Shown here one piece after another: positions 1 to 64,000 of a stretch of DNA of 64,000 nucleotides. The DNA is from Treponemataceae bacterium (GTDB lineage: Bacteria; Spirochaetota; Spirochaetia; Treponematales; Rectinemataceae). Location of the stretch: contig CAXXGJ010000017.1 of NCBI GenBank assembly GCA_963677895.2, positions 96,001-160,000 on the forward strand, in the 5' to 3' direction. Position numbers and translations under genes: made by a program. The notes beneath the pieces were generated by a model. That model made no database searches and was not told where the DNA came from. It saw nothing but the letters and a program-made list of their open reading frames with translations. Position 1 is the first letter of the stretch. Each line of letters opens with the position of its first letter.

Positions 1-442
1 CCGGCCCCCACTTAAGCTGGCGTCTTCCTATCGAAAGCAGAAGCTTCTCGCCGCCGAACTCGAAGTAGCCGACGGTGGGCATGTTCGCGTCGCCAATGGA
101 GTTGATGCCATGAGCGACGAAGGGCAGATTGCCGTAATACCGCTCGGTGGCGAAGGATTGGAAATCGGGCCGGACGTCGACGCGAAAGACGAGCTCCGAC
201 CTGGCCGCATGCAGCTCGAGTCCCAGGTTGAGCACGGAAGGGAAATCGTAGTAACGGGCATAATCCTCAGGACTCAGGGACAGCGTGTCGCTTAGGGGTG
301 CGACGCTCGTGAAGTTGAAGGCGGGCATCGCCTGGACGAAAAACAGCGCCTCCCCCGGCAGCGGAGCCGGGGCGATCCATGAAAATAAGCCGAACAGGCA
401 GCAGAAAAAGAGTCCGAGCGGCTTCGATTTCGAACCTGTCAT
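1..442 (-). CDS. Exported protein, probable outer-membrane beta-barrel (Wzi/capsule-assembly-like); runs off the left edge
   Basis: Not in the ORF track. Hand translation from ATG at 442, overlapping the TGA of the upstream gene (ATGA), gives MTGSKSKPLGLFFCCLFGLFSW...LLLSIGRRQLKWGP. It is open to position 1, has a hydrophobic signal-like N-terminus and a GR..L.WGP motif. Confidence 0.6.
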   Translation of the reverse strand, partial: MTGSKSKPLGLFFCCLFGLFSWIAPAPLPGEALFFVQAMPAFNFTSVAPLSDTLSLSPEDYARYYDFPSVLNLGLELHAARSELVFRVDVRPDFQSFATERYYGNLPFVAHGINSIGDANMPTVGYFEFGGEKLLLSIGRRQLKWGP

Positions 443-2514
443 CCGAAAATCGGTCCGAGCCATCCGGCGAAATACGCTACGGCGAGCGCGATGACGACGA
501 GAAGCGCGATGTAGAGAGCCCAGGGCTTCTTTTTCTCGGCGAACGGATCCTTGATGACCTTGGCGGCCCCAGGAGGCAGAACGGCGAGATGACTCAGGGT
601 CGCGCCGAAGGGAACGTTGATCTTGAGCCGTCCATTGACCGCCCAGCCTTCCGCGTTGAGCAGGGGGCCCAGATTCCTTTTCCGCAGCTTCATGTAGGCA
701 AGAATCATGGAGGGACCGGAAATGAGGAGGAAAATGGCGGCGACGCCGACGGGCATCCAGACGCCCATGCCAAAGAAGATCCCCAGAATACCCGTAACCA
801 TGGCGCCGACGCTTCCCAAGGCGACGCCGATGGCCGCTACGGTTCCGACGTCTATTTTCTTGGGCGCCAGCTGCTCCGGTTTGGGGCCGTTGACTGTTGT
901 CTGCGCGACTCCCTTCATCTTGTCCATGTTCGCGGCTTCAGCCGAGGCCGCCCGCTTCATGGCGAGTTCCTCTACCGTCCTGATGAGCAGCTTATAGGGG
1001 CTGAAGAAGGCTTCGCGTATGCTGATAGGCTGAACGACGATCTTCGTGATGACGGCATCCCAATCGGCGCCCTCCGTATCGTAGTAAATGCCGTTTCGGC
1101 CGATGAAGATGTTGTCGGCGTCGCCGGCGGTCAAGGCCGCGACAATCGACTTTTTCCTGCCGTCCTTGCGGGATAGATCGCAATAAATAAGGTAGATGGA
1201 CGACAAACCTGCCATCGTGCCGTGAGCGGGGGCGTTTTTTACGTCCAGGCACAACTCCAGTTCCCTGCCGTCGAGAAAGAGCCTGCCCGACATGAACATT
1301 CCTCTTTTCCGAACATAGAATTCGTCAAGGTTGACAAAATTCCCCAGAATGCGCAGAAAATCCCTCTTAAGGATCAGCAGGGTCCTGATCTTGCCCAATG
1401 ATTCGGCCTTCCCCGCCATCGCCAGGTCCTTTTCTATAAGCGCGCGCAGCTTTTCCAGGGCATCCTGGCCGAAAGCGGGCTCGAAAACCTGTCCATCCAA
1501 AACGGCCACGCCCGTCTTGGGCTTGGAATCAGCCCAAGCGTTATATGAATACATCGTCGCCGCGATGTTCTCCCATTCGGCCTGTGTGACGGTGTTCGCC
1601 TGGCTGAGCTTCTTTGCCGAAAGGGCGAAAAACACCAGGACTGCCTTGCCATGGCTGGGGTGGAGGGCGCCATCGAGGCGCAGAACGCATGAAGCGTCGG
1701 GCAGGGCGACCGGTAGTCTGGCCAACTCTTCGGAATCAGCGGGGAGATTTCTGGACAAAACCGTTGCCATGAGCGCTTCCAGCTCCCCCATGGCGGAAGA
1801 AGACCCCGACATGGCCAGAATGCGGCAGCGCTTGAAATAATCATCGAGCTGCGGGCCGATCGCCTTGAAAAGGTCGGCTGCCTTCCTGCCCTCCTCTTCC
1901 GAGGCGAAAAGACCCGTAAAGGCCTCGGCCCCGATCAGCCATGACCGGTAATCCGTTACGTCGGCGCCGAACCTGTCCAGGGAAGCCGCGTCCACGCCCG
2001 CTTCGCCGCCGGAATCCTGCGCCGCGTAGCCCGTTCCGACCAGGGCGGCGATCAGCGTCTTCGAAGCCTCATCCTCGGCCGAAGCCGAAACCACGACGCC
2101 ATCTCCATTGAAAGGAAGGGCGGAGAACGTGTTTATCGCCTCTTCGACCGTGGCGAGATCGATGGATTTATGCTTGCCCTGCATCTGCGAGACGGCTTGA
2201 TTCAGCGCCGCGTCCTTCAGCTGCTCGGCGGCAATGCTGTCGTTCTGCTCGAAGAGAATGTCGAGCGAATTCAGCTGCCCCTTCAGCTCCTCGATGGTTC
2301 TGAGGATATCGGGAACCCTTATTTTTCCGTCTTTGTCGGCATCGAGATAGGCTAGACCGTCCTTGAAGGCGGGCTGGGCGGCCGGCATGGCGAGGACAGC
2401 CCACAATTTCTGATCCAGATCGCCAAGCCGGGCTATATCGGCTCCATTTCTGATGACTACCTGATCCACACCGCCAATTCGAGAAAAACTCCAAGCGCCA
2501 GCAGTTTCTTTCAT
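439..2514 (-). CDS. Uncharacterised membrane-anchored protein with EF-hand-like loops, 691 aa
   Basis: Long ORF with AAGGAG RBS; DADKDGKIRVPD and FNGDGVV loops; hydrophobic C-terminal helices (GTVAAIGVALG..., PWALYIALLVV...). Confidence 0.8.
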   Translation of the reverse strand: MKETAGAWSFSRIGGVDQVVIRNGADIARLGDLDQKLWAVLAMPAAQPAFKDGLAYLDADKDGKIRVPDILRTIEELKGQLNSLDILFEQNDSIAAEQLKDAALNQAVSQMQGKHKSIDLATVEEAINTFSALPFNGDGVVVSASAEDEASKTLIAALVGTGYAAQDSGGEAGVDAASLDRFGADVTDYRSWLIGAEAFTGLFASEEEGRKAADLFKAIGPQLDDYFKRCRILAMSGSSSAMGELEALMATVLSRNLPADSEELARLPVALPDASCVLRLDGALHPSHGKAVLVFFALSAKKLSQANTVTQAEWENIAATMYSYNAWADSKPKTGVAVLDGQVFEPAFGQDALEKLRALIEKDLAMAGKAESLGKIRTLLILKRDFLRILGNFVNLDEFYVRKRGMFMSGRLFLDGRELELCLDVKNAPAHGTMAGLSSIYLIYCDLSRKDGRKKSIVAALTAGDADNIFIGRNGIYYDTEGADWDAVITKIVVQPISIREAFFSPYKLLIRTVEELAMKRAASAEAANMDKMKGVAQTTVNGPKPEQLAPKKIDVGTVAAIGVALGSVGAMVTGILGIFFGMGVWMPVGVAAIFLLISGPSMILAYMKLRKRNLGPLLNAEGWAVNGRLKINVPFGATLSHLAVLPPGAAKVIKDPFAEKKKPWALYIALLVVIALAVAYFAGWLGPIFG

Positions 2515-2622
2515 AGGGATAGACTCCTTATCTGCACGATCATTCTAGTCGCTGCCTGTTACAGTATCAGCGGTTTTCTTTTTCCGCGCAAGGCTATATA
2601 TAGATTTCCAGGCATAAGTCAT

Positions 2623-2652
2623 TTGACCGGCTCCAGAGAATTTGGCTATACT
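2623..2652 (+). promoter_or_regulatory. Sigma70-type promoter for trxA
   Basis: TTGACC-N18-TATACT upstream of the AAGGAG RBS. Confidence 0.55.
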
Positions 2653-2706
2653 ATATGAGCAAATCCCAAACGGAAAATTTCCAGGAAAGATATTCAAGGA
2701 GCCGTC

Positions 2707-3024
2707 ATGAGCGTCGAAGTAACCCTTACCTCAGCCAACTTCCAGGCGGAAGTTCTCGATTCAAAAATCCCCGTCCTCGTCGATTTCTGGGCCGAATGGT
2801 GCATGCCTTGCAGGATGATCGCCCCTTCGATCGCCCAGATCGCCGAAGCCAATGAAGGCAAAATCAAGGTAGGGAAAGTAAATGTCGACGATGAAGGCGA
2901 TATAGCTTCGCAATATGGCATCATCTCGATCCCCACGCTTCTGTTTTTCAAGGACGGCCAGCTCGCCAAACAGAAAGTAGGGGCTCTGCCCAAACACGAG
3001 ATTGAGAACTTCATAAAAGACTGA
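2707..3024 (+). CDS. trxA: Thioredoxin
   Basis: VDFWAEWCMPCRMIAP active site (WCMPC variant) and cis-Pro motif SIPTL; 105 aa. Confidence 0.95.
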   Translation: MSVEVTLTSANFQAEVLDSKIPVLVDFWAEWCMPCRMIAPSIAQIAEANEGKIKVGKVNVDDEGDIASQYGIISIPTLLFFKDGQLAKQKVGALPKHEIENFIKD

Positions 3025-3054
3025 ACCTAAACGCTCCGGAGCGTCTCCAGGATC

Positions 3055-4191
3055 TTAACGGATCTTGGAGTCGCTCATTTTTGTCTTCTTGGAACCTGCG
3101 GCGGGTTTTCCCGGAGCGGCGATGCCCGGGCTCTGGCTGCCCGATTCCCCGACCTGCCATTGACCGGCCCCCGGGTCGCCATCGCGATTCCGGTGCAGGG
3201 GCTTGGAAGCCGAGCTCTTCCAGGGAAATCCGTCTTCCCATAATGGCGGGCTGGAGCAAGGCCAGAGATCGGCAAGCGTCAACTCCTCCAGAAAACCCAA
3301 AAGCTTAGCCGAATCGACCTCTCCTGTTTTTTCTGAGGAAACGAAGAAGACGCCATCCACTGGCTGATCTTCTTCCCTGAGCCTTACCATGATAAGGCCG
3401 GTCTCATCCGGAATTCCGCCCGCTTCGGTCCAGAAATCCCTTCCCGTGGCGCTCGCGTCCACGCCTCCCGAAAGCGAAAGATCCGGCCCGGTTTCGTCCA
3501 CTTCGGACTGAAGGCCTTCGGGGGCGCAATGCAGGACAACGAGAGAATTCTTGGCCGCTTCGCTGGGCGGAAAAGTGTAGGACATGATCTTTACCGAACT
3601 GGCCCATTGGACCTGTATCCCCCCGGTATTTCCGCCTTCCTCGACCGTGAACTCGACATAATCCCTATGGGGATTACTGGCCGAACTGTTCTTGCCCGTC
3701 TGTATCTCGTTTATGCGCAGCAGCGCGGGTTTTTCATTGTAGCCGACGAAGGAAAAAAGGAATCTCGTCGTATTGCCGGACTCGTCCCTGGCCTCGCCGG
3801 AGAGGGAGCAGGCCTCCCCCGCAGCGGCCGCTGGCTCCAACGAGACGGTCAGGAGCGCCCCCTCGGAACCGGGCGTCGCTCTGGTAGCCGCGGGAGCGAA
3901 AGCGAAACTCTGGATCACCGGCTGGATATTTTCGTCGAAGAGAATCTTGAAGGTTCCCGGATCGCTCTGGCCGGCGTCAAGAATGGAGGGGGGCCTGATA
4001 TCGCCCGCCGGCAGAAGTATGTCCGCAGGATCGGGGGAGCAGGCAACGAGGAAAGCGGCGGCCGCGAGACAAGGCCAGAGCGTGGCGATTCGCCGTGAGA
4101 TGAATGGACAAAGGCAGCTGCCGCCGCCGTTACTTCTTTTAAGGCTAGCGGCCTCTGGCCTCCGCATTCCCGAAAGTCCGGACCTCCCCAT
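3055..4191 (-). CDS. Putative lipoprotein with Ig-like and lamin-tail-like domain
   Basis: AGGAGG RBS before ATG 4191; lipobox-like FLVAC; LRINEI...DYVEF pattern typical of lamin-tail-type domains. Start uncertain. Confidence 0.55.
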   Translation of the reverse strand: MGRSGLSGMRRPEAASLKRSNGGGSCLCPFISRRIATLWPCLAAAAFLVACSPDPADILLPAGDIRPPSILDAGQSDPGTFKILFDENIQPVIQSFAFAPAATRATPGSEGALLTVSLEPAAAAGEACSLSGEARDESGNTTRFLFSFVGYNEKPALLRINEIQTGKNSSASNPHRDYVEFTVEEGGNTGGIQVQWASSVKIMSYTFPPSEAAKNSLVVLHCAPEGLQSEVDETGPDLSLSGGVDASATGRDFWTEAGGIPDETGLIMVRLREEDQPVDGVFFVSSEKTGEVDSAKLLGFLEELTLADLWPCSSPPLWEDGFPWKSSASKPLHRNRDGDPGAGQWQVGESGSQSPGIAAPGKPAAGSKKTKMSDSKIR

Positions 4192-4288
4192 GGATACCTC
4201 CTGGCTACGTCTCACCCTACGAACGTCCGGAGATTATTCCTTCGCTTCAATATTGCCGGGCGGCGCCTCCCTGAAGTAAGATTGTCGC

Positions 4289-4747
4289 ATGAATATTGTA
4301 ATAGCCAACGACCATGGCGCCGTCGAACTTAAAAAACGGCTTCTCCAATGGTTGCAGAAAAATGGGCATTCGGTAAGGAATCTGGGCGTCGACTCGGAAG
4401 ACAGGGTCGATTACCCAGACATGGCGGCTCTGGCGGTCAAGGAGTATTCCAGGGGCGGCTATGATTTCGGCATCCTGCTCTGCGGGACCGGCATCGGAAT
4501 TTCCATCGCCGCGAACAGGCATAAGGGAATCCGCTGCGCCCTCATCCACGACAGCTTCACCGCCCTCATGGCCAAGGAGCATAACAACGCCAACTTCCTC
4601 GCCTTCGGCGGAAGGGTTCAATACAGGGAAAAGCCTGAAGATATTCTGGAAGTGTTCATGAACGCCAGCTTCCAGGGCGGCCGCCACGAGCTGAGGATAG
4701 AAAAACTGGACGCGTTTGAGGAAACGGAGAATTTCACCTTACCCTGA
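4289..4747 (+). CDS. rpiB: Ribose-5-phosphate isomerase B
   Basis: NDHGA, VDYPD, LLCGTGIGISIAAN, EHNNAN and GGRH motifs. Confidence 0.95.
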   Translation: MNIVIANDHGAVELKKRLLQWLQKNGHSVRNLGVDSEDRVDYPDMAALAVKEYSRGGYDFGILLCGTGIGISIAANRHKGIRCALIHDSFTALMAKEHNNANFLAFGGRVQYREKPEDILEVFMNASFQGGRHELRIEKLDAFEETENFTLP

Positions 4748-5843
4748 TGCGGAGAAGTTCGGTCCGGTCGACGACGAGGCTGGCTCCGTAAAGGGCGGCG
4801 CCCAAAAGACCCGCTCTGCGCGACAGAAGCGCCGTATCGAATTTGCATTGCCTCCATGCATCGCGATACACCTTCTCGCGCACGAGTCCGGCGATCCGCG
4901 CCGGCAGGTGGGGGGCTCCCGCTATGACGCCGCCGCCGAAGACGACGGTATCGGGCGCCAACATGGCCAAGGCTGCCGATACGGCGCGTGCCAGAGCCTC
5001 GGCGGCTACCGCGTCGACGGCGAGCGCGAGGCGATCCCCGGCCGCGTAGGCTTCGTAGACTTCCCGGGCGTTAAAACATTCACCGGCGAGCGCGCGCGCC
5101 GCCAGGGGCGAATCTTTGAATGAGGAGGCAGGGCCGGCGGCGCGCGCCATCGACCCGAGCCCCGCGTCTTCTCCCCTGCCCAAGGCGGCCGCTATCTTCC
5201 CGATGGATGGCCCCGAAGCGTAGGCCTCGGAGCAGCCGTCGATGCCGCAGGCGCAGCGCCTGCCGGAAGGTTCGATCACGAAATGCCCGATCTCCAGCGC
5301 CCTGTCGTCGCAGCCGCCGAAGATCCTGCCATTTTCCACATAGCCGCCGCCGATCCCCGTCCCCAGGCCTATGAACAGCAAACCTTTCGGGCTTCCTTCC
5401 CTCGCCGCCCACTCCCCGTAGGCGGCCATATTACCATCGTTGCGAACGGCGCAGAGAGCGGCAGCCATGGCGGATATTTCTTCTCGAAGCTTCGTTCCAT
5501 ACCAGCCGGAAATATTGGCCGACATGCCGACGATGACTCCGTCGCGATCCACCCCGCCTGGCGTGCCGACGCCCACCGAGGCAATCGTTCCAACAGCCGA
5601 AAGCTCGGCGATAACGCCGCGGATGACATCCAGGACGGCGGCCGCTCCACCCGGGGCGATCGCGCCCCACGAGGCAGCCGTCTCCCGCGAGGCGGCCGCC
5701 CCACCCGGGGCGATCGCGCCCCGCGAGGCGGGCGTAGTCCGCGACACCTCATGTCTCGTCTTCCCCGCGCCATCCAGGACGATGCCCTTTATGCTTTGCC
5801 CGCCTATGTCCAGACCGGCGTAGAGCTTTTCCATTCGGATCAT
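4734..5843 (-). CDS. ROK-family sugar kinase (glucokinase-like)
   Basis: GLDIGG, VGTPG, NDGN, GLGTGIGGG and EIGH...CACGIDGCSE zinc motif. Confidence 0.9.
   Translation of the reverse strand: MIRMEKLYAGLDIGGQSIKGIVLDGAGKTRHEVSRTTPASRGAIAPGGAAASRETAASWGAIAPGGAAAVLDVIRGVIAELSAVGTIASVGVGTPGGVDRDGVIVGMSANISGWYGTKLREEISAMAAALCAVRNDGNMAAYGEWAAREGSPKGLLFIGLGTGIGGGYVENGRIFGGCDDRALEIGHFVIEPSGRRCACGIDGCSEAYASGPSIGKIAAALGRGEDAGLGSMARAAGPASSFKDSPLAARALAGECFNAREVYEAYAAGDRLALAVDAVAAEALARAVSAALAMLAPDTVVFGGGVIAGAPHLPARIAGLVREKVYRDAWRQCKFDTALLSRRAGLLGAALYGASLVVDRTELLRIRVR
5637..5729. repeat. In-frame direct repeat (39-bp copies, 54-bp period) inside the ROK gene
   Basis: GGCGGCCGCYCCACCCGGGGCGATCGCGCCCCRCGAGGC at 5637 and 5691, encoding AS(R/W)GAIAPGGAA twice. 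Confidence 0.9.
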
Positions 5844-5849
5844 ATCCTT

Positions 5850-7265
5850 TCAGAGAATATAGGTTTCACCCGCTTGAACTATCTCTACGGCCGCGGCGCC
5901 CGCTCCCAGCACCTTCTCCCTCATCGAAGCGAGGGCTTCCGATTCGCCATGGACGAGGAACACTTTCTTGATCCTCGCGATATCGGTTCCCTTCAGCCAA
6001 TCGAGCGTTTCCTTCCAGTCGGCGTGAGCCGAAAAAGCGTCTATTTCCTGGATATCGGCCTTCACCCTGAACCAGTCTCCATGAATCCGCACATCTTTGG
6101 CTCCGTCCCTCAATCGCCTGCCCAGAGTTCCCTCGGCCATATAGCCGACGATAAGGATAGTATTCGCGGCGCTGCCCACATTGTGGATCAGATGATGCTG
6201 TATCCTTCCGAATTCGCACATTCCATCGGCGGATATGATGATCATGGACCCCTTCGCAGCGTTGAGGGCCTTGGAATCGGCGACCGTCCTGGAAAAACGA
6301 AGCGCTGCGAAGCCGAAAGGATTCTCGGAATGGACCGTGAAGGCATCGTGGGTCTGCTGGTCGTAGCATTCGGGATGAAGACGGAATATCTCCGTCGCGT
6401 CCACCGCCATAGGCGAATCCACCCAGATGGGCAAATCGGGAATTTCGCCTTTGTCCTGGAGAAGGTGGAGATTGAAAACAAGCTCCTGCGTTCTTTCCAC
6501 GGCGAAGGCGGGAATGATGATCTTACCGCCGGACCGGACGGTGTTCGTCACGATATAAGCCAGCCTTTTCAGGGCATCGGCCGTGTCTTCATGCAGTTTG
6601 TTGCCGTAGGTGCTCTCCAGAACCAGGTAATCGAGATCCTCGAGGAATTCGGGATCGCGGATTATGGGCTTGTCCTTCCTGCCAAGGTCCCCGCTGAAGC
6701 CCACCACGAGTTCCTCGCCGTCGGCCGCTTTCAGTTTCATCCGAACGAGAGCTGAACCCAGTATGTGGCCGGCGTCGAAAAATTCAATAGAGACGCCATC
6801 CATGAGGGTAATAGGCCGGTGATAGTTGATGGTGACGAACTGACCCGTCGTCTTGACGACATCCAGGTCTTCGTACAGCGGCTTCCAGTCGAATTTTTCA
6901 TTCTTCTTGTCCGCCTGGCGGGAGAGATAGTCGGCATCGCGCGCCTGGATGCGCGCCGAATCCATCATGACGAGATTGGCGAGATCCCTCGTCGCCGACG
7001 TCGAGTAGATATTGCCCGAAAATCCGCGCTTTACCAAAAGCGGCAGGAGCCCGCAATGGTCGAAATGAGCGTGCGTGAGGACGACGGCGTCGATGGCCGA
7101 GGCGGGAAGCTCACCGAGAAGCGCGCGGTTTTTCGCGTCCGATTCGGCTCTTCTCCCCTGGAAGGCCCCGCAATCGACCAATATCCGTTTCCCGTCCATT
7201 TCGACAAGATGTTTGGAACCCGTCACTTCACCAGCGGCGCCCAGAGAGCGAATGGATATACTCAT
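5850..7265 (-). CDS. MBL-fold beta-CASP ribonuclease
   Basis: GAAGEVTGS, LTHAHFDHCG, AGHILGS, ESTYG, FSAHAD and LVHGE motifs. Confidence 0.9.
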   Translation of the reverse strand: MSISIRSLGAAGEVTGSKHLVEMDGKRILVDCGAFQGRRAESDAKNRALLGELPASAIDAVVLTHAHFDHCGLLPLLVKRGFSGNIYSTSATRDLANLVMMDSARIQARDADYLSRQADKKNEKFDWKPLYEDLDVVKTTGQFVTINYHRPITLMDGVSIEFFDAGHILGSALVRMKLKAADGEELVVGFSGDLGRKDKPIIRDPEFLEDLDYLVLESTYGNKLHEDTADALKRLAYIVTNTVRSGGKIIIPAFAVERTQELVFNLHLLQDKGEIPDLPIWVDSPMAVDATEIFRLHPECYDQQTHDAFTVHSENPFGFAALRFSRTVADSKALNAAKGSMIIISADGMCEFGRIQHHLIHNVGSAANTILIVGYMAEGTLGRRLRDGAKDVRIHGDWFRVKADIQEIDAFSAHADWKETLDWLKGTDIARIKKVFLVHGESEALASMREKVLGAGAAAVEIVQAGETYIL

Positions 7266-7361
7266 ACCACAAGTATACCATCAAGTTTCCGTTAGGCAAA
7301 GAAAACTTGCCTTCGGCCGTACTTGCGGAATTCTCGAATATCTGCCTATTATCATTCCAGC

Positions 7362-8540
7362 ATGGCTGACAGGATAACCCTTACCGTTGAAAAGCTCGCT
7401 TCGGGCGGCGACGGTATCGCATTCCTCGACGGCAAGGCCGTCTTCATCCCCTTCAGCATTCCCGGCGAGAAAATAACCTGCGAAATCGCCGAAACATCCA
7501 AAGACTATATCCGCGCGAAACTCCTCGACGTTCTTGTCCCCTCCCCCTTCAGGGTAAAGCCCCCCTGTCCCATTTTCGGCTTCTGCGGCGGCTGCGGCCT
7601 ACAGCACATAGAGTATGGCCATCAGCTCGAATTCAAGGCCGAGGCCGTCAGGGACAGCTTCAGGCGCATCGCCAAGCTCGATCCGACAGGAATGGCGATA
7701 AAGAGCGGCGCGCCCAACGGCTACAGGAACAGGGTCCAGCTTCACGTCACGAGTGATCACGGAATCGGCTTCATGGAAGCCGATTCCGCGTCTTCGCTCC
7801 GGGCCGAAGGCTGCCCCATAGCCGCGCCCTGCATCGACGCATGGCTGCGCCGCCAGAACCGGAAGTCCAGACCGGACAAAGAGCTTCAGGCGCGGATAGG
7901 CCAGCGCGACCGCTTCGTCGTGTTCGGCCAGGATGAGCGGCTCTACATCGAAGGGATCGACGCTCAGGCGAAAGCCCTAGTGGCGGGCAGGGAATACCGT
8001 TTCCCGCTCAAGCACTTTTTCCAGAGCAATCTGGAGATGGCCGGCGCCCTCGTCGACGACGCCCTGCGGGGCATCTCGGGACAAAAAGCCGTAGACCTCT
8101 ACAGCGGCGCCGGCCTATTCGCCGCCCGCCTGGCCGGGCAGTTCGGCGAGGTGACCTGCGTCGAAAGCGATGCCGTGTCGCTGGAAGCGGCCCGGGGCAA
8201 CCTGCCCGCGGGAACCGGACGTTTCGTGCCCACCGACGTCGAAACCTGGGCCCTGGCGGCCGCCGCGCGCGCTCGCCGCGGGGAAGCCTCCCGTTTCGAC
8301 TGGGTTCTCGCCGATCCTCCGCGCAGCGGGCTCTCGCCCGCCACAAGGGAATGGCTGAAAGGCGCTAATATAGGCGGCTTCATCTACGTTTCCTGCGATC
8401 ACGTGACGATGGCGCGCGACATCGGCGACCTTACCCGCGCGGGTTGGAGCCTGGAATCCTTGACGCTGTATGATTTTTATCCCCAGACGGGATATATCGA
8501 AGCCCTCGGGCGGCTTAAGCCCCCCGAGAACGCCATATAG
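7362..8540 (+). CDS. rlmD: 23S rRNA (uracil-C5) methyltransferase, RlmD/TrmA family
   Basis: TRAM domain, CPIFGFCGGC Fe-S motif, FFQSN, DLYSGAG, DPPRSG, YVSC and FYPQT. Confidence 0.85.
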   Translation: MADRITLTVEKLASGGDGIAFLDGKAVFIPFSIPGEKITCEIAETSKDYIRAKLLDVLVPSPFRVKPPCPIFGFCGGCGLQHIEYGHQLEFKAEAVRDSFRRIAKLDPTGMAIKSGAPNGYRNRVQLHVTSDHGIGFMEADSASSLRAEGCPIAAPCIDAWLRRQNRKSRPDKELQARIGQRDRFVVFGQDERLYIEGIDAQAKALVAGREYRFPLKHFFQSNLEMAGALVDDALRGISGQKAVDLYSGAGLFAARLAGQFGEVTCVESDAVSLEAARGNLPAGTGRFVPTDVETWALAAAARARRGEASRFDWVLADPPRSGLSPATREWLKGANIGGFIYVSCDHVTMARDIGDLTRAGWSLESLTLYDFYPQTGYIEALGRLKPPENAI

Positions 8541-8549
8541 GAGGCTACC

Positions 8550-10130
8550 ATGGAACGATCCGGTCCATTCAAAGGCAGAACGATTGCCGTCGTGAACGAT
8601 CTATCGCTCGATGAACAGCGATATCTCTATAAAAAAACCAGCGAACTGAAAAATCTCGCCCGTTCGGGCGGAGACCTGAGTCCCTTCAAAATCAACGATC
8701 CCAGTTACCAGGCCTACCTCATCTTCATGGAAGACTCGACGAGGACGCGCGAATCATTCCGCAACGCGGCCAAATTCCTCGGGTGCCGCACCAATGTCTT
8801 CGACGCGGCCTCCAGTTCCTTCAACAAGAACGAATCCATGACGGATGCCATAAAAATGCTGTACGGCTATTCGGCCGACTCCTGCTTCATCCTGCGCACG
8901 AAGCTCGAAGGCGCCTGCCGCTGGCTTCAGGGAGCCCTCTCCCGCTACGCGGAGATTTCCGGCGGCCCCCGCCCCGGATTCATCAACGCGGGCGACGGAA
9001 AGCACGAGCACCCCACCCAGGAATTCCTCGACGAATTCTCTTTTCTCGAACAGCTGAACTGGAACGAGGACCACATCCATATCGCCCTCACTGGCGACCT
9101 CTACCATGGACGCACCGTCCACTCCAAGGCCGACGGTTTGAGAATCTTCCGGAACGTCGAGGTCGATCTCGTAGCCCCCGAACTGCTCTCCATGCCCTCC
9201 TACTACATCGAAAGGATGAAAGCCAACGGCTACAAGATCAACTCCTACGAATCCCTGGACGAATACCTGGCTTCGGGCAAGGTGGCGCCTATCTGGTACT
9301 TCACCAGGCTGCAGCTCGAACGCATGGGCGACTCGGTGCTGGAACGCGCGCCCTTCCTCCGGAAAAGCGTGACCTTCCGCAAGGACATGCTGAGCCTCCT
9401 GCCCGACGATGCCCGCTTCTACCACCCTCTGCCCCGCGACCGCCTCAATCCGACCAATCCCACCTTCCTCGACGAGCTTCCGCTCAATCGATGGGACGCG
9501 CAGTCGGCCAACGGTTATTGGACGAGGATCATAGAGATAGGCATGGTCTCGGGCCTTCTCGGCAAGGACTTCGAGGGGGCCTTCGCCATGGAACCGGATA
9601 TCGTGGAAGACTTCATCATCGAGGCTCCCTCCGCCAACCATAGCAAGCCTGAATATAAAGTGGGCATAAAACCGGTGGAGGAAGGCATCGTCATCGACCA
9701 TATCGCTTCGGGAGAACCCATCGAAAAGATATGGAGCAACGTGGAGGCGGTGCGCAAGATCCTCAAGCTCAACGTCCGCTCGAGCCATGGCGTCTACCAC
9801 TCGTTCAAGGGCACTGAAGTCTACAAGGGCATCATCTCCCTGCCGGACATCATCAGCTTCGGGGAAAAGGACCTGAAAAAACTGGCCGCGATAGCGCCCG
9901 GCTGCACGCTCAACCTCATCCGCGATTCGAAGGTGGCGAAAAAATATCGCCTGGCCATGCCGCCCAGGATCTATGGTTTCGAGGAAATTTCCTGCAAGAA
10001 TGAAAACTGCATCTCTAATCCGAAGAACAACGAGGGCGTAACCACGGAGTTCCGGCGGAAGTCGGGTTCCACCTTCGTGTGCCGCTACTGCGAGCGCGAA
10101 CACCCGTTCAGGGAGATCTGGGATATCTAG
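8550..10130 (+). CDS. pyrBI: Fused aspartate carbamoyltransferase catalytic + regulatory chain
   Basis: STRT, HPTQ, GRTVHS and HPLP in the PyrB part, followed in frame by GIVIDHI and CKNENCIS...CRYCE of the PyrI zinc domain. Confidence 0.95.
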   Translation: MERSGPFKGRTIAVVNDLSLDEQRYLYKKTSELKNLARSGGDLSPFKINDPSYQAYLIFMEDSTRTRESFRNAAKFLGCRTNVFDAASSSFNKNESMTDAIKMLYGYSADSCFILRTKLEGACRWLQGALSRYAEISGGPRPGFINAGDGKHEHPTQEFLDEFSFLEQLNWNEDHIHIALTGDLYHGRTVHSKADGLRIFRNVEVDLVAPELLSMPSYYIERMKANGYKINSYESLDEYLASGKVAPIWYFTRLQLERMGDSVLERAPFLRKSVTFRKDMLSLLPDDARFYHPLPRDRLNPTNPTFLDELPLNRWDAQSANGYWTRIIEIGMVSGLLGKDFEGAFAMEPDIVEDFIIEAPSANHSKPEYKVGIKPVEEGIVIDHIASGEPIEKIWSNVEAVRKILKLNVRSSHGVYHSFKGTEVYKGIISLPDIISFGEKDLKKLAAIAPGCTLNLIRDSKVAKKYRLAMPPRIYGFEEISCKNENCISNPKNNEGVTTEFRRKSGSTFVCRYCEREHPFREIWDI

Positions 10131-10861
10131 TCGTTATGCGCTCTTCTGTATTCGTACATGAAGAGCGCCGCGGCCACCGAAACGTTGAGCGAATCCACGT
10201 GACCCCGCATCGGGATCGATACGATGGCGTCCGCTCTTTCGGCGAGAAGCCGTGACACGCCTTCTCCTTCGTTCCCGAAGACAAAGCAGGTCTTCGCGGG
10301 CAGGGGGAGTCCCGGGAGCGGCGCGCCGCCCATGTCGGCGGCATATACCCAGAAACCCTTGCCCTGAAGCCTTTTCACAGCGTCCGCGAGGTTCTGCACG
10401 AAGGCCACCGGCACCCAGGCCGAGGCGCCGGCGCTCGTCCTCGCCGCGGCGTCTCCCAGAGGCGAGGCGCGCCGCATCGGGGCTACCACGAGGTTTATGC
10501 CGAACGCGTCGGCCGAACGCAGTATCGCGCCGAAATTCTGGGGATCTTCGATATGATCCAACACCAGGACGAGAGCCTTTTCAGGCGGATCTTCCAAAAA
10601 ATCTTCCAGGGAGAGGCTTTTTTCGGCGTTCCTGCCGAGTAGGGAAAGCGCTATGCCTTTATTGTCGGGATCGATCCTGTCGAGCAGGTCCTGGTCGACC
10701 TGTTCGACGACGATCCCCTGTTTTTTCGCCAGATCCAGGATATCCCTTACGCGCGGGCCCTGCTTTCGGCTTCCCTCGCCGGAGGCGACGAGAATTTTCA
10801 CCTGGGATGGCTTGGCTTTAAGCGTTTCGAGGATTCCATGAAAACTTGTTATATAGTCCAC
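10127..10861 (-). CDS. rlmB: 23S rRNA Gm2251 2'-O-methyltransferase (SpoU family)
   Basis: LDHIEDPQNFGAILRSA, GNEGEG and SIPMRGHVDSLNVSVA. Confidence 0.9.
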   Translation of the reverse strand: MDYITSFHGILETLKAKPSQVKILVASGEGSRKQGPRVRDILDLAKKQGIVVEQVDQDLLDRIDPDNKGIALSLLGRNAEKSLSLEDFLEDPPEKALVLVLDHIEDPQNFGAILRSADAFGINLVVAPMRRASPLGDAAARTSAGASAWVPVAFVQNLADAVKRLQGKGFWVYAADMGGAPLPGLPLPAKTCFVFGNEGEGVSRLLAERADAIVSIPMRGHVDSLNVSVAAALFMYEYRRAHND

Positions 10862-10949
10862 GGCGTGAATACTAGCAGAGGAAAGCTTCTATGAAAAGTG
10901 AGGGACCTCGCCTGATCATTCCGCGAGGTCCCGATTCGATTGCGTAGCC

Positions 10950-11771
10950 TCAGGGCATGACGGTGAATTCCTGGACAAGCTGTATGGCGCTTTCCGCATG
11001 CTTGACGCCAGAAATCGAGTGAGTGGCCGCCAAGGCCGTATCGATGGAGGACTGCGCGTTCGCGACGCCATGCAGCACCACCGAGCCTCTCTCGACCGTC
11101 GCTTCCAGGAAATGCACGGGGATCTTGCGCGCATAGATGATCTCGGTCACGACATTCTGCGCGAGCACGAGATCTTCTATCTTCTGTACGCCGGCTTCTT
11201 CCTTACCCTTGTCGACAAAAACCTTGCAGAGCGAATCGATCGCCACCGCCGCGTGAGCGGGATCGGTGTTCCCCGTATTGATGGTCAGATCGTATTCCCG
11301 GCCATCGGACCAGTCCGTGGAGAAAAAATACTTATGGAAGCCGCCGCGGTCATGGTCGCTCTGTTCGATGATCTGAAGGGCGCGTTTGTTGTCGCAGCCG
11401 AAAGTTCTTTTCGTCCTTTCGACCCTGACGGATAAGGGCGCCGTGATCTTCACCGCGAGCATGTGCGGAACGCCCCTCAGGATCGCATAACCGCCCCGCC
11501 CCATGATGATGCAGTTGTTTTCCTGCGCCGCGTCCAGAATCGCCGTCTTGAGGAAATGCAGGTAGTCGTCCCTCTGCTGCGAGAGCGAAGCCCAGAAACC
11601 GGGATTCCTCTCATCGTATTTTTGCCGCTTCTCGGCGGTTATTCCAATAGAATTGAGCTTGCCTTCCAGATACTCCTTGTCGATGAGTTTGTATCCGGAA
11701 ATCTGCGACAATTCTTGTGCCGTCTCTTCGCCGAGGGATGCCAGTTCACGCGCTATGGTAATTATCGCCAT
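10950..11771 (-). CDS. Cytidylate kinase-like family protein with C-terminal BON-like domain
   Basis: MAIITIARELASLG, IIMGRGG, YDLTINT; C-terminus VERGSVVLHGVA...SGVKHAESAIQ; AAGGAGG RBS. Confidence 0.75.
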   Translation of the reverse strand: MAIITIARELASLGEETAQELSQISGYKLIDKEYLEGKLNSIGITAEKRQKYDERNPGFWASLSQQRDDYLHFLKTAILDAAQENNCIIMGRGGYAILRGVPHMLAVKITAPLSVRVERTKRTFGCDNKRALQIIEQSDHDRGGFHKYFFSTDWSDGREYDLTINTGNTDPAHAAVAIDSLCKVFVDKGKEEAGVQKIEDLVLAQNVVTEIIYARKIPVHFLEATVERGSVVLHGVANAQSSIDTALAATHSISGVKHAESAIQLVQEFTVMP

Positions 11772-11908
11772 TGTTTCTCCCTCCTTTTCTATATTTACTG
11801 TATGATTATATTCGCGGTAAGTCAAATTTTTTCCGAAACCGGATTTTCGGCCTCCCGACTTTAACCCCCCGATGGTACAAGCTCGTTGATATCGGTATAC
11901 TCAGCCCG

Positions 11909-12811
11909 ATGGAAAAGTTAGGAGCCTTGGCGGCGTTCGGGACGGCTTTTTGCTGGTCCATTTCCGCCATATTCTTTGAAAACGCGTCCAGAAAATTTGG
12001 CGCCCTCGCCGTCAACTTCTGGAAAGTCGTCTTCGCTTTTTTCCTCCTTGCCCTGGCGGGTACCATCCTCAACGGCCAGCCCCTTCCCTTAAGCGCATCG
12101 CCCGCGACATGGTTCTATCTTTGCCTTTCGGGCGTCATCGGCTTCCTGGTTTCGGATTATTTCCTCTTCAATGCCTACATACTCATCGGATCGCGCATCA
12201 GCGTCGTATTCCAGGCGCTGACGCCGCTTTTCACCGCCCTGTTCGCCTTCGTGTTCCTGGGCGAAAGAATGAAGCCCCTCCGGCTTCTCGGAATGGCCAT
12301 TGTCGTGGGCGGCATCCTCATAGTGGTATTGTCGAGACAGAGAAAACAAAAAAGCGAAGGCAAGCCATTCTCGGCATCCAAAAAAGGTTATATCTACGCC
12401 CTGCTTTCGGCGGTTTTCCAGGCGGTCGGACTGATCTTCTCAAAAGTCGGCCTCGGCGACAGCAATGCCATCGCCGGCACGCAGATCAGAGTGATGACCG
12501 CGATACTGGGATTCGGACTTCAAGCCTTGCTCACCGGCCAAGCGGTGCAGGTTTTCAAAGTCACGCCGAAGGAAAGGACTTTCCTGAAGAACCTGGGCAT
12601 CGGCGCCATTTTCGGTCCTTTCCTGGGTGTCACCTTCTCGCTTTTCGCCCTTCAGAATACCGAAGCGGGCACGGCCAGCACGCTGATGGCGCTGACTCCC
12701 GTACTCATCATCCCGCCCACGATTTTCATCCTCAAACAAAAAGTGCAAGCCCTGGAAGTCGCCGGCGCCATCGTGGCGGTGAGCGGCGCGGCGCTTTTCT
12801 TTCTTCTGTAG
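11909..12811 (+). CDS. DMT (EamA) family transporter
   Basis: About 10 hydrophobic segments in two EamA repeats; LTPLFTALFAFVFLGE. Confidence 0.85.
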   Translation: MEKLGALAAFGTAFCWSISAIFFENASRKFGALAVNFWKVVFAFFLLALAGTILNGQPLPLSASPATWFYLCLSGVIGFLVSDYFLFNAYILIGSRISVVFQALTPLFTALFAFVFLGERMKPLRLLGMAIVVGGILIVVLSRQRKQKSEGKPFSASKKGYIYALLSAVFQAVGLIFSKVGLGDSNAIAGTQIRVMTAILGFGLQALLTGQAVQVFKVTPKERTFLKNLGIGAIFGPFLGVTFSLFALQNTEAGTASTLMALTPVLIIPPTIFILKQKVQALEVAGAIVAVSGAALFFLL

Positions 12812-12881
12812 GCGGACTTCGGGCATTTTATATGCACGAATCCGGCGCATTGATATATAATTGATCCTAAAGGAGCGCACA

Positions 12882-13910
12882 ATGAAGGCTCTCGTGAAAA
12901 GCAAGGCCGAACCCGGACTGTGGATGCAGGAAGTGCCCATGCCCGAGATCGGCGACAACGATCTTCTGGTTCGCGTCAAGAAAACGGCAATCTGCGGCAC
13001 CGATGTCCACATATGGAAATGGGACGCCTGGTCGCAGCGAACGATCAGCATCGGGCAGACGGTCGGCCACGAATTCGTGGGCGAAATCGTCGAGATGGGG
13101 CGTTCGGTCGCCGGGTACAAGATTGGCGAAAGAGTCTCGGCGGAAGGCCATATCGTCTGCGGCGTCTGCAGGGCATGCAGGGCCGGCAAACGTCATCTCT
13201 GCCCCAACACCATAGGCATCGGCGTCAACAGGAACGGCTGTTTCGCCGAATATGTCTCGGTGCCGGCCTCCAACGCATGGCATGTCCACGATTCCATTTC
13301 CGACGATATAGCCTCCATTTTCGATCCCTATGGCAACGCCACCCATACCGCCCTCTCCTTCGATATGATCGGCGAGGATGTGCTCATCACCGGCGCCGGC
13401 CCCATCGGCTGCATGGCTGCCGCCATTTCCAAGCACGTCGGCGCTCGAAATGTCGTCATCACCGACGTGAACGACTGGCGGCTCGATCTCGCGAAGAAGC
13501 TCGGCGCCACGCGCACGGTCAATACAGCGAAGGAATCCCTCAAGGCGGTGCAGCAGGAGCTGGGCATGGTCGGCGGCTTCGATATCGGCCTCGAAATGTC
13601 GGGAAATCCCAAAGCCCTGGAACAGATGATCGAAAACATGTACAACGGCGGCAGGATGGCGCTGCTGGGCCTTCTCCCCGACGGGGCCGGCATCGACTGG
13701 AGCCGCGTCATATTCAAAGGCCTCTTCCTCAAGGGGATATACGGCCGCGAAATTTTCGAGACCTGGTACAAGATGCAGGCCATGCTTCTTTCAGGCCTCG
13801 ACATCAGCCCCGTGATCACGCATCGCTATTCCTTCGACGACTTCGAAAAGGGCTTTGACGCCATGCTCTCGGGGCAATCGGGCAAAGTGATCCTCAGCTT
13901 CGATTGGTGA
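12882..13910 (+). CDS. tdh: L-threonine 3-dehydrogenase
   Basis: [14 protein letters not shown], structural-zinc CGVCRAC...[30 protein letters not shown]. Confidence 0.95.
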
Positions 13911-14004
13911 TGAAGGGAGTTCGCGTTTTTTTAACTGAGGAGGGGGAACCTCCGGTTCCTCCTCTACTCTCGATACGTGCCGTCGTTTCTGCTATACTCG
14001 TCTC

Positions 14005-15453
14005 GTGAAAGAACACGCATATAAAGGCAATCGACGTCCGGGCGGATCGCCCCGCCGCTTCGAAAAGGTCCGGTCGACGCAAAAGCCGGAGATTCAGCCG
14101 CTTCCCTCGACCGCGATCCAGTCCCTCAAGATAGATGGCGACTGCGTAAAGGCCCTGGCCGCCCTGCCCGCCATATTCGACGAGACCGTCCCGCTTACGC
14201 AAAAACACAGGGTGGAACTCGGCCACACCATCAGATCTCTCTGGGAAGACCTCACCTCCGAACGGGAACACAGGACGGCTGAGTATTTAAGCTCGCCCGC
14301 CTACTATTCGGCCTATGTGCGTTATTTCCTTCCCTGGAACATCCTCCGCCTCTCATCGATCTTCTCAGGCCTTCCGCTCGAACTGGATGACGGAGCGACG
14401 ATCGTCGATATCGGTTCGGGTCCGATGACCGTGCCGATCGCCCTCTATATCGCCCGCCCCGACCTGCGGAAAAAACAGCTCACTATTTACTGCCTGGATA
14501 AAACGGAACACATTCTCAAGGTCGGCCAGACGATTTTCGAAAGCCTGAGCGTCAGGCTTTCCGGCGCCCTGCCCCCCTGGAAAATCATACCCTTAAGACA
14601 GCAGTTTGGATCCTTCCTGCCGGAAAAGGCGGACCTGCTCACCGCCGCCAATGTCTTCAACGAGTTTTTCTGGAAGAGCAAGACCCCGCTCGGCATGCGC
14701 GCCCTCCTCACGGCCCGCCAGCTCCTGGGATACCTGAAGGATTCGGGCTCGATCTTCCTCATGGAACCGGGCGACCCGCGCTCCGGCTCCTTCATCAGCT
14801 CGGTCCGCGCCGCTCTATCGGCCTTCGGGGCTTTCCCGATCGCGCCCTGTCCCCACAACCATTCCTGCCCGATGCCCGGCATTTTCCGCAGCCTTTCCAC
14901 GCCGGGCGAGGAACTTCCCACGGGTGCCTCGTCCAAAAACCTCTCCGATGTCGTCATGCCCAAACGGCGCGACAAATATCCCTGGTGTCATTTCACCATC
15001 GGAACGGAGAGCGCTCCGGCATGGCTCAAGACGCTGTCAGACGAAGCGGGGCTCTCCAAGGACAAACTGGTTTTCTCATATCTATTGTCGACCCTGCCCA
15101 AAATGCCCCTCCAGGCAAAAAAACCGCCGGAATCTTCGGCTCTGTTGCGAATCGTCTCCGAAGAGTTCCCCCTGCCCAACTTCAAGGCGGGTCGCTATGC
15201 CTGTTCGGCCGAGGGCTACAGTCTTGTGCGCTATTCGCCCTTGAACTTCGGCTTCGCGAGCGGAGATCTCGTCCGCATGCCTCAGCCAGCCGTGCCTGCC
15301 GCGCCAAGCGCCCCGCGGGAAAAGCGCCCGACGGGAAAGCCCCAAACGCGTTTAGCGGATATCCTGGACCATCGTCCGATCCCCGCGGCCAAGGCCGCCG
15401 GCAAGGGCAAAGACATCGATGAAAAATCGGGAGCGATAATCGTTTCCTATTGA
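14005..15453 (+). CDS. Rsm22/METTL17-family small-subunit methyltransferase-like protein
   Basis: SAYVRYFLPWN, VDIGSGP SAM motif, MEPG, APCPHNHSCP, WCHF and KLVFSYL. Confidence 0.75.
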   Translation: MKEHAYKGNRRPGGSPRRFEKVRSTQKPEIQPLPSTAIQSLKIDGDCVKALAALPAIFDETVPLTQKHRVELGHTIRSLWEDLTSEREHRTAEYLSSPAYYSAYVRYFLPWNILRLSSIFSGLPLELDDGATIVDIGSGPMTVPIALYIARPDLRKKQLTIYCLDKTEHILKVGQTIFESLSVRLSGALPPWKIIPLRQQFGSFLPEKADLLTAANVFNEFFWKSKTPLGMRALLTARQLLGYLKDSGSIFLMEPGDPRSGSFISSVRAALSAFGAFPIAPCPHNHSCPMPGIFRSLSTPGEELPTGASSKNLSDVVMPKRRDKYPWCHFTIGTESAPAWLKTLSDEAGLSKDKLVFSYLLSTLPKMPLQAKKPPESSALLRIVSEEFPLPNFKAGRYACSAEGYSLVRYSPLNFGFASGDLVRMPQPAVPAAPSAPREKRPTGKPQTRLADILDHRPIPAAKAAGKGKDIDEKSGAIIVSY

Positions 15454-15478
15454 CATTAGGGTTCAATCCATATATATT
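15450..15478 (+). promoter_or_regulatory. Sigma70 promoter of the tRNA pair
   Basis: TTGACA-N17-TATATT; the -35 box overlaps the stop codon of the Rsm22 gene. Confidence 0.75.
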
Positions 15479-15500
15479 TCGTCTTCGTCAGCAATGACAC

Positions 15501-15574
15501 GGGGGCGTAGCGAAGCTGGTTATCGCGCTGGCCTGTCAAGCCGGAGATCGCGGGTTCGATACCCGTCGCTCCCG
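15501..15574 (+). tRNA. tRNA-Asp (GTC)
   Basis: Acceptor stem GGGGGCG/CGCTCCC, anticodon arm CTGGC-CTGTCAA-GCCGG, T-loop GGTTCGATAC, discriminator G; CCA not encoded. Confidence 0.95.
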
Positions 15575-15594
15575 ATTCGCCTCTTGGGGCGATC

Positions 15595-15625
15595 AAACCC
15601 GTCAATCAAACTGACGGGTTTTTTT
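15595..15625 (+). terminator. Intrinsic terminator-like hairpin between the two tRNAs
   Basis: AAACCCGTCA-atcaaac-TGACGGGTTT continuing into a T-run. Confidence 0.65.
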
Positions 15626-15629
15626 ATTA

Positions 15630-15702
15630 CGGGCTGTAGCGCAGGGGCTAGCGCGCTTGGTTCGGGACCAAGATGTCGGAGGTTCAAATCCTCTCAGCCC
15701 GA
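15630..15702 (+). tRNA. tRNA-Pro (CGG)
   Basis: Acceptor stem CGGGCTG/CAGCCCG, anticodon arm CTTGG-TTCGGGA-CCAAG, GGTTCAAATC; CCA not encoded. Confidence 0.95.
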
Positions 15703-15717
15703 TTAGACCTACACATG

Positions 15718-15752
15718 ACGCCCGACTGAAAACAGTCGGGCGTTGGTGTTTC
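15718..15752 (+). terminator. Hairpin after tRNA-Pro, probable terminator
   Basis: ACGCCCGACTG-AAAA-CAGTCGGGCGT followed by TGGTGTTT. Confidence 0.6.
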
Positions 15753-15880
15753 TGAACCATGAATAAAAAGGCAAGCTAACCGGTCGGGCGCGTCGGGTAT
15801 TATAAATAGATTCCGATATTAATAGTTTACAAAACAAGTAATCAAGGAGATACTGTCTGTAACCTAACGATGGAGCAAAC

Positions 15881-16867
15881 ATGAAAAAGAGCATCTTCCC
15901 GTTAGTCTTTGCGCTTATATCGGTACTGTTGCTTTCGGGCTGTCCGGCGATTCTGGATTTTGTAGAAGACCTTATCCCCACGACGACGACCACTACGACG
16001 ACCACTACAACGACAACCACCACAACCCCGCCAACAACAACGACCACGACTACTGTACCGACAACGACTACAACGACGACGACGACCACCACCACTACTA
16101 CTACCACCACGACAGTCCCGCCGCCGACGACGACGAGCACGACCACGACAACCACGATAATGTCCTTTGAGGACACGCTCTCCGCCGCTAACGCGGCATC
16201 AGGGTATGACGGCAGGCTTCCCGTAATTTCCGGCGGGATACAACATTACGTAATCCAGAACAAGATTGATAATCCCTTGACCACCAATCAGGCAGTCGCC
16301 TATTACGCCGATACTGGTAATTTCTCTATTACGCAGCAGACTGGTCCCTTAACAACCTTACCGGTGTCTTTTCCGTCGATATTCATCGGCAACAATAACG
16401 GACATGCTACGTCTGGCAGCGCCCTTCCAATGCTTACCAGCGCTATTTCAAGCATTCCAACAGCCTGGACCTGGTCGAACGCGAATGCCCCATTAGCTGA
16501 TTTCGCCGCCACCTACGAACTATGGTTTACGACAGCGTTTAATAACAGCAGCATCCCGGGCCCGGAATATTCGCTGAATATTTGGCTATACAAGCCGGCC
16601 GGCCATTCGCCAGGCGGGTCTCAGTACGGTTTAGTCATGATAAATGGCCTGCAATGGAATATCTGGATCGATCCTTTTTCTATCACCTACGTGGCGCCCG
16701 CAGCAGCGCGAAACGTGAGTTTCGATCTTGTCTCCTTCATCAACGACGCAAAAGGGCGGGGCATGATTTTAAATTCTGACTATCTCCACGACGTCATCGC
16801 GGGCTTCAGGATATGGTCAGGCGGCGCGGGACTGGCGAGCGGCAATTTCAGCGCATTGGTGCGCTAG
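15881..16867 (+). CDS. Lipoprotein with poly-Thr stalk and glycoside hydrolase family 12-like domain lacking the catalytic Glu residues
   Basis: Lipobox LLSG-C20; about 60-residue Thr/Pro tract; GH12 landmarks FPSIF, IPTAWTW, ATYELWF, LNIWL, SFDLVSF and AGFRIWSGGAGL. Confidence 0.75.
   Translation: MKKSIFPLVFALISVLLLSGCPAILDFVEDLIPTTTTTTTTTTTTTTTTPPTTTTTTTVPTTTTTTTTTTTTTTTTTTVPPPTTTSTTTTTTIMSFEDTLSAANAASGYDGRLPVISGGIQHYVIQNKIDNPLTTNQAVAYYADTGNFSITQQTGPLTTLPVSFPSIFIGNNNGHATSGSALPMLTSAISSIPTAWTWSNANAPLADFAATYELWFTTAFNNSSIPGPEYSLNIWLYKPAGHSPGGSQYGLVMINGLQWNIWIDPFSITYVAPAAARNVSFDLVSFINDAKGRGMILNSDYLHDVIAGFRIWSGGAGLASGNFSALVR
15978..16157 (+). repeat. Degenerate ACN trinucleotide tract (poly-Thr linker)
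   Basis: Long run of ACG/ACC/ACT/ACA codons interrupted by Pro, Val and Ser codons. Confidence 0.9.
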
Positions 16868-18033
16868 GCAACGCTCTTCACTTTCCTGTTAAGCCCGACA
16901 GCGAGTATCAGCGCGGCGGCGAGCGAAAGAGAAGCGCCCAACGCGAAGGGAACCACGGGTCCGAATATATTCCACAAAAATCCAGCGATCACGCTCGCGG
17001 GCAGAAGCGCGATTCCGACGATCGTGGAATGAAGACCGAGCACGGTGCCCTTCAGTTCCTTGGGCGCGATCTCGGCTATGAAGGCGCGTTCGACACCGGC
17101 CGTCATGGCGGTGAAAACTCCATACAAGGCGAAAGCCGCGACGATAACCGCTTTACCGGTGGCCCAGGCAAAGCTGGCATACACGATCGCGAACGTCACA
17201 TACCCGGCGACCAGCACCCATTTTCTCCCGACGCGATCGGATATCTTGCCAAGCGGTATGGAGAGAAGGGACGAGACGATGTTGTACAGGAAATACAGCA
17301 GCACCACCGTGGCCGAATCGAATCCCATGTTTTTAGCCCGAAGAAGAAGGAAAGTGTTCGACGAATTGCCGAGTGTGAATATGAATACGACAACCAGATA
17401 GAGTTTCAGGCGCGAATCGAGATTCTTGAGACTGCCGAAGACGTTGAGCGGCGCCTTTGACTCGCTTGGTTTGTGGGTCTCCTTGATGAAGATGAACATG
17501 AAGAGGGCAGCGAGCGTCGGGATTGCCGAAAGCAGGAAGATCCGCTTGTACGCGAATTCGCCGTTACCGGTCTTCATGATGAAAAACGCGAGGAGAATGC
17601 CCGCCGCCGACCCTGCCATGTCGAGGGCTTTATGAAGCCCAAACGAGTGCCCCAGCTTTTTCGAATCGCTGCTCTCGCTGACGAGCACGTCGCGAGGCGC
17701 CGTCCTGATGCCTTTTCCGAAGCGATCGATTACCCGCGCGGCGAGCACGCCCACCCAGGAACTGGCGAAAATGAGGGCCAGCTTATATATAAGTCCCGTG
17801 GAATAGCCGAAGAAGGCGATGGGCTTTTTCTTCCGGTACTTATCCGTGGCATAGCCGCTGAATACTTTAAGGAGGCTCGCGAGGCTTTCGGCGATTCCCT
17901 CTATCACGCCGACGAGAGCTGGCGTGGCGCCGAATACCGTCGTCAGATACATGGGAATGAGGGGATAGACCATCTCGGTGCTCAGATCGGCGAAAAAACT
18001 GACAAGCCCAATCAAAATTACGTTGTTCATCAT
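16864..18033 (-). CDS. MFS transporter
   Basis: Start MMNNVILIGLVSFF overlaps the upstream stop (TAATG); GYATDKYRKK and GKISDRVGRK MFS loops; DRFGKGIRTAPRD. Confidence 0.9.
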   Translation of the reverse strand: MMNNVILIGLVSFFADLSTEMVYPLIPMYLTTVFGATPALVGVIEGIAESLASLLKVFSGYATDKYRKKKPIAFFGYSTGLIYKLALIFASSWVGVLAARVIDRFGKGIRTAPRDVLVSESSDSKKLGHSFGLHKALDMAGSAAGILLAFFIMKTGNGEFAYKRIFLLSAIPTLAALFMFIFIKETHKPSESKAPLNVFGSLKNLDSRLKLYLVVVFIFTLGNSSNTFLLLRAKNMGFDSATVVLLYFLYNIVSSLLSIPLGKISDRVGRKWVLVAGYVTFAIVYASFAWATGKAVIVAAFALYGVFTAMTAGVERAFIAEIAPKELKGTVLGLHSTIVGIALLPASVIAGFLWNIFGPVVPFALGASLSLAAALILAVGLNRKVKSVA

Positions 18034-19670
18034 TAGCCCAACCTTTCGGGTACAGTATAGACGATAGGCGATACAGCGCTGATCCTTCCGACGAGGGTCA
18101 GCTTCTTTTCGACCGCGAGAGAAAACGCGGCCGTGGTGGGAATGCTTCGCGAAACCACCAGGGGAATGCCCGCTGCGACAGCCTTGGCCGCCATGTCCGC
18201 GGCGATGCGGCCGGAACTGATGAGGCAGCTTCGCGAAAAATCCACTTTTTCGCGAAGCCCGCGTCCTATGGCCTTGTCGACGGCGTTGTGTCTGCCAACG
18301 TCCTCGAAGGTGAATACTAGTCCATTTTCGGGGACGAGAGCGGCGCAGTGCATACCGCCCGTCGTCTTGTACAGCTTGGCCTGGTCGAACATCTCCCGCG
18401 CCCAATCGCGCAGCGATGCCATGGCGAAGGTCCGTGACGGAGAAAGACGGGCGAGCCTGTCGCCATGAAAAATCGAAGCCGGACTCGCGCCGCAGGCCGA
18501 GGGGACGACGGCAAAGCCGGACTCGTGGGCGATATCATGGACGCATTTGATGTGCACGCGCGAATTGTCGGGACAAACCCACAGACTCAGGACTTCGTCC
18601 ATGGACGCGATGAGCCCGCCGCTGAAAAGGTGGCCCAAGGCGAGAACCTCCAGATCGAAGGGACTGCACATAAGCGTAACGATGTCCTTTCCATTCACCT
18701 CGAGCGTGACGGCACTTTCCGGAGCCAGGAGGCGGTTCCTCGGATCGGGAGGAACATCGTTTTCCCGCGCCATAGCGTCCTCGGATTGACGCGTCTTCTC
18801 GCCATTATGTCTTGAAACTATAGTATTCATGGCCAGGCCGGCGAGGAGAAGGAGCGTACCCAGGAGTTTTTTCCATTCAAGGCTTCCTCCCAGGGCAAAT
18901 TCGATGAGTATGCCGGCGAAAGCCTGGCCCGAAAACACGAGCAGCGTAGCGGAAAAAGCCCTTATCCGGGGGAAGATGAGGTTCATGGAGGTGACGACCA
19001 CCACGCCCATGCAGCCTCCCCCGAGCGCGAGAAAGGGACCCGCGGCCGCGACAGACCGCAGCATGTCAGCGACATCGGGCCTGACCAGGGCTACGATGAG
19101 CGATGTCGTGACGAGACCGACGACATAATTGGCGCGCGTGCTTCGCAGGACGCCCTTCTTTCGGCCCAGCTCGGAGTTCAACGCGAAGGAGAGCGCGGGG
19201 AAAGCGCCGGCCGCGAGGGCCGCGGCCATGGCGGAAACATCGGCGCGCCAATGGCCGCCCGACATCACGGCCACGCCAGCCACCGCCAGGAGAAGACTTG
19301 GCGCGCTTCGGAGGCTCAAGGGGTATTTCTTCCTGCCCAGGAGCCCTGTGGCGTCGATGAGGACCGAGAACAATGTCTGGCCGAGAAGCGCGAGCGATAC
19401 GGTCAGCGAGGCGCCGAGTATGCCGAAAGCGTAGTTGTTGGAAAAAACCGTTCCGACGCCTATAAATCCGCCGAGGTAGTAATAAAACGGCAGCCTGCCC
19501 GGTTGGCGCGCTTCCCGTTTCAGCAACAGCGCGACCGATACAGCGACGAGTCCCGCCAGATGAATGAAGAGCACGGCGGCAAGGCTGCCGGCGATCGCGG
19601 AAAAACGGCTGTTCAGGCCGTTCATCAACGTTATGAGAGCGCCGACGAGAGGCGCTAACGCGCTGTACAT
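18033..19670 (-). CDS. fdhD: In-frame fusion of a DMT/YdcZ-like transporter (N-terminal) and FdhD sulfurtransferase (C-terminal)
   Basis: About 290 aa with roughly 10 TM segments, then TLMCSP...LALGHLFSGG, SACG, TGGMHCAAL, EDVGRHNAVDK and SSGR. Possible internal start at 18773. Confidence 0.8.
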   Translation of the reverse strand: MYSALAPLVGALITLMNGLNSRFSAIAGSLAAVLFIHLAGLVAVSVALLLKREARQPGRLPFYYYLGGFIGVGTVFSNNYAFGILGASLTVSLALLGQTLFSVLIDATGLLGRKKYPLSLRSAPSLLLAVAGVAVMSGGHWRADVSAMAAALAAGAFPALSFALNSELGRKKGVLRSTRANYVVGLVTTSLIVALVRPDVADMLRSVAAAGPFLALGGGCMGVVVVTSMNLIFPRIRAFSATLLVFSGQAFAGILIEFALGGSLEWKKLLGTLLLLAGLAMNTIVSRHNGEKTRQSEDAMARENDVPPDPRNRLLAPESAVTLEVNGKDIVTLMCSPFDLEVLALGHLFSGGLIASMDEVLSLWVCPDNSRVHIKCVHDIAHESGFAVVPSACGASPASIFHGDRLARLSPSRTFAMASLRDWAREMFDQAKLYKTTGGMHCAALVPENGLVFTFEDVGRHNAVDKAIGRGLREKVDFSRSCLISSGRIAADMAAKAVAAGIPLVVSRSIPTTAAFSLAVEKKLTLVGRISAVSPIVYTVPERLG

Positions 19671-19704
19671 ATGACGGTCTCCATATTCATATCCTGCCCG
19701 AGGC

Positions 19705-21012
19705 TCAGCGTTCGCGGATGAGGAGGTCCTCGTATGTTTCGCGGCGCACGGAAAGGCGATGCGAACCGTCCCTGGTCATGACGACGGCGGGACGGGGAAT
19801 GCGATTGTAGTTAGAGGCCATGGAGTGGTTGTATGCGCCCGTGGAGAAAACGGCGAGGATGTCGCCCGGTTCTGGATCGGGCAGATCGATGTCGCGTATG
19901 AGGATATCCCCCGTTTCGCAGCACTTGCCCACCACCGTCACCGTGGTACAGCTCGCCCCAACCCGATCCGCCTTATTGGCGCAGAGAGCATGGTATTTAG
20001 CCTCGTAGAGAGCCGGGCGGATGTTGTCGGCCATGCCCCCGTCGACGCCAACGTAGGTGCGTATGCCGGGTATCGTCTTGACGGAACGGAGGGTATACAA
20101 CGTGATGCCCGCTTCGCCGATGATCCAGCGGCCCGGTTCGATCGTCACCCTAGGCATGGGGATCCCCGTTTCCTCGGCGGCGCCGCGCACCAGTTCCATC
20201 ATGGGATCGATGAAGTAGCCGAGGCTCAGCTCGGGATCGCCAGGGAGATAGCGGATGCCGAAGCCTCCGCCGAGGTTGAGCTCGGAGGTCGCATAACCAT
20301 AGCCGGTCTTTACGTCGGCCATGAGTTTCAGCGCTATCCGCAGCGCCGCGAGGTGGGAAAAGTTGTCGTGTAGCTGGGATCCTATATGGAAATGAAATCC
20401 CCTGAAATCGATGTGCGGCGCGTCCAGCACGGCGCGCATATAGAGGTCGCGCAACGACGGGTCGAGAGGAATCCCGAATTTGGAATCCAGGCTCCCGGTG
20501 GAAATGAAGCGGTGCGTATGGCTGTCGACGCCCGGCGTGATCCTGTAGAGCACCCGGATTTTTTTGCCGTAGAGCTCCCCCAGCCTTTCGATTTCTTCGA
20601 TTTCGAAGAGGTTGTCGGATACTATGCGCCCGACATTGGAGCGAATGGCGTAATCGAGTTCGTCGGCCGCCTTGGCGTTGCCGTGAAAAATTATGGTCTC
20701 CGGGTCTATGCCGGCCTTGAGCGCCGCGTAGAGTTCGCCGCCGGAGACGACGTCGAGCCCTAAGCCTTCGTCGGCGACGATCCTGCACATGTCGAGGGTC
20801 TGGAAGGCCTTGCTCGCGTACACCGCCGAGGTATTGGGATACTTTTCCAGAAAAGCCGATCTGATGAGGCCGCAGCGCTCCCTCACCATGGATTCGGAAA
20901 CGACATAGAGGGGAGTACCGTAATGAGCGGCCAGTTCCGTGGCGTCGACGCCATCGAAATAAAGCTTGCTTCCGCAGATTTCCGCGCGGGAATTGAATCC
21001 TGATATGCTCAT
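19705..21012 (-). CDS. lysA: Diaminopimelate decarboxylase
   Basis: YGTPLYV, YASKA (PLP Lys), HGNAK, SKFG, HFHIGSQ, EPGR, GKCCETGD and GAYNHSMASNYN. Confidence 0.93.
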   Translation of the reverse strand: MSISGFNSRAEICGSKLYFDGVDATELAAHYGTPLYVVSESMVRERCGLIRSAFLEKYPNTSAVYASKAFQTLDMCRIVADEGLGLDVVSGGELYAALKAGIDPETIIFHGNAKAADELDYAIRSNVGRIVSDNLFEIEEIERLGELYGKKIRVLYRITPGVDSHTHRFISTGSLDSKFGIPLDPSLRDLYMRAVLDAPHIDFRGFHFHIGSQLHDNFSHLAALRIALKLMADVKTGYGYATSELNLGGGFGIRYLPGDPELSLGYFIDPMMELVRGAAEETGIPMPRVTIEPGRWIIGEAGITLYTLRSVKTIPGIRTYVGVDGGMADNIRPALYEAKYHALCANKADRVGASCTTVTVVGKCCETGDILIRDIDLPDPEPGDILAVFSTGAYNHSMASNYNRIPRPAVVMTRDGSHRLSVRRETYEDLLIRER

Positions 21013-21137
21013 AATGGCATTGTACACGATCCTCAGGCGAAGATTAAGAGTGCCGAAATGTTTTCAATATGGAAAATCCGGCGGCCAGCGGGTATACTTC
21101 GCCCAATATCGCCGACGGCGACGCTTTTATCTAGGGG

Positions 21138-21860
21138 ATGACCATGAAACCACGCATCGGACTCACCACCTTCATCGATCCGCAGGCGCGGGCGAATTAT
21201 GTTTCGCTCAGCGAACACTATACCCGTTCGGTCAGGGACTCGGGCGGCATTCCCTTTCCCATTCCGCTCGTCGAGGACCCGAGTATGGCGGAAGATTATG
21301 TCTCGAACATCAATGGCCTCCTTCTGACGGGAGGCAAGGATATCGATCCCGTTTATTATGGCCAGGATCCCCTTGTCGGGATCGGTCCTTTCGGCGCGGG
21401 ACGCGACGCGTGGGAGATGGCGCTGTTCGCCGCGGCGGCCAGGAAAGCCTTGCCTATTTTCGGAATCTGCAGAGGATGTCAGCTCATCAACGTGGCGATG
21501 GGAGGAACGCTTTTTCAGGATCTGAAAACGCAACGGCCGGGCACGAATGCCCATAGTCCGGAGGATTTCCCCGTGGACAGGCTTTACCATTCCGTCGAAC
21601 TCAAGGAAGGATCGATGCTTCATTGCACCTTCGGAAAAACTTCCCTGCGGGTGAACAGCTTTCATCATCAGGCCGTCAGGGATCTGGCGCCGGGACTGAA
21701 AGCCTCGGCTTTTGCCGCCGACGGCGTCCTGGAAGGTTTCGAGGCGGCGGACGCTTCGCGCTTTCTCGTAGCAGTGCAGTTCCATCCGGAAAGCCTCACG
21801 CTGAGATTTCCGGAATTCCTCGCTCTTTTCAGGGCTTTCGTGGAAGCTGCAGGAGGCTGA
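21138..21860 (+). CDS. Peptidase C26 gamma-glutamyl hydrolase (PuuD-like class I glutamine amidotransferase)
   Basis: GLLLTGGKDIDP, GICRGCQ (Cys nucleophile), VNSFHHQA and VQFHPE. Confidence 0.9.
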   Translation: MTMKPRIGLTTFIDPQARANYVSLSEHYTRSVRDSGGIPFPIPLVEDPSMAEDYVSNINGLLLTGGKDIDPVYYGQDPLVGIGPFGAGRDAWEMALFAAAARKALPIFGICRGCQLINVAMGGTLFQDLKTQRPGTNAHSPEDFPVDRLYHSVELKEGSMLHCTFGKTSLRVNSFHHQAVRDLAPGLKASAFAADGVLEGFEAADASRFLVAVQFHPESLTLRFPEFLALFRAFVEAAGG

Positions 21861-21946
21861 GGACGGGCTCCGGAGGGTTCTCTGGAAGTTCCAGGAGGCT
21901 GAGGAAGGCCTCCGGAGAGTTCTCTGGAAGTTCCCGGAGGCTGAGG
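21841..21946. repeat. 42-bp tandem repeat, about 2.5 copies, beginning in the last codons of the C26 gene
   Basis: Unit TGGAAG(C/T)T(G/C)C(A/C)GGAGGCTGAGG...CTCCGGAG(G/A)GTTCTC, starting at 21841, 21883 and 21925. Confidence 0.9.
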
Positions 21947-22003
21947 GCCGGCAAGAGGGCGCCTAGAGGCGCAATTTCCGGAAAAAGGGCGTCCATACAA
22001 TTT

Positions 22004-23083
22004 TCAACCGGCGAAGGGCGACTCCAGCAGTTCAAGGCTGCGCGCATCGGTGTTCATCCTGTAACGGAGACCGAGCGGCAGGGTCAGGGTCGGGGCGCAG
22101 TGCCCCGCCTCGATGCCCGCGAGAACGGGCTTTCCGCAGGGCAGGATCAGGTCGCGAAGGATTTCCTCGATCGTCAGCGAACGTTTGCCCTCGGCGGGGG
22201 CGCAGCGGGTCCAGGCGCCGATCGCGACGCCCGCGCAGTCTTCGAATTTACCCGCCAGGCGCAGCTGGTTCAGCATCCTGTCGATACGGTAGGGCGCCTC
22301 GTCGACATCCTCGATGAATATGATTTTTCCCCGCGCGTCGAGCTCCCAGGGCGTACCGATGGTGGCCGCGATGAGGGAAAGATTGCCTCCCGTGAGTTCG
22401 CCTTCGGCGATTCCGCCCGAAAGGGTATGAAAAGGACGGCCAGAGGGGTTTGTGAGGCGGAGGATCGGGGATGCGGTGGCGGTGGCGGTGGCGGTGGCGG
22501 CAACGGAGGCCGGGGCGGCTGCCGCTGGGGTGGCAATCGAGGCCAGGCCGGCGGTTTCTGGAAGCCCAAAAAGCGCTGCTTCCAGGGAAGCCCTCGAAGC
22601 CGGATCGAACTCGGGGACCATGTCGGAGGAAGGCATGGGGCCATGGAAGGTGACAAGACCAGCCAATTGGCGAAACGCGGTGTGGAGGGCGGTTATGTCG
22701 CTGTAGCCCAGAAAAACCTTGGGATGGGCGGCGATGATCGAGTAGTCGATGAGATCGAGAATGCGCGGCGTTCCATAGCCGCCTTTGAGGCAGATCACGG
22801 CGCTGGTACCCGGATCGAGAAAGGCGAGTTCCAGCTCGCGAGCCCGGGTCGCGTCTTCTCCGGCGAGGTAGCCATAGGCGTCGGCGCAATGGGGCGAAGC
22901 CTTAACCTTGAAGCCGAGGTCTGAAAGGGCCCGTATGGAGGCTTCGACCCGGTCGGGGCCGCTGGCTGAGCCCGAGGGGGCTATGAGGGAAACTGTGTCG
23001 CCTCGGAGCAGCCGGCGCGGCTTGAGGCGCCGCGGAGCGGGCACGGGCCGGCAGGAAGCCGCGCCGGCGGCAGCGGCCTTCAC
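22004..23083 (-). CDS. ldcA: LD-carboxypeptidase (peptidase S66)
   Basis: IAPSG, KGGYG, GYSDITAL (Ser), HGPM, GGNL, IEDVDE (Glu) and AGH (His). GTG start overlaps the upstream stop (GTGA). Confidence 0.9.
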   Translation of the reverse strand: MKAAAAGAASCRPVPAPRRLKPRRLLRGDTVSLIAPSGSASGPDRVEASIRALSDLGFKVKASPHCADAYGYLAGEDATRARELELAFLDPGTSAVICLKGGYGTPRILDLIDYSIIAAHPKVFLGYSDITALHTAFRQLAGLVTFHGPMPSSDMVPEFDPASRASLEAALFGLPETAGLASIATPAAAAPASVAATATATATASPILRLTNPSGRPFHTLSGGIAEGELTGGNLSLIAATIGTPWELDARGKIIFIEDVDEAPYRIDRMLNQLRLAGKFEDCAGVAIGAWTRCAPAEGKRSLTIEEILRDLILPCGKPVLAGIEAGHCAPTLTLPLGLRYRMNTDARSLELLESPFAG

Positions 23084-24267
23084 GAACGCTTTCCGAGCAG
23101 CCTGGAGACCAGGCCCGCCTGCATGGCGACGCCGATAGGCAGGCAGTCTTCGTCTATATCGAAGGCATTGGAATGCAGAGCCGCCGTAATCCCCTTCCGG
23201 GGGTTGCCGCAACCGAGATGGTAGAAAGAGCCTGGCTTTTCCTGGACGAAGAAGGAAAAATCCTCGACGCCCATGCTCGCCTTATCGCGCCAGATTATAG
23301 AATCAGGACCCAGCAGATCCTTCGCCTCCTCGGCGATGAGATCCACCACCCAATCGTGGTTGATGAGCGCCGCATAGCCCGCGACGATTTCGACTTCACC
23401 GGATCCCCCGAAGGCGACAGGCAGGTTGGCGACGATGGCCCTCACCCTCTCCGCGATTTCCGCTCTTACCTGAGGATTCGTCGTTCTTATGGTGCCCGTC
23501 ATCCTCACCTCGTCGGCGATGATGTTGTTGCGGGTGCCTCCCTGGATGGTTCCGAGCGTAAGCACGGCTTCCTGGAGGGGAGAGACGTAGCGGGAAACCA
23601 CCGAATGGAGCGCGTCCACTACCTTGGCCGCTATCATGATGGCGTCGATGCCCGTGCTGGGATAGGCGGCATGAGCTCCCTTGCCCCGTATGGTGACGCC
23701 GAGAAAATCGGAGGAGCCATTGAGGGCCCCATGCTTCAGCTCGACCTTTCCCGTCGGCACATCCGGCATGACATGGAGCCCTATGACAAAATCGACATGG
23801 GGATTCTCGAGACAGCCGTCGGCGATCATCTTCGCCGCCCCGCCCGTCGTCTCTTCTGCGGGCTGGAAAAGAAACTTGACCGATCCCTCCAGCTTGTTCC
23901 GATGCTCCATCCAGTATTTCGCCGTGCCCAAAGCGATCGTCATATGGGCGTCGTGGCCGCAAGCGTGCATGTAACCCTTGTGGAGGGACGCATAGACGCG
24001 ATCGGCGGATTCATTCACCGGCAAGGCATCCATGTCCGCCCTCACGCCGACCACTTTGCCGGATTTTTTTCCCTCGACGAGCGCCACGATGGAGGTTCGC
24101 CTTTTTTCGTAGGGGACACCAAGTTCTTCCAGGATGCCGCAGACCGCTTCCTGCGTCTCGAACTCGGCGTCGCCGGCTTCAGGTATCCGGTGGAGAGTCC
24201 TACGCGTCTGGACGAGCCAGTCCTTCATCGTTTTCATTGCTTCCAGCAATTCCTTACCTGTCGACAT
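23080..24267 (-). CDS. M20 family amidohydrolase/metallopeptidase
   Basis: LHRIPE, RADMDALP, MHACGHDAH, FQPAEE, GAHAAYP, MGVEDF and LHS; TAAGGAG RBS. Confidence 0.9.
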   Translation of the reverse strand: MSTGKELLEAMKTMKDWLVQTRRTLHRIPEAGDAEFETQEAVCGILEELGVPYEKRRTSIVALVEGKKSGKVVGVRADMDALPVNESADRVYASLHKGYMHACGHDAHMTIALGTAKYWMEHRNKLEGSVKFLFQPAEETTGGAAKMIADGCLENPHVDFVIGLHVMPDVPTGKVELKHGALNGSSDFLGVTIRGKGAHAAYPSTGIDAIMIAAKVVDALHSVVSRYVSPLQEAVLTLGTIQGGTRNNIIADEVRMTGTIRTTNPQVRAEIAERVRAIVANLPVAFGGSGEVEIVAGYAALINHDWVVDLIAEEAKDLLGPDSIIWRDKASMGVEDFSFFVQEKPGSFYHLGCGNPRKGITAALHSNAFDIDEDCLPIGVAMQAGLVSRLLGKRS

Positions 24268-24307
24268 TCCAGACTCCTTAAGTTTTACCGGCGCGCGGAC
24301 CAGCGGA

Positions 24308-25504
24308 CTAGAACCGCCGCAGCGTCGATCCCGAGAGACGATTATCCAGAGCGACAACCTTCCCGCTTCGCGTATACAAGCGCGGGACCCTTCTTCCGAT
24401 ACCGCACAGCAGCTCGTTCCTGTTGGTGGATCCCCATTCGGAAGCTTCGTTCAGGCTTATGGCCCCTCCTCCCAGAAGGATCACTTCATCGCCTTCGGCA
24501 ACGCCATCGACAGCTCCCACGTCCACCATAGTCTGGTCCATGCAGACCAGGCCAACTACCATCGCCCTCTTCCCCCTGATGAAGACCTGAGCCTTGTTGC
24601 CGAAGCGCCGGGGATAGCCGTCGGCGTACCCGACTGGAAGCGTGGCCACAAGCGTGCCTCCCTTCGGAGCCTGCCATGAATCGTCGTAGGAAACCATTTC
24701 GCCCTCTTCCAGCCGCCTGATTCTCGCGATCCGCGTGACGAAAGTTCCCGCCGGGGGGAATGGGTACGCATCGTATTCAGCCCCCATTCTCGAAGGCCTG
24801 ACGCCGAAAAACGCCGCCCCTACCCTGACCATGTCGAGCCTGAATTCGGGGTACCGGACGGCGCCTATGCTATCGCAGACATGGCGCTGCCCGGTTGGAA
24901 TGCCCTTCGCGGCACAGCCGGCCAAAATTTCATTATAGGCCGCGAATTGAGCCATATCCGATTCCCGATCGCGAAGCGCGAGATGAGTAAAAATCCCACG
25001 CAGATCCAGTCCCGGCATTCCCGCGATAGTCCCGATTATTCCGACGGTATCCTCGTAAGGCTTCATGCCCAGCCGGTTCATCCCTGTATCCAGCTTGATA
25101 TGGACGGGAAGAACCGCGCCTGCCTTGACCGCCGCGTCGGAAAAAGCCCCGGCGTTCTTCGCGTCAAACAAGGTGGGCATAATTCGATGCTCGACGGCAA
25201 GGCCGGCAAATTCCTCTGGTGTATGCCCCATGACGAGGAGATCGGCATCGGGAAAGGCCATCCGCAGCTCGAGGGCTTCGGAAATCGTGGCGACGGCGAG
25301 CAGGTCGGCGCCGGCCGCCAGCAGCGTCCCGCCGATCATCACGGCGCCGTGCCCGTAGGCGTCTGCCTTGATGACGGCGGCGATCTTCACCGTATCTCCT
25401 ACGATAGTCTTCATATCCCGGAAATTGGATTCCACGACATCGAGATCGATGGAATAATAGGTCTGTCGGCCCAGACTTCTCAGGATATCGCCGCCGGGCT
25501 TCAT
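24308..25504 (-). CDS. alr: Alanine racemase-family PLP racemase, divergent paralogue
   Basis: IKADAYGHG, HIKLDTGMNRLG, VSYD (catalytic Tyr), GYADG and CMDQ, but atypical HVCDSIG and GLVCMDQ. Confidence 0.85.
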   Translation of the reverse strand: MKPGGDILRSLGRQTYYSIDLDVVESNFRDMKTIVGDTVKIAAVIKADAYGHGAVMIGGTLLAAGADLLAVATISEALELRMAFPDADLLVMGHTPEEFAGLAVEHRIMPTLFDAKNAGAFSDAAVKAGAVLPVHIKLDTGMNRLGMKPYEDTVGIIGTIAGMPGLDLRGIFTHLALRDRESDMAQFAAYNEILAGCAAKGIPTGQRHVCDSIGAVRYPEFRLDMVRVGAAFFGVRPSRMGAEYDAYPFPPAGTFVTRIARIRRLEEGEMVSYDDSWQAPKGGTLVATLPVGYADGYPRRFGNKAQVFIRGKRAMVVGLVCMDQTMVDVGAVDGVAEGDEVILLGGGAISLNEASEWGSTNRNELLCGIGRRVPRLYTRSGKVVALDNRLSGSTLRRF

Positions 25505-26442
25505 TATTTCCCGCCCGCCAGACGGGGATTCCCGCCCCCGAGGGCGCCAAAATTCTTCAGGCTCAGTATCATCGCCTCCGAGAACCGCCCTTCGTAAATA
25601 CAGAGCGCGGGACCCGTCATCAGCACCGATGGGCGGGAAAGATCGAGCGAAAGAATCCCGCCGGGCATATGCACCCGGACGAGCCCCTCGACCAATCCCA
25701 GCTTTTTGGCGACGCTCGCCGCGGCGCAGGAGGAAGAGCCGCTCGCCAGCGTATAGCCCGCCCCCCTCTCCCATATCTCTATCCGCAGGTTGTGCCTGTC
25801 CATCACTGTCGCGAACTGCACATTGGTCCGCTCGGGAAAGAGCCGATGATTCTCGACGAGGGGACCCAGGCGTTTCGCCAGCTCAGGCGTCGGGTTTTCG
25901 GCAAAAATGACGCAGTGTGGATTGCCCATGGAGACGAAGGTCGCGGAAACGCTTTCGGTTCCCAGATCCAGCTTCCCCTGGACGAATTCCGGAAAATCGG
26001 TCGCGAGTCCGGCGGCGGATGCCGAAAAAGAAGGCTCGCCCATATCCACCTTTATGCGAGGCGGATCGAGGCTTTCGACCTTAGCCAGAACCCTGCCGCC
26101 TTTCGTGCCCACGGGAAATTCCTCGCCGTTCACGTAGCCTTGTTCCGCGAGGAATAGGCAGAAAATCCTCAGCCCATTGCCGCTCTTTTCGGCTTCGGAA
26201 CCATCCGGATTGAAGATCCTGACCCATGGAGTCGCGGCGAGGCCGAGGAGGCCGGCGGGCATGCCCGCGAGATCGTTTTCGGAGGCGAGAGGTCCCAGCA
26301 GTATGCCGTCGGAACCGGCGCCCATGTTCCTGTCGCAGATCGCCCGCACGGCGTCGGCCACGGGCACGAAGGGAAATTCCCTTGGGTCGATGACGATATA
26401 ATCGTTGCCCAGGGCATGGTATTTCCTGAACTCAGCCGACAT
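25504..26442 (-). CDS. dapF: Diaminopimelate epimerase family protein, Ser/Ser active-site variant
   Basis: KYHALGNDY, GSDG, NPDGSEAEKSGNG, MGNPHCV, FPERTNV and WERGAGYTLASGSS. Confidence 0.9.
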   Translation of the reverse strand: MSAEFRKYHALGNDYIVIDPREFPFVPVADAVRAICDRNMGAGSDGILLGPLASENDLAGMPAGLLGLAATPWVRIFNPDGSEAEKSGNGLRIFCLFLAEQGYVNGEEFPVGTKGGRVLAKVESLDPPRIKVDMGEPSFSASAAGLATDFPEFVQGKLDLGTESVSATFVSMGNPHCVIFAENPTPELAKRLGPLVENHRLFPERTNVQFATVMDRHNLRIEIWERGAGYTLASGSSSCAAASVAKKLGLVEGLVRVHMPGGILSLDLSRPSVLMTGPALCIYEGRFSEAMILSLKNFGALGGGNPRLAGGK

Positions 26443-27553
26443 CGGCTCCTCCCTTCGCGATCCTGGGCACGCGCTTCGAGATGCCGCAGGTCACTTCATA
26501 ATCGATGGTGCCCATAAGGCCGGCGAGTTCTCCGGCGGGCAATTCGGGAAGACCGAAAAGAGTGACCTCATCGTCAAGCATGGCTTCGGGGATATCCGTT
26601 ATGTCTATCATCACCTGATCCATGCAGATTCGACCCGCGATGGGTGCCTTCCTTCCCCTTACGATCACGCTGCCTTTATTCGAGAGGAGACGGGAATAGC
26701 CGTCGGCGTAACCGATCTGCAAAAGAGCGATGCGCGAATCCCGCCGCGCGGTGAAGAGCCTGCCGTAGCTGACGCTTTCTCCTTTTTTCAGCAGGCGGAT
26801 ATTGGCTATGGACGCGCAGAGCTGCATGACTGGGAGGAATCCCTCAGGCGGATTCGGATTCGCGTCGGGGGAAAGGCCGTAGAAGAGTATGCCGGGACGA
26901 ACCATATCGAATCGCGCTTCGGGGATATGGAGAAGAGCGGCGCTGTTGGAAATATGCCGTATGGGGGGGCAGACGCCGGCCGCCTTCATGCTTTCGACAG
27001 CGCGCCGGAATTCGGCGAGCTGACGATAGGTGAAGGAAGTGTCGGGATTGTCGGCGTCCGCGAAATGGGAGTAGACGCCTTCAATATATAATCCTTCCAT
27101 GGACGCGAGCGAACGGGAAAAGGATTCCGCGTCATCGGGGGAAATGCCCTGGCGATGCATGCCCGTATCGATCTTGACGTGGATTTTGGCCGGATGATTC
27201 AGGCGGCGCGCGGACTTGGCGAGCGCGAGCGCGAGTTCCATAGTGTACACGGTCTGCGTAATATTCTGCGATACTACAATATCGGCGTTTGAGGGATCGG
27301 TGGTGCCGAGAACGAGGAGGGGCGAGGCGATGCCGGCCGAGCGAAGCTCCAGGGCTTCTTCCAGAAGGGCTACCGCGAGATAATCGATTCCCTCGCGGTC
27401 GAGGGTGCGCGATACGGCGATGGCGTCATGGCCGTAAGCGTCGGCCTTGACGACGGCGCAGACTTTTGCCTGGCCGGCAAGGATTCGAATTTTACGCAGG
27501 TTGTTGACGAGATTGTCGGTGTGAATATAAGCGGCGGCTTTTCTGTTCATCAT
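26432..27553 (-). CDS. alr: Alanine racemase
   Basis: AVVKADAYGH, DTGMHRQG, YSHFA, HISNSAA, MVRPGI, VSYG, GYADG and GRICMDQ. Confidence 0.92.
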   Translation of the reverse strand: MMNRKAAAYIHTDNLVNNLRKIRILAGQAKVCAVVKADAYGHDAIAVSRTLDREGIDYLAVALLEEALELRSAGIASPLLVLGTTDPSNADIVVSQNITQTVYTMELALALAKSARRLNHPAKIHVKIDTGMHRQGISPDDAESFSRSLASMEGLYIEGVYSHFADADNPDTSFTYRQLAEFRRAVESMKAAGVCPPIRHISNSAALLHIPEARFDMVRPGILFYGLSPDANPNPPEGFLPVMQLCASIANIRLLKKGESVSYGRLFTARRDSRIALLQIGYADGYSRLLSNKGSVIVRGRKAPIAGRICMDQVMIDITDIPEAMLDDEVTLFGLPELPAGELAGLMGTIDYEVTCGISKRVPRIAKGGADVG

Positions 27554-27559
27554 ATAGTA

Positions 27560-28774
27560 TCAGCCTTTCTCCTGATCTTGGCGTTTCGGTTGCGTTGTTT
27601 GATTTGCTCGGCTCGATGAGCTCGGTCCGCTGCAGGCGGTCAGCGTCTTGTCCCAGATGAAAAGCTCGGCTTTCGCCCCCACCTCTATGCTTCCCCCCTG
27701 CCCGCCGGCCGTGAAGCCGAGGGCGGCGCCGGGCGTGCGACTCATGGAGGCAAGCGCAGGGGCGAGGGAAAGACCAGTGGCCTCCATGAAGGATTTCACT
27801 ATCTGCATGCCTAATTTATTGGATCCGATAAGCGTGCCCGTTTCGCTGTAGCGCACACCGTTCAGGCTGGAGGAAACGGACTTCCCGAAATAGCGGTATT
27901 CGCCGTACTCCAGGCCGGCGGATACCACGGCGTCGCTTGTGAGGATGAGGCGTTCCGAGGGGATGCATCGCGAGGCTGCCTTCATGCTGCTGTCGTTCAC
28001 GTGGATACCGTCGGCGTTGAGTTCGGTCCACGCGGGGATGCCCGCGAGGGCTATGTTGACGAGGCCGCCGCCGCCACTTCGGTGGTCCAGCCCGCTCATC
28101 GCGTTGAAGAGATGGGTCACGGAAAAGGGCGGCGGCGGCAAGGCGACTCCGGCGCTCGCGCCCGAGTGCCCCAGCGAAACAAGGACACCATTCTCTCTCA
28201 GTATCGGATAGAGCGACTCGATGCCCGGCAATTCCGGCGCGAGCGCCATTATCCTGAGCCTGCCCCTGGCCGTCTCGATGATTTTCCTGCACAAGTCAGC
28301 GTCCGGAGCCTCTATCTGCGGCAGGTTTATCCCTCCGCGATGCTTCGGGTCGATGAAGGGACCTTCGATATATATTCCCGGAATAACCTCGGGGGGCAAC
28401 CGCGAAGCCTCGATGGCATCCACGAGCCTTCCCACGGCCCCCTCATCCCAGAGGATGGTGGGAACAAAACACCCCACTCCCCTCTTTTCCAGTTTCCTCG
28501 CGACCTCTAGGATATCCTCGGCGCCCCCGACGCTTTCAAAGCCTATGCCGAAGGCTCCATGGATATGCATTTCCACAAGCCGCGGCGCTACGAAAGAGCC
28601 GCCGCAATCGACGACGGCCAAATCGCGGTCTTCAGGGTTGGATAACAAGTATTCTTCAAGGCTTTCTTCGCCGACATGACGGATCCTTCCCTCCCTGACG
28701 ACGAGGATTCCCCCTTCGAGAAGCCGGTCGGGCAGGACGAATGTGCCTCCCGAGAGGATTTGATTGTCAGCCAT
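27560..28774 (-). CDS. nagA: N-acetylglucosamine-6-phosphate deacetylase-like amidohydrolase
   Basis: MHIHG, IEGPF, LAPE, LGHS, THLFNAM, ADGIHV and LTSDA. Confidence 0.85.
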   Translation of the reverse strand: MADNQILSGGTFVLPDRLLEGGILVVREGRIRHVGEESLEEYLLSNPEDRDLAVVDCGGSFVAPRLVEMHIHGAFGIGFESVGGAEDILEVARKLEKRGVGCFVPTILWDEGAVGRLVDAIEASRLPPEVIPGIYIEGPFIDPKHRGGINLPQIEAPDADLCRKIIETARGRLRIMALAPELPGIESLYPILRENGVLVSLGHSGASAGVALPPPPFSVTHLFNAMSGLDHRSGGGGLVNIALAGIPAWTELNADGIHVNDSSMKAASRCIPSERLILTSDAVVSAGLEYGEYRYFGKSVSSSLNGVRYSETGTLIGSNKLGMQIVKSFMEATGLSLAPALASMSRTPGAALGFTAGGQGGSIEVGAKAELFIWDKTLTACSGPSSSSRANQTTQPKRQDQEKG

Positions 28775-28911
28775 ACTGCCAGCATTGTCGTACAGCTTGG
28801 CCTCGCGTGTAAAGGCAAGGGAGCTTCTTTCTTCGGCGTACATGACAAGCTTCCCGCTTCCGCGTTATCATAGATAGACCAATCGCCCTAAGGAATCCCC
28901 AAGGAACGACG

Positions 28912-29712
28912 ATGAAAAACGAGAAAATCGGCTATATCGCCCTCGACATGGACGGCACCATACTCGACAAAAACTATGTCCTCTCCGCTGCCGTAAGGGA
29001 CACGCTCATCGCCTGCCGCGCGATAGGCAAAAAAGTAATCATATCGACCGGCCGCGTTTTCGCTTCCGCGAACAAGCATATCTCCGCTCTTGGCGGAGTC
29101 GACGGTTTCGTCTGCTCGAATGGCGCCGATGTCTATGACGGCGAGGGCCTGTTGATCGCGCAGACGCATATGGACGATGGACTCTCCCGTCGGTTTGTCG
29201 AAATTGCCCGCGCCTGCGACTCGCATTTTCATGCCTTTATCGGCGACAGCTGGTATTATGAACGGGAGAAGGCCTATACCCAGTTCTATATCAAGCGATC
29301 GGGTCTCGAGGGAAACCATGTGGATTTCGACAATATCGAAAGACTTTCTTTCACAAAATGCATGTTCCTAGACGATCACGAAAAGCTCGAAATCATAAGG
29401 GAAAAGATCGAGGCGACGATGAGCGGCAGCGCCCAGGTCATGTATTCCGCTCCCTTCATGCTCGAGGTTGTCGTGAACGGGGTGAGCAAGGCATCGGGGC
29501 TGCGGGCCTGCGTAGGCCATTGGGGCGGCAGCCTGGACCAAGTCATCGCCTTCGGCGACGCGGGCAACGACGAAGACATGCTCCTCGCCGCGGCGGTCGG
29601 GGTGGCTATGGGCAATGCTTCCGATGAACTGAAAGCCAAGGTCGATGCCGTGGCTCCTTCGGTCGACGAAGATGGCGTCGCGGTGTTTTTAAAGGATTTT
29701 TTCGATCTTTAG
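28912..29712 (+). CDS. Cof-type HAD-IIB hydrolase
   Basis: DMDGT, STGR, SNGA, VSK and AFGDAGND motifs. Confidence 0.92.
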   Translation: MKNEKIGYIALDMDGTILDKNYVLSAAVRDTLIACRAIGKKVIISTGRVFASANKHISALGGVDGFVCSNGADVYDGEGLLIAQTHMDDGLSRRFVEIARACDSHFHAFIGDSWYYEREKAYTQFYIKRSGLEGNHVDFDNIERLSFTKCMFLDDHEKLEIIREKIEATMSGSAQVMYSAPFMLEVVVNGVSKASGLRACVGHWGGSLDQVIAFGDAGNDEDMLLAAAVGVAMGNASDELKAKVDAVAPSVDEDGVAVFLKDFFDL

Positions 29713-29841
29713 CTTACGCCGAACCTTAATTTTCTCGCCTTGATTTCATCCTTGACCCTTCGAGCCTGTCTTGGATATCATTGCGGCGTTGCGCGGCCAC
29801 GCGGCGTCCTCAAGACGGCTTGCGTTCCCGCTTTTCGACGA

Positions 29842-29927
29842 GCCGGGGTGGTGGAATTGGCAGACACCAGGGACTTAAAATCCCTTGCTGTGCAAACGGC
29901 GTGCGGGTTCGAGACCCGTCCCCGGCA
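29842..29927 (+). tRNA. tRNA-Leu (TAA)
   Basis: Acceptor stem GCCGGGG/CCCCGGC, anticodon arm AGGGA-CTTAAAA-TCCCT, long variable arm, GGTTCGAG; upstream TTGACC-N18-TATCAT. Confidence 0.95.
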
Positions 29928-29972
29928 TTTTAAGATGTACGGTTTCTTTGACGGTTCTCGCGGGGGGAAGGC

Positions 29973-30563
29973 ATGAATCCTGATCTGTTGCCCATGATTT
30001 CCTATATTTTCATCACAACGTTCACCCCCGGGCCCAACAATCTTTCATCGGCCGCCGCGGGCATCAAGGTCGGACTCAGGCGAACGCTGCCTTACCTCTT
30101 CGGGATTTCCTCGGGCTTTTTTTGCGTCCTGGCGAGTTCAGGATTGTTCAGCGTCTTCCTGCGCACGCGCTATTCGGCGCTAGCTCCCTATCTCAAATGG
30201 CTGGGGTTTTCCTACATGCTCTGGCTTGCTGTATCGCCGTTCATAAAGCACAAGTCCGCCGGCCTGAAAGACGTCAGCTATTCCTACCCTACCGGACTCC
30301 TCCTCCAGATCGTCAATCCCAAGTCGATCCTCTATGGAATAACCATTTACGCTTCTTTTTTCGATTTGCTTGCAGGCAGCGTTCCCAGAGTCCTCTTTTC
30401 CGCTTTCCTGCTGACGATCGTCGGTTTCGTCTCGATCCTCACATGGACGCTGGCCGGCACCGGCCTGACAAAAATCCTCAAAGGCCCGAAAAGCGAGCTT
30501 ATTTTCAATGTCGGCATGGGAATATTATTGATTTACTCGGCTATTTCCATCGTGTCCCATTAA
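29973..30563 (+). CDS. LysE/RhtB family amino-acid exporter
   Basis: TPGPNN and GLLLQIVNPK motifs; about 6 TM segments. Confidence 0.88.
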   Translation: MNPDLLPMISYIFITTFTPGPNNLSSAAAGIKVGLRRTLPYLFGISSGFFCVLASSGLFSVFLRTRYSALAPYLKWLGFSYMLWLAVSPFIKHKSAGLKDVSYSYPTGLLLQIVNPKSILYGITIYASFFDLLAGSVPRVLFSAFLLTIVGFVSILTWTLAGTGLTKILKGPKSELIFNVGMGILLIYSAISIVSH

Positions 30564-30645
30564 TGATTTCGCCGTCCGCACGGTGAAGCCGTCTGCGGCG
30601 ACCGCCAGCGGCAGCCGCTTCGGCCGTATAGACGGATCGCCCGAT

Positions 30646-31071
30646 TTATCGGCAGGCCAGCTCGTCCATCCTGCGCAGACGCCGCGAGAGGTCCCTCGCG
30701 AGGTTCATCACCAGAAGGGAAAAAGCCTTGAGGTCAACCTTGGATATTTCGTAAAGAGCGCGGTTGGAGATGGTGACGACTTCGAGGGGTTCCTGGGCGA
30801 TTATGGTGGCGATGCTGGGCATGACGTCGATGAGTTCCATTTCACCGAAGGTTTCGCCCTCGCCCAGTTCAGCGATGACGATGCCTTGCTTGGAGACGCT
30901 CACGCGCCCGCCGATGATGAAGAAGATTTTATCGTTGGGATCGCCCTCGCGCATGGGCATATCGTCGGCATCGTAGCGGGCATATCCGAAAAGCGGCTTG
31001 ATCCGCTCAATCTGTTCGGGCAGCACGCCGCCGAACAGGGAATATTTCTGCAGTGCGTTAGTGTCGATCAT
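30646..31071 (-). CDS. Stand-alone cyclic-nucleotide-binding domain protein
   Basis: LFGG, REGD...FFIIGGRV and GETFGEMEL; no HTH. Confidence 0.85.
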   Translation of the reverse strand: MIDTNALQKYSLFGGVLPEQIERIKPLFGYARYDADDMPMREGDPNDKIFFIIGGRVSVSKQGIVIAELGEGETFGEMELIDVMPSIATIIAQEPLEVVTISNRALYEISKVDLKAFSLLVMNLARDLSRRLRRMDELACR

Positions 31072-31202
31072 CGCTCCCCTCAGTTCCATTATACCTCATC
31101 CTATGCATTTTTGTGGATAATTTTACCGCTTTGGCAAAATTGAAGGTGGAGCGCCCCGATTCAGGTCTCGACGGGTTCAGCAACCGTCCGGTCCGTCCGT
31201 GT

Positions 31203-32144
31203 TCAGGCCTTGCCGCGGCGGTTGGCGATGCCGAAGGGGACATGGACGCAGGCGGCCATGGGACCGGCCCCTTCGAGATGGCTCAGCTGATCGTCGAAAA
31301 ACAGGTGAGGTTTGAAGACTTCGAGAATCCTGCGTTTTTCGATGCCGCCCAGGAAAAATATTTCATCGGTAAAAATGCCCCAGCTTTTGAGGGTATTGAT
31401 GACGCGTTCATGGGCGGGGGCGTTCCGGGCGGTGATGATCGCCGTCCTCACGGCCGTCCTGTTTCCGGAATCCTGGCCGAGGTCCATGCGCTGATGCTTC
31501 TGGAGGGCTGCGAGCTTTTCGAAAAATGTCTTCATGGGACCGGGATCGAGGGGATTGTCGGCATTGCGGAGTTCGGCGTCGGCGAAGGCTTCGCGGCCTC
31601 CGGGCGAGCGGTACAGACGCTCGGCCTCGTCGTCCGCGATTACGCCGTCGAAATCGAAGGCCACCCTGAGTTCGCCTTCTTCGTCCTCGCCGAAGCCTGA
31701 GGACATGATGAGTCCCGCGGGCAGGCCCGCTTCGATGGCTGAGCGCACGTCCCCGGGGTTCGCCGAAAGAAACAGGGAGGCGTTGAAGGCGGAAATATAG
31801 GGATAGGGGGAGCGGCCGTCCAGGAAAGCCGCCCGGACGATGTCGAGATCGTAATGGCGTATGGTTTTGAATACGCGAATGCCCGCCTCGGGGTCGTTGC
31901 GCGACAGAAGCACGACTTCGGCGGGACCTTCGCCCTGCGCAAATCCTTTGTTGAGCGAAAGAAAGCGGCGTATGAACCAGAACGCGTTGCCCCGCTCCAG
32001 CGGCTCGTCGCTCCGGGCGTTCATCCATTCGCGGTATTCGTCGTCGCCCCGCGTCCTGAATATCTCGTCGGAGGCCGTGAGGTCGAAGAGAGCGCTCGAC
32101 GAGACCGCGATGACGATCTTGCTTTCAATAGGATACGGCATCAA
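31203..32144 (-). CDS. 5'-nucleotidase (cN-I-like HAD family)
   Basis: IAVSSSALFDL, LLSRNDP, LRVAFDFDGV, ITARNAPAHER, FFLGG and PHLFFDDQ. Confidence 0.9.
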   Translation of the reverse strand: MMPYPIESKIVIAVSSSALFDLTASDEIFRTRGDDEYREWMNARSDEPLERGNAFWFIRRFLSLNKGFAQGEGPAEVVLLSRNDPEAGIRVFKTIRHYDLDIVRAAFLDGRSPYPYISAFNASLFLSANPGDVRSAIEAGLPAGLIMSSGFGEDEEGELRVAFDFDGVIADDEAERLYRSPGGREAFADAELRNADNPLDPGPMKTFFEKLAALQKHQRMDLGQDSGNRTAVRTAIITARNAPAHERVINTLKSWGIFTDEIFFLGGIEKRRILEVFKPHLFFDDQLSHLEGAGPMAACVHVPFGIANRRGKA

Positions 32145-32163
32145 GCGCTCTCCTTGGACTTGT

Positions 32164-33117
32164 TCACCTCTTGCCCGAATCGTAAATCTCGCCCGAAGCC
32201 TTGGGGCCGACGGATTTTCCGGCGAAGATGATGAGGGCGACGATGGTCAGCACATAAGGAAGCATATAGAAAAATTCAATGGGTGTGCTGGCGAGGAAAC
32301 TGATGTCCTTGGCATAGAAGGATAGAGCCGTGGAGAATCCGAAGAAAAGTCCCGCGCCCAAAACACCGAAGGGATTCCACTTGCCGAAGACCAGGGACGC
32401 GAGGGCGATGAAGCCTGTTCCATGGATCGACACCAGTGTGTACTGGATATCGGCTGTCAGTACCATGATGCCGCCGGCAAGTCCGCCGAGGGCTCCCGAG
32501 GCGAGGACACCGATATAGCGCATACGCTCTACATTGATGCCCATGCTCGCCGCCGCCTGTGGGTTCTCGCCGCAAGAACGCATCCTCAGACCGAAGCGCG
32601 TCTTGTAGACGACGAACCATGTCAGGAGAACGATGACCATCGCGAGATAGAAGGTCGGATAGGTATTCTTGAAGAACATTCCGCCGATTACGGGAATTTG
32701 AGAGAGTCCCGGGACTGTGAACTTCTGAATTCCGTTGGAGAAGGTTTTCGAGCGCTGCATATGAAAGATGATCTGACAGAGGTACACCGTCAGTCCGCCG
32801 GCGAGGATGTTGAGGGCGGTTCCGGAAATAGTCTGATTCGCCTTGAGGTTGATGCTCGCGAAGGCGTGGAGGAGGCTAAAGAGCATGCCGGCCAGAAGCG
32901 CCACGAGAAGGCCGATCCAGGGCGCCAGCGGCGTCGAACTTTCCAGGAGAACGGTGACCGTCGCCGCCGCGAAAGCGCCAATCATCATGATGCCCTCGAG
33001 AGCGATATTGACTATCCCTGATCGCTCGCTGAAGAGGCCGCCCAGCGCCGTGATGATGATGGGCGAGGCGAACATCATGGCTATCGGGAACATTTCCAGA
33101 ATTATCTTGAAGCTCAT
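32164..33117 (-). CDS. Nucleoside ABC transporter permease (NupQ-like)
   Basis: LGGLFSERSGIVNIALEG, GLRMRSCGENP and GFIALA...FGKWNP. Confidence 0.9.
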   Translation of the reverse strand: MSFKIILEMFPIAMMFASPIIITALGGLFSERSGIVNIALEGIMMIGAFAAATVTVLLESSTPLAPWIGLLVALLAGMLFSLLHAFASINLKANQTISGTALNILAGGLTVYLCQIIFHMQRSKTFSNGIQKFTVPGLSQIPVIGGMFFKNTYPTFYLAMVIVLLTWFVVYKTRFGLRMRSCGENPQAAASMGINVERMRYIGVLASGALGGLAGGIMVLTADIQYTLVSIHGTGFIALASLVFGKWNPFGVLGAGLFFGFSTALSFYAKDISFLASTPIEFFYMLPYVLTIVALIIFAGKSVGPKASGEIYDSGKR

Positions 33118-34211
33118 ACCCTGTCCCCCTCGGCGACAGCCTCATGTTTTTTTCGCGCGATCTTGTCGATGACCATTTTTATCCCGTACTGCATAGCGAC
33201 GAAGAGCACGATGGAGGCCTGGATTATGCCCGCGATCTCGCGCGGGATGCCCTGGACCTGCATGAGGGGCTGGGCTGATTTCAGAGCGCCGAATAGCATG
33301 CCCGCGAGCAGGATGCCGAGCGCCTCGTTGCCTCCTACCAGGGCCACGGCGATTCCGTCGAAGCCATAACCCTCGGCCGCCGAGATGACACGGCCGAAAT
33401 TGAAGGTGCCCGTCGTGATGATCGCTCCGGCCAGTCCCGCGAAGGCGCCCGCTATCATGAGCGAGGACACGATATTGCGGTTCACCTTCATGCCCGCGTA
33501 GCGCGCCGCTTCCTTGTTGAAGCCCACGGCCCTGAGCGAATATCCGAAGGTGGTCTTGTTGATGATGAAGGAGAAGAGTAGCACCGCCAGAAGCACGGGA
33601 ATGAAGCCCCAGTTGAGGCGGGAGCCTCTCGTGATGCTCTCCAGGAATGGCGATTCCAGGAGGGCGCTCTGCGGGAAGAAGGGCGTCTTCACCCTATCGG
33701 TCGAGCCAAAAACGTTGAGGATCATGAAATTGTTGAGGTAGAGGCCCACATAGTTGAGCATGATGGTGACGGTGACTTCGTGTACGTTGAATTTCGCCTT
33801 GAGAATGCCTGGTATGGCTCCCCACAGGGCGCCGGCCATGGCCGCCGAAAGAAGGATCACCGGAACATGGATGAAGGCCGGCGCCTTGATGTAGAGCGCG
33901 GCGGCGCTCGCCGCCATCGAGCCTATCATCAGCTGTCCTTCGGCGCCGATGCTGAAAAGCCCTGTGCGCGAGGCGAAGGCGAAGGACAGGCCGGTCAGGA
34001 TGATCGGCATCGACTGGACGATAAACTCGCCGATGTATCTTGTGTTGATCGGATTGCCGTTGACGATGTCGATGCCCGAGATTCCCTTTATGAGGGCGGT
34101 GAACATCGACAGCACCGACCGGCCGGTCAGCATCACGATTATGGAACCCAGAAGGAATCCCAGGAAAATTGCTATCAGCGGCAACACTAACTTTTCGCTG
34201 CGCTTGGTCAT
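33114..34211 (-). CDS. Nucleoside ABC transporter permease (NupP-like)
   Basis: GLFSIGAEGQ, HEVTVTIMLNY and GFDGIAVAL. Confidence 0.9.
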   Translation of the reverse strand: MTKRSEKLVLPLIAIFLGFLLGSIIVMLTGRSVLSMFTALIKGISGIDIVNGNPINTRYIGEFIVQSMPIILTGLSFAFASRTGLFSIGAEGQLMIGSMAASAAALYIKAPAFIHVPVILLSAAMAGALWGAIPGILKAKFNVHEVTVTIMLNYVGLYLNNFMILNVFGSTDRVKTPFFPQSALLESPFLESITRGSRLNWGFIPVLLAVLLFSFIINKTTFGYSLRAVGFNKEAARYAGMKVNRNIVSSLMIAGAFAGLAGAIITTGTFNFGRVISAAEGYGFDGIAVALVGGNEALGILLAGMLFGALKSAQPLMQVQGIPREIAGIIQASIVLFVAMQYGIKMVIDKIARKKHEAVAEGDRV

Positions 34212-35764
34212 GCCTGCCCCCGAACCGCTTCTTTCTGCGAGCTATGCTCAGTTTTGCGCAATGAACCGGACATCATGAGTCCCAGCTCATTTTCATCGGC
34301 CGTCTTCGCGTCGACCGTTCCCACGATCTCGCCACGTGAGATGACGGCGATCCTGTCCGAAACGTCCATAATCTCGTCCAACTCCAGAGAGACGAGGAGA
34401 ACCGCCTTGCCCTTGTCACGCTCGGCCACGATCCGTTTGTGGATGTACTCGATCGCGCCCACGTCCAGGCCCCGCGTCGGCTGGGCGATCACGAACACAT
34501 CGGGAGAATGGTCGATCTCGCGAGCGACGATGGCCTTCTGCTGGTTGCCGCCCGACATCGAGCGGGCCGGCGTGTCGCCGCCCTCCCCCGATCGTACGTC
34601 GAATTCCTTTATAAGCCTGTCCGCGTTCAGCCGTATCGCCTTCTTGTCGAGGATGCCCCAATGCGCGAAGGGTTTTTCATGGTAATTGTGTAGGACGAAA
34701 TTCTCGCCGAGGCTGAAATCGAGGACGAGCCCGTGGAGCTGTCTGTCCTCGGGAATATGGCCGATGCCCAGATCGGTCTTCTGTTTTATTGAAAGGTGCG
34801 TTATGTCCTTATCATGTAGATAGATATGGCCAGATTCGACCTTCGCGAGGCCGGTGATGGCCTGCACGAGCTCTGTCTGGCCATTCCCGTCTATGCCGCA
34901 GATGCCGAGTATCTCGCCTCCGCGGAGTTCGAAGGACAGGTTCTTTACGCCGGGCAGGCCCCTATTGTTCCGCACGTTCAGGTTTTCGACCCTGAGGAAG
35001 ACATCGCCCGGTTTCGCGGCATCCTTGGCGACATGGAAGTTGACCTCGCGGCCGACCATCATCTCCGCCATCCGCTCTTCGCTCGTGTTCTCGACCTTCA
35101 CCGTATCGACGAGCCTGCCGCGCCTGAGGACGGTGCAGACGTCGGCGACTTCCTTGATTTCCTTCAGTTTGTGGCTGATTAGGATGATGGTCTTCCCCTC
35201 GTGGACGAGGCGGCGCATGATCTGCATCAGCTCCTTGATTTCCTGCGGGGTGAGCACCGCTGTCGGCTCGTCGAATATGAGGATGTCGGCGTCGCGGTAC
35301 AGCATTTTCAGGATTTCAACCCGCTGTTGCATGCCGACGGAGATGTCTTCGATTTTTGCCTTCGGGTCGACGGACAATCCATATAGTTTGGAAATGGACT
35401 CGACCTTGCTTTCGGCTTGCCTGATATCGACGATCGGTCCCCTGTGCGGTTCCATGCCGAGGATGATGTTTTCCGTAACCGTGAAATTGTGGACGAGCTT
35501 GAAGTGCTGATGGACCATTCCGATGCCCAGCTCCGTGGCGGCGTTCGGATCGTTGATAGTCACTTCCTTGCCATTTATCCGTATCGTGCCTGAATCAGGC
35601 CGGTAGAGTCCAAACAGGATACTCATCAACGTGGATTTTCCGGCGCCATTCTCCCCGAGAAGGGCATGAATGCTCCGCTCTTCCACCTGGAGAGTCACAT
35701 CGTCATTGGCTTTGATGCCGGGGAAATTCTTGGTGATATTAAGCATCTCGACGATATATCCCAC
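34208..35764 (-). CDS. Nucleoside/sugar ABC transporter ATP-binding protein (two ATPase domains)
   Basis: GENGAGKST, DEPTAVLTPQE, SGGNQQK and QPTRGLD; GTG start with GAGG RBS. Confidence 0.92.
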   Translation of the reverse strand: MGYIVEMLNITKNFPGIKANDDVTLQVEERSIHALLGENGAGKSTLMSILFGLYRPDSGTIRINGKEVTINDPNAATELGIGMVHQHFKLVHNFTVTENIILGMEPHRGPIVDIRQAESKVESISKLYGLSVDPKAKIEDISVGMQQRVEILKMLYRDADILIFDEPTAVLTPQEIKELMQIMRRLVHEGKTIILISHKLKEIKEVADVCTVLRRGRLVDTVKVENTSEERMAEMMVGREVNFHVAKDAAKPGDVFLRVENLNVRNNRGLPGVKNLSFELRGGEILGICGIDGNGQTELVQAITGLAKVESGHIYLHDKDITHLSIKQKTDLGIGHIPEDRQLHGLVLDFSLGENFVLHNYHEKPFAHWGILDKKAIRLNADRLIKEFDVRSGEGGDTPARSMSGGNQQKAIVAREIDHSPDVFVIAQPTRGLDVGAIEYIHKRIVAERDKGKAVLLVSLELDEIMDVSDRIAVISRGEIVGTVDAKTADENELGLMMSGSLRKTEHSSQKEAVRGQA

Positions 35765-35862
35765 CGCTCGCCCCCTCGAAAAATTGTAATAGGGAATAAT
35801 AGCACAACAGCGTAATTCCTGACTATGAGCAAAATGGCCGGACGGAAAAATCCTCACGGAAC

Positions 35863-35901
35863 AAAAAAAGGGCTGGCCGAGAATCGCTTCTCGGCCAGCC
35901 C
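35863..35901 (-). terminator. Intrinsic terminator downstream of the BMP gene
   Basis: 14-bp perfect stem GGGCTGGCCGAGAA/TTCTCGGCCAGCCC followed by T7 on the minus strand. Confidence 0.85.
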
Positions 35902-35943
35902 CAAAAGCCTGTCCGCTACCAGGCGCAGGCTTGCGAAAAATCC

Positions 35944-36999
35944 TTACTTTGCGGGAACTTCGGAAACCTTGAGGGCGCCGGAGGCAATCTTGGCTTCGAA
36001 TCCTTCCACCGCTTTGACGATATCGCTGGAAAGGTTGGGGTTCTTGTCGGGGAGGCCAACGCCCTGGTTGGCGACATTGAATACCAAGGTCTGTCCGCCG
36101 GGGAATTTTCCGGCCATCGTCAGCTTGCAGACTTCGTAGGCGGCTACGTCAACGCGTTTCATCATCGAGGTGAGAACCGCGGACTTGTTGCCGTAGAGAC
36201 CGTCGGCATACTGGTCTTTATCGACGCCGATGCCCCATTTCTCCTCGCCCTTCTGCTGGCGCTCCTTGGCTTCCTTGATCATGCCGTTGCCCGTTCCGCC
36301 CGCGGCGTGGAAGATTATGAAAGCGCCTTTGTTGAACTGTTTCTGGGCAATAGCCTGTCCCTTGTCGGGGGCGGCGAAATCGCCCGCGTAGTCGACGAGA
36401 ATCGTGAACTTTCCGCCATCGGCCACGAGTGACATATCGGCCTGGCGTTTCCAGGATTTGTATTCGGGAAGAGCGGCCTGAATTCCCTGCTCAAAACCGG
36501 CCTGGAATTTCTCGATGAGATAGAACTGCATTCCGCCAAGGAAACCGACGATGTTCTGTCCGGCCGCTTTGGCTTTGAGAGCCGTCGCCACGCCGACGAG
36601 GAAGGAACCTTCATGCTCGGCGAAGGAAGCGCTTACGACGTTTGGCTTCGGGACCGCGGAGTCGATGATGAGGAACTTGCGCGTGGGATAGTTGGTCGCC
36701 ACGTCGGTGATGGCTTTCTCGAAGAGGAATCCGGCCGCTATGACGATGTTGACGTTCTCATCGGCAAAAGCGGAGATATTCGGTACATAATCGGCTTCAG
36801 CCGATGACTGCAGGTACTTATAGTTGCTCTTCGGAAGTTTGTTGTCTTTAGCAAAGCGAAGGACGCCTTCCCATGTTCCCTGATTGAACGATTTATCATC
36901 GATGCCGCCGGTATCGGTGACGAAACCAATCTTGAACTGCGCGAAAGCGGGGGCTGCCACGAGAGCAGCAATGAGAAGCACAAACAATGCTTTTTTCAT
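35944..36999 (-). CDS. BMP-family (PnrA/TmpC-like) nucleoside-binding protein
   Basis: VTDTGGIDDKSFNQ, FAEHEGSFLVG, HAAGGTG, IGVDKDQ and TSMMKRVD; SPase I-type signal (AFA-Q). Confidence 0.92.
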   Translation of the reverse strand: MKKALFVLLIAALVAAPAFAQFKIGFVTDTGGIDDKSFNQGTWEGVLRFAKDNKLPKSNYKYLQSSAEADYVPNISAFADENVNIVIAAGFLFEKAITDVATNYPTRKFLIIDSAVPKPNVVSASFAEHEGSFLVGVATALKAKAAGQNIVGFLGGMQFYLIEKFQAGFEQGIQAALPEYKSWKRQADMSLVADGGKFTILVDYAGDFAAPDKGQAIAQKQFNKGAFIIFHAAGGTGNGMIKEAKERQQKGEEKWGIGVDKDQYADGLYGNKSAVLTSMMKRVDVAAYEVCKLTMAGKFPGGQTLVFNVANQGVGLPDKNPNLSSDIVKAVEGFEAKIASGALKVSEVPAK

Positions 37000-37071
37000 G
37001 CAAAATCCTCCCTTTAAAAACTAAGGAACGCCTCATTTCCGGTCTCAAAGGCCGGAACAAAGCCCTTAACA

Positions 37072-37100
37072 ATAGTAAGGCTGGGAGCGGGGGTTGTCAA
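37072..37100 (-). promoter_or_regulatory. Sigma70 promoter of the BMP/ABC operon
   Basis: TTGACA-N17-TACTAT on the minus strand. Confidence 0.75.
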
Positions 37101-37136
37101 CGATTTTTTCCTCAGCCCCCGCGTCAATGCCGGATT

Positions 37137-37808
37137 TCAGTAATCGTTTCCGGCGACGATGGAAACTCCCGCCGACGCGCCGATCCTGTCCGCTCCCGCG
37201 TTCAGCATGGCGATGGCGTCAGCCCTGGTCCTGATGCCTCCCGAGGCTTTTATCCTGAGCGCGTCGCCGACGGTCTTGCGCATCAGCACGACATCGTCGA
37301 TGGTGGCGCCCCCCGTGCCGAATCCCGTGCTCGTCTTGACGAAATCGGCGCCCGCGGCCAGAGCCGCCTGGCAGGCTTTCACTTTTTCATCCGCGTTGAG
37401 ATAGCAGGTTTCGATGATCACTTTCACGATGTCGGGTTTCGAGGCCTTCACCACCGCCCTGATGTCCTCTTCGACCGCCTTCCATTCACCGGCCTTGGCT
37501 TTGCCGATATTGATGACCATGTCTATTTCCAGGGCTCCCTGCTTGACGGCCAGGCTCGCCTCGGCAGTCTTAATCTCGGTCGCGTTAGCCCCGAGAGGAA
37601 AGCCGATGACAGTGCAGACGGGGACACCCGATCCGGCCAGTTCGGCGACGCAGAGCGGCACCCAGCCCGGGTTGACGCAGACGCTCGCGAAGCGGTGGGT
37701 TCTGGCTTCGGCGCAGAGTTCGCGTATCGACGTTTCGGTGGCGGTCGCCTTGAGCAGCGTATGATCGATGGTCGCCGCGATATCGGCTGAAGTCCATATC
37801 TTGTCCAT
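37137..37808 (-). CDS. deoC: Deoxyribose-phosphate aldolase
   Basis: [35 protein letters not shown] and KASGGIR. Confidence 0.95.
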
Positions 37809-37835
37809 ATTCTTTCTCCTTTGGTGGTTTTTCCT

Positions 37836-38486
37836 TTAAATCTCGAATCTGCGCGCCAAGTATTCGCGCCTCGTCGCCACGAGCTCCTCGAGTTCCGCGA
37901 GCATGCGCGTATCGGCCAGCCTGGCGATCGGATAAACATGATTCTCTGTCTCGTTCGTGTAGCGCTGGACGAAGTTTATGTCGGTGACATAGCCAAGGCT
38001 TATCATATTGGAGATTCTGTCGGCCGATTTGAGCACCTTGGCGCGCATGGAACCGAAATCGCGGATCCTCGCGAGGAAATCGATCTTGTTCTCGATGGGG
38101 CGACGCGTCACTTCCAGCACGAGCCTGTAGACGCCCGCCGATTCGTCGTCTATGGAGAGGATGCTGTCCCTGTCGATCTCGGGCACGTCCTCGATGAGGT
38201 CGTGGATAAGCGATGCCTTGAGGAGCACGGAATCGATGTAGCCATAGTCCATCAGAATGGCCATCGTGTCGAGCTGATGCCTGAACATGTTGCCCCCGCT
38301 TCTTCTCAGCTTGCCGATGAGGCCGGTGGCGAGCTGGATATAGGGCGCGAGGTGCATGTTCTTGAGTCTGAGCATCGCGTCCTCATCCATGGGGACGCTT
38401 TCCGAACGCAGCGGGAGACTGGAATTCTGCATGCCGGGAAAATCCTGGGCATCAAACGGAATACCTGACCTCCCGTCCGAATTCAT
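37836..38486 (-). CDS. HD-domain protein of the RelA/SpoT hydrolase type (small alarmone hydrolase-like)
   Basis: RRSG...FRH, LIHDLIED, EVT and KSADRISNM; no synthetase domain. The real start could be a later Met. Confidence 0.75.
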   Translation of the reverse strand: MNSDGRSGIPFDAQDFPGMQNSSLPLRSESVPMDEDAMLRLKNMHLAPYIQLATGLIGKLRRSGGNMFRHQLDTMAILMDYGYIDSVLLKASLIHDLIEDVPEIDRDSILSIDDESAGVYRLVLEVTRRPIENKIDFLARIRDFGSMRAKVLKSADRISNMISLGYVTDINFVQRYTNETENHVYPIARLADTRMLAELEELVATRREYLARRFEI

Positions 38487-41149
38487 GAGAGCTCCTCGAC
38501 GTAATGCCGAAGTTTCGCCACTTTCGATTCGGCTTCGGCGCCCTTCGTCCTTTCCTGCGCGACGATATCGGCCGGGGCTGAAGCCACGAAGGCCGGATTG
38601 GCCAGCTTGGCCTGGACCTTGGCGGCGAAGGATGACTCCCTCTGGATATCCTTTTCAAGCTTAGCGATGAGCCTTTCCGAATCGACGACGTCCTTGACGT
38701 GGATATGGAGCTCGAATCCCTTGCCCACGAGGGCTACGGCGCCCAGCGGTTTCGGCGTGTCCGGGTCAAGGAAACGGGGCTCGGGGCCGTTGACGAGGAG
38801 GCCGATGAGGGCGGCGCCCTGTCTCATGAACTCCTGGCCGTCGAATCCGGTCTCGAGGCGGATATCGATGGGCATTTTCACTTCGGGCGGAATCTGGAAT
38901 TCGGAGCGCAGCGTGCGCCCGAGGGTGACGAGTTCGCGCAGGCTGTCGAAGCGCGCGGCCAGCTCGGGGTTGAGTCTCGAGCCGTCCCGCTTCGGCCAGG
39001 GCTGCGAAATCAGCCTTCCCTTGGCATTGGGCAGCATTCCGTAGATTTCCTCGGTGAGGAAGGGAAGGAAGGGATGAAGGAGCCTCAGGGATTCCTCGAG
39101 GACCATGAGGAGGACGGTGGTGGCCCTGTCCTTTTCGGCGTCGCCGCCGAATTTCGTGGAGAGCTTGGTGGCTTCGATGTACCAGTCGCAGAAGTCGTCC
39201 CAGAAATAGGAGTAGGCGGCCTGGGCGGCGTCGTTGAAGCGCCATGATTCGAGAGCCTGGGCGGTCTGGGAAGCCGCCTCGTCGAGACGGTGCAGGATCC
39301 ATTTGTCGGTGTCGGAGTAGGTCAGCGATTCGGGCGCGACGAACTCGCGTCCCTCCAGGTTCATGAGGATGTAGCGCGAGGCGTTCCAGACCTTGTTGGC
39401 GAATTTCGAGCCCATCTTGAAGCTGTCGCGGTCGAGGAGGATGTCCTGGCCGGCGGCGCAGTTGTAAGCGAGGGTGAACTTGAGGGCGTCGGCGCCGTAC
39501 TCGTCGACGATTTCGAGGGGATCGATGCCGTTGCCGAGGCTCTTGGACATCTTCCTGCCCTGTTTGTCACGGATGAGGCCGTGGATGAACACTTCGCTGA
39601 AGGGGGCCTTCTCGGTGAACTCCATGCCCGCCATGATCATGCGGGCCACCCAGAAGAAGATTATGTCGTAGCCGGTGACGAGGGCGCTCGTGGGGTAGAA
39701 GCGGCGCAGGTCGGCCGTGTCCTTGGGCCAGCCCAGGGTGCTGAAGGGCCATAGCCAGCTGGAGAACCAGGTGTCGAGGACGTCTTCGTCCTGCCAGATA
39801 TCGTCCGACCCGCACTGCTTGCAGTAGAGAGGATCCTCGCGCTCGACCATGACGGCGCCGCAGTGGCGGCAGTAGAAGGCGGGTATCCTGTGTCCCCACC
39901 AGAGCTGACGCGATATGCACCAGTCTCTGATGTTCTCCATCCAATGCTGGTAGGTATGCTCCCACTTTTTCGGAAAGAAGGTCACATCCCCGTCCCGCCA
40001 GGTCTTGAGCGCTTTTTCGGCGAGGGGTTTCATCCTGACGAACCACTGCTTGGAGAGATATGGCTCGATCGAGGTATGGCAGCGGTAGCAATGACCAACC
40101 GCGTGCGTGATTTTCTCCTCGGATTTGAGGAGGCCCAAAGCTTCGAGGTCCGCGAGCACCAGTTTCCTGGCCTCGGCTACCTTGAGATTGCGGTATTTTT
40201 CAGGGACTTTATTCGAGAGGGTCCCGTCGGGATTGAGGATATTGATGCGTTCGAGGCCGTGCCTATTTCCTACCTCGAAGTCGTTGGGATCGTGGGCGGG
40301 CGTTATCTTGACGAGGCCGGTACCGAAAGCTCTGTCCACGTAAGTGTCGGCGATGAGGGGGATGAGCCGGTCGGTCAGGGGGAGCTTAATCATTTTGCCG
40401 AGGAGGGCGCGATAGCGATCGTCTTCCGGATGAGCCGCGACGGCGGTATCGCCCAAGAGGGTTTCGGGCCTGGTCGTGGCTATCTCGATCCTGCCCGATG
40501 GGCATTCGGGACAGGGTCCGTCGGCCAGTTCGTACCAGATGTGCCACATGGCGCCGTTTTCGTCCTCATGCTCGACCTCATCGTCGGAAAGGGCCGTGCC
40601 GCAGCTCGTGCACCAATTGACGAGGTATTCGCCCTTGTAGAGGAGGTTGCGCTCGTACAGCGTGACGAAAACTTCCCGCACGGCTTTCGAAAGCCCTTCG
40701 TCCAGGGTGAAGCGTTCGCGCGACCAGTCGACGCTCGAGCCTATCTTGGCGAGCTGATTGTTGATGAAAGCCTTATGTTCCTTGGCTACCTTCCAGGTTT
40801 CCTCGACGAAGGCTTCGCGCCCCATGGCGCGCCTGTCCTTGCCTTCCTTGCGGAGCTTTTTCTCGACGACATTCTGCGTGGCAATGCCCGCGTGGTCAGT
40901 GCCCGGCACCCAGAGGGTCGGTCGGCCTGTCATGCGGCGGTAGCGGATCTGGATGTCCTGGAGGCTGTTGTCCAGGGCATGGCCAAGGTGGAGGACGCCG
41001 GTTACGTTGGGGGGAGGGATTACGATGGTGAAAGGCTTCTTGTTCTTGTCACCTTTGGGCAGGAAATGACCTTCGTCTTTCCACATGGCGTAAATCGAGT
41101 CTTCGAAACTCTTTGGATCGTAGGCCTTGGCCAGTTCGATCGCCTTCAT
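38483..41149 (-). CDS. valS: Valine--tRNA ligase
   Basis: PPPNVTGVLHLGH, DHAGIATQ, DWCISRQLWWGH, KMSKS and the C-terminal coiled coil. Confidence 0.97.
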   Translation of the reverse strand: MKAIELAKAYDPKSFEDSIYAMWKDEGHFLPKGDKNKKPFTIVIPPPNVTGVLHLGHALDNSLQDIQIRYRRMTGRPTLWVPGTDHAGIATQNVVEKKLRKEGKDRRAMGREAFVEETWKVAKEHKAFINNQLAKIGSSVDWSRERFTLDEGLSKAVREVFVTLYERNLLYKGEYLVNWCTSCGTALSDDEVEHEDENGAMWHIWYELADGPCPECPSGRIEIATTRPETLLGDTAVAAHPEDDRYRALLGKMIKLPLTDRLIPLIADTYVDRAFGTGLVKITPAHDPNDFEVGNRHGLERINILNPDGTLSNKVPEKYRNLKVAEARKLVLADLEALGLLKSEEKITHAVGHCYRCHTSIEPYLSKQWFVRMKPLAEKALKTWRDGDVTFFPKKWEHTYQHWMENIRDWCISRQLWWGHRIPAFYCRHCGAVMVEREDPLYCKQCGSDDIWQDEDVLDTWFSSWLWPFSTLGWPKDTADLRRFYPTSALVTGYDIIFFWVARMIMAGMEFTEKAPFSEVFIHGLIRDKQGRKMSKSLGNGIDPLEIVDEYGADALKFTLAYNCAAGQDILLDRDSFKMGSKFANKVWNASRYILMNLEGREFVAPESLTYSDTDKWILHRLDEAASQTAQALESWRFNDAAQAAYSYFWDDFCDWYIEATKLSTKFGGDAEKDRATTVLLMVLEESLRLLHPFLPFLTEEIYGMLPNAKGRLISQPWPKRDGSRLNPELAARFDSLRELVTLGRTLRSEFQIPPEVKMPIDIRLETGFDGQEFMRQGAALIGLLVNGPEPRFLDPDTPKPLGAVALVGKGFELHIHVKDVVDSERLIAKLEKDIQRESSFAAKVQAKLANPAFVASAPADIVAQERTKGAEAESKVAKLRHYVEELS

Positions 41150-41449
41150 GCATCCCCTCCGCGCTGTTGAAAAAGATAGATTCAATGAGCATAGCGAAAA
41201 AGATACTGGAATGGAAGGGGAGAGCTGATTCTGATCAACGGCTGGGCGTTGGGACGGTGGCGCGGCTGGGCGGCGGCCATGATGCCCGCGGTTGCCGCGG
41301 CCGCGATGCCCGAACCCCTCGGACGAATCCCCGCGGGCCTTCTTTTCACAAAGATGGAACTATACGATAATATTCGTAGGAAGAGTCGGCTTCCGTCGGC
41401 AGAATCCGGCCGAAGAGTCTTCCCCAACTATTCCGCGAGGTGGTTTTAC

Positions 41450-43171
41450 ATGGATAATCAGCAGCCTTGGACATGTCTCGATCCCTTCAGGGGAAGGCTT
41501 TTTTCGGGGGAGTGGCCTACCCTGCCCGAACTCTTCGGCATTTCCGTCGAGCGTTTCCCTGACCGTCCCTGCTTTACGGTGTATTCTCCGGACAGAATCA
41601 GCCTCACGTATAGGGAAGCCCACGCGAAAATACGGAGCGTGGCGGCTTACCTGCTATCCATAGGCATTGAGAAGGACGCGAAGGTCGCCTTGACCGGCAA
41701 GAACTCCCCCGAGTGGGCGATCGCCTACCTGGCCATCCTCGAGGCGGGAGCTATCGTCGTCCCCATCGATTACCAGCTGAGTCTTCCGGAAACGACGAAT
41801 CTGATCGCCGCGTCGGACGCGAAAATTCTTTTCGTCGACGAGGAAAAACTGGCCGAGCTCAAGTCCGCCTGCCCTCAGCTCTCGAAAATCCTGGCGCTCT
41901 ACGAAGGCGGAGAGAATTACCTCTATAACCTGGCCTCCCCTTCCGGCGGCAGCCAGGCCCAGGCGCACAAAACCGCCCAGGACGATCTCGCCGCCATCCT
42001 GTACACCTCGGGCACGACGGGAAAACCCAAAGGCGTCATGCTGACGCACAAAAACCTGGTATCGGACTGCATGCTCGCCCAAGCCAATCTCCATATTTAT
42101 CACAGCGACGTCTTCTACGCCCTCCTGCCCATCCACCACTCCTACACGATGCTCTCCGTCTTCATCGAATCTTTTTCCGTGGGAGCCGAAACGGTGTTCG
42201 GGAAACGCATGGTCGTCAAACAGATCCTCAAGGACCTGAAGGATGCCCACGTGACCATGTTCCTCGGCGTGCCCCTCCTTTTCAACAAATTGCTGAACGG
42301 CATCCTGAAAGGCGTCAAGGAAAAAGGTCCCTTCGTTTTCGGCTTGATATCGGCCTTGATGGGGATTTCGGGCGCGACCAAGAAGCTGTTCAAGGTCAAT
42401 CCGGGGAAAAAACTCTTCAATTCCGTGCTGGAAAAGGCGAGTCTTTCCACCATCAGAATCTGCATTTCGGGCGGAGGGCCGCTCGCTCCTTCGGTTTTCA
42501 GGAAATACAACGAACTGGGCATAGATTTCGTGCAGGGCTACGGTCTCACCGAGACTTCGCCCATCCTCACCCTCAATCCCATCGAGCATTATAAGGAAAC
42601 CTCGGTCGGAAAGGTGATTCCCCAGACCGAAATGAAGATCCTGGACCCGAACGAAGATGGGATTGGAGAGATCGTGGTAAAGGGTCCCATGGTCATGAAA
42701 GGGTATTACAAGATGCCCGATGAGACCAGGGAAGTGTTCACCGACGATGGCTGGTTCAAGACGGGAGATTTGGGGTATCTGGACGAGGAAAATTACCTGT
42801 ATCTCACGGGGAGAGCCAAGAACATGATCGTCACGGCAGGCGGCAAGAATGTGTATCCGGAAGAAATCGAAAACCGCTTCCAGCTTTACGAGGAAATCGA
42901 CCAGATTCTCGTGAAGGGATATGTCGACAAGGATGAAGAGGCTTCGGAACTTATAGAAGCGCTCATCTACCCCGATCAGGACTGGCTGAAGAAGCTTCCC
43001 GGCGAGCAGGAAGCGACGCTCCGGGCGGCCGAAACGAGGATGAAAGAGATTGTCGAAGAGGTGAACCAGAAGCTGCTTCCCTACCAGAAAATAAGCAAGG
43101 TCGCCATGCTCCGCGAGCCTCTCGAGATGACCACGACGAAAAAAGTGAAGCGTTTCAGCACGAACGCATAG
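41450..43171 (+). CDS. Long-chain acyl-CoA synthetase (AMP-binding)
   Basis: YTSGTTGKPKGVMLTH, QGYGLTETSP, GWFKTGDLG and GKNVYPEEIE; GAGG RBS. Confidence 0.9.
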   Translation: MDNQQPWTCLDPFRGRLFSGEWPTLPELFGISVERFPDRPCFTVYSPDRISLTYREAHAKIRSVAAYLLSIGIEKDAKVALTGKNSPEWAIAYLAILEAGAIVVPIDYQLSLPETTNLIAASDAKILFVDEEKLAELKSACPQLSKILALYEGGENYLYNLASPSGGSQAQAHKTAQDDLAAILYTSGTTGKPKGVMLTHKNLVSDCMLAQANLHIYHSDVFYALLPIHHSYTMLSVFIESFSVGAETVFGKRMVVKQILKDLKDAHVTMFLGVPLLFNKLLNGILKGVKEKGPFVFGLISALMGISGATKKLFKVNPGKKLFNSVLEKASLSTIRICISGGGPLAPSVFRKYNELGIDFVQGYGLTETSPILTLNPIEHYKETSVGKVIPQTEMKILDPNEDGIGEIVVKGPMVMKGYYKMPDETREVFTDDGWFKTGDLGYLDEENYLYLTGRAKNMIVTAGGKNVYPEEIENRFQLYEEIDQILVKGYVDKDEEASELIEALIYPDQDWLKKLPGEQEATLRAAETRMKEIVEEVNQKLLPYQKISKVAMLREPLEMTTTKKVKRFSTNA

Positions 43172-43173
43172 CC

Positions 43174-44577
43174 ATGGAAGCCAGGTTTTCCATCTTCGGC
43201 GCCGAAGCCGAACCTCTCTCTCTTTTGGCCTGCGCGGTGCGGAAGAATGGGATCAGGGTCTGCGTCATCGGCGGCGGAGGCACAGGTATCGCTCTGGCCT
43301 ATGATCTGGCGCAGCGCGGTTTTTCGGTAACGCTCCTCGAAAAGGGGGAGCTCACGTCGGGCACGACGGGACGCCACCATGGCCAGCTCCACTGTGGAGC
43401 CCGCTATGCCTGGGCCGACAGGAATATCGCTAGGGAATGTTATGCCGAGAGTCTCGTTCTCGCGAGGATAGCGGGAGAATGCGTCGAATACAACGGCGGC
43501 TTTTTCGTCGCCCTGACGGAAGAGGAAAAAGCGCTCGAGGCGACGTTCATCGAGCGCTGTCTGGAAGCCGGAATTTCGGCCAGGTCTTTCGACATAGGGC
43601 GTCTGGCGCGCATGGAACCCAGGCTTTCGGGGGCGGTGAAGGCCGCCGTGGCCGTGCCGGACGGCAGTTTCGACGCGTTCAGGCTGCCTTTAATGTTCGC
43701 GGCTGCGGCGAAAAGGCTGGGGGTGGTTTTCCTGCCCTGGCATGAGGTCGCCGGCTTCGATTTTTCGGGAGGAAGGCTTCGCGCCCTGCTGGCGCGGAAC
43801 CTGGGCACGGGCTCGCGTGCCGCGGAGCTGGCAGGCGGGGGCCGACAGGACGGAACCGGGCAGGCGCAGGAGCCGGGGCAGGGACCTGGGCGCGACATCA
43901 AGATAGAGTGCGATTTCGCGGTGAGCGCGACGGGCGCATGGGCTGGGCAGGTCGGCGGGCTGGCGGGGATTTCCATTCCAATAGTGCCCGCGCCCGGCGC
44001 GATGCTGGCCGTGAAAGGCAGGCTCGTCGATCATGTCATCAGCCGATTGAGGCCGCCCGGCGACGGCGACATATTCCTTCCCCAGCGGGGACTATCCATA
44101 ATCGGTACCACCCAGCGCGTGGTCGATTCCCCTGAAGGGATCCTGCCCGGAGAGGAGGAGATCGACTTCCTCCGCGCCGCGGCGGCCGAAATGATAACCG
44201 ATTTCGCGAAAATGCCTTTTCACGCGGCATGGGCGGCCGCCAGGCCGCTCGCGGGACTGGCTGCAAAACCGCTCGCAGGGCCAGCGGCTGGTTCTACGGC
44301 GGGACCGGCGGCTGGTCCCTCGAACCCCGCGGCTGAAAATGGGTCGGAACCGGAAAGCAGGGAACTCAGCCGCGACTCCGTGGTTCTCGACCATGGCAAG
44401 GATGATGGCCTCGAGGGTTTCCTTAGCGTCATCGGCGGTAAAGCCACCGTGCTCCGCGCCATGGCCGAAAAGACCGCCGATCTCATCTGCGAAAAATCCG
44501 GACTCGTCGCCGAATGCCGGACAAGCCGTTTCAGGCTGCCCTCATGGCGGTCGTACTACCGCGGAGCCGGACGATGA
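43174..44577 (+). CDS. glpA: FAD-dependent glycerol-3-phosphate dehydrogenase subunit A-like oxidoreductase
   Basis: VIGGGGTG, SGTTGRHHGQLHCGARY, ATGAW, GDGDI, IGTT and GGKAT..RAMAE; no C-terminal BFD Fe-S domain. Confidence 0.75.
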   Translation: MEARFSIFGAEAEPLSLLACAVRKNGIRVCVIGGGGTGIALAYDLAQRGFSVTLLEKGELTSGTTGRHHGQLHCGARYAWADRNIARECYAESLVLARIAGECVEYNGGFFVALTEEEKALEATFIERCLEAGISARSFDIGRLARMEPRLSGAVKAAVAVPDGSFDAFRLPLMFAAAAKRLGVVFLPWHEVAGFDFSGGRLRALLARNLGTGSRAAELAGGGRQDGTGQAQEPGQGPGRDIKIECDFAVSATGAWAGQVGGLAGISIPIVPAPGAMLAVKGRLVDHVISRLRPPGDGDIFLPQRGLSIIGTTQRVVDSPEGILPGEEEIDFLRAAAAEMITDFAKMPFHAAWAAARPLAGLAAKPLAGPAAGSTAGPAAGPSNPAAENGSEPESRELSRDSVVLDHGKDDGLEGFLSVIGGKATVLRAMAEKTADLICEKSGLVAECRTSRFRLPSWRSYYRGAGR

Positions 44578-45197
44578 AAATCGATATCGTGCTGAAAAAC
44601 GCAAAAGGCGAATCCATTTATTCCCTCGATATCGAAGCTTCCTCGACGGTGCTCGATCTTCTGGAAACGCTACGCAAAGACAAGGCGCCCGGGCTTTTAT
44701 ACCGACATTCCTGCCATCACGGTTCATGCGGAACCTGCGGCGCCATGATAAACGGCAAACCCCGCCTGATGTGCCTGACAAGGTTGGGCGATCTACGGAC
44801 AAGCAGCCTGCTTATCGAGCCTCTCGCGAAAATGACGGAGATCGAGGGGATCGCGGTCTGGCCGGGACCGCTGTTCGAGAATCTTCCCGACACCGATTAT
44901 CTCAAGGCGACGGAAAACCATGGCGAAGACGACAGCCGCCAGCTTGAAGACTGCATCGAATGCGGGATCTGCGTCGCAGGCTGTCCCGTGGCGAAGGCAT
45001 TCGTGGGGCCGGCGGCCCTCGCGGCGGCCGCTGTCGAAATGAAGAAACACCCCGATCGGGCGGCCGAAATGGACGCGTTGGTCGATAGAGCGGACGGAAC
45101 ATCGGCCTGCGAAAGGGCTTTCGAGTGCAGCAGGCTCTGCCCCCAAGGCGTCGCGCCGGGGCGAAAAATCACCGAGCTTATAAAGAGGGCCAGATAA
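44574..45197 (+). CDS. SdhB/FrdB-type iron-sulfur protein
   Basis: SCHHGSCGTC...C (2Fe-2S), IEPL, CIECGICVAGCP and CERAFECSRLCP; ATGA overlap with the glpA-like gene. Confidence 0.85.
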   Translation: MKIDIVLKNAKGESIYSLDIEASSTVLDLLETLRKDKAPGLLYRHSCHHGSCGTCGAMINGKPRLMCLTRLGDLRTSSLLIEPLAKMTEIEGIAVWPGPLFENLPDTDYLKATENHGEDDSRQLEDCIECGICVAGCPVAKAFVGPAALAAAAVEMKKHPDRAAEMDALVDRADGTSACERAFECSRLCPQGVAPGRKITELIKRAR

Positions 45198-45199
45198 CC

Positions 45200-46297
45200 A
45201 TGCTGGAATTCATCTGCTCCAGCTGCGGCCACAGGGAATCCGCCGCCACAAGGATGCCTGCCTGTTCCTGCGGCGGTCTATGGGATCTGGACTTCAAGCC
45301 TCTCCGATTCGAAAGGAAGCTTATCGACAAGGAAACGTGGGGACTGTTCCGCTATAGGGCTTTTCTTCCTCTGGAGGGAGAGATTTGGAGGGATGTCACT
45401 TTGGGTGAAGGTATGACTCCCATCGTGCGCCTGGACAGTTCCGTCCTCCTCAAGATGGACTATTTCATGCCCACCCTTTCCTTCAAGGATCGGGGAGCGG
45501 CGGTATTGATCTCGCAATGCAAGACTATCGGGGTGGAATCTGTAGTGCAGGACTCGAGCGGAAACGCGGGCAACAGCATAGCGGCCTACTGCGGCAAGGC
45601 GGGAATCGACTGCGAGATATTCGTCCCGGAAGGCACTTCGCCCGGGAAAATAGCCATGATACGCGCTCACGGAGCCCTCGTGAATGTGGTGCCCGGCAGC
45701 AGGGACCACTGCGCCGCCGTCTGCCGCGAGAAGGTGAAAAAAGAAGGGAAATACTACGCGAACCACGTCTACAATCCATTTTTTTACGAAGGAACGAAAA
45801 CCTATATCTACGAAGTGTTCGAACAGCTCGGTCGAATTCCCGAAAACCTGTTCATTCCCCTTGGAAACGGGACTCTCTTTCTTGGAGCGATGAAGGCTCT
45901 GGAGGAACTCCTGGCCAGCGAGGCCATTCCGAAGATCCCCCATGTGCTTGCCGTTCAGAGCGAGCGATGCGATCCCATTTTCAGGGCCTGGCGGGAAGGT
46001 CTTCGGGAACCCGCGATCCTCTCTCCTACCCCCACGCTGGCCGAAGGAATCGCGATCGGCGTGCCGATGCGGGGGCGGAAAATACTCGACCTCGCCTACA
46101 GATACGGCGCGGAAATCATCACCGCTCCCGAGGAAGGGATTCTGGAAGCGAGAAATCTACTGGCGCGCGCGGGGATCTACTGCGAGCACACAACGGCGGC
46201 TACCTATGCCGCATATCTCGCGTATTGCGGAGAAAACGGCCCTACCCCCGACAGCTTGATTCCCATGTGCGGAGCCGGACTGAAATCGGATCATTGA
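45200..46297 (+). CDS. Threonine synthase-like fold-type II PLP enzyme
   Basis: N-terminal CSSCG zinc ribbon, TLGEGMTP, PTLSFKDRG and DSSGNAG. Confidence 0.8.
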   Translation: MLEFICSSCGHRESAATRMPACSCGGLWDLDFKPLRFERKLIDKETWGLFRYRAFLPLEGEIWRDVTLGEGMTPIVRLDSSVLLKMDYFMPTLSFKDRGAAVLISQCKTIGVESVVQDSSGNAGNSIAAYCGKAGIDCEIFVPEGTSPGKIAMIRAHGALVNVVPGSRDHCAAVCREKVKKEGKYYANHVYNPFFYEGTKTYIYEVFEQLGRIPENLFIPLGNGTLFLGAMKALEELLASEAIPKIPHVLAVQSERCDPIFRAWREGLREPAILSPTPTLAEGIAIGVPMRGRKILDLAYRYGAEIITAPEEGILEARNLLARAGIYCEHTTAATYAAYLAYCGENGPTPDSLIPMCGAGLKSDH

Positions 46298-46340
46298 CCG
46301 GAACCGAAAAAAGCGAAGTGTCAGGGGTAAGCAAAAATAT

Positions 46341-47600
46341 CTATTCTTTTTTCAACACCGTGACGCAGTTGGTCGCCGCGCTTCCTCCCACGTTGAACGC
46401 CACCGCTATTCCGGGCTGGCCTTTCGCCGGCGCGGCGCCGATCGGTTCGCCCACGAGCTGTTTGTACAGCAGCGCGTGCATGGATACTCCGGTGGCCCCC
46501 ACGGGATGCCCTTTGGCCTTGAGCCCTCCCGAAAGGTTGACGCAGCACTTCTGATCTTCCCTGCCGAAGCGGCCGTCCATATAGTCGAAGCCGGCGCGTC
46601 CGTCCGCGGAAAGTCCCAGGGCTTCGGTGCTGAGCACCTGGTTGATCGTGAAGCAGTCGTGGACCTCGGCGATGTCCACGTCCACGCTTCGGATGCCCGC
46701 TTCGGCGTAAGCCCTGCGCGCCGCTTCCTTGCCCGCGACCAGTTCGTGCATATTGCCGCGCATGGAGATGGGCATGTATTCGTTGGTGTGGCCGATGCCG
46801 GCGATTTTTACCCGCTTTCCGCCTCTCGCCGCGGCGTCTTCCGTTCTCATGATCACGAGGGCCGCAGCCCCGTCGGTGACAAGCGAACAGTCATGGAGGC
46901 GCAGAGGTTCCGCGATGAGTGGATTCTTCTCCGGAGGGAGGTTCAGGATGGCTTCGGTCGTCGTTAGCCCAAGACGATCGGAGGGGCCGCCCTTGCCGAA
47001 ATGCGCGAGCGGATTGTCGAGGCCATTCCGGTAACAGAGCGCCGAAACGGAAGCGAGCATCTTCGCCAGCGTCTGGGAGGAATAGCCGTAATGAGCCATG
47101 TAGCCCTTGGCGTATTCGGCGAAGAGACCGGGGAAGGTCATTCCCATGGCTCCTTCTTCCGGCCAATAGGAACAGGTCGCCAGGGCGTGGGTGACGTCCT
47201 TCGTGCCCAGGAGGTTCATCTTTTCGACGCCGAGGACGAGAGCGATCCGCGCCCTTCCCGCTTCCACAGCGTAGATCGCGTCATAGAGAGCCACCGAGCC
47301 CGAGGCGCAAGCGTCCTCGCAGCGCGTCATGGACTTGAAGCGCAGGCCCTCCGGGTCTATCGCGAGAGCCGCGGCGGCCAGGTGTTCCTGGTTCGCGAAA
47401 AGCCCGGGCGCGCAGCTGCCTACCCAGACCGCGTCCACATCGGCGGCGCTTATGCCGGCGTCGGCTAACGCTCCCCTGCCGGCTTCCGTCATCAATTCGT
47501 AGATGCTCTTGAGGTCGGTGACGACGCCCGTTTCCTTGTCTTTCTTCACCAGATTGCCGAACGCCGTATTATAAGCCCCGATGATGCTAACTTTTGACAT
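46341..47600 (-). CDS. Thiolase-family acyltransferase (SCP2/HDCF type)
   Basis: EDACASG (Cys), GVEKM, DCSLVTDGAAA, EVHDCFT and KGHPVGATG. Confidence 0.9.
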   Translation of the reverse strand: MSKVSIIGAYNTAFGNLVKKDKETGVVTDLKSIYELMTEAGRGALADAGISAADVDAVWVGSCAPGLFANQEHLAAAALAIDPEGLRFKSMTRCEDACASGSVALYDAIYAVEAGRARIALVLGVEKMNLLGTKDVTHALATCSYWPEEGAMGMTFPGLFAEYAKGYMAHYGYSSQTLAKMLASVSALCYRNGLDNPLAHFGKGGPSDRLGLTTTEAILNLPPEKNPLIAEPLRLHDCSLVTDGAAALVIMRTEDAAARGGKRVKIAGIGHTNEYMPISMRGNMHELVAGKEAARRAYAEAGIRSVDVDIAEVHDCFTINQVLSTEALGLSADGRAGFDYMDGRFGREDQKCCVNLSGGLKAKGHPVGATGVSMHALLYKQLVGEPIGAAPAKGQPGIAVAFNVGGSAATNCVTVLKKE

Positions 47601-47617
47601 TGCCTCTTCCTCCTTAT

Positions 47618-48397
47618 CTATCGCTTCCCGATTCTTTCCGTGAATAAAGCCAAAATATCCAGGAATTTACCCGGATTTTCCGCGATGACCGAATGCCCGA
47701 CATCCTCGACAATCACAAGCTCGGCGTCAGGATAGGCCTGGGCAGTGTCCTTTGCCATCGTTTCCGTTATTATGAAATCCTCCCTTCCCCATATCACGAG
47801 GACTGGTTCCCTGAAACCGGAAGTCTCGGCCGATACGTCGAAACGCGACAAGGCCTCGGCGTTGCCAATCCAGGCTTTTTCCGCCATGCGCGCGGCATCG
47901 TCGACGAGGGAATCGAAAAAAAGCGGATCCCGCAGCGTCGGCACAGTGGCCGCGAGTGCCTTGGAGAGGATGTTCCTGTCCTTTCGCATCATTTCGACGA
48001 AGGGGTAGCGCTCCCGAGGCGTCAGGAGGCCTTTGGGCGAGGAAGAATCCACGAGGACGAGGGCTTTGACGATCCCCGGATGCCGCAGGGCCAGAGATTG
48101 CGCCACGGCGCCGCCGAGCGAGTGGCCGACAACGATAGGCGATTTCAAGCCTAGCGCTTCGATAAATTCCTGGACGCAGTCGGCGTAAGCATGGAGGTCG
48201 ACATCCCCTGATAGCGCCGAGGAGCGGCCGAAATTCGGCAGGTCCAGCGCGAAGGTCTGGAAACCGGGAATCTCCATGACTTTCGAAAACCAGAGGCTGG
48301 AGCCTGTATTGCCGTGGATATACACGAGAGGTTGGCCGCTGCCGGTCGTGGCGTAGTAAAGATGCATGCCGCCGATAAGAAGCAAGGCGCTCGTCAT
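47618..48397 (-). CDS. Alpha/beta hydrolase (esterase)
   Basis: HGNTGSS oxyanion region, DLPNFGRS, GHSLGG nucleophile, GRED and VGHS. Confidence 0.88.
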   Translation of the reverse strand: MTSALLLIGGMHLYYATTGSGQPLVYIHGNTGSSLWFSKVMEIPGFQTFALDLPNFGRSSALSGDVDLHAYADCVQEFIEALGLKSPIVVGHSLGGAVAQSLALRHPGIVKALVLVDSSSPKGLLTPRERYPFVEMMRKDRNILSKALAATVPTLRDPLFFDSLVDDAARMAEKAWIGNAEALSRFDVSAETSGFREPVLVIWGREDFIITETMAKDTAQAYPDAELVIVEDVGHSVIAENPGKFLDILALFTERIGKR

Positions 48398-49194
48398 GTT
48401 TTTTCTCCCATAGTGAAAGCGGCGACCTCGGCCGCCACCAGGGCCGGCCGCTCGATGACGGCCGCGTGGCCCGCCCCCGGCAGCACCTTGAGGATGGAGC
48501 CCGCGATATTTGCCGCTATGATGGAAGCGAATCCTCTGTGTTTCAGTATATCCCGTTCCCCGACGAGCACAAGGGTTCGACAGGTTATGCGATTTAGTTT
48601 TGGCGTCAAGTCTATGGAGAGGAAGGCGCGGCAGAGCCCCGCGAAAGCCTCGAACCATTCTCTCGGCAGCGATGCCACCGAGTCTTCCCTGGTTTTAAGG
48701 ATGCCGGAATTCGCCGCGATATAGTCCGAAGAGTAATTCCACGGCAGGATCGTCCTGTAGAAAACCCTGGCGTCGCAGAGCGCCGCGGCCATCCATGATT
48801 CGACCGTCGCCCTGAGAAGAGCATCCAGCTCGCTCACCCCGTCGATGATCGTCAAAGAAAGGCATTTTTCCGGATGGGCGATGGCAAAAGCCAAAGCCAC
48901 CTCCGCGCCGTAGGAGGTTCCGACAATGTGCGCTTCTTGAATGGACAATCCCTCCATGAGCGCCGCCAGATCTTCGGCGTGGCCTTCGAGGCTGTAGGAA
49001 GAAGTCGGCTTTTCGCTCAACGTCTGACCGCGCATATCGTGGCAGAGCGCGCGGCATTTACCGCCGAGAGCTTCCATGACGGGTTTCCAGTGCCCGATCG
49101 ACATCGCGATGCCGTTGAGAAAGACCAGGGCTGGTCCCTCGGTCCCGAAAAGTTCATAACGGAGTCTCGCGCCGTTGGCGATGAAATCCGGCAT
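48394..49194 (-). CDS. Alpha/beta hydrolase (PcaD-like)
   Basis: LNGIAMS, DMRGQ, GTSYGA nucleophile, GERD and AGHA; GGAG RBS. Confidence 0.88.
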   Translation of the reverse strand: MPDFIANGARLRYELFGTEGPALVFLNGIAMSIGHWKPVMEALGGKCRALCHDMRGQTLSEKPTSSYSLEGHAEDLAALMEGLSIQEAHIVGTSYGAEVALAFAIAHPEKCLSLTIIDGVSELDALLRATVESWMAAALCDARVFYRTILPWNYSSDYIAANSGILKTREDSVASLPREWFEAFAGLCRAFLSIDLTPKLNRITCRTLVLVGERDILKHRGFASIIAANIAGSILKVLPGAGHAAVIERPALVAAEVAAFTMGEKT

Positions 49195-49204
49195 ACGGAA
49201 TCTC

Positions 49205-49906
49205 CTAAAGCCCCAGATAGGACTTGAGCACGTATGGATTCGTGCGCAGGCCCTCGGCGCTGTCCTCGATGACAATTTTCCCGTTCTCCAGCACATAGCC
49301 GCGGTCTATGGACCTGAGGCTCTCGCGGACGTTCTGTTCGGTCACGAGAATGGAAACCGATTTCTTCAGCGTCTTGAGCACCTCAAAAACCTCGGCGACG
49401 ATGGATGGCTGAAGGCCGAGCGAGGGTTCGTCGAGTATGAGAAGTTTGGGATCCGACATGAGTGCCCTCGCGATGGCGACCATGCGCTGCTGCCCGCCCG
49501 ACATCGTCCCCGCGAGCTGCCTGCGCCTTTCCTTGAGAATCGGGAACATCGTGAACACTTTGTCGAGATGATCCTTAGTCTTGGCCTTGGCGTGGGGAAT
49601 ATAGGCGGCTCCCAGCAGGAGATTGTCCTCCACCGACATGCCGGGGAATAGTTCCCGTTCCTGAGGAACGAGGGCTACGCCCATCCTGGCCATGATATGC
49701 GTCTCCGTGCCCTCGACGCGTTTGCCTTCCAATTCGATGCCGCCCGCCCAGACTTTATTCATGCCCATGACGGCGTTTATTAGGGTAGTCTTGCCGGCCC
49801 CGTTCGGACCGAAGAGACCCACGGATTCGGCTCCCACTTCCAGGTTCACGCCCTGGATCACCTTCATCCGGCCGTAGCCGCATTCCAGACCTTGTATTTT
49901 AAGCAT
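49205..49906 (-). CDS. livF: Liv-type ABC transporter ATP-binding protein
   Basis: [17 protein letters not shown] and DEPSLGL. Confidence 0.85.
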   Translation of the reverse strand: MLKIQGLECGYGRMKVIQGVNLEVGAESVGLFGPNGAGKTTLINAVMGMNKVWAGGIELEGKRVEGTETHIMARMGVALVPQERELFPGMSVEDNLLLGAAYIPHAKAKTKDHLDKVFTMFPILKERRRQLAGTMSGGQQRMVAIARALMSDPKLLILDEPSLGLQPSIVAEVFEVLKTLKKSVSILVTEQNVRESLRSIDRGYVLENGKIVIEDSAEGLRTNPYVLKSYLGL

Positions 49907-50625
49907 CAGGCGGCTCCTCCGAGATAGGCTTCGATGACGCGGGGATTCCTGGATACTTCCTCGTAAGGACCCTGGGCGATGAGTTCCCCGGCTTCCAGGA
50001 CGATGACGCGGTGCGTCAGCTCGCGAATGACGCCCATGACGTGCTCCACCACACCCACCGCCAATCCGCGCTCCTTGGCGACCTTCTGGACCGTGGCGAT
50101 CAGGTCTTTCGTTTCGTCGGAGTTGAGGCCGGCCATCACCTCGTCGAGGAAAAGCACCTCAGGTTCGTTGGCCAGAGCCCTGGCGATCTCCATCTTCTTC
50201 ACCTCGAGAATCGTGAGACGGCTGGTGTCCCTTTCGATATCCTTGAGGCCGAGTTCGGCGCAGAGGTCTTCGGCCTTGCGTCTGGCCGCCCTGAGCCCGT
50301 TGCCGCGGGCGAAGATCGAACCCACCATGACGTTCTCCACGAGGCTCAAGTTTTCGAGGGGGTGGATGAGCTGGTAGGTTCTCGCTATGCCCATGCGCGC
50401 CCGCTCGTGAGCGGGCGCGTAGGTGATATCCTGCCCTTTGTATTCTATTTTTCCCTCGCTCGGCATGATGATGCCCGAAACGAGGTTGATGAAGGTCGTC
50501 TTTCCGGCGCCGTTCGGCCCTATGATGCCGAGGATTTCGCCCGAATCCATGGAGAAGGACACCTTGTTCACGGCCACGAGACCCAGGAAGCGCCTCGTGA
50601 GGTCGGTAGTCTTGAGCTTAGTCAT
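49906..50625 (-). CDS. livG: Liv-type ABC transporter ATP-binding protein
   Basis: Start MTKLKTT (ATGA overlap); [17 protein letters not shown] and VIEAYLG. Confidence 0.85.
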
Positions 50626-51560
50626 TTTGTCTTCCTTCCGGTTTTGCCCATCGCTTTCCGAGCGACCCCGAGCAGACCCTGGGGCATGCACAGGATTACG
50701 AATATGATCATGATTCCGTACACGACGAGATGGCCATAGGGAATCTTCAGCTTGAGCCACTCCGCGACCAGGCCGAGGAGAAGGCCTCCGAGGATCGGGC
50801 CCACCGTGCTGTGGATGCCTCCGAGCAGGGCCATCGCGAGGGGAAGGAGGGTGAAGTCGGCGCTGAACACGGTGTCGGGCGAGGCGAAGCCGTAAGACAT
50901 CGCGAAAATGCCGCCGATCATACCCTGGATGGCCGATGTCACCACGAAGGTGACGAGGAGCCAGCGGAAAATGTCCACACCGGAAGACCTGGCCGAAATT
51001 TCGTTGTTCCTGATGGCGGTGAGCGCGAAACGGACGCGGCTTTTCTCGAACCAGTATGAAGCGCCTAACGCCACGGCGAGACCGGCGAGGGTGAGAAAAT
51101 AGAGACTGCTGGATTTGCCGCCGAAGATGATGCCTTCCTGGACGACGATGCCCTCGGGACCGCCCGAGAATTCCTTCATGTTCTGTATGATGATGCGGAA
51201 TATCTCGCCCAACGCGAGAGTGACGATCGAGAAGTAGGTATGCCTCAGCCTGAGGATGAGGAAGCCGATAAGGAAGGCCACTATGCCAGAGAAGAGACCG
51301 GCGAAGGGAATCGAAAGCCATCCGGGCATTCCGCCCCTCACGACGCCGAGGATCGAAGCATAGGCTCCCAAGCCCACGAGGCCGGCGATGCCGAACGATA
51401 TCTGCCCCGAGCGCAGGAGCATGTCCCAGGTGATGGCGAGGGCCATATACATCATGACGTTGCGCGCTACCTGAAGCGGGTAGTCTCCCGCGAAAGCGGG
51501 CAATGTCAGCGCGAGCACGGCGGCGATCGCGGCGAAAGTCCGGGCTACGTTGCGGTTCAC
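50622..51560 (-). CDS. livM: Liv-type ABC transporter permease
   Basis: [14 protein letters not shown] and GGPEG. Confidence 0.85.
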
Positions 51561-52480
51561 GACTTCCTCCCTTTCAGGGAACGGCTCAGGATGACGACGA
51601 TGATGAGGACGAAGAACACGATGTCAGCCCATTCGCGGGTTCCGCGGAAGGCGCGCAGGAAACTCTCGGAAATGCCGAGGAGAATGCTCGCGCTCAGGAT
51701 GCCGGGAATGTTGCCTACGCCGGCCATGGCCACGAGGCAGAAACTCTTCATTGTGAAGGGCGATCCGACGCTCGGGAAGATGGCTGATTTCGTGAGGAAA
51801 AGCGCGCCCATCGCGCCGAGGAGGGCTGTGGCTATCGCGAACACGAGGCCGTAGATCCGGTTGACGTCGATGCCGACGATCGCGGCGCCGCGCGGATTCT
51901 GGCCCACAGCGAGAGCGGCCTTGCCGGTCGTCGTCTTCGTGAGGAAGAATGTCAGCCCATAGGTGAAAAGGATGGCGGCGGCGACGAAAACGAAGGACCA
52001 GACGCCGAAGGTGAGTTCGCCGATGTCCATAGAGGCCGAAACGTAGTCGAGCGACATCTTGAAGGTCTGCGAGGTGAAGGCCAGGTTGATGGCCTGGCTG
52101 AAGACGATCGATATGCCGAAGGTGAGGATGAGCTGGTTGAGTTCGGGAGCCTTGAGCGCCCGCCGGATCGTCAATTGGAAGATGACCCAGCCAAAGAGGG
52201 CGGTGACGAGGGCCGTCGGGACGATGGCGAGGAGGGGATCCATGCCCAGAGCCTTGCAGGCGAAATAGGTAGCGTAGGAGGCCATCATCATGAATTCGCC
52301 GTGGGCGAGGTTCACGATGTGGACGATTCCGAGCACGAGTCCCATGGGGATCGCGATCGCCGCGTAGAGCCCCGCGGACTGCAGGCCGTAGATGAGGACG
52401 GTCGGCTTCCACAGGATGATAGCGATCACGGCTACCGTACACAGAGCTAGGAGGATAGCTGTTCGTTTTTTCAGTGCCAT
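51557..52480 (-). CDS. livH: Liv-type ABC transporter permease
   Basis: IVNLAHGEF and GKAALAVGQNP..A..VGID. Confidence 0.85.
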   Translation of the reverse strand: MALKKRTAILLALCTVAVIAIILWKPTVLIYGLQSAGLYAAIAIPMGLVLGIVHIVNLAHGEFMMMASYATYFACKALGMDPLLAIVPTALVTALFGWVIFQLTIRRALKAPELNQLILTFGISIVFSQAINLAFTSQTFKMSLDYVSASMDIGELTFGVWSFVFVAAAILFTYGLTFFLTKTTTGKAALAVGQNPRGAAIVGIDVNRIYGLVFAIATALLGAMGALFLTKSAIFPSVGSPFTMKSFCLVAMAGVGNIPGILSASILLGISESFLRAFRGTREWADIVFFVLIIVVILSRSLKGRKS

Positions 52481-52509
52481 CTTGACTGCCTTTTTACTGG
52501 AATAAAATG

Positions 52510-52560
52510 CCGCGGGGCGGCGCGGGCGATCTTCTGGAGATCGCCCGCGAAACCTCGCGG
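52510..52560 (-). other. Stable stem-loop between the binding-protein gene and livH
   Basis: CGCGGGCGATCT-tctgg-AGATCGCCCGCG with outer CCGCGGGG/CCTCGCGG arms; typical position for an mRNA-stabilising or attenuating hairpin. Confidence 0.6.
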
Positions 52561-52587
52561 TAATACATTAAAAATACGGAACCGTTC

Positions 52588-53802
52588 TCACTTCCACGCG
52601 GGGAAAGGATACACGGGCTCAGAGGTGGCCGCTTCGAAGGGCCAGATCACTTCCTGGAAACCGTTCTGCCACTGCAGGATTTTCTGCCTGGTGATTCCCT
52701 GGTGCTTGATGACGTTGGACGGCTTGAAGGTGATGGTCTCTCCGAGGGCCGAAGCGTACTTCGTCGCCTCGAGAGCCTTGACGAGCGGCGCGGTTTCGGT
52801 GGTGCCGGCGGCCTTGATGCCGTTGGCCAGGATATGGACCGCGTCATAGGCCAGAAGGGCGAAATAAGTGGCCGGTTCTTCCCTGAATTTCTTGACGTAG
52901 GCATCGTAGAATTTCTTGCTCGTGGCGTTGCCTTCGTTCATGGCCGTCGACCACATTCCGTAGAGCATCACGTTGCGCGAAAGCTTGGACGATCCGAAGC
53001 CGATGGGCCATCCGGGGGGCGCTCCGAGATAGATGCCGGGGCTGAACTTCATGGCCTTGGACTGCTCAAGCAGGGGAAGAGCGTCGGCGTCGTAGCCGGC
53101 CCATATGAAGAGGTCTGGTTTGTAGCTCTTGGCAGCTTCGAGGACAGCGGTGTAGTCGCCGCCGCCGAGGGCCGCGCTCTTGAAGGGCGCGCCGTCGATC
53201 GTGAAGCGGCTGGCGCTTCCGCCGAAAAGGGTCTTCGTCGCGGTCCAGGAGGACTGGCCGAAGGCGCCTTCCTCGTAGGCGAGGAAGATCTTCTTAACCT
53301 GGACGTTCGGGTACTTCGCCATGATGGCATTCCAGCCCTCGAGGTAGGAAGCGCCCTGATTGTAATCCCATGGATGCAGATGGAAATAGAAATCGGATTC
53401 GGGCGAGGGACCGAGCGCCTTCTCGACCGTCGAGCTCGCGGCCGCGCCGGTGGACATGACGACCTTGCCGTATTTCTTGAAGACGGGGATCTTGCCGAGT
53501 TCGGCGCCGGAAGCCATGCCGCCAAGAAAAACGTCTACCTTGTCCACGGTGGCCAGCTTCTCGACCTGAGCCGCGGCCTTGTCGGCCTTGCCCTCATCAT
53601 CGGCGACGATGAGTTCGAGTTTCTTGCCGAGAACGCCGCCGGCCGCGTTGATTTCATCGACGGCGATCTGGGCGGCCTTGCTGCCCTGGTTTCCGGTGAT
53701 GTCGGCGAGCATCCAGATACCGCCGATCTTGATGGTGCCCTGCGCGAAAACGCCGCCCGACAAGAGGGCCAGCGCCGCAAGAACCAAAAGGATTCGTTTC
53801 AT
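52588..53802 (-). CDS. Liv/LivK-type ABC substrate-binding protein
   Basis: Signal peptide (VFA-Q), AVDEINAAGGVLGKKLEL...DDEG and AYDAV; GGAGG RBS. Confidence 0.9.
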   Translation of the reverse strand: MKRILLVLAALALLSGGVFAQGTIKIGGIWMLADITGNQGSKAAQIAVDEINAAGGVLGKKLELIVADDEGKADKAAAQVEKLATVDKVDVFLGGMASGAELGKIPVFKKYGKVVMSTGAAASSTVEKALGPSPESDFYFHLHPWDYNQGASYLEGWNAIMAKYPNVQVKKIFLAYEEGAFGQSSWTATKTLFGGSASRFTIDGAPFKSAALGGGDYTAVLEAAKSYKPDLFIWAGYDADALPLLEQSKAMKFSPGIYLGAPPGWPIGFGSSKLSRNVMLYGMWSTAMNEGNATSKKFYDAYVKKFREEPATYFALLAYDAVHILANGIKAAGTTETAPLVKALEATKYASALGETITFKPSNVIKHQGITRQKILQWQNGFQEVIWPFEAATSEPVYPFPAWK

Positions 53803-53912
53803 TCAAGCCTCCCTGGGACCGCCTAACTCGGCTGCCCCTTTTTCTATCCGGTCCGGAATGCCCGGCCGGCATTGACCAACATAAAGGGCGCGGCGAAGCG
53901 CCCCCGGCGTCT

Positions 53913-54650
53913 TTAGAGCACCAGTCCGCCGTCCACGCGCAGCACCTGGCCCGTGATGAATACCGATTCCTCCGAACAGAGGAAAAGCACGGCGTTGGCG
54001 ATGTCGATAGGCATTGCCAGCCGTCCGAGCGGCGTCTTCGCGATGATGGGCTCGAGGACCTTTTCGGGAACGGACTCGATCATCGGCGTCCTGCAGTAGC
54101 CCGGCGATACAGAGTTGACCCTGATCTTCGCGCCCTTGCGGGCGAATTCCTTGGCCCAGCCCTTGGTCATGGCCACGACGCCGCCCTTGGTGGCGGCGTA
54201 GTTGGACTGGCCGATATTGCCGTCCAGCCCGACGACAGAGGCTATGGAGACGATGGCACCGCTTCCGCCCGCCATCATCTGGGGAGCGACCGCCCGCGTC
54301 ATCTTGAAGACGCCGGTGAGGTTGACGTTGATGACCGCGGCCCAGTCGTCGTCGCTCATCTTCTGGATGAGGGCGTCGCGCGTTATGCCCGCGTTGTTGA
54401 CGAGGGCGTCGATGCGGCCGAATTCGGCCTGGACTTTCTCGACGAAAGCCTGGATCTGCGCGGTGTCGGTGACGTTGAGCACGGCGCCTCTCACATTGCT
54501 CCTGCCGGCTTCGAGTTCGGGGAAGGCCGCGTCGTTGACGTCGACGGCGAAAACCATGGCGGCGCCCTCTTCGGCGAAGCGGTCGACGATCGCGCGGCCT
54601 ATGCCGCGGGCGCCGCCCGTCACTATGCAAACCTTGTCCTTCATTCTCAT
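53913..54650 (-). CDS. fabG: Beta-ketoacyl (ACP/CoA) reductase, FabG/PhaB-like SDR
   Basis: TGGARGIG, NNAGITRD, GNIGQSNYAATK and TGQVLRVDGG. Confidence 0.85.
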   Translation of the reverse strand: MRMKDKVCIVTGGARGIGRAIVDRFAEEGAAMVFAVDVNDAAFPELEAGRSNVRGAVLNVTDTAQIQAFVEKVQAEFGRIDALVNNAGITRDALIQKMSDDDWAAVINVNLTGVFKMTRAVAPQMMAGGSGAIVSIASVVGLDGNIGQSNYAATKGGVVAMTKGWAKEFARKGAKIRVNSVSPGYCRTPMIESVPEKVLEPIIAKTPLGRLAMPIDIANAVLFLCSEESVFITGQVLRVDGGLVL

Positions 54651-54760
54651 ATGATTCCTCCCAATACTAACTATTTCTATTCACAGACTTCCTGACCGAC
54701 GGAATCGCGACGCCTACGGCGCGGTTCCGTCGCGTCAAAGGATAGTGACGCTCAACGTCA

Positions 54761-55774
54761 TTATCCCTTGACGATTCCCCATCGGACGATCGTGCTCGCC
54801 CACACGAAGCCGAGGCCGGCGCCCACGAGGACGATGTTGGCGCCTTCCCTGATCTTCCCCGACTCCAACCCGAGCTTCATGGACAGAAGCTGGTCGTTCT
54901 GTCCTATATGGCCGTAATCCTCGAGATAGGTAGACTGCCCCGCCTCAAGACCGAGTTCCGCGAGAACAGCCTCGTGCGCGCTGCGCTTGAAGTGGAGGAT
55001 GGCGAGATAGTCGATGTCGGATTGATCGAGCCCCGATTTCGCGAGCGCGTCGCGGATGACGCCATAAAAGTTGGGCATCGTCACCTCGCCCAGCTTGGCC
55101 TTGAAGGCCGCCTCGTCGGGCACGACGAAAAAGGGCCTCGCGGCGTCCTCGGGCTTGGGGGGCCAGGCTTTGGAACCCAGCACCGGCACCACGCACATCT
55201 CGGAAAGCGATCCATCGCCCCTGAAAGCGGATGAAAGGATGGCGTTTTTCCCCAAATCCTTCACGAGCACGCAGGCCGAGCCGCCCGATCCGATGTCCAT
55301 CATGAATCGCGTGGGCGGATAGGCGAGGTCGATGAGATCGTTGTTGCGATAGCCCGATACGAGAAGGACGGTCTTGAGGTCGTCCCTGGCGAGCATGAGG
55401 GACTTGGCCACGTCGAGCGCCGCCATCATCGATCCGCACATGGCTTCCATGTCGAAACTCCAGGCGCGGCTGGCGCCCAGCCGGTTGGCGACATTGAGCC
55501 CTGCGAGCCAGCATGGATAATCCTTGTGCTGGGCGCCGCACCAGATGACGAGGTCCAATTCCCGGGCTTCAACGCCAGCTTCGTCGAGCGCATCCACCGC
55601 GGCCTTGTAGCCCATGTCGGAGGTCGTGTTGTCGGGACCGGCCACCGGCTTCCGGTTTACGCCGAATTTTCTGGCTATGACATCTTCCGGTACGCCGCTC
55701 GCCTGGGCCAGATCGGCGGCGGTGGTATAGGTATCGGGTAAAAAAACCCCGATACCGGCGATTCCTATATGCAT
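54761..55774 (-). CDS. 3-oxoacyl-ACP synthase III (FabH)-fold protein, Cys-His-His variant
   Basis: AMCGS (Cys), LAILHFK (His), YGHIGQND (His at the Asn position) and AGLGFVW; GGAG RBS before ATG 55774. Confidence 0.85.
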   Translation of the reverse strand: MHIGIAGIGVFLPDTYTTAADLAQASGVPEDVIARKFGVNRKPVAGPDNTTSDMGYKAAVDALDEAGVEARELDLVIWCGAQHKDYPCWLAGLNVANRLGASRAWSFDMEAMCGSMMAALDVAKSLMLARDDLKTVLLVSGYRNNDLIDLAYPPTRFMMDIGSGGSACVLVKDLGKNAILSSAFRGDGSLSEMCVVPVLGSKAWPPKPEDAARPFFVVPDEAAFKAKLGEVTMPNFYGVIRDALAKSGLDQSDIDYLAILHFKRSAHEAVLAELGLEAGQSTYLEDYGHIGQNDQLLSMKLGLESGKIREGANIVLVGAGLGFVWASTIVRWGIVKG

Positions 55775-55790
55775 CCCAAACTCCATGAAG

Positions 55791-55808
55791 AGTGAATCAT
55801 CTCTCACT
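55791..55808. promoter_or_regulatory. Putative TetR operator 1, just downstream of the leftward -10 box
   Basis: AGTGA-atcatctc-TCACT palindrome; near-identical to the site at 56027. Confidence 0.65.
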
Positions 55809-55985
55809 ATCATATCCATCGGTTTCCTCAATCCGTCAAGGGCAAATTTGTGATATTTTTAACAATTATGGATCATAGGATTATAAGAAATTTCTATCTT
55901 ATTTTATTATATATATTTATAAAGTTTGAATTACCGATGGCATATCCATGATCCGCGGCCTCCGCTCTTTTTTTCGGAATCGCAC

Positions 55986-56014
55986 TTGCGCGATCCGGCC
56001 AAGCGCCTTATACT
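55986..56014 (+). promoter_or_regulatory. Sigma70 promoter of the tetR operon
   Basis: TTGCGC-N17-TATACT. Confidence 0.6.
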
Positions 56015-56026
56015 ATTTTTCAAGAT

Positions 56027-56043
56027 ATGAACCATCTCTCATT
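56027..56043. promoter_or_regulatory. Putative TetR operator 2, just downstream of the tetR promoter
   Basis: ATGA-accatctc-TCAT; 14 of 16 bases identical to operator 1. Confidence 0.65.
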
Positions 56044-56098
56044 CATATCCGCGCGGAATTTTGATCGAGAGAAACTTCGTAATACCTGGGGAAAAGCG

Positions 56099-57241
56099 AT
56101 GGACAAATCCATATCTGACAAGGAAGAAGCTCCAGGAAGCCGGGATCGGCTCGTTTTCTCGACCATAGAGCTTCTCTCGGAAAAATGGTATGGAACGGTG
56201 TCGGTGGCCGAGATATGCAGGCACGCCGGCCTGTCCAACGGGCTTTTCTATCGTTATTTCCAGAGCAAGGAAGAGATATTCAAACATATCCTCGAACTTG
56301 TCATCGAGAAAATCGCCGAGGCTCTCTCGAACCTTCCCGGCGAAACGCAGCGCGAGAAGCTGGAGCTCTTCGCGAAAAATATTTTTGAGTTCTCGCGCGA
56401 CAACCGCTCCCTCGTGAAGGTTTTCCGCGAAGGGCAATATCGATTTTTCGAATACGAAAGACGCCTGATGGCGGTCTATACCGAGGCTTTAGGCAGGGTT
56501 ACCGGAGGGAAAGTCCCCCTTTCCTCCTATGTATTCGCCCTCGGGGGACTTCGTTTCGCGGCCATCCGTTCGGCCTTCCACGGCATTCCCGCACGCCTTC
56601 CCGTCCTTCAGCGAATACTCGAAGAAGGCATGTTCAGGCAGTACGACTTCGATCCCGCCAAGGTTTTCTCGACATCCATCACGCCGCTTCCCCTCGACGT
56701 GATGCCCGATGCCAGGGAACGGATCCTTCGCGAAGGCAAGACGCTGATCGGGAAGCAGGGATATTTCGAGACGAACATTCACGAGATCACGACGGCGGCC
56801 GGCCTTTCGACGGGCGCCTTCTACACGTACTTCACGAACAAGGAAGCTTTCTTCGCCGAACTCATCCACAGGGTCGGCAGGGAAGTTAGGCGCTTCATAT
56901 CCATCAATCTCGACCCATCGCTCAACAGGCTGGAGCGCGAGCTTCGCGGCCTCTGGCTTTTTATCGTCTACCTGTCGCTGGAAAGATATTGCTATGGCAT
57001 CGTGAGGGAGGCCGAATTCGTCCTGCCCGAAGCCGCCAAGGCATATTACGACGCCTTCGTCGACGGCTACCGGGAACATGACGAGAGCGTCCAGATGATC
57101 GACGAAACGACGGAGATCGAATTCATGCTGGGCGTCGCGCATTATCTGGGAATCGAGGTGATATTCGATCAATCGCCGGAGAACGCCAGAACGGTGATAA
57201 GCGAAATAGGAAAATTCTACCGCTTCGGCTATGGAGGATGA
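56099..57241 (+). CDS. TetR/AcrR-family regulator with two tandem TetR units
   Basis: HTH 1 SVAEICRHAGLSNGLFYRYFQSKEE and HTH 2 TNIHEITTAAGLSTGAFYTYFTNKE. Confidence 0.9.
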   Translation: MDKSISDKEEAPGSRDRLVFSTIELLSEKWYGTVSVAEICRHAGLSNGLFYRYFQSKEEIFKHILELVIEKIAEALSNLPGETQREKLELFAKNIFEFSRDNRSLVKVFREGQYRFFEYERRLMAVYTEALGRVTGGKVPLSSYVFALGGLRFAAIRSAFHGIPARLPVLQRILEEGMFRQYDFDPAKVFSTSITPLPLDVMPDARERILREGKTLIGKQGYFETNIHEITTAAGLSTGAFYTYFTNKEAFFAELIHRVGREVRRFISINLDPSLNRLERELRGLWLFIVYLSLERYCYGIVREAEFVLPEAAKAYYDAFVDGYREHDESVQMIDETTEIEFMLGVAHYLGIEVIFDQSPENARTVISEIGKFYRFGYGG

Positions 57242-57242
57242 T

Positions 57243-58250
57243 ATGGCAGTCGCGCGCATCATAGGCACGGGAATCTACGCACCGGGCGATCCCATCGACA
57301 ACGCGAAACTGAAACGACTGACGGGCATAGAATTCGGCGCGGCGAAGCACGAGGCCAAACTTGGAATCGCGCAACGTCATGTCGCGAGGCTGTCTGGTCT
57401 CGACGAAACCACCGCCGATTTCGCGGAAAAGGCCGCGCGTGCTGCGTTGGCCGACGCGGCGCTCGATCCCATGGAAGTGGGGATGTTCGTCGTGGCGACC
57501 GACACGCCCGAGTATATTTCGCCCGCCACGGGAATTCTGCTCCAGGGCCGCCTGCAGAGGGGCGAGACGGAATCGCGCGCCTTCGACGTGGGAGCTTCCT
57601 GCGCGAGTTTCGTCACGGCGCTGGACATGGCCGCCCGCGCCGTCGCCTCCGACCCCAGCCTGCGCTACGCGCTCGTCGTGGGCGTCTACAACATGCCGGC
57701 CTACATCCGCGACGGCGACGCCTTCGGCTGGTCGATTTTCGCCGACGGCGCGGGCGCCGTCCTTCTCGAGCGCGCCGAAAGCGGCGATTTCGGTTATGTC
57801 GACGGCGTCTTCCGCGCCGACGGCACCCAGTGGAACTACGTCGGCGTCTACGCGGGCGGAACCCGCAAACCCGTCACGAGGGAACTACTCGACGCGGGCA
57901 CCTACGGCCTTGAACTGCTCCAGCGCCTTCCGGGCGACAGAAACGTGAAGCTGTGGCCGCCCCTCGTGCGGCGCCTCCTCGAAAAGGCCGGCGTCGCGCA
58001 GTCCGAAGTCGCCCACTACATCTTCACCCAGATCAACCGGTCGGTCATCGCCGAAGTGATGGGCATCCTCGGCGAGCCCATGGAAAAGACGACGACCATC
58101 ATGGACCGCTTCGGCTACACAGGTTCGGCCTGCGTGCCCATGGCCCTCCACGAGGCGCTCCTGGCCGGAACCGTCCACAGGGGCGATCTCGTCGTCCTCG
58201 TGGCGTCGGGGGCGGGGCTCGCCGTCGGCGCCTCGCTGATCCGTCTATGA
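57243..58250 (+). CDS. FabH-fold protein lacking the His/Asn decarboxylation residues
   Basis: ASCASF (Cys), IFADGAGA, IFTQIN (Thr for His) and FGYTGSAC (Tyr for Asn); GGAGG RBS. Confidence 0.85.
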   Translation: MAVARIIGTGIYAPGDPIDNAKLKRLTGIEFGAAKHEAKLGIAQRHVARLSGLDETTADFAEKAARAALADAALDPMEVGMFVVATDTPEYISPATGILLQGRLQRGETESRAFDVGASCASFVTALDMAARAVASDPSLRYALVVGVYNMPAYIRDGDAFGWSIFADGAGAVLLERAESGDFGYVDGVFRADGTQWNYVGVYAGGTRKPVTRELLDAGTYGLELLQRLPGDRNVKLWPPLVRRLLEKAGVAQSEVAHYIFTQINRSVIAEVMGILGEPMEKTTTIMDRFGYTGSACVPMALHEALLAGTVHRGDLVVLVASGAGLAVGASLIRL

Positions 58251-58311
58251 AATACCCGCGGCCGGGACATGTCAGGCGGCCGCCTAAACTCTGCCAGTAA
58301 AGGAGCACACC

Positions 58312-59619
58312 ATGAATTGGCTCGATGTCTACAAAAGCAAGCTGATATCCATCGACGAGGCCGTGTCCATGATCCGGAGCGACAACGACATAATCGTCGG
58401 CCAGTGCGCCTCCGAGCCCCAGGGCTGCATGTCGCGCTTCCATATCGTGGGCGACAGAGTGACCGATGTCAGGGTCTTCTCCGTCCTCACCCTGAAGCCC
58501 TACGACTTCTACATGAAGCCCGAGATGAAAGGCCACTTCGAGCTGGCCTCCTGGTTCCACGCCCCGGGATCGCGCGCCGCCCTCAAGGCCGGGACCGGCA
58601 CGGTCACCTACGTCCCCAACATGCTGCACCGCGCGGCCACGGACAGGATCCACGCCCACCGGCCCGAGATATTCTTCGGCACCTGCACCCCCCCCGACAA
58701 GCACGGCTTCGTCTCCCTCTCCCTCGGCATCACCTACGAGAAGGACATGGTCGAAGCGGCGAAGCTCGTCGTGCTCGAGGTGAATCCCCGCCTCCCGCGC
58801 ACCTTCGGCGACACCCAGGTCCATGTTTCGCAGGTCGGCTATTTCGTCGAGTACGACCAGGAAGTGCCCAGCCTTCCAGCCCCCAACCCCGACGCCACCG
58901 ACATGGCTATCGGCGCCCATATCGCGGAGCTCGTCGACGACGGTTCGACCATCCAGCTCGGCATAGGCGGGATTCCCAACGCGGCAGCCCTCGCCCTGCG
59001 CGACAAGAAGGACTTGGGCGTGCATACGGAGATGCTGGTAGATTCCATGATGGAGCTGTACGAGATGGGCGTGGTGACGAACGCCAGGAAGGCGCTCAAA
59101 AAAGGAAAGTTCATCACTACCTTCGCGATGGGTTCGCGCAGGTTCTACGACTGGCTCGACGACAACGTAGCCGTCGAGTTCCAACGCGGTCGCTGGACGA
59201 ACGACCCGTCGATCGTCGCCCAGAATTCGAAGATGGTGTCGATCAACACCTGCATTTCAGTGGATCTCACCGGCCAGGTGGCGAGCGAGAGCATCGGCCC
59301 CAACCAGTATTCGGGCACAGGCGGCCAATCAGACACGGCCACGGGCGCCGTGGCTGGCTTCGACGGTCTCGGGAAAAGCATCATCGCCTGCTACAGCACG
59401 GCGAAAAATGGCACTGTCTCGACCATCGTCCCCATGCTCCCCGAAGGTTCGGCCGTCACCCTGCACCGCAGCCTCGTGGATCATGTCGTCACCGAGAACG
59501 GCATCGCCCGCCTGCGCGGCAGGACGGTGCGCGAAAGGGCCAGGGAGCTTATCGCCATCGCGAAGCCCGAATTCAGGGATGAGCTGACTTCCAAGGCCAA
59601 GGCCTTGGGCTATCTATGA
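58312..59619 (+). CDS. Acetyl-CoA hydrolase/transferase family CoA-transferase (4-hydroxybutyrate CoA-transferase-like)
   Basis: QLGIGGIPNA, GVHTEM (catalytic Glu), SGTGGQ.D and VVTENGIA.LRG; AAGGAG RBS. Confidence 0.9.
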   Translation: MNWLDVYKSKLISIDEAVSMIRSDNDIIVGQCASEPQGCMSRFHIVGDRVTDVRVFSVLTLKPYDFYMKPEMKGHFELASWFHAPGSRAALKAGTGTVTYVPNMLHRAATDRIHAHRPEIFFGTCTPPDKHGFVSLSLGITYEKDMVEAAKLVVLEVNPRLPRTFGDTQVHVSQVGYFVEYDQEVPSLPAPNPDATDMAIGAHIAELVDDGSTIQLGIGGIPNAAALALRDKKDLGVHTEMLVDSMMELYEMGVVTNARKALKKGKFITTFAMGSRRFYDWLDDNVAVEFQRGRWTNDPSIVAQNSKMVSINTCISVDLTGQVASESIGPNQYSGTGGQSDTATGAVAGFDGLGKSIIACYSTAKNGTVSTIVPMLPEGSAVTLHRSLVDHVVTENGIARLRGRTVRERARELIAIAKPEFRDELTSKAKALGYL

Positions 59620-60654
59620 TCTGTCGATCCTGATATCGCCCGAGGCCGAGCTGATTTTTACGGGTATGAGGCCGGTACCGAACCTGATGGTCCGCGCGCC
59701 GTTCTGGATGCCTTCGCATTCCACGTCGCCCGAGACCGTGGACCAGCCCACCGTGGCATCGATGTCCCTCGGGCAGAGCAGCGAGATGTCGCCCGATGCC
59801 GTGGTCACCGATACCCTGTTGCACTGATCGTCCATCTCCACCTCGACGGAACCCGATGCCGTCTCGATGGAGATATTTTCCGTGCAGCCCGCGAGGGCTA
59901 TATCGCCGGAGGCCGTCGTCACCTCGATGTCGCCCGAGCAGAGTCTCACGTCGACATCGCCGGAGGCCGTCTGGATCGAAAGATCGCCTACCCTGTCCTC
60001 GACGACGACGTCTCCCGAAAGGGTCCTGACCGAAAGTTGATCCACCGTGCTCGGTATCCCGATTTCGAGGGTTTCAGGCTCACGGGGACCGCCTGTGGCC
60101 ACGATCTCCATGGTCCTGTCGTCGCGATTCATTATTCTGAATGAAGGGGTGTCGTCGCCGTTGGCCTTTACCGAGAGGCCGGAAGTCGAGAGAAGGATTT
60201 TGACGTCGGTCGATTTCGTCCTGCAGATGATCTCCCTCACGTTTCCAATCGGCAGATCCTTGAAACGCAGGGTCCTGCCGCCGTCGCCCCGCTCGCGCTC
60301 GGCGTCCTTGAAGATCGTGGCGACGTTGAAAGCCCTGCGGATCACGTCCCCCAGGTCTTCCCCGTCTATGGTGATGCGCGTCTTGGCTTTGACTCGTTCT
60401 TTTTTATCGTCCGCGCGGTCTTTTTCCTCGGATCCGGTTTTTTGGCAGGTGACGCCCGATTCCTTGCAGAGACATTCGGCGAAGGTCTCGGGCTTTTCGA
60501 GGCCGGCGACGATCTCCTCTTCGCTCATATCGGGATGCTTGAGCGCCAGCTCATCGATATGGTCTTCGATTTCGAGGAGGATGTCCCTCCTCGAGTCCTC
60601 TTCGAAGCCCTCCAGGCCCCGCGAAAGCGCTTCGATGTATTCTTTCCTTGTCAT
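59614..60654 (-). CDS. DUF1700 (HAAS) plus DUF4097 beta-solenoid repeat protein
   Basis: MTRKEYIEALSRGL...SEEEIVAGL N-terminus; repeated T(A/V/L)SG(D/S)(V/I) units. Confidence 0.8.
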   Translation of the reverse strand: MTRKEYIEALSRGLEGFEEDSRRDILLEIEDHIDELALKHPDMSEEEIVAGLEKPETFAECLCKESGVTCQKTGSEEKDRADDKKERVKAKTRITIDGEDLGDVIRRAFNVATIFKDAERERGDGGRTLRFKDLPIGNVREIICRTKSTDVKILLSTSGLSVKANGDDTPSFRIMNRDDRTMEIVATGGPREPETLEIGIPSTVDQLSVRTLSGDVVVEDRVGDLSIQTASGDVDVRLCSGDIEVTTASGDIALAGCTENISIETASGSVEVEMDDQCNRVSVTTASGDISLLCPRDIDATVGWSTVSGDVECEGIQNGARTIRFGTGLIPVKISSASGDIRIDRS

Positions 60655-61007
60655 AGTGCCGTTCCTCTGCCCGAAATGCGCGTGCGGGCCCGATCACTTC
60701 TATCGTATTCCTCCAGCATGGCGGAAAGCAATGCCGAACCCAACCCGGTTATACTGTAATATTTTCGGGGATGTCCCACGTCGGGGGTTTCCCAGCTGGA
60801 CGATATGCTGCCGTCTCTCGTCATCCGCATGAGAAGGGGATAGAGCGTTCCTTCGGATACATCGATGCCTATGGTCTTCAGGCTTTCCATCATCTCGAGC
60901 CCATAGCTGCGCCCGCTGGAGCCCAGGAGCTCCAGTATGCAGAGCTCCAGAAAGCCTTTCCGGAACTGGCTTTTCCATTTTTCAAAAAGCTCGCCAGACA
61001 TATCCAT
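60651..61007 (-). CDS. PadR-family transcriptional regulator
   Basis: SQFRKGFLELCIL, YGLE, EGTLYPLL.R and PRKYYSIT. Confidence 0.92.
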   Translation of the reverse strand: MDMSGELFEKWKSQFRKGFLELCILELLGSSGRSYGLEMMESLKTIGIDVSEGTLYPLLMRMTRDGSISSSWETPDVGHPRKYYSITGLGSALLSAMLEEYDRSDRARTRISGRGTAL

Positions 61008-61123
61008 GAGCTTTTCCTTTCAGGGAAGAAAGATAGCGGGACGCGGGCGCTGTCGTCTCGCGGCGATGCGCCTGCCCTACCCCTTCCCTTTGCCTTCCGC
61101 GTCATCGCGGAGGGGCGCTCGGC

Positions 61124-61372
61124 TCAGAACGGCTGATTTTTGCCGAAAGACGTCGCCATGAAGTATTGGACCATCTCCCTGCCCGAGTATATATCGACCC
61201 TTCCGTCCCTGCCATAGACATCGCGCATCGCGTGACGGTCTCCGATCTCCCTGTAGCGATCGGTTTCGCGGACTTTTGGCTCGACACCTGGCTGCAATGC
61301 ACCGGAAACCGCGTGCACCATTCTCTGGAGTGATCGCATCACGCGCTTCACATCCATCAGAATCGCTTCCAT
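61124..61372 (-). CDS. Small hypothetical protein, 82 aa
   Basis: AAGGAG RBS and upstream TTGAAA-N17-TATATT promoter; no recognisable motif. Confidence 0.55.
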   Translation of the reverse strand: MEAILMDVKRVMRSLQRMVHAVSGALQPGVEPKVRETDRYREIGDRHAMRDVYGRDGRVDIYSGREMVQYFMATSFGKNQPF

Positions 61373-61391
61373 GGTTCTCTCCTTTTCAAGA

Positions 61392-61436
61392 ATACCTTGT
61401 ATTGCATAATATAATTGTGTGCCTATTATTTTTCAA
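61392..61436 (-). promoter_or_regulatory. Sigma70 promoter with an overlapping imperfect palindrome (candidate PadR box)
   Basis: Minus strand TTGAAA-N17-TATATT overlapping TATTATGCAATACAAGGTA. Confidence 0.5.
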
Positions 61437-61529
61437 TAGCTTGGCGCGAATTTTTTATCGAATTGCGCGTTTTTTTTTGCGCGCAGGTCGGCCATTGACC
61501 GCTGCCCTGTCTTTGACAACAATGAAGCC

Positions 61530-62297
61530 GTGTACAGCGATTCGCACCTGCATCTCGTCGATCTCAACGACAGGGGTCCCGATTTTCTCTCGAGCTTTCC
61601 GGTTCCCGACTGGCGCGGCGCCGTAGTCGCCCATGATATCGAGGAATTCGAGAGGTCGGAGACCCTGCGGGCGAGCATTCCCTTCACAGTCGCGGGTTTC
61701 GGCATCCACCCCCAGGCGATACGCTGGGATACGGCGGATTATATGCGGGAGCTCGCGGAGAAGGGAAAGATCGCCTTCATCGGCGAAGCCGGATTCGAGT
61801 TTTTCGGCGACAGGCCCGAATGGATCAGGAACGACGAGAATATCAAAAGACAGCGCGAAGCCTTCGAATTCCAGCTGACCCTCGCGGTCGCCAAGGGACT
61901 TCCCCTTCTCATACATTCCAGGAAGGGATTGGACCTGATAATGGGCTATGGCAGGGAGCTCCGGAAGCTGCCGGCCCTCATCTTCCACGGATGGCCCGGC
62001 CGCATTCAGGACGCGCAGGCCTTCCTGAAAAAAGGCGTTCCGGCCTACTTTTCCTTCGGCATGACCCTGCTCCGGGACGCGAAACACGCCATGGAAACCT
62101 GCGCGGCCATTCCCGAGGACAGGATCCTTTCGGAAACGGACGCCCCCTGGCAGCCGCCCAAAGGCGAGACCTGGACGAGTCCCGGAAAGATCGCGGCGGT
62201 TTCGCGGAGCATCGCGGCGATACGAGGGATCCACACCGAGGCGATGAACCTGCTGCTGCGGAAAAACTTCAATAAAGCCTTCGGCGTCAAGGAATAG
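61530..62297 (+). CDS. tatD: TatD-family nuclease
   Basis: DSHLH, GIHP, IGEAG, IHSR, IFHG and ETDAP. Confidence 0.9.
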   Translation: MYSDSHLHLVDLNDRGPDFLSSFPVPDWRGAVVAHDIEEFERSETLRASIPFTVAGFGIHPQAIRWDTADYMRELAEKGKIAFIGEAGFEFFGDRPEWIRNDENIKRQREAFEFQLTLAVAKGLPLLIHSRKGLDLIMGYGRELRKLPALIFHGWPGRIQDAQAFLKKGVPAYFSFGMTLLRDAKHAMETCAAIPEDRILSETDAPWQPPKGETWTSPGKIAAVSRSIAAIRGIHTEAMNLLLRKNFNKAFGVKE

Positions 62298-62306
62298 GAA
62301 AACCAC

Positions 62307-63503
62307 ATGTTCAGACCCTTCGAACTGGAACGCTATTTCGCGAAGCATGAATTTTCGGCGCGCTATCTGCTCTGCACTTCCGACTGTGAAAGCATGTCGG
62401 TCAGGGATCTCCTGTCCATGGAGCCCGGGGCCGAGGAAAGCCTGCTCTCGACATGGCTCGGCTACACCGAATCGAGGGGCAATCCGACGCTGAGGAAGGA
62501 AATAGCGGCCCTCTACGATTCCATGGACGAAGATGAGGTCCTGGTCCACGCAGGCGCGGAGGAGGCGATTCTCAATCTTTTCACCGCTCTCGTCCGGCCG
62601 GGACAAACGGTAATCGTCAATACGCCCTGTTACCAATCCCTGAGCGAAGTGCCGCGGGCTCTCGGCGCCCGCGTCGTCCCCTGGCATCTACGTCCGGCCG
62701 AGGGCCGGTGGTTCCTGGACCCCGACGAACTGGCCGAACTGCTGGCTATCCATGCGGGAGGGGGAACCGGAATGGCCCCTATCGTCGTGATGAACATGCC
62801 CCACAACCCGACGGGCGCCCTCCTTACGCGCGGGGAATTCGACCGCGTCGTTTCGCTCTGCGAGAGCCGTGGAGCCATACTCGTCTGTGACGAAGTCTAC
62901 AGGTTCCTGGAAACCGATCCGCGCGATCGCCTGCCCGCCGTCTGCGACACGTATGAAAATGGAATTTCACTCTCAGTGCTTTTCAAAGCCTGGGGCCTGG
63001 CGGGGCTGAGGATAGGATGGATCGCCGCCAAACGCCGCGACATCCTCGATTCAGTGGCCCAGGTCAAGGATTATAATTCCATCTGCGCCTCCGCGCCCTC
63101 GGAAACCTTGGCCGGAGTCGCCCTGCGCCATTCGGGCGAGATCATCGCGCACAGCAGGGATATCTGCGCCAAAAATCTGGCCTCCTTCTCGCGTTTTTTC
63201 GCTAACAGGGAAGATATGTTCGAATGGATTCCGCCCCGCGGCGGTTCGGTCGCTTTTCCGAGGCTGAGGATAGGCGGGGGAAGCGGCAGGTGGGTGAACG
63301 CGGAAAGAAAATGGACCGGCAAGGATTCAGGGATCAGCGCCGCTGTGCTCGCCGAAAGGCTGCTGGAGGAACGGGGAATCCTCATCCTTCCGGGGATCTG
63401 CTACGATTACGATCCCGCCCATTTCCGGATCGGCCTCGGCCGCAGGCAGGTGCCGGAAGCGCTCGCTTTGCTTGACGAGTGGCTCGCGGCGCAAGGATTG
63501 TAG
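62307..63503 (+). CDS. Class I/II PLP-dependent aminotransferase
   Basis: FELERYFAKHEF, PHNPTG, CDEVYR, KAWGLAGLRIGW and FRIGLG. Confidence 0.9.
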   Translation: MFRPFELERYFAKHEFSARYLLCTSDCESMSVRDLLSMEPGAEESLLSTWLGYTESRGNPTLRKEIAALYDSMDEDEVLVHAGAEEAILNLFTALVRPGQTVIVNTPCYQSLSEVPRALGARVVPWHLRPAEGRWFLDPDELAELLAIHAGGGTGMAPIVVMNMPHNPTGALLTRGEFDRVVSLCESRGAILVCDEVYRFLETDPRDRLPAVCDTYENGISLSVLFKAWGLAGLRIGWIAAKRRDILDSVAQVKDYNSICASAPSETLAGVALRHSGEIIAHSRDICAKNLASFSRFFANREDMFEWIPPRGGSVAFPRLRIGGGSGRWVNAERKWTGKDSGISAAVLAERLLEERGILILPGICYDYDPAHFRIGLGRRQVPEALALLDEWLAAQGL

Positions 63504-63564
63504 GATCGCTCCGGCCGGCCGCAGCCGCGGACGCCGCAAGTAGCCGCTGTGTACAGACGCGCCC

Positions 63565-64000
63565 TCAATCGCCGAACAGAAATCGCCGCGGGTTTTCCGA
63601 ACAGAAGGCGTTCTTCAACTCGGGGTTGATCGCGCTCCCCGAAAAAATCCTGAAATAGTCGGCGTAGGATCTCACTTTTATCAGATTGACCATGAAGTCG
63701 GAACCGAACATGATCCGCTTTTCGGCCACCTTTCTCTTGGCCGGATCCATGCTTCCCAACGTGACGAGCAGGGAATCGTAATATTCCGGCGCGACGCCGT
63801 TGAAGGAAAAATCCCCGTAGACCCCCGGGAAATCCGTCATGAGGCCGAAAATCGCATCCCGCCACTCGGTGGGCGGCGGCGCCAGGCGATTGGGAATGCT
63901 GTACTGGGCGCCTAGATGGGCAAAGTTCACGATAAGGCGGGGATACTTTTCCAGGGCGGGCCGATAGCGCGCGGGGGAAGTATTGCGCCAGGCTTCCTCG
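63565..64000 (-). CDS. Amidohydrolase_2-family metallohydrolase, C-terminal part; start lies beyond the window
   Basis: Frame open to the right edge: ...LEKYPRLIVNFAHLG, VYGDFS, RIMFGSDF and ENPRRFL. Confidence 0.75.
   Translation of the reverse strand, partial: EEAWRNTSPARYRPALEKYPRLIVNFAHLGAQYSIPNRLAPPPTEWRDAIFGLMTDFPGVYGDFSFNGVAPEYYDSLLVTLGSMDPAKRKVAEKRIMFGSDFMVNLIKVRSYADYFRIFSGSAINPELKNAFCSENPRRFLFGD

Follow-up and report, generated by a model that had tools for sequence, protein, structure and literature searches.

In the genome of an anaerobic spirochete of the Rectinemataceae (G000, 92.8% complete), we identified a gene cluster that likely functions as a cytoplasmic module for dismantling peptidoglycan stem peptides, joined to the steps that convert DAP to lysine and doubling as the tail of lysine synthesis. 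The protein families, their motifs, the gene order and the co-occurrence of the genes were observed directly, and the cluster is most likely a variant of the Bacillus ykf and Escherichia coli mpaA-type systems with a different enzyme set. The core of the original prediction, namely that stem peptides are dismantled and DAP is converted to lysine, is favored by the syntenic DppA, M19 and Opp genes, by relatives devoid of DAP synthesis genes and by a non-DNPR MurE, but has to be amended in that the cluster also forms a synthesis tail.

All eight open reading frames, with their families, were located where they had been predicted within the window (the whole 64,000-nt stretch analyzed, to which positions refer), as judged by ORF positions and profile matches. 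On the minus strand, a gene for a nagA-like GlcNAc-6-P deacetylase (27560..28774) is followed by alr1 (26432..27553), encoding a canonical alanine racemase (378 bits, cut-off 168), dapF (25504..26442), encoding a Ser/Ser-type DAP epimerase (TIGR00652, 216 bits, cut-off 115), alr2 (24308..25504), encoding a PLP racemase of a distinct subfamily (TIGR00492, 300 bits, cut-off 168), a gene for an M20 amidohydrolase of the YxeP/HipO type (23080..24267; TIGR01891, 351 bits, cut-off 154) and one for an S66 LD-carboxypeptidase resembling LdcA and YkfA (22004..23083), the GTG start of which overlaps the M20 stop. With starts refined from the sequence, the gaps in this run nagA-alr1-dapF-alr2-M20-S66 are, from nagA to S66, 6, -11, -1, 40 and -4 nt. 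The gene for a C26 class-I glutamine-amidotransferase-like gamma-glutamyl hydrolase (21138..21860, plus strand; PF07722) is divergent from lysA, encoding meso-DAP decarboxylase (19705..21027, minus strand, with a possible later ATG at 21012; TIGR01048, 431 bits, cut-off 298). The 110-nt region between their starts (21028..21137) holds a single sigma70-like match at 9 of 12 positions (21070-21098, plus strand), the overall count being not above that in shuffles, and the promoter and terminator scan was uninformative, with promoter-like sites numbering 4 (3.2 in shuffles) and terminator-like sites 9 (8.6 in shuffles). Three 42-nt direct repeats (21841..21966) span the C26 stop and reach into the gap between the C26 and S66 genes.

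The cluster is kept across the family Rectinemataceae, where a synteny survey, proposed along with the original prediction, showed the clustering to be conserved. Each of the 22 loci of relatives with a close dapF copy (at least 44% identity) has one or more further cluster genes and none of the seven loci with distant copies does, so that the clustering is more than chance. DppA, an M55 D-aminopeptidase (match 1HI9), is encoded inside the cluster in 12 family genomes, as counted non-systematically among the fetched cluster loci, and in G061, G066, G014, G063 and G081 the cluster has an M19 dipeptidase gene and an Opp operon next to it. An oligopeptide ABC importer and DppA are thereby linked to the cluster in several relatives and unlinked in G000, which encodes orthologs of DppA (61%), OppA (68%), OppB (75%) and an M19 dipeptidase (45%) on other contigs. 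Among family genomes, which as kin are not independent, lysA above cut-off is found in 23 of the 25 that are positive for S66 and in 31 of the 37 positive for C26. G014, G019, G063 and G081 keep lysA and peptidases with no dapF over cut-off, as expected if meso-DAP arrives ready-made. The congener G013 (99% complete) has neither dapA, dapB and dapD nor the cluster. The nagA-like protein scores below the TIGR00221 cut-off (155 bits against 226), with its metal and catalytic motifs present; given three further paralogs elsewhere in the genome and six relatives in which nagA lies away from the cluster (G006, G004, G033, G061, G032 and G066), it was rejected as a core member.

In G000, an asd-lysC-dapB-dapA-dapD run is located away from the cluster, on contig C18 (78030-83271); its dapA, dapB and dapD each exceed an NCBIfam cut-off and the aspartate kinase exceeds that of its subfamily. 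The claim that no dapA, dapB, dapD or mur genes are present holds for the window, with matches on other contigs only, and fails for the whole genome, and the DAP auxotrophy that it implied is ruled out by the de novo genes. No dapF other than the one in the cluster was found in the genome, nor any other lysA above cut-off, so that, given the synthesis genes elsewhere, this pair also provides the sole tail for making lysine de novo; dapL is below cut-off in G000 and ddh was not found in any of the 69 family genomes. In DapF, serine residues align with both catalytic cysteines of the E. coli-type enzyme (motifs EKSGNG and LASGSS) and are both present in 27 of the 28 family copies, so that a DapF fold carries Ser at both catalytic positions instead of the canonical Cys/Cys pair. 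A Ser/Ser DapF class, with both cysteines likewise replaced, has been reported (Lamer et al. 2025, as cited in PMC13728532); here, the gene is the sole dapF found and is placed in a wall-peptide cluster, with an activity predicted from sequence. Alr1 and Alr2, the only two Alr proteins found in the genome, differ at the position of Tyr354, which has a role in Alr specificity (PMC4542195): Alr1 keeps the tyrosine (TIDYE), whereas Alr2, with the motifs HVCDS and TNRNE, has Asn in its place and falls outside alanine racemases strictly defined by this Tyr gate. The changed specificity position of Alr2, the two DapF serines and the synthesis genes on C18 had all been missed previously.

The alternative offered in the original prediction, that M20, DapF and LysA form the tail of an acylated-DAP pathway, is borne out in this genome by the upper pathway on C18 and by the sole dapF and over-cut-off lysA, with M20 perhaps included, and does not exclude salvage. 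That the cluster does no more than complete the succinyl-DAP lysine pathway, with M20 as an alternative DapE, DapF and perhaps Alr2 as the epimerase, followed by LysA, and with S66, C26 and nagA as unrelated neighbors, we regard as unlikely. The synthesis genes on C18 combined with the failure to find dapL or ddh would fit, as would the M20 ortholog that accompanies over-cut-off lysA in 44 of 46 genomes, the reduction of the cluster to nagA-alr1-dapF-M20-lysA in eight relatives, which resembles a biosynthetic tail, and the retention of alr2 in four dapF-less genomes (G019, G063, G064 and G081). There are also precedents: according to GapMind 2026, M20 amidohydrolases of like kind can replace DapE, as for Echvi_1427, the alternative DapE of Bacteroidota acting on N-acyl-DAP, and an Alr2 family comprises DAP epimerases, as in the Staphylococcus dap operon, which ends in amidohydrolase-alr2 (S. 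aureus Alr2/DapF2) and may be analogous to the arrangement seen here. However, compared by description, those genes go with de novo genes, whereas here they go with peptidases, even in G032 (96% complete) and G066 (90%), which have the cluster and none of dapA, dapB and dapD over cut-off. Furthermore, the M20 ortholog is missing from 16 of 61 dapB-positive genomes (again, kin that are not independent), DppA, M19 and Opp genes are joined to the cluster in relatives, and alr2-M20-DppA operons recur in other bacteria without dap genes. The M20 protein itself scores far below DapE cut-offs, and another DapE/ArgE-like M20 (PRK13983; at C18:18051-19334 in G000) is found in 67 of the 69 family genomes.

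Under the preferred reading, that stem peptides are dismantled, an enzyme releasing DAP from them is called for. Orthologs of the known enzymes were not found in this 92.8% complete genome: among YkfC-type candidates, there are two NlpC/P60 proteins only, with apparent N-terminal hydrophobic leaders and in unrelated loci, and the MpaA-type search returned one weak M14 match (E 1.9e-9) in a separate Opp operon. For the Ala-Glu epimerase (YkfB/YcjG), none of 69 family genomes exceeds the NF041118 cut-off (best enolase-family match in G000, 148 bits against 500); two genomes match at E 1e-45, and both of these lack S66 and C26. The DAP-releasing enzyme is therefore probably non-orthologous, with M20 and C26 both sequence-based candidates. 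We consider M20 the leading one, if short of an even chance, with C26 somewhat behind, level with the case of both or another enzyme.

The M20 protein, whose nearest solved relatives are YxeP, IAA-amino acid hydrolase and 4EWT, is a candidate N-acyl-DAP amidohydrolase or dipeptidase, and would suit DAP release no less well than the dipeptidase role. It is 44-50% identical to the M20 proteins of the outside alr2-M20-DppA operons, against 33-36% to two G000 paralogs; a tree with two outgroups and long branches gave kinship with the outside operon proteins and no functional information, and a homolog search returned generic names only. C26, the only one found in the genome, is a plausible replacement for MpaA or YkfC. 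Its Cys-His-Glu triad (C111, H216, E218) is invariant in a 17-row alignment, its closest solved structures are Lin1909, SpuA and PuuD (TM 0.86-0.93; 28-37% identity), and its AlphaFold model (pLDDT 95) confirms the SpuA/PuuD fold, stereospecificity being not readable from the model. The solved relatives found with known function are gamma-glutamyl hydrolases, the substrates of which we take to be gamma-L-glutamyl compounds. Compared with PuuD, SpuA and Lin1909, C26 shares the fold and triad, but is not in a polyamine operon and would need to take either D-Glu or a pre-racemized substrate. The S66 protein has PF02016 and PF17676 domains, the motifs GYSD, EDVDE and AGH, which presumably hold the Ser-Glu-His triad, an Ala/Thr-rich insert and no clear hydrophobic leader, in keeping with a cytoplasmic LD-carboxypeptidase, and scores 161 bits against NF008424 (cut-off 378).

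Whose wall is degraded bears on a further explanation, somewhat less likely than the synthesis-only reading, namely that the module recycles peptides from the cell's own wall, whether of the ornithine, lysine or DAP type, like LdcA/YkfABC, rather than foreign walls. S66, Alr, NagA, AnmK and MurQ are the usual parts of self-recycling, and all are present, the sugar side of the genome, which also favors the stem-peptide module, comprising anmK, murQ and a murI candidate; outside alr2-M20-DppA operons without lysA fit as well. Mpl was not among six Mur-ligase matches in a search that was not exhaustive, MurC being likewise missing from these matches. Orthologs of six cluster-related proteins were detected in the proteome table of R. 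cohabitans (PMC6052044; match to file 5 inferred), obtained in pure culture on glucose and yeast extract, so that expression there needs no added walls. Against self-recycling, the tight link to lysA is sensible only for DAP peptides, and many family members have neither S66 nor C26 (S66 is missing from 44 of 69 genomes, which counts against the stem-peptide module as well). Moreover, a check of MurE specificity, suggested earlier, returned a non-DAP-type motif: MurE of G000 reads EDPR, as in 28 of 30 loci (two of them partial), instead of DNPR, the DAP motif (PMC3829189), and the Asn is also missing in G013, a genome devoid of genes for DAP synthesis. An ornithine aminotransferase gene adjoins murE in G000 and at 17 of the 29 other loci. 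On the other hand, EDPR still has the Arg that binds DAP, and T. maritima has an enzyme with DDPR that accepts DAP in vitro. Judging by these motifs, the own wall is probably without DAP, so that the DAP would most likely come from other bacteria.

Quite improbable is a general system for D-amino-acid or gamma-glutamyl peptides (isopeptides, poly-gamma-glutamate pieces, D-peptides) with wall fragments as incidental substrates, which would agree with SpuA and PuuD as the nearest characterized C26 enzymes, with MccF-type enzymes also belonging to S66, with the S58 and M42 peptidases, asparaginases and amino-acid permeases adjoining outside C26 genes and with an ORF that we read as CapB-like in the genome, but leaves unexplained the fixed dapF and lysA link and the occurrence of S66 next to alr2, M20 and DppA in unrelated loci.

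For the favored stem-peptide module, we infer all substrates and also that the peptides are foreign. The Opp transporter, adjoining in several relatives and relocated in G000, would import tri- and tetrapeptides; S66 would take off the terminal D-Ala and DppA (relocated in G000) would cleave N-terminal D-Ala links; M20 and/or C26 may cut the gamma-D-Glu-DAP amide, substituting for YkfC/MpaA; and the M19 dipeptidase (relocated in G000) or M20 could split L-Ala-D-Glu with no Ala-Glu epimerase involved. Alr1, Alr2 and MurI would convert D-residues to L, the Ser/Ser DapF would convert LL-DAP to meso-DAP and LysA would yield lysine. In G000, DapF and LysA, perhaps with M20 as a desuccinylase, would double as the de novo lysine tail.

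In Bacillus subtilis, ykfABCD is presumably preceded by dppA-dppBCDE. As in that system, for which the roles of ykfABCD are described in PMC3305447, an S66 LD-carboxypeptidase, an oligopeptide ABC transporter and an M55 DppA are clustered for cytoplasmic breakdown of stem peptides, but neither YkfC nor YkfB was found here, C26, M20, M19 and two racemases taking their place, and dapF and lysA are directly linked. Inferred substrate and purpose, freeing the amino acids of the tripeptide, mDAP included, are also those of MpaA-YcjG-MppA-PepD; YcjG, MppA and PepD act alongside MpaA in E. coli murein tripeptide catabolism. MpaA, with its role in this pathway (PMC9928106), is an M14 enzyme, whereas the only M14 match here is the weak one noted above, and, unlike in E. 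coli, there is no YcjG and lysA and dapF are clustered.

Outside the family, the alr2 signature was found in 10 of 80 metagenome loci, eight of them with an adjoining M20, DppA, S66, C26 or Opp gene (the other two being contigs of 1.5 and 3 kb) and six of these eight without lysA or dapF in the available DNA; such a neighbor was seen in one of 70 loci without the signature. A C26-M19 fusion occurs in Bacteroidota, in favor of the stem-peptide module. Against it, no wall-related neighbor was found at 56 of 78 outside C26 loci, where 132 of 235 picked neighbors were scanned with chosen queries. Tentatively, and with odds that we put a little below even, these spirochetes and other anaerobes may possess a third route for peptidoglycan peptides, in which C26 and/or M20 would be an unrecognized gamma-D-Glu-DAP amidase without kinship to either MpaA or YkfC, and M19 or Alr2 would replace the epimerase; the Asn-gate Alr2 possibly racemizes the free gamma-D-glutamyl end, letting an L-specific C26 cut. 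A published account of the cluster, or of C26 acting on gamma-D-Glu-DAP, was not found among the matches listed, which covered few subscription journals.

Peptidoglycan makes up a large share of bacterial necromass, and its anaerobic fate is little known, according to an enrichment study with peptidoglycan as the feed (PMC7511781), whose passages on this, against our reading, name no spirochete. R. cohabitans feeds on dead bacterial biomass (PMC6052044), and a family with this cultured necromass feeder (strain HM) and a defined gene set makes the anaerobic fate of peptidoglycan directly testable. If our interpretation is correct, a C26 subfamily that is common but unannotated, and that includes the C26-M19 fusions, would gain a function, as would an Alr subfamily, and a single M20-DapF-LysA set would serve both salvage and synthesis. 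DAP-free spirochetes would then live on the walls of dead bacteria, and G032 and G066 would obtain lysine only through the cluster or by uptake.

The eight genes described in the original prediction were all recovered in the window from ORF positions and family matches. Six of them (nagA, alr1, dapF, alr2, the M20 amidohydrolase and the S66 LD-carboxypeptidase) form the overlapping or abutting minus-strand run, with gaps of 6, -11, -1, 40 and -4 nt, whereas the C26 gamma-glutamyl hydrolase-like gene is convergent (tail to tail) with the S66 gene and divergent from lysA, 110 nt away. The nagA score lies below the curated cut-off. Close homologues are labelled Rectinemataceae in their sources. 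Among relatives, close dapF copies share the locus with other cluster genes at 22/22 loci and distant copies at 0/7. Three 42-nt direct repeats lie at the C26 stop (21841-21966). The window also contains a GH12 glycoside hydrolase whose leader is lipoprotein-like and whose linker is long and Thr-rich (15881-16867), and a YdcZ-type exporter fused with FdhD in a single ORF (18033-19670), of which the first 49 residues alone were matched in one relative (G001), at the locus edge.

The original prediction saw no dapA, dapB or dapD in the window; the 3.5-Mb genome (G000, 92.8% complete) does encode them on another contig, in the operon asd-lysC-dapB-dapA-dapD (C18:78030-83271). The asd of this operon is intact (C18:78030-79277), and a second asd adjoining a second aspartate kinase gene (G000:C21:106694-107749) has a frame change near its 3' end, either an assembly error or a pseudogene. 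C18 also carries PRK13983, a second DapE/ArgE-like M20. The dapL match in the genome stays below the cut-off, and ddh was found neither here nor in any of 69 family genomes. The sole dapF and sole over-cut-off lysA are those in the window and must therefore finish de novo lysine synthesis, if the pathway works.

The wall of the organism itself is likely DAP-free, as judged from MurE, whose specificity the original prediction had listed for checking. The motif is EDPR (28 of 30 loci examined, two being partial), not the DNPR of DAP-adding MurE (PMC3829189), and the assignment goes no further than likely because EDPR retains the Arg of DNPR and the DDPR MurE of T. maritima accepts DAP in vitro (bioRxiv 2022.01.05.475093). 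An ornithine aminotransferase gene adjoins murE (G000:C38:449944-454111) and lies within 1.5 kb of it at 17 of 29 other murE loci. The same MurE type occurs in a 99% complete relative (G013), in which no dapA, dapB, dapD, dapF or over-cut-off lysA was found. A Mur-ligase-like ORF (G000:C38:588372-589730) looks CapB/PgsB-like by eye (poly-gamma-glutamate synthesis). Among recycling enzymes, anmK, murQ and a murI candidate were found in the genome; a cytoplasmic YkfC, a convincing MpaA and an Ala-Glu epimerase were not. A distant M14 peptidase within an Opp-type operon (G000:C6:404018-405367) is a possible MpaA-like enzyme.

We propose that S66 would remove D-Ala from the tetrapeptide, the trimming role described for YkfA/LdcA (PMC3305447), yielding an N-acyl-DAP that has a free carboxyl and is chemically near N-succinyl-LL-DAP. 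N-succinyl-DAP is hydrolysed by such an M20 amidohydrolase, Echvi_1427 (GapMind 2026 section 8, bioRxiv 2024.10.14.618325). If a single M20 acted on both substrates, the greater persistence of M20-lysA than of any other pair, whether de novo genes are present or absent, would be accounted for. The C26 enzyme, originally put forward as the DAP releaser, stays an alternative to M20 but would need to accept D-Glu or to follow racemisation by Alr2. PuuD and SpuA are L-specific, and the predicted C26 fold resembles SpuA, PuuD and Lin1909, with Cys111-His216-Glu218 kept in 17/17 aligned copies. M19 could cut L-Ala-D-Glu directly; Sco3058 has L-D dipeptidase activity, and DppA is presumably a D-aminopeptidase, going by family names. 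DapF would convert LL-DAP, made de novo or from LL-DAP walls, and LysA would give lysine.

Two residue changes had been overlooked. Both catalytic Cys positions of the window DapF are Ser, as in 27 of 28 family copies read, and Ser/Ser DapF enzymes have already been published (Lamer 2025, as cited in PMC13728532). Alr1 has the usual Tyr gate residue and Alr2 has Asn instead, a substitution through which VanT and mutant Alr extend their range to serine (PMC4542195). The same cluster in a MAG named Spirochaetaceae contains a natural alr1-dapF fusion of 664 aa (L129:12990-14984) and a second, Cys-type dapF adjoining M19.

The suggested synteny survey showed that the cluster is conserved among relatives. 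Its fullest form (G061) comprises lysA, M19, C26, S66, DppA, M20, alr2, dapF and Opp; G032 and G066 have this set plus alr1, on two contigs each. DppA, Opp and M19 have been lost from the cluster under study, with homologues elsewhere in the genome (61%, 68-75% and 45%). In G032, a PAS/sigma-54 activator-like ORF, read by eye, lies directly upstream of alr1 (L060:6231-8402) and is a possible regulator of the cluster. Over cut-off, dapB is present in 61, dapF in 44 and lysA in 46 of the 69 family genomes, the M20 orthologue in 49, C26 in 37, S66 in 25 and PRK13983 in 67; these genomes are kin rather than independent, and these and the following family counts are therefore descriptive.

Three patterns favour salvage. 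Firstly, dapA, dapB and dapD were not found over cut-off in the cluster-bearing G032 and G066, which are fragmented assemblies, but their 99% complete congener G013 is also without them. Secondly, four genomes (G014, G019, G063 and G081) keep lysA and peptidases and have no dapF over cut-off. Thirdly, over-cut-off lysA is present in 23/25 S66-positive and 31/37 C26-positive genomes, while the M20 orthologue is absent from 16 of 61 dapB genomes. One pattern favours the cluster being the biosynthetic tail of lysine synthesis: in eight genomes it is reduced to nagA-alr1-dapF-M20-lysA, and M20 is retained in 44 of 46 lysA genomes.

An over-cut-off dapF is absent from 21 of the 61 dapB-positive genomes. 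In many fetched de novo operons, dapD is followed, directly or past an aminotransferase gene, by a divergent, TIGR03099-like LysA-like gene below all cut-offs (L080:7048-8235 in G033; L081, L082, L083, L085, L086, L089, L090, L092, L094), which may provide a DapF-independent lysine route, e.g. by decarboxylating LL-DAP or N-succinyl-LL-DAP. A second lysA type forms an operon with dapL in G082 (L083:8682-11202), G008, G086 and G011; the G082 dapL is over the TIGR03542 cut-off, no dapF was found in these four genomes, and G082, G008 and G086 also carry dapD.

A metagenome scan with the alr2 alignment as query yielded 80 loci, 10 with the alr2 signature, and M20, DppA, S66, C26 or Opp adjoins alr2 in 8 of these 10 versus 1 of the 70 others. 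Three of the eight resemble the same spirochaete family; in the remaining five, no lysA or dapF was found within the locus DNA examined. Gene orders in these five include Opp-C26-alr2-DppA-peptidase-M20 (L264) and S66-alr2-M20-DppA (L266). Separately, a named Tissierella contig carries C26-alr2-peptidase-DppA. Module loci outside the family without lysA or dapF indicate that alr2-M20-DppA-S66-C26 is, on gene content, a peptide-catabolic module existing apart from dap genes; DapF and LysA are attached to it in these spirochaetes. M19, DppA, S66, S58, alr or lysA/dapF lie near 22 of 78 C26 loci from named genomes, and none of these neighbours was seen at the other 56. The 22 include C26-M19 fusions of 585-615 aa in seven Bacteroidota loci with ORF length checked (L136, L157, L160, L164, L192, L201, L203); they are tandem duplicates in Parabacteroides and adjoin S66 in Butyricimonas.

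The cultured relative R. cohabitans HM makes use of biomass from dead bacteria and, in co-culture, expresses oligopeptide transporters (PMC6052044). Supplement file 5 of that study, apparently a glucose/yeast-extract proteome, lists six cluster genes at consecutive loci with MS/MS counts of 35 (nagA), 34 (alr), 67 (dapF), 47 (amidohydrolase), 18 (C26) and 92 (lysA), against 5 for dapD, 6 for aspartokinase and 18 for asd; the table is evidence that a relative expresses the cluster and not that walls induce it. The accessible part of a peptidoglycan-fed enrichment study names no spirochaete (PMC7511781).

No description of the cluster was found in the literature searched. Its inferred working is like that of Bacillus ykf and E. 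coli mpaA catabolism, but two enzymes that define these systems were not found, and by gene content it overlaps the Staphylococcus amidohydrolase-alr2 tail. To conclude, the cluster would resemble known stem-peptide catabolism but with a different enzyme set, and in this genome it probably combines wall-peptide salvage with the shared tail of lysine synthesis.

Follow-up and report, generated by a model that had tools for sequence, protein, structure and literature searches.

A spirochaete DapF-family protein with serines at both catalytic positions, encoded in a gene cluster resembling peptidoglycan-peptide recycling loci

Introduction

Diaminopimelate (DAP) epimerases of the DapF family with two catalytic serines were identified by Lamer and colleagues, according to an excerpt of PMC13728532 (its reference 23: Lamer, van Belkum, Chen et al., J Mol Biol 437:169375, 2025). 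The same excerpt states that Anabaena sp. YBS01 possesses both a Cys/Cys and a Ser/Ser DapF, that a Ser-to-Cys change renders the Ser/Ser enzyme inactive, and that protection against oxidative stress has been voiced as a reason for the serines. Two further systems are close in gene content to the locus described here: a staphylococcal operon encoding DapF2, an Alr2-family protein, and the B. subtilis dpp-ykfABCD locus for murein peptide recycling.

Here we analyze a dapF gene in a 64,000-nucleotide stretch of DNA (the window) from a Treponemataceae bacterium. A preliminary description of the window had noted that serines replace both catalytic cysteines of this protein, and mentioned reports of such variants in other bacteria. 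The mention was correct: a working Ser/Ser enzyme is attributed to Lamer et al. (2025) in the available portion of PMC13728532. In the literature collection that we searched, "catalytic serines" with epimerase returned only PMC13728532, a search from 2024 on combining DapF, serine-serine and spirochaete returned nothing relevant, and a search on dppA, ykfA and recycling returned no match. Judged by its serine pair, the 312-residue protein is a further member of the class already described, and its gene context, a recycling-like cluster, is the sole addition to what is known.

Results

The dapF reading frame (25504..26442, minus strand) is uninterrupted and encodes 312 residues. The protein scores 215.7 bits against the DapF model TIGR00652 (cut-off 114.65) and contains two PF01678 domains. 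Its first catalytic position is Ser87 (codon AGC, 26182..26184, minus strand), in an EKSGNG motif starting at residue 85, and its second is Ser234 (codon AGC, 25741..25743, minus strand), in a TLASGSS motif starting at residue 231. Both lie where the preliminary description had placed them, and they align with the xxCGNG and xACGxG cysteines of the DapF proteins from E. coli, Anabaena (9MRO) and Arabidopsis; the canonical Cys/Cys pair is absent. The four substrate-binding motifs that had been called intact were all found (GND at residue 12, NPH at 174, TNV at 206 and ERG at 225), and the alignment shows the DAP-binding residues N13, N78, N89, N174, H176, N207, E225 and R226 to be present and conserved. 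The gene is intact, and serines replace both catalytic cysteines.

We built an AF2 model of the protein from a 45-row alignment (mean pLDDT 95.8). In a Foldseek search, the best match to this model was the DapF structure 9MRO (E = 1.3e-30), which points to a two-domain DapF fold; among the matches listed, the top 21 rows were all DapF except for an O-ureidoserine racemase. An ESM Atlas search returned DapF clusters only. We identified no Ser/Ser entry among the 17 PDB sequences matched.

We examined conservation of the serine pair in a close alignment of 121 rows, comprising the query and 120 listed of 7999 homologues. Both serines are present in 119 of the 121 rows, and the two exceptions are a fragment that does not include the first site and a row that diverges after residue 200. 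By site, position 87 is serine in 120 of the 120 rows that cover it, and position 234 in 120 of 121. By their source labels, the named top homologues among the matches listed come from Rectinemataceae or Spirochaetia. A wider genome scan recovered 73 Ser/Ser and seven Cys/Cys loci among the best 80 of 592, a ratio that says nothing about frequency, as the scan was seeded with the Ser/Ser alignment. These best 80 loci represent Verrucomicrobiota, Planctomycetota, Chloroflexota, Myxococcota, Thermodesulfobacteriota, Bacillota, Pseudomonadota and other groups, with no cyanobacterial locus among them. Residues N13, N78, N89, N174, N207, E225 and R226 are invariant in all 73 distant Ser/Ser loci, which also share the clade-specific residues Lys86 (71/73), Tyr230 (71/73) and Ser237 (70/73).

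The codons for the two serines differ among the 73 distant loci: position 87 is encoded by AGY in 60 and TCN in 13, and position 234 by AGY in 13 and TCN in 60. Compared with two same-genus orthologues, the gene has dN/dS values of 0.18 and 0.10. Since serine is kept across both codon families and dN/dS is low, we reject decay of dapF as an explanation for the paired change, and the sequences argue that the pair is conserved by selection, as had been suggested from the window alone. In a quick tree of 110 rows (rows shorter than 220 residues dropped, midpoint root, only 14 non-Ser/Ser rows as outgroup), all 95 Ser/Ser rows and one truncated row form a single branch with an SH-aLRT value of 100, within which the family's Ser/Ser genes and one Holophaga gene form a sub-branch at 99. 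The pair is thus kept across one clade and many phyla.

In the window, dapF is part of a cluster whose minus-strand order is nagA-like, alr1, dapF, alr2, M20 and S66, with a C26 gene on the plus strand and then lysA. The first gene (27560..28843, minus strand) encodes a NagA-like amidohydrolase, possibly a GlcNAc-6-phosphate deacetylase, that at 155 bits falls below the TIGR00221 cut-off of 225.65. The alanine racemase gene alr1 (26432..27553, minus strand; TIGR00492, 378 bits), likely the housekeeping one, has a stop that overlaps the dapF start, and the dapF stop overlaps in a TAATG with the start of alr2 (24308..25504, minus strand; TIGR00492, 300 bits), which encodes a second, divergent Alr-family PLP racemase. 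Next come an M20 amidohydrolase (23080..24267, minus strand; TIGR01891, 351.6 bits), a candidate N-acyl-DAP deacylase or peptide hydrolase, and an S66 LD-carboxypeptidase of the LdcA/YkfA type (22004..23083, minus strand; PF02016 and PF17676), whose start we placed from a GTGA overlap. The C26 gamma-glutamyl peptidase family protein (21138..21860, plus strand; PF07722, with GICRGCQ and QFHPE motifs) may be a gamma-D-Glu-DAP hydrolase. Diaminopimelate decarboxylase LysA (19705..21027, minus strand; TIGR01048, 431 bits, cut-off 297.9) is encoded 4.5 kb downstream of dapF.

The product of alr2 is 36% identical to that of alr1. Its PLP lysine motif IKADAYGHG is retained, whereas other parts have diverged (HLAL, CDSIG), and the gene comes and goes together with that for the S66 peptidase. 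The protein is a candidate non-alanine racemase or DapF2-like epimerase. Three other genes in the window are of separate interest. A single 545-residue frame (18033-19670, minus strand) spans two YdcZ-type exporter domains and an FdhD domain; same-genus relatives match only part of it, and it may be a recent fusion or read-through. The gene at 15881-16867 (plus strand) encodes a lipoprotein-like product that has a GH12 glycoside hydrolase domain as well as a long Thr/Pro linker. A 216-residue protein (37836-38486, minus strand) without a Pfam match at 1e-5 has an H...HD pattern like that of RelA/SpoT-type hydrolases.

Elsewhere in the genome, a de novo operon (C18:78030-83271) encodes Asd, aspartate kinase (LysC), DapB, DapA and DapD, with dapA, dapB, asd and dapD all scoring over their profile cut-offs. 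The aspartate-semialdehyde dehydrogenase (C18:78030-79277) is over the cut-off for TIGR00978 (asd_EA) rather than for the bacterial-type model. No LL-DAP aminotransferase scored over the cut-off in the genome and no DAP dehydrogenase was found there, so synthesis goes by way of LL-DAP, the product of the succinylase route, which requires an epimerase ahead of LysA. No dapC or dapE orthologue was assigned in this genome. We followed the suggestion to look for a separate Cys/Cys dapF and found no second DapF of any kind by tblastn and PF01678 across this genome, which is 92.8% complete, so that a copy may be missing from the assembly.

The MurE of this bacterium (C38:450010-451467) has EDPR in place of the DNPR consensus, a weak hint that the cell's own wall may not use meso-DAP and that the third residue is possibly not DAP; the hint is weak because DAP is an in vitro substrate of the T. 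maritima MurE, which has DDPR, according to an excerpt of bioRxiv 2022.01.05.475093.

We scanned 71 immediate neighbors of Ser/Ser genes outside the family, leaving out two spirochaete loci and skipping ORFs longer than 700 residues. Five of the 71 indicate a link with the DAP pathway or with the operon typical of it: dapA adjoins two of the genes (L123, L151), LL-DAP aminotransferase two more (L127, L132), and DUF484, which we take to be linked to the proteobacterial dapF operon, one (L168). Most of the others are unrelated or have no Pfam match. Genes resembling lysA also lie beside distant members. These neighbors support an ordinary DAP epimerase function for the clade, and because distant members adjoin dapA, dapL and lysA, ordinary LL/meso-DAP epimerization is the most likely activity. 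The alternative epimerization that had been suggested earlier, acting on another DAP stereoisomer pair or a DAP analogue, is unsupported by these neighbors, by the invariant DAP-recognition motifs of the distant loci, and by the lack of a second dapF among the genes found in this genome. We therefore predict, with a probability of about three in four, that the Ser/Ser DapF interconverts LL- and meso-DAP and supplies meso-DAP to the neighboring LysA for conversion to L-lysine. The enzyme is most likely an ordinary LL/meso-DAP epimerase in a salvage cluster that here would also complete de novo synthesis, and it likely contributes to lysine synthesis from two sources, the cell's own pathway and peptides scavenged from cell walls.

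We next compared 37 genomes of the family, of which 23 have the Ser/Ser gene (G017 with only the first serine on its contig, and G003 with a divergent GDSGNG form), two carry just a Cys/Cys paralogue, and 12 lack any DapF over the cut-off. The M20 amidohydrolase follows dapF in all 19 family loci whose contig extends, and lysA lies in the same stretch in 15 of 23 loci, the contigs ending first in the other eight; these two genes are the constant neighbors of dapF in the family. In 19 of the 23 loci alr1 precedes dapF (undecidable in one), and in 15 alr2 follows it (a remnant in one, undecidable in one). The position of dapF between two racemases, to which the preliminary description had given weight, thus holds for the two Alr-family genes of the window, but we reject it as a constant or defining context: the downstream racemase is absent from six family loci, the same six that have no S66 peptidase, and the upstream one from three.

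The earlier impression of a catabolic operon was borne out in the spirochaete family, whose loci include recycling-type genes (LD-carboxypeptidase, DppA, oligopeptide ABC transporter, racemases and lysA). An M55 D-aminopeptidase, which we take to be DppA, lies beside S66 in G003, G049 and G014, and in G004, G006 and G033 the cluster is bordered by a gene for a family-5 peptide-binding protein. In the present genome the peptide ABC transporter and D-aminopeptidase are unlinked to the cluster, with orthologues at C18:211727 and C22:59462. The Holophaga gene is placed after genes for an oligopeptide ABC ATPase, Alr, a YkuD protein and LysA-like and dipeptide-epimerase-like proteins, and the gene adjoining it is of the enolase family and dipeptide-epimerase-like. 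By analogy, the family cluster resembles one for peptidoglycan-peptide recycling.

Across the family, the Ser/Ser gene tracks lysA over the cut-off (20/23 genomes, versus 5/14 of those without the gene). Counter to our main reading, it does not track the de novo pathway (dapD, 18/23 versus 10/14; dapB, 20/23 versus 12/14); Fisher tests on these co-occurrences overstate, as the genomes are kin rather than independent. Both dapB and dapD are nevertheless present in eight of the 12 genomes that lack a DapF over the cut-off, so that lysine synthesis in the family may not depend on DapF. These eight are G007, G008, G014, G019, G023, G024, G030 and the fragmented G009, in which no DAP dehydrogenase was found either. 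Two genomes have gene contents that fit DAP salvage: G032 (96% complete, 690 contigs) has lysA and the Ser/Ser gene as its only DapF, with no dapA over the cut-off and no dapB or dapD found, and G049 (99% complete), in which neither a DapF nor de novo genes were found, retains alr2-M20-M55-S66-lysA.

We considered whether, in G012 and G031, a Cys/Cys DapF-like gene stands in for a lost Ser/Ser gene, and rejected this: it is a distant paralogue with 27-30% identity, and G003 and G015 have both genes. In G012, G015 and G003 the paralogue adjoins a D-cysteine-desulfhydrase-like gene. At three loci (L077:2311-3150, L079:5823-6704 and L070:3161-3952) it has KMCGNA or RMCGNA and LACGTGA motifs and lies directly 3' of the D-cysteine-desulfhydrase-like gene and an ABC transporter, and a role in lanthionine or cystine-type catabolism is possible. 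Separately, DapF domains occur in-frame with carbamoyl-phosphate synthase large chain in G043 (L101:4123-8172, by Pfam) and G054 (L102:7187-11269), with Gly/Cys and Ser/Cys at the catalytic positions.

Among other explanations, the one that survives best, though we consider it unlikely, is that the protein serves recycling and acts mainly on a wall diamino acid related to LL-DAP, for example lanthionine or DD-DAP, rather than on LL-DAP itself. This would suit the recycling-type cluster, the absence of any link between the Ser/Ser gene and dapD, and G032, where dapA, dapB and dapD were all looked for without success and this gene is the sole DapF. In addition, Gly46 of the Ser/Ser protein aligns with Gly47 of the Anabaena enzyme, and in the portion of PMC12039745 available the difference between Anabaena Gly47 and H. 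influenzae Gln44 is linked to lanthionine tolerance. However, ordinary Anabaena and plant DapFs also have this glycine, which therefore predicts side activity at most; a lanthionine side activity of the Ser/Ser protein is plausible on this basis without making it a different enzyme. The distal-site arginine and asparagine set is invariant, including in all 73 distant loci the ERG arginine that selects the distal L-centre, which argues against DD-DAP. The constant partner LysA uses meso-DAP, and other members of the clade lie in de novo lysine operons.

We judge it highly improbable that alr2 encodes the real DAP epimerase, as staphylococcal DapF2 does, with the Ser/Ser protein secondary. The idea draws on that Alr2-family protein, which complements dapF and shares an operon with an amidohydrolase (PMC13759103, in the portion available), and on G019 and G049, which keep alr2-M20-lysA with no DapF found. 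Against it, the six Ser/Ser loci out of 23 that have lost alr2 with S66 keep dapF-M20, and the best solved relatives of the alr2 product are Alr proteins at ~35-40% identity. Slightly less credible still is a catalytically dead protein that binds DAP or regulates. Cys-to-Ser substitution is the usual way to disable one half-reaction in cysteine-type racemases (glutamate racemase, in an excerpt of PMC8142540), and C73S and C217S structures are among the Foldseek matches listed; but natural Ser/Ser DapFs are described as using their serines catalytically (PMC13728532, in the excerpt), no other DapF was found in the genome, and the serines of this one are fixed rather than drifting. Finally, we dismiss a takeover of catalysis by the cysteine of SSSC (Cys239), which the preliminary description had raised, or by Cys177: although Cys239 is present in 120 of the 121 close rows (query and 120 listed of 7999 homologues) and Cys177 in all 73 distant Ser/Ser loci, position 239 in those loci (best 80 of 592) is Cys in only 30, Ser in 39, Thr in three and Ile in one, and both align with non-catalytic cysteines of ordinary DapFs (GTGAC/GSGAC and NPHC, respectively).

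Discussion

Our data favor an ordinary LL/meso-DAP epimerase that works with serines. Ser87 and Ser234 would act as base and acid in a two-base 1,1-proton transfer, the mechanism reported for the Ser/Ser enzyme of Anabaena, and are probably helped by their clade-specific neighbors Lys86 and Ser237, which may activate them. LL-DAP would come from the succinylase route, with the adjacent M20 enzyme a candidate deacylase, and also from wall peptides that the cell scavenges and the S66, M55 and C26 peptidases cut down. As the serine chemistry is already reported, the spirochaete gene adds little there. It is, though, the only DapF found in a spirochaete that, judging from its relatives, is probably anaerobic, which fits poorly with the idea that the serines generally serve to protect against oxidative stress.

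More tentatively, and with somewhat less than even confidence, we propose that the spirochaete/Holophaga Ser/Ser DapF is the stereochemistry-correcting step in harvesting lysine from the walls of other bacteria: stem peptides would enter through an oligopeptide ABC transporter and be shortened by S66, M55, C26 and M20 enzymes, and the LL-DAP set free (perhaps also lanthionine) would be epimerized and passed to LysA. Rectinema cohabitans is described in an excerpt of PMC6052044 as a necromass fermenter that expresses peptide transporters. If the proposal is true, it defines a testable route from foreign peptidoglycan to lysine in necromass-feeding spirochaetes and suggests substrates to try for the products of three neighbors, alr2, M20 and C26. 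Salvage would then be the sole role of the Ser/Ser DapF in members in which no de novo DAP genes were found (G032, and also G003), and the C26 protein would represent a novel type of gamma-D-Glu-DAP hydrolase.

Compared with Cys/Cys DapF (TIGR00652; PDB 9MRO from Anabaena, 4IJZ from E. coli, 3EJX from Arabidopsis), the protein has the same fold and DAP-binding motifs at ~34-36% identity, and its model aligns with 9MRO at a TM-score of 0.79 by query and 0.88 by target. It differs in having Ser87 and Ser234 for the two cysteines, Lys86 for Met or Gln, GSSS for GTGA, and an insertion of ~12 residues at positions 57-72. The cluster shares an LD-carboxypeptidase with the B. subtilis dpp-ykfABCD locus, as described in an excerpt of PMC2954226; the peptide ABC transporter that accompanies this enzyme there is represented beside the cluster by the binding protein of G004, G006 and G033, and relatives of our genome also carry M55. 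No gamma-D-Glu-DAP peptidase (YkfC, an NlpC/P60 protein, or MpaA) and no L-Ala-D-Glu epimerase (YkfB) was seen in the window cluster, which instead has a C26 peptidase, a candidate only for the former activity, two Alr-family racemases, DapF and LysA. The staphylococcal DapF2 (Alr2)-amidohydrolase operon, to which we liken alr2 by gene context from the available part of PMC13759103, likewise places an Alr-family paralogue beside an M20 amidohydrolase in a lysine context, but the spirochaete cluster includes a DapF-family gene as well. The Ser/Ser DapF of Anabaena sp. YBS01, likened here from its description in the excerpt of PMC13728532, has the same DapF fold and a serine at each of the two catalytic positions. 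In Anabaena it is accompanied by a Cys/Cys DapF, whereas our Ser/Ser protein is the only DapF found in our 92.8% complete genome, and set against that description the recycling-type gene cluster is particular to the spirochaete and Holophaga subclade.
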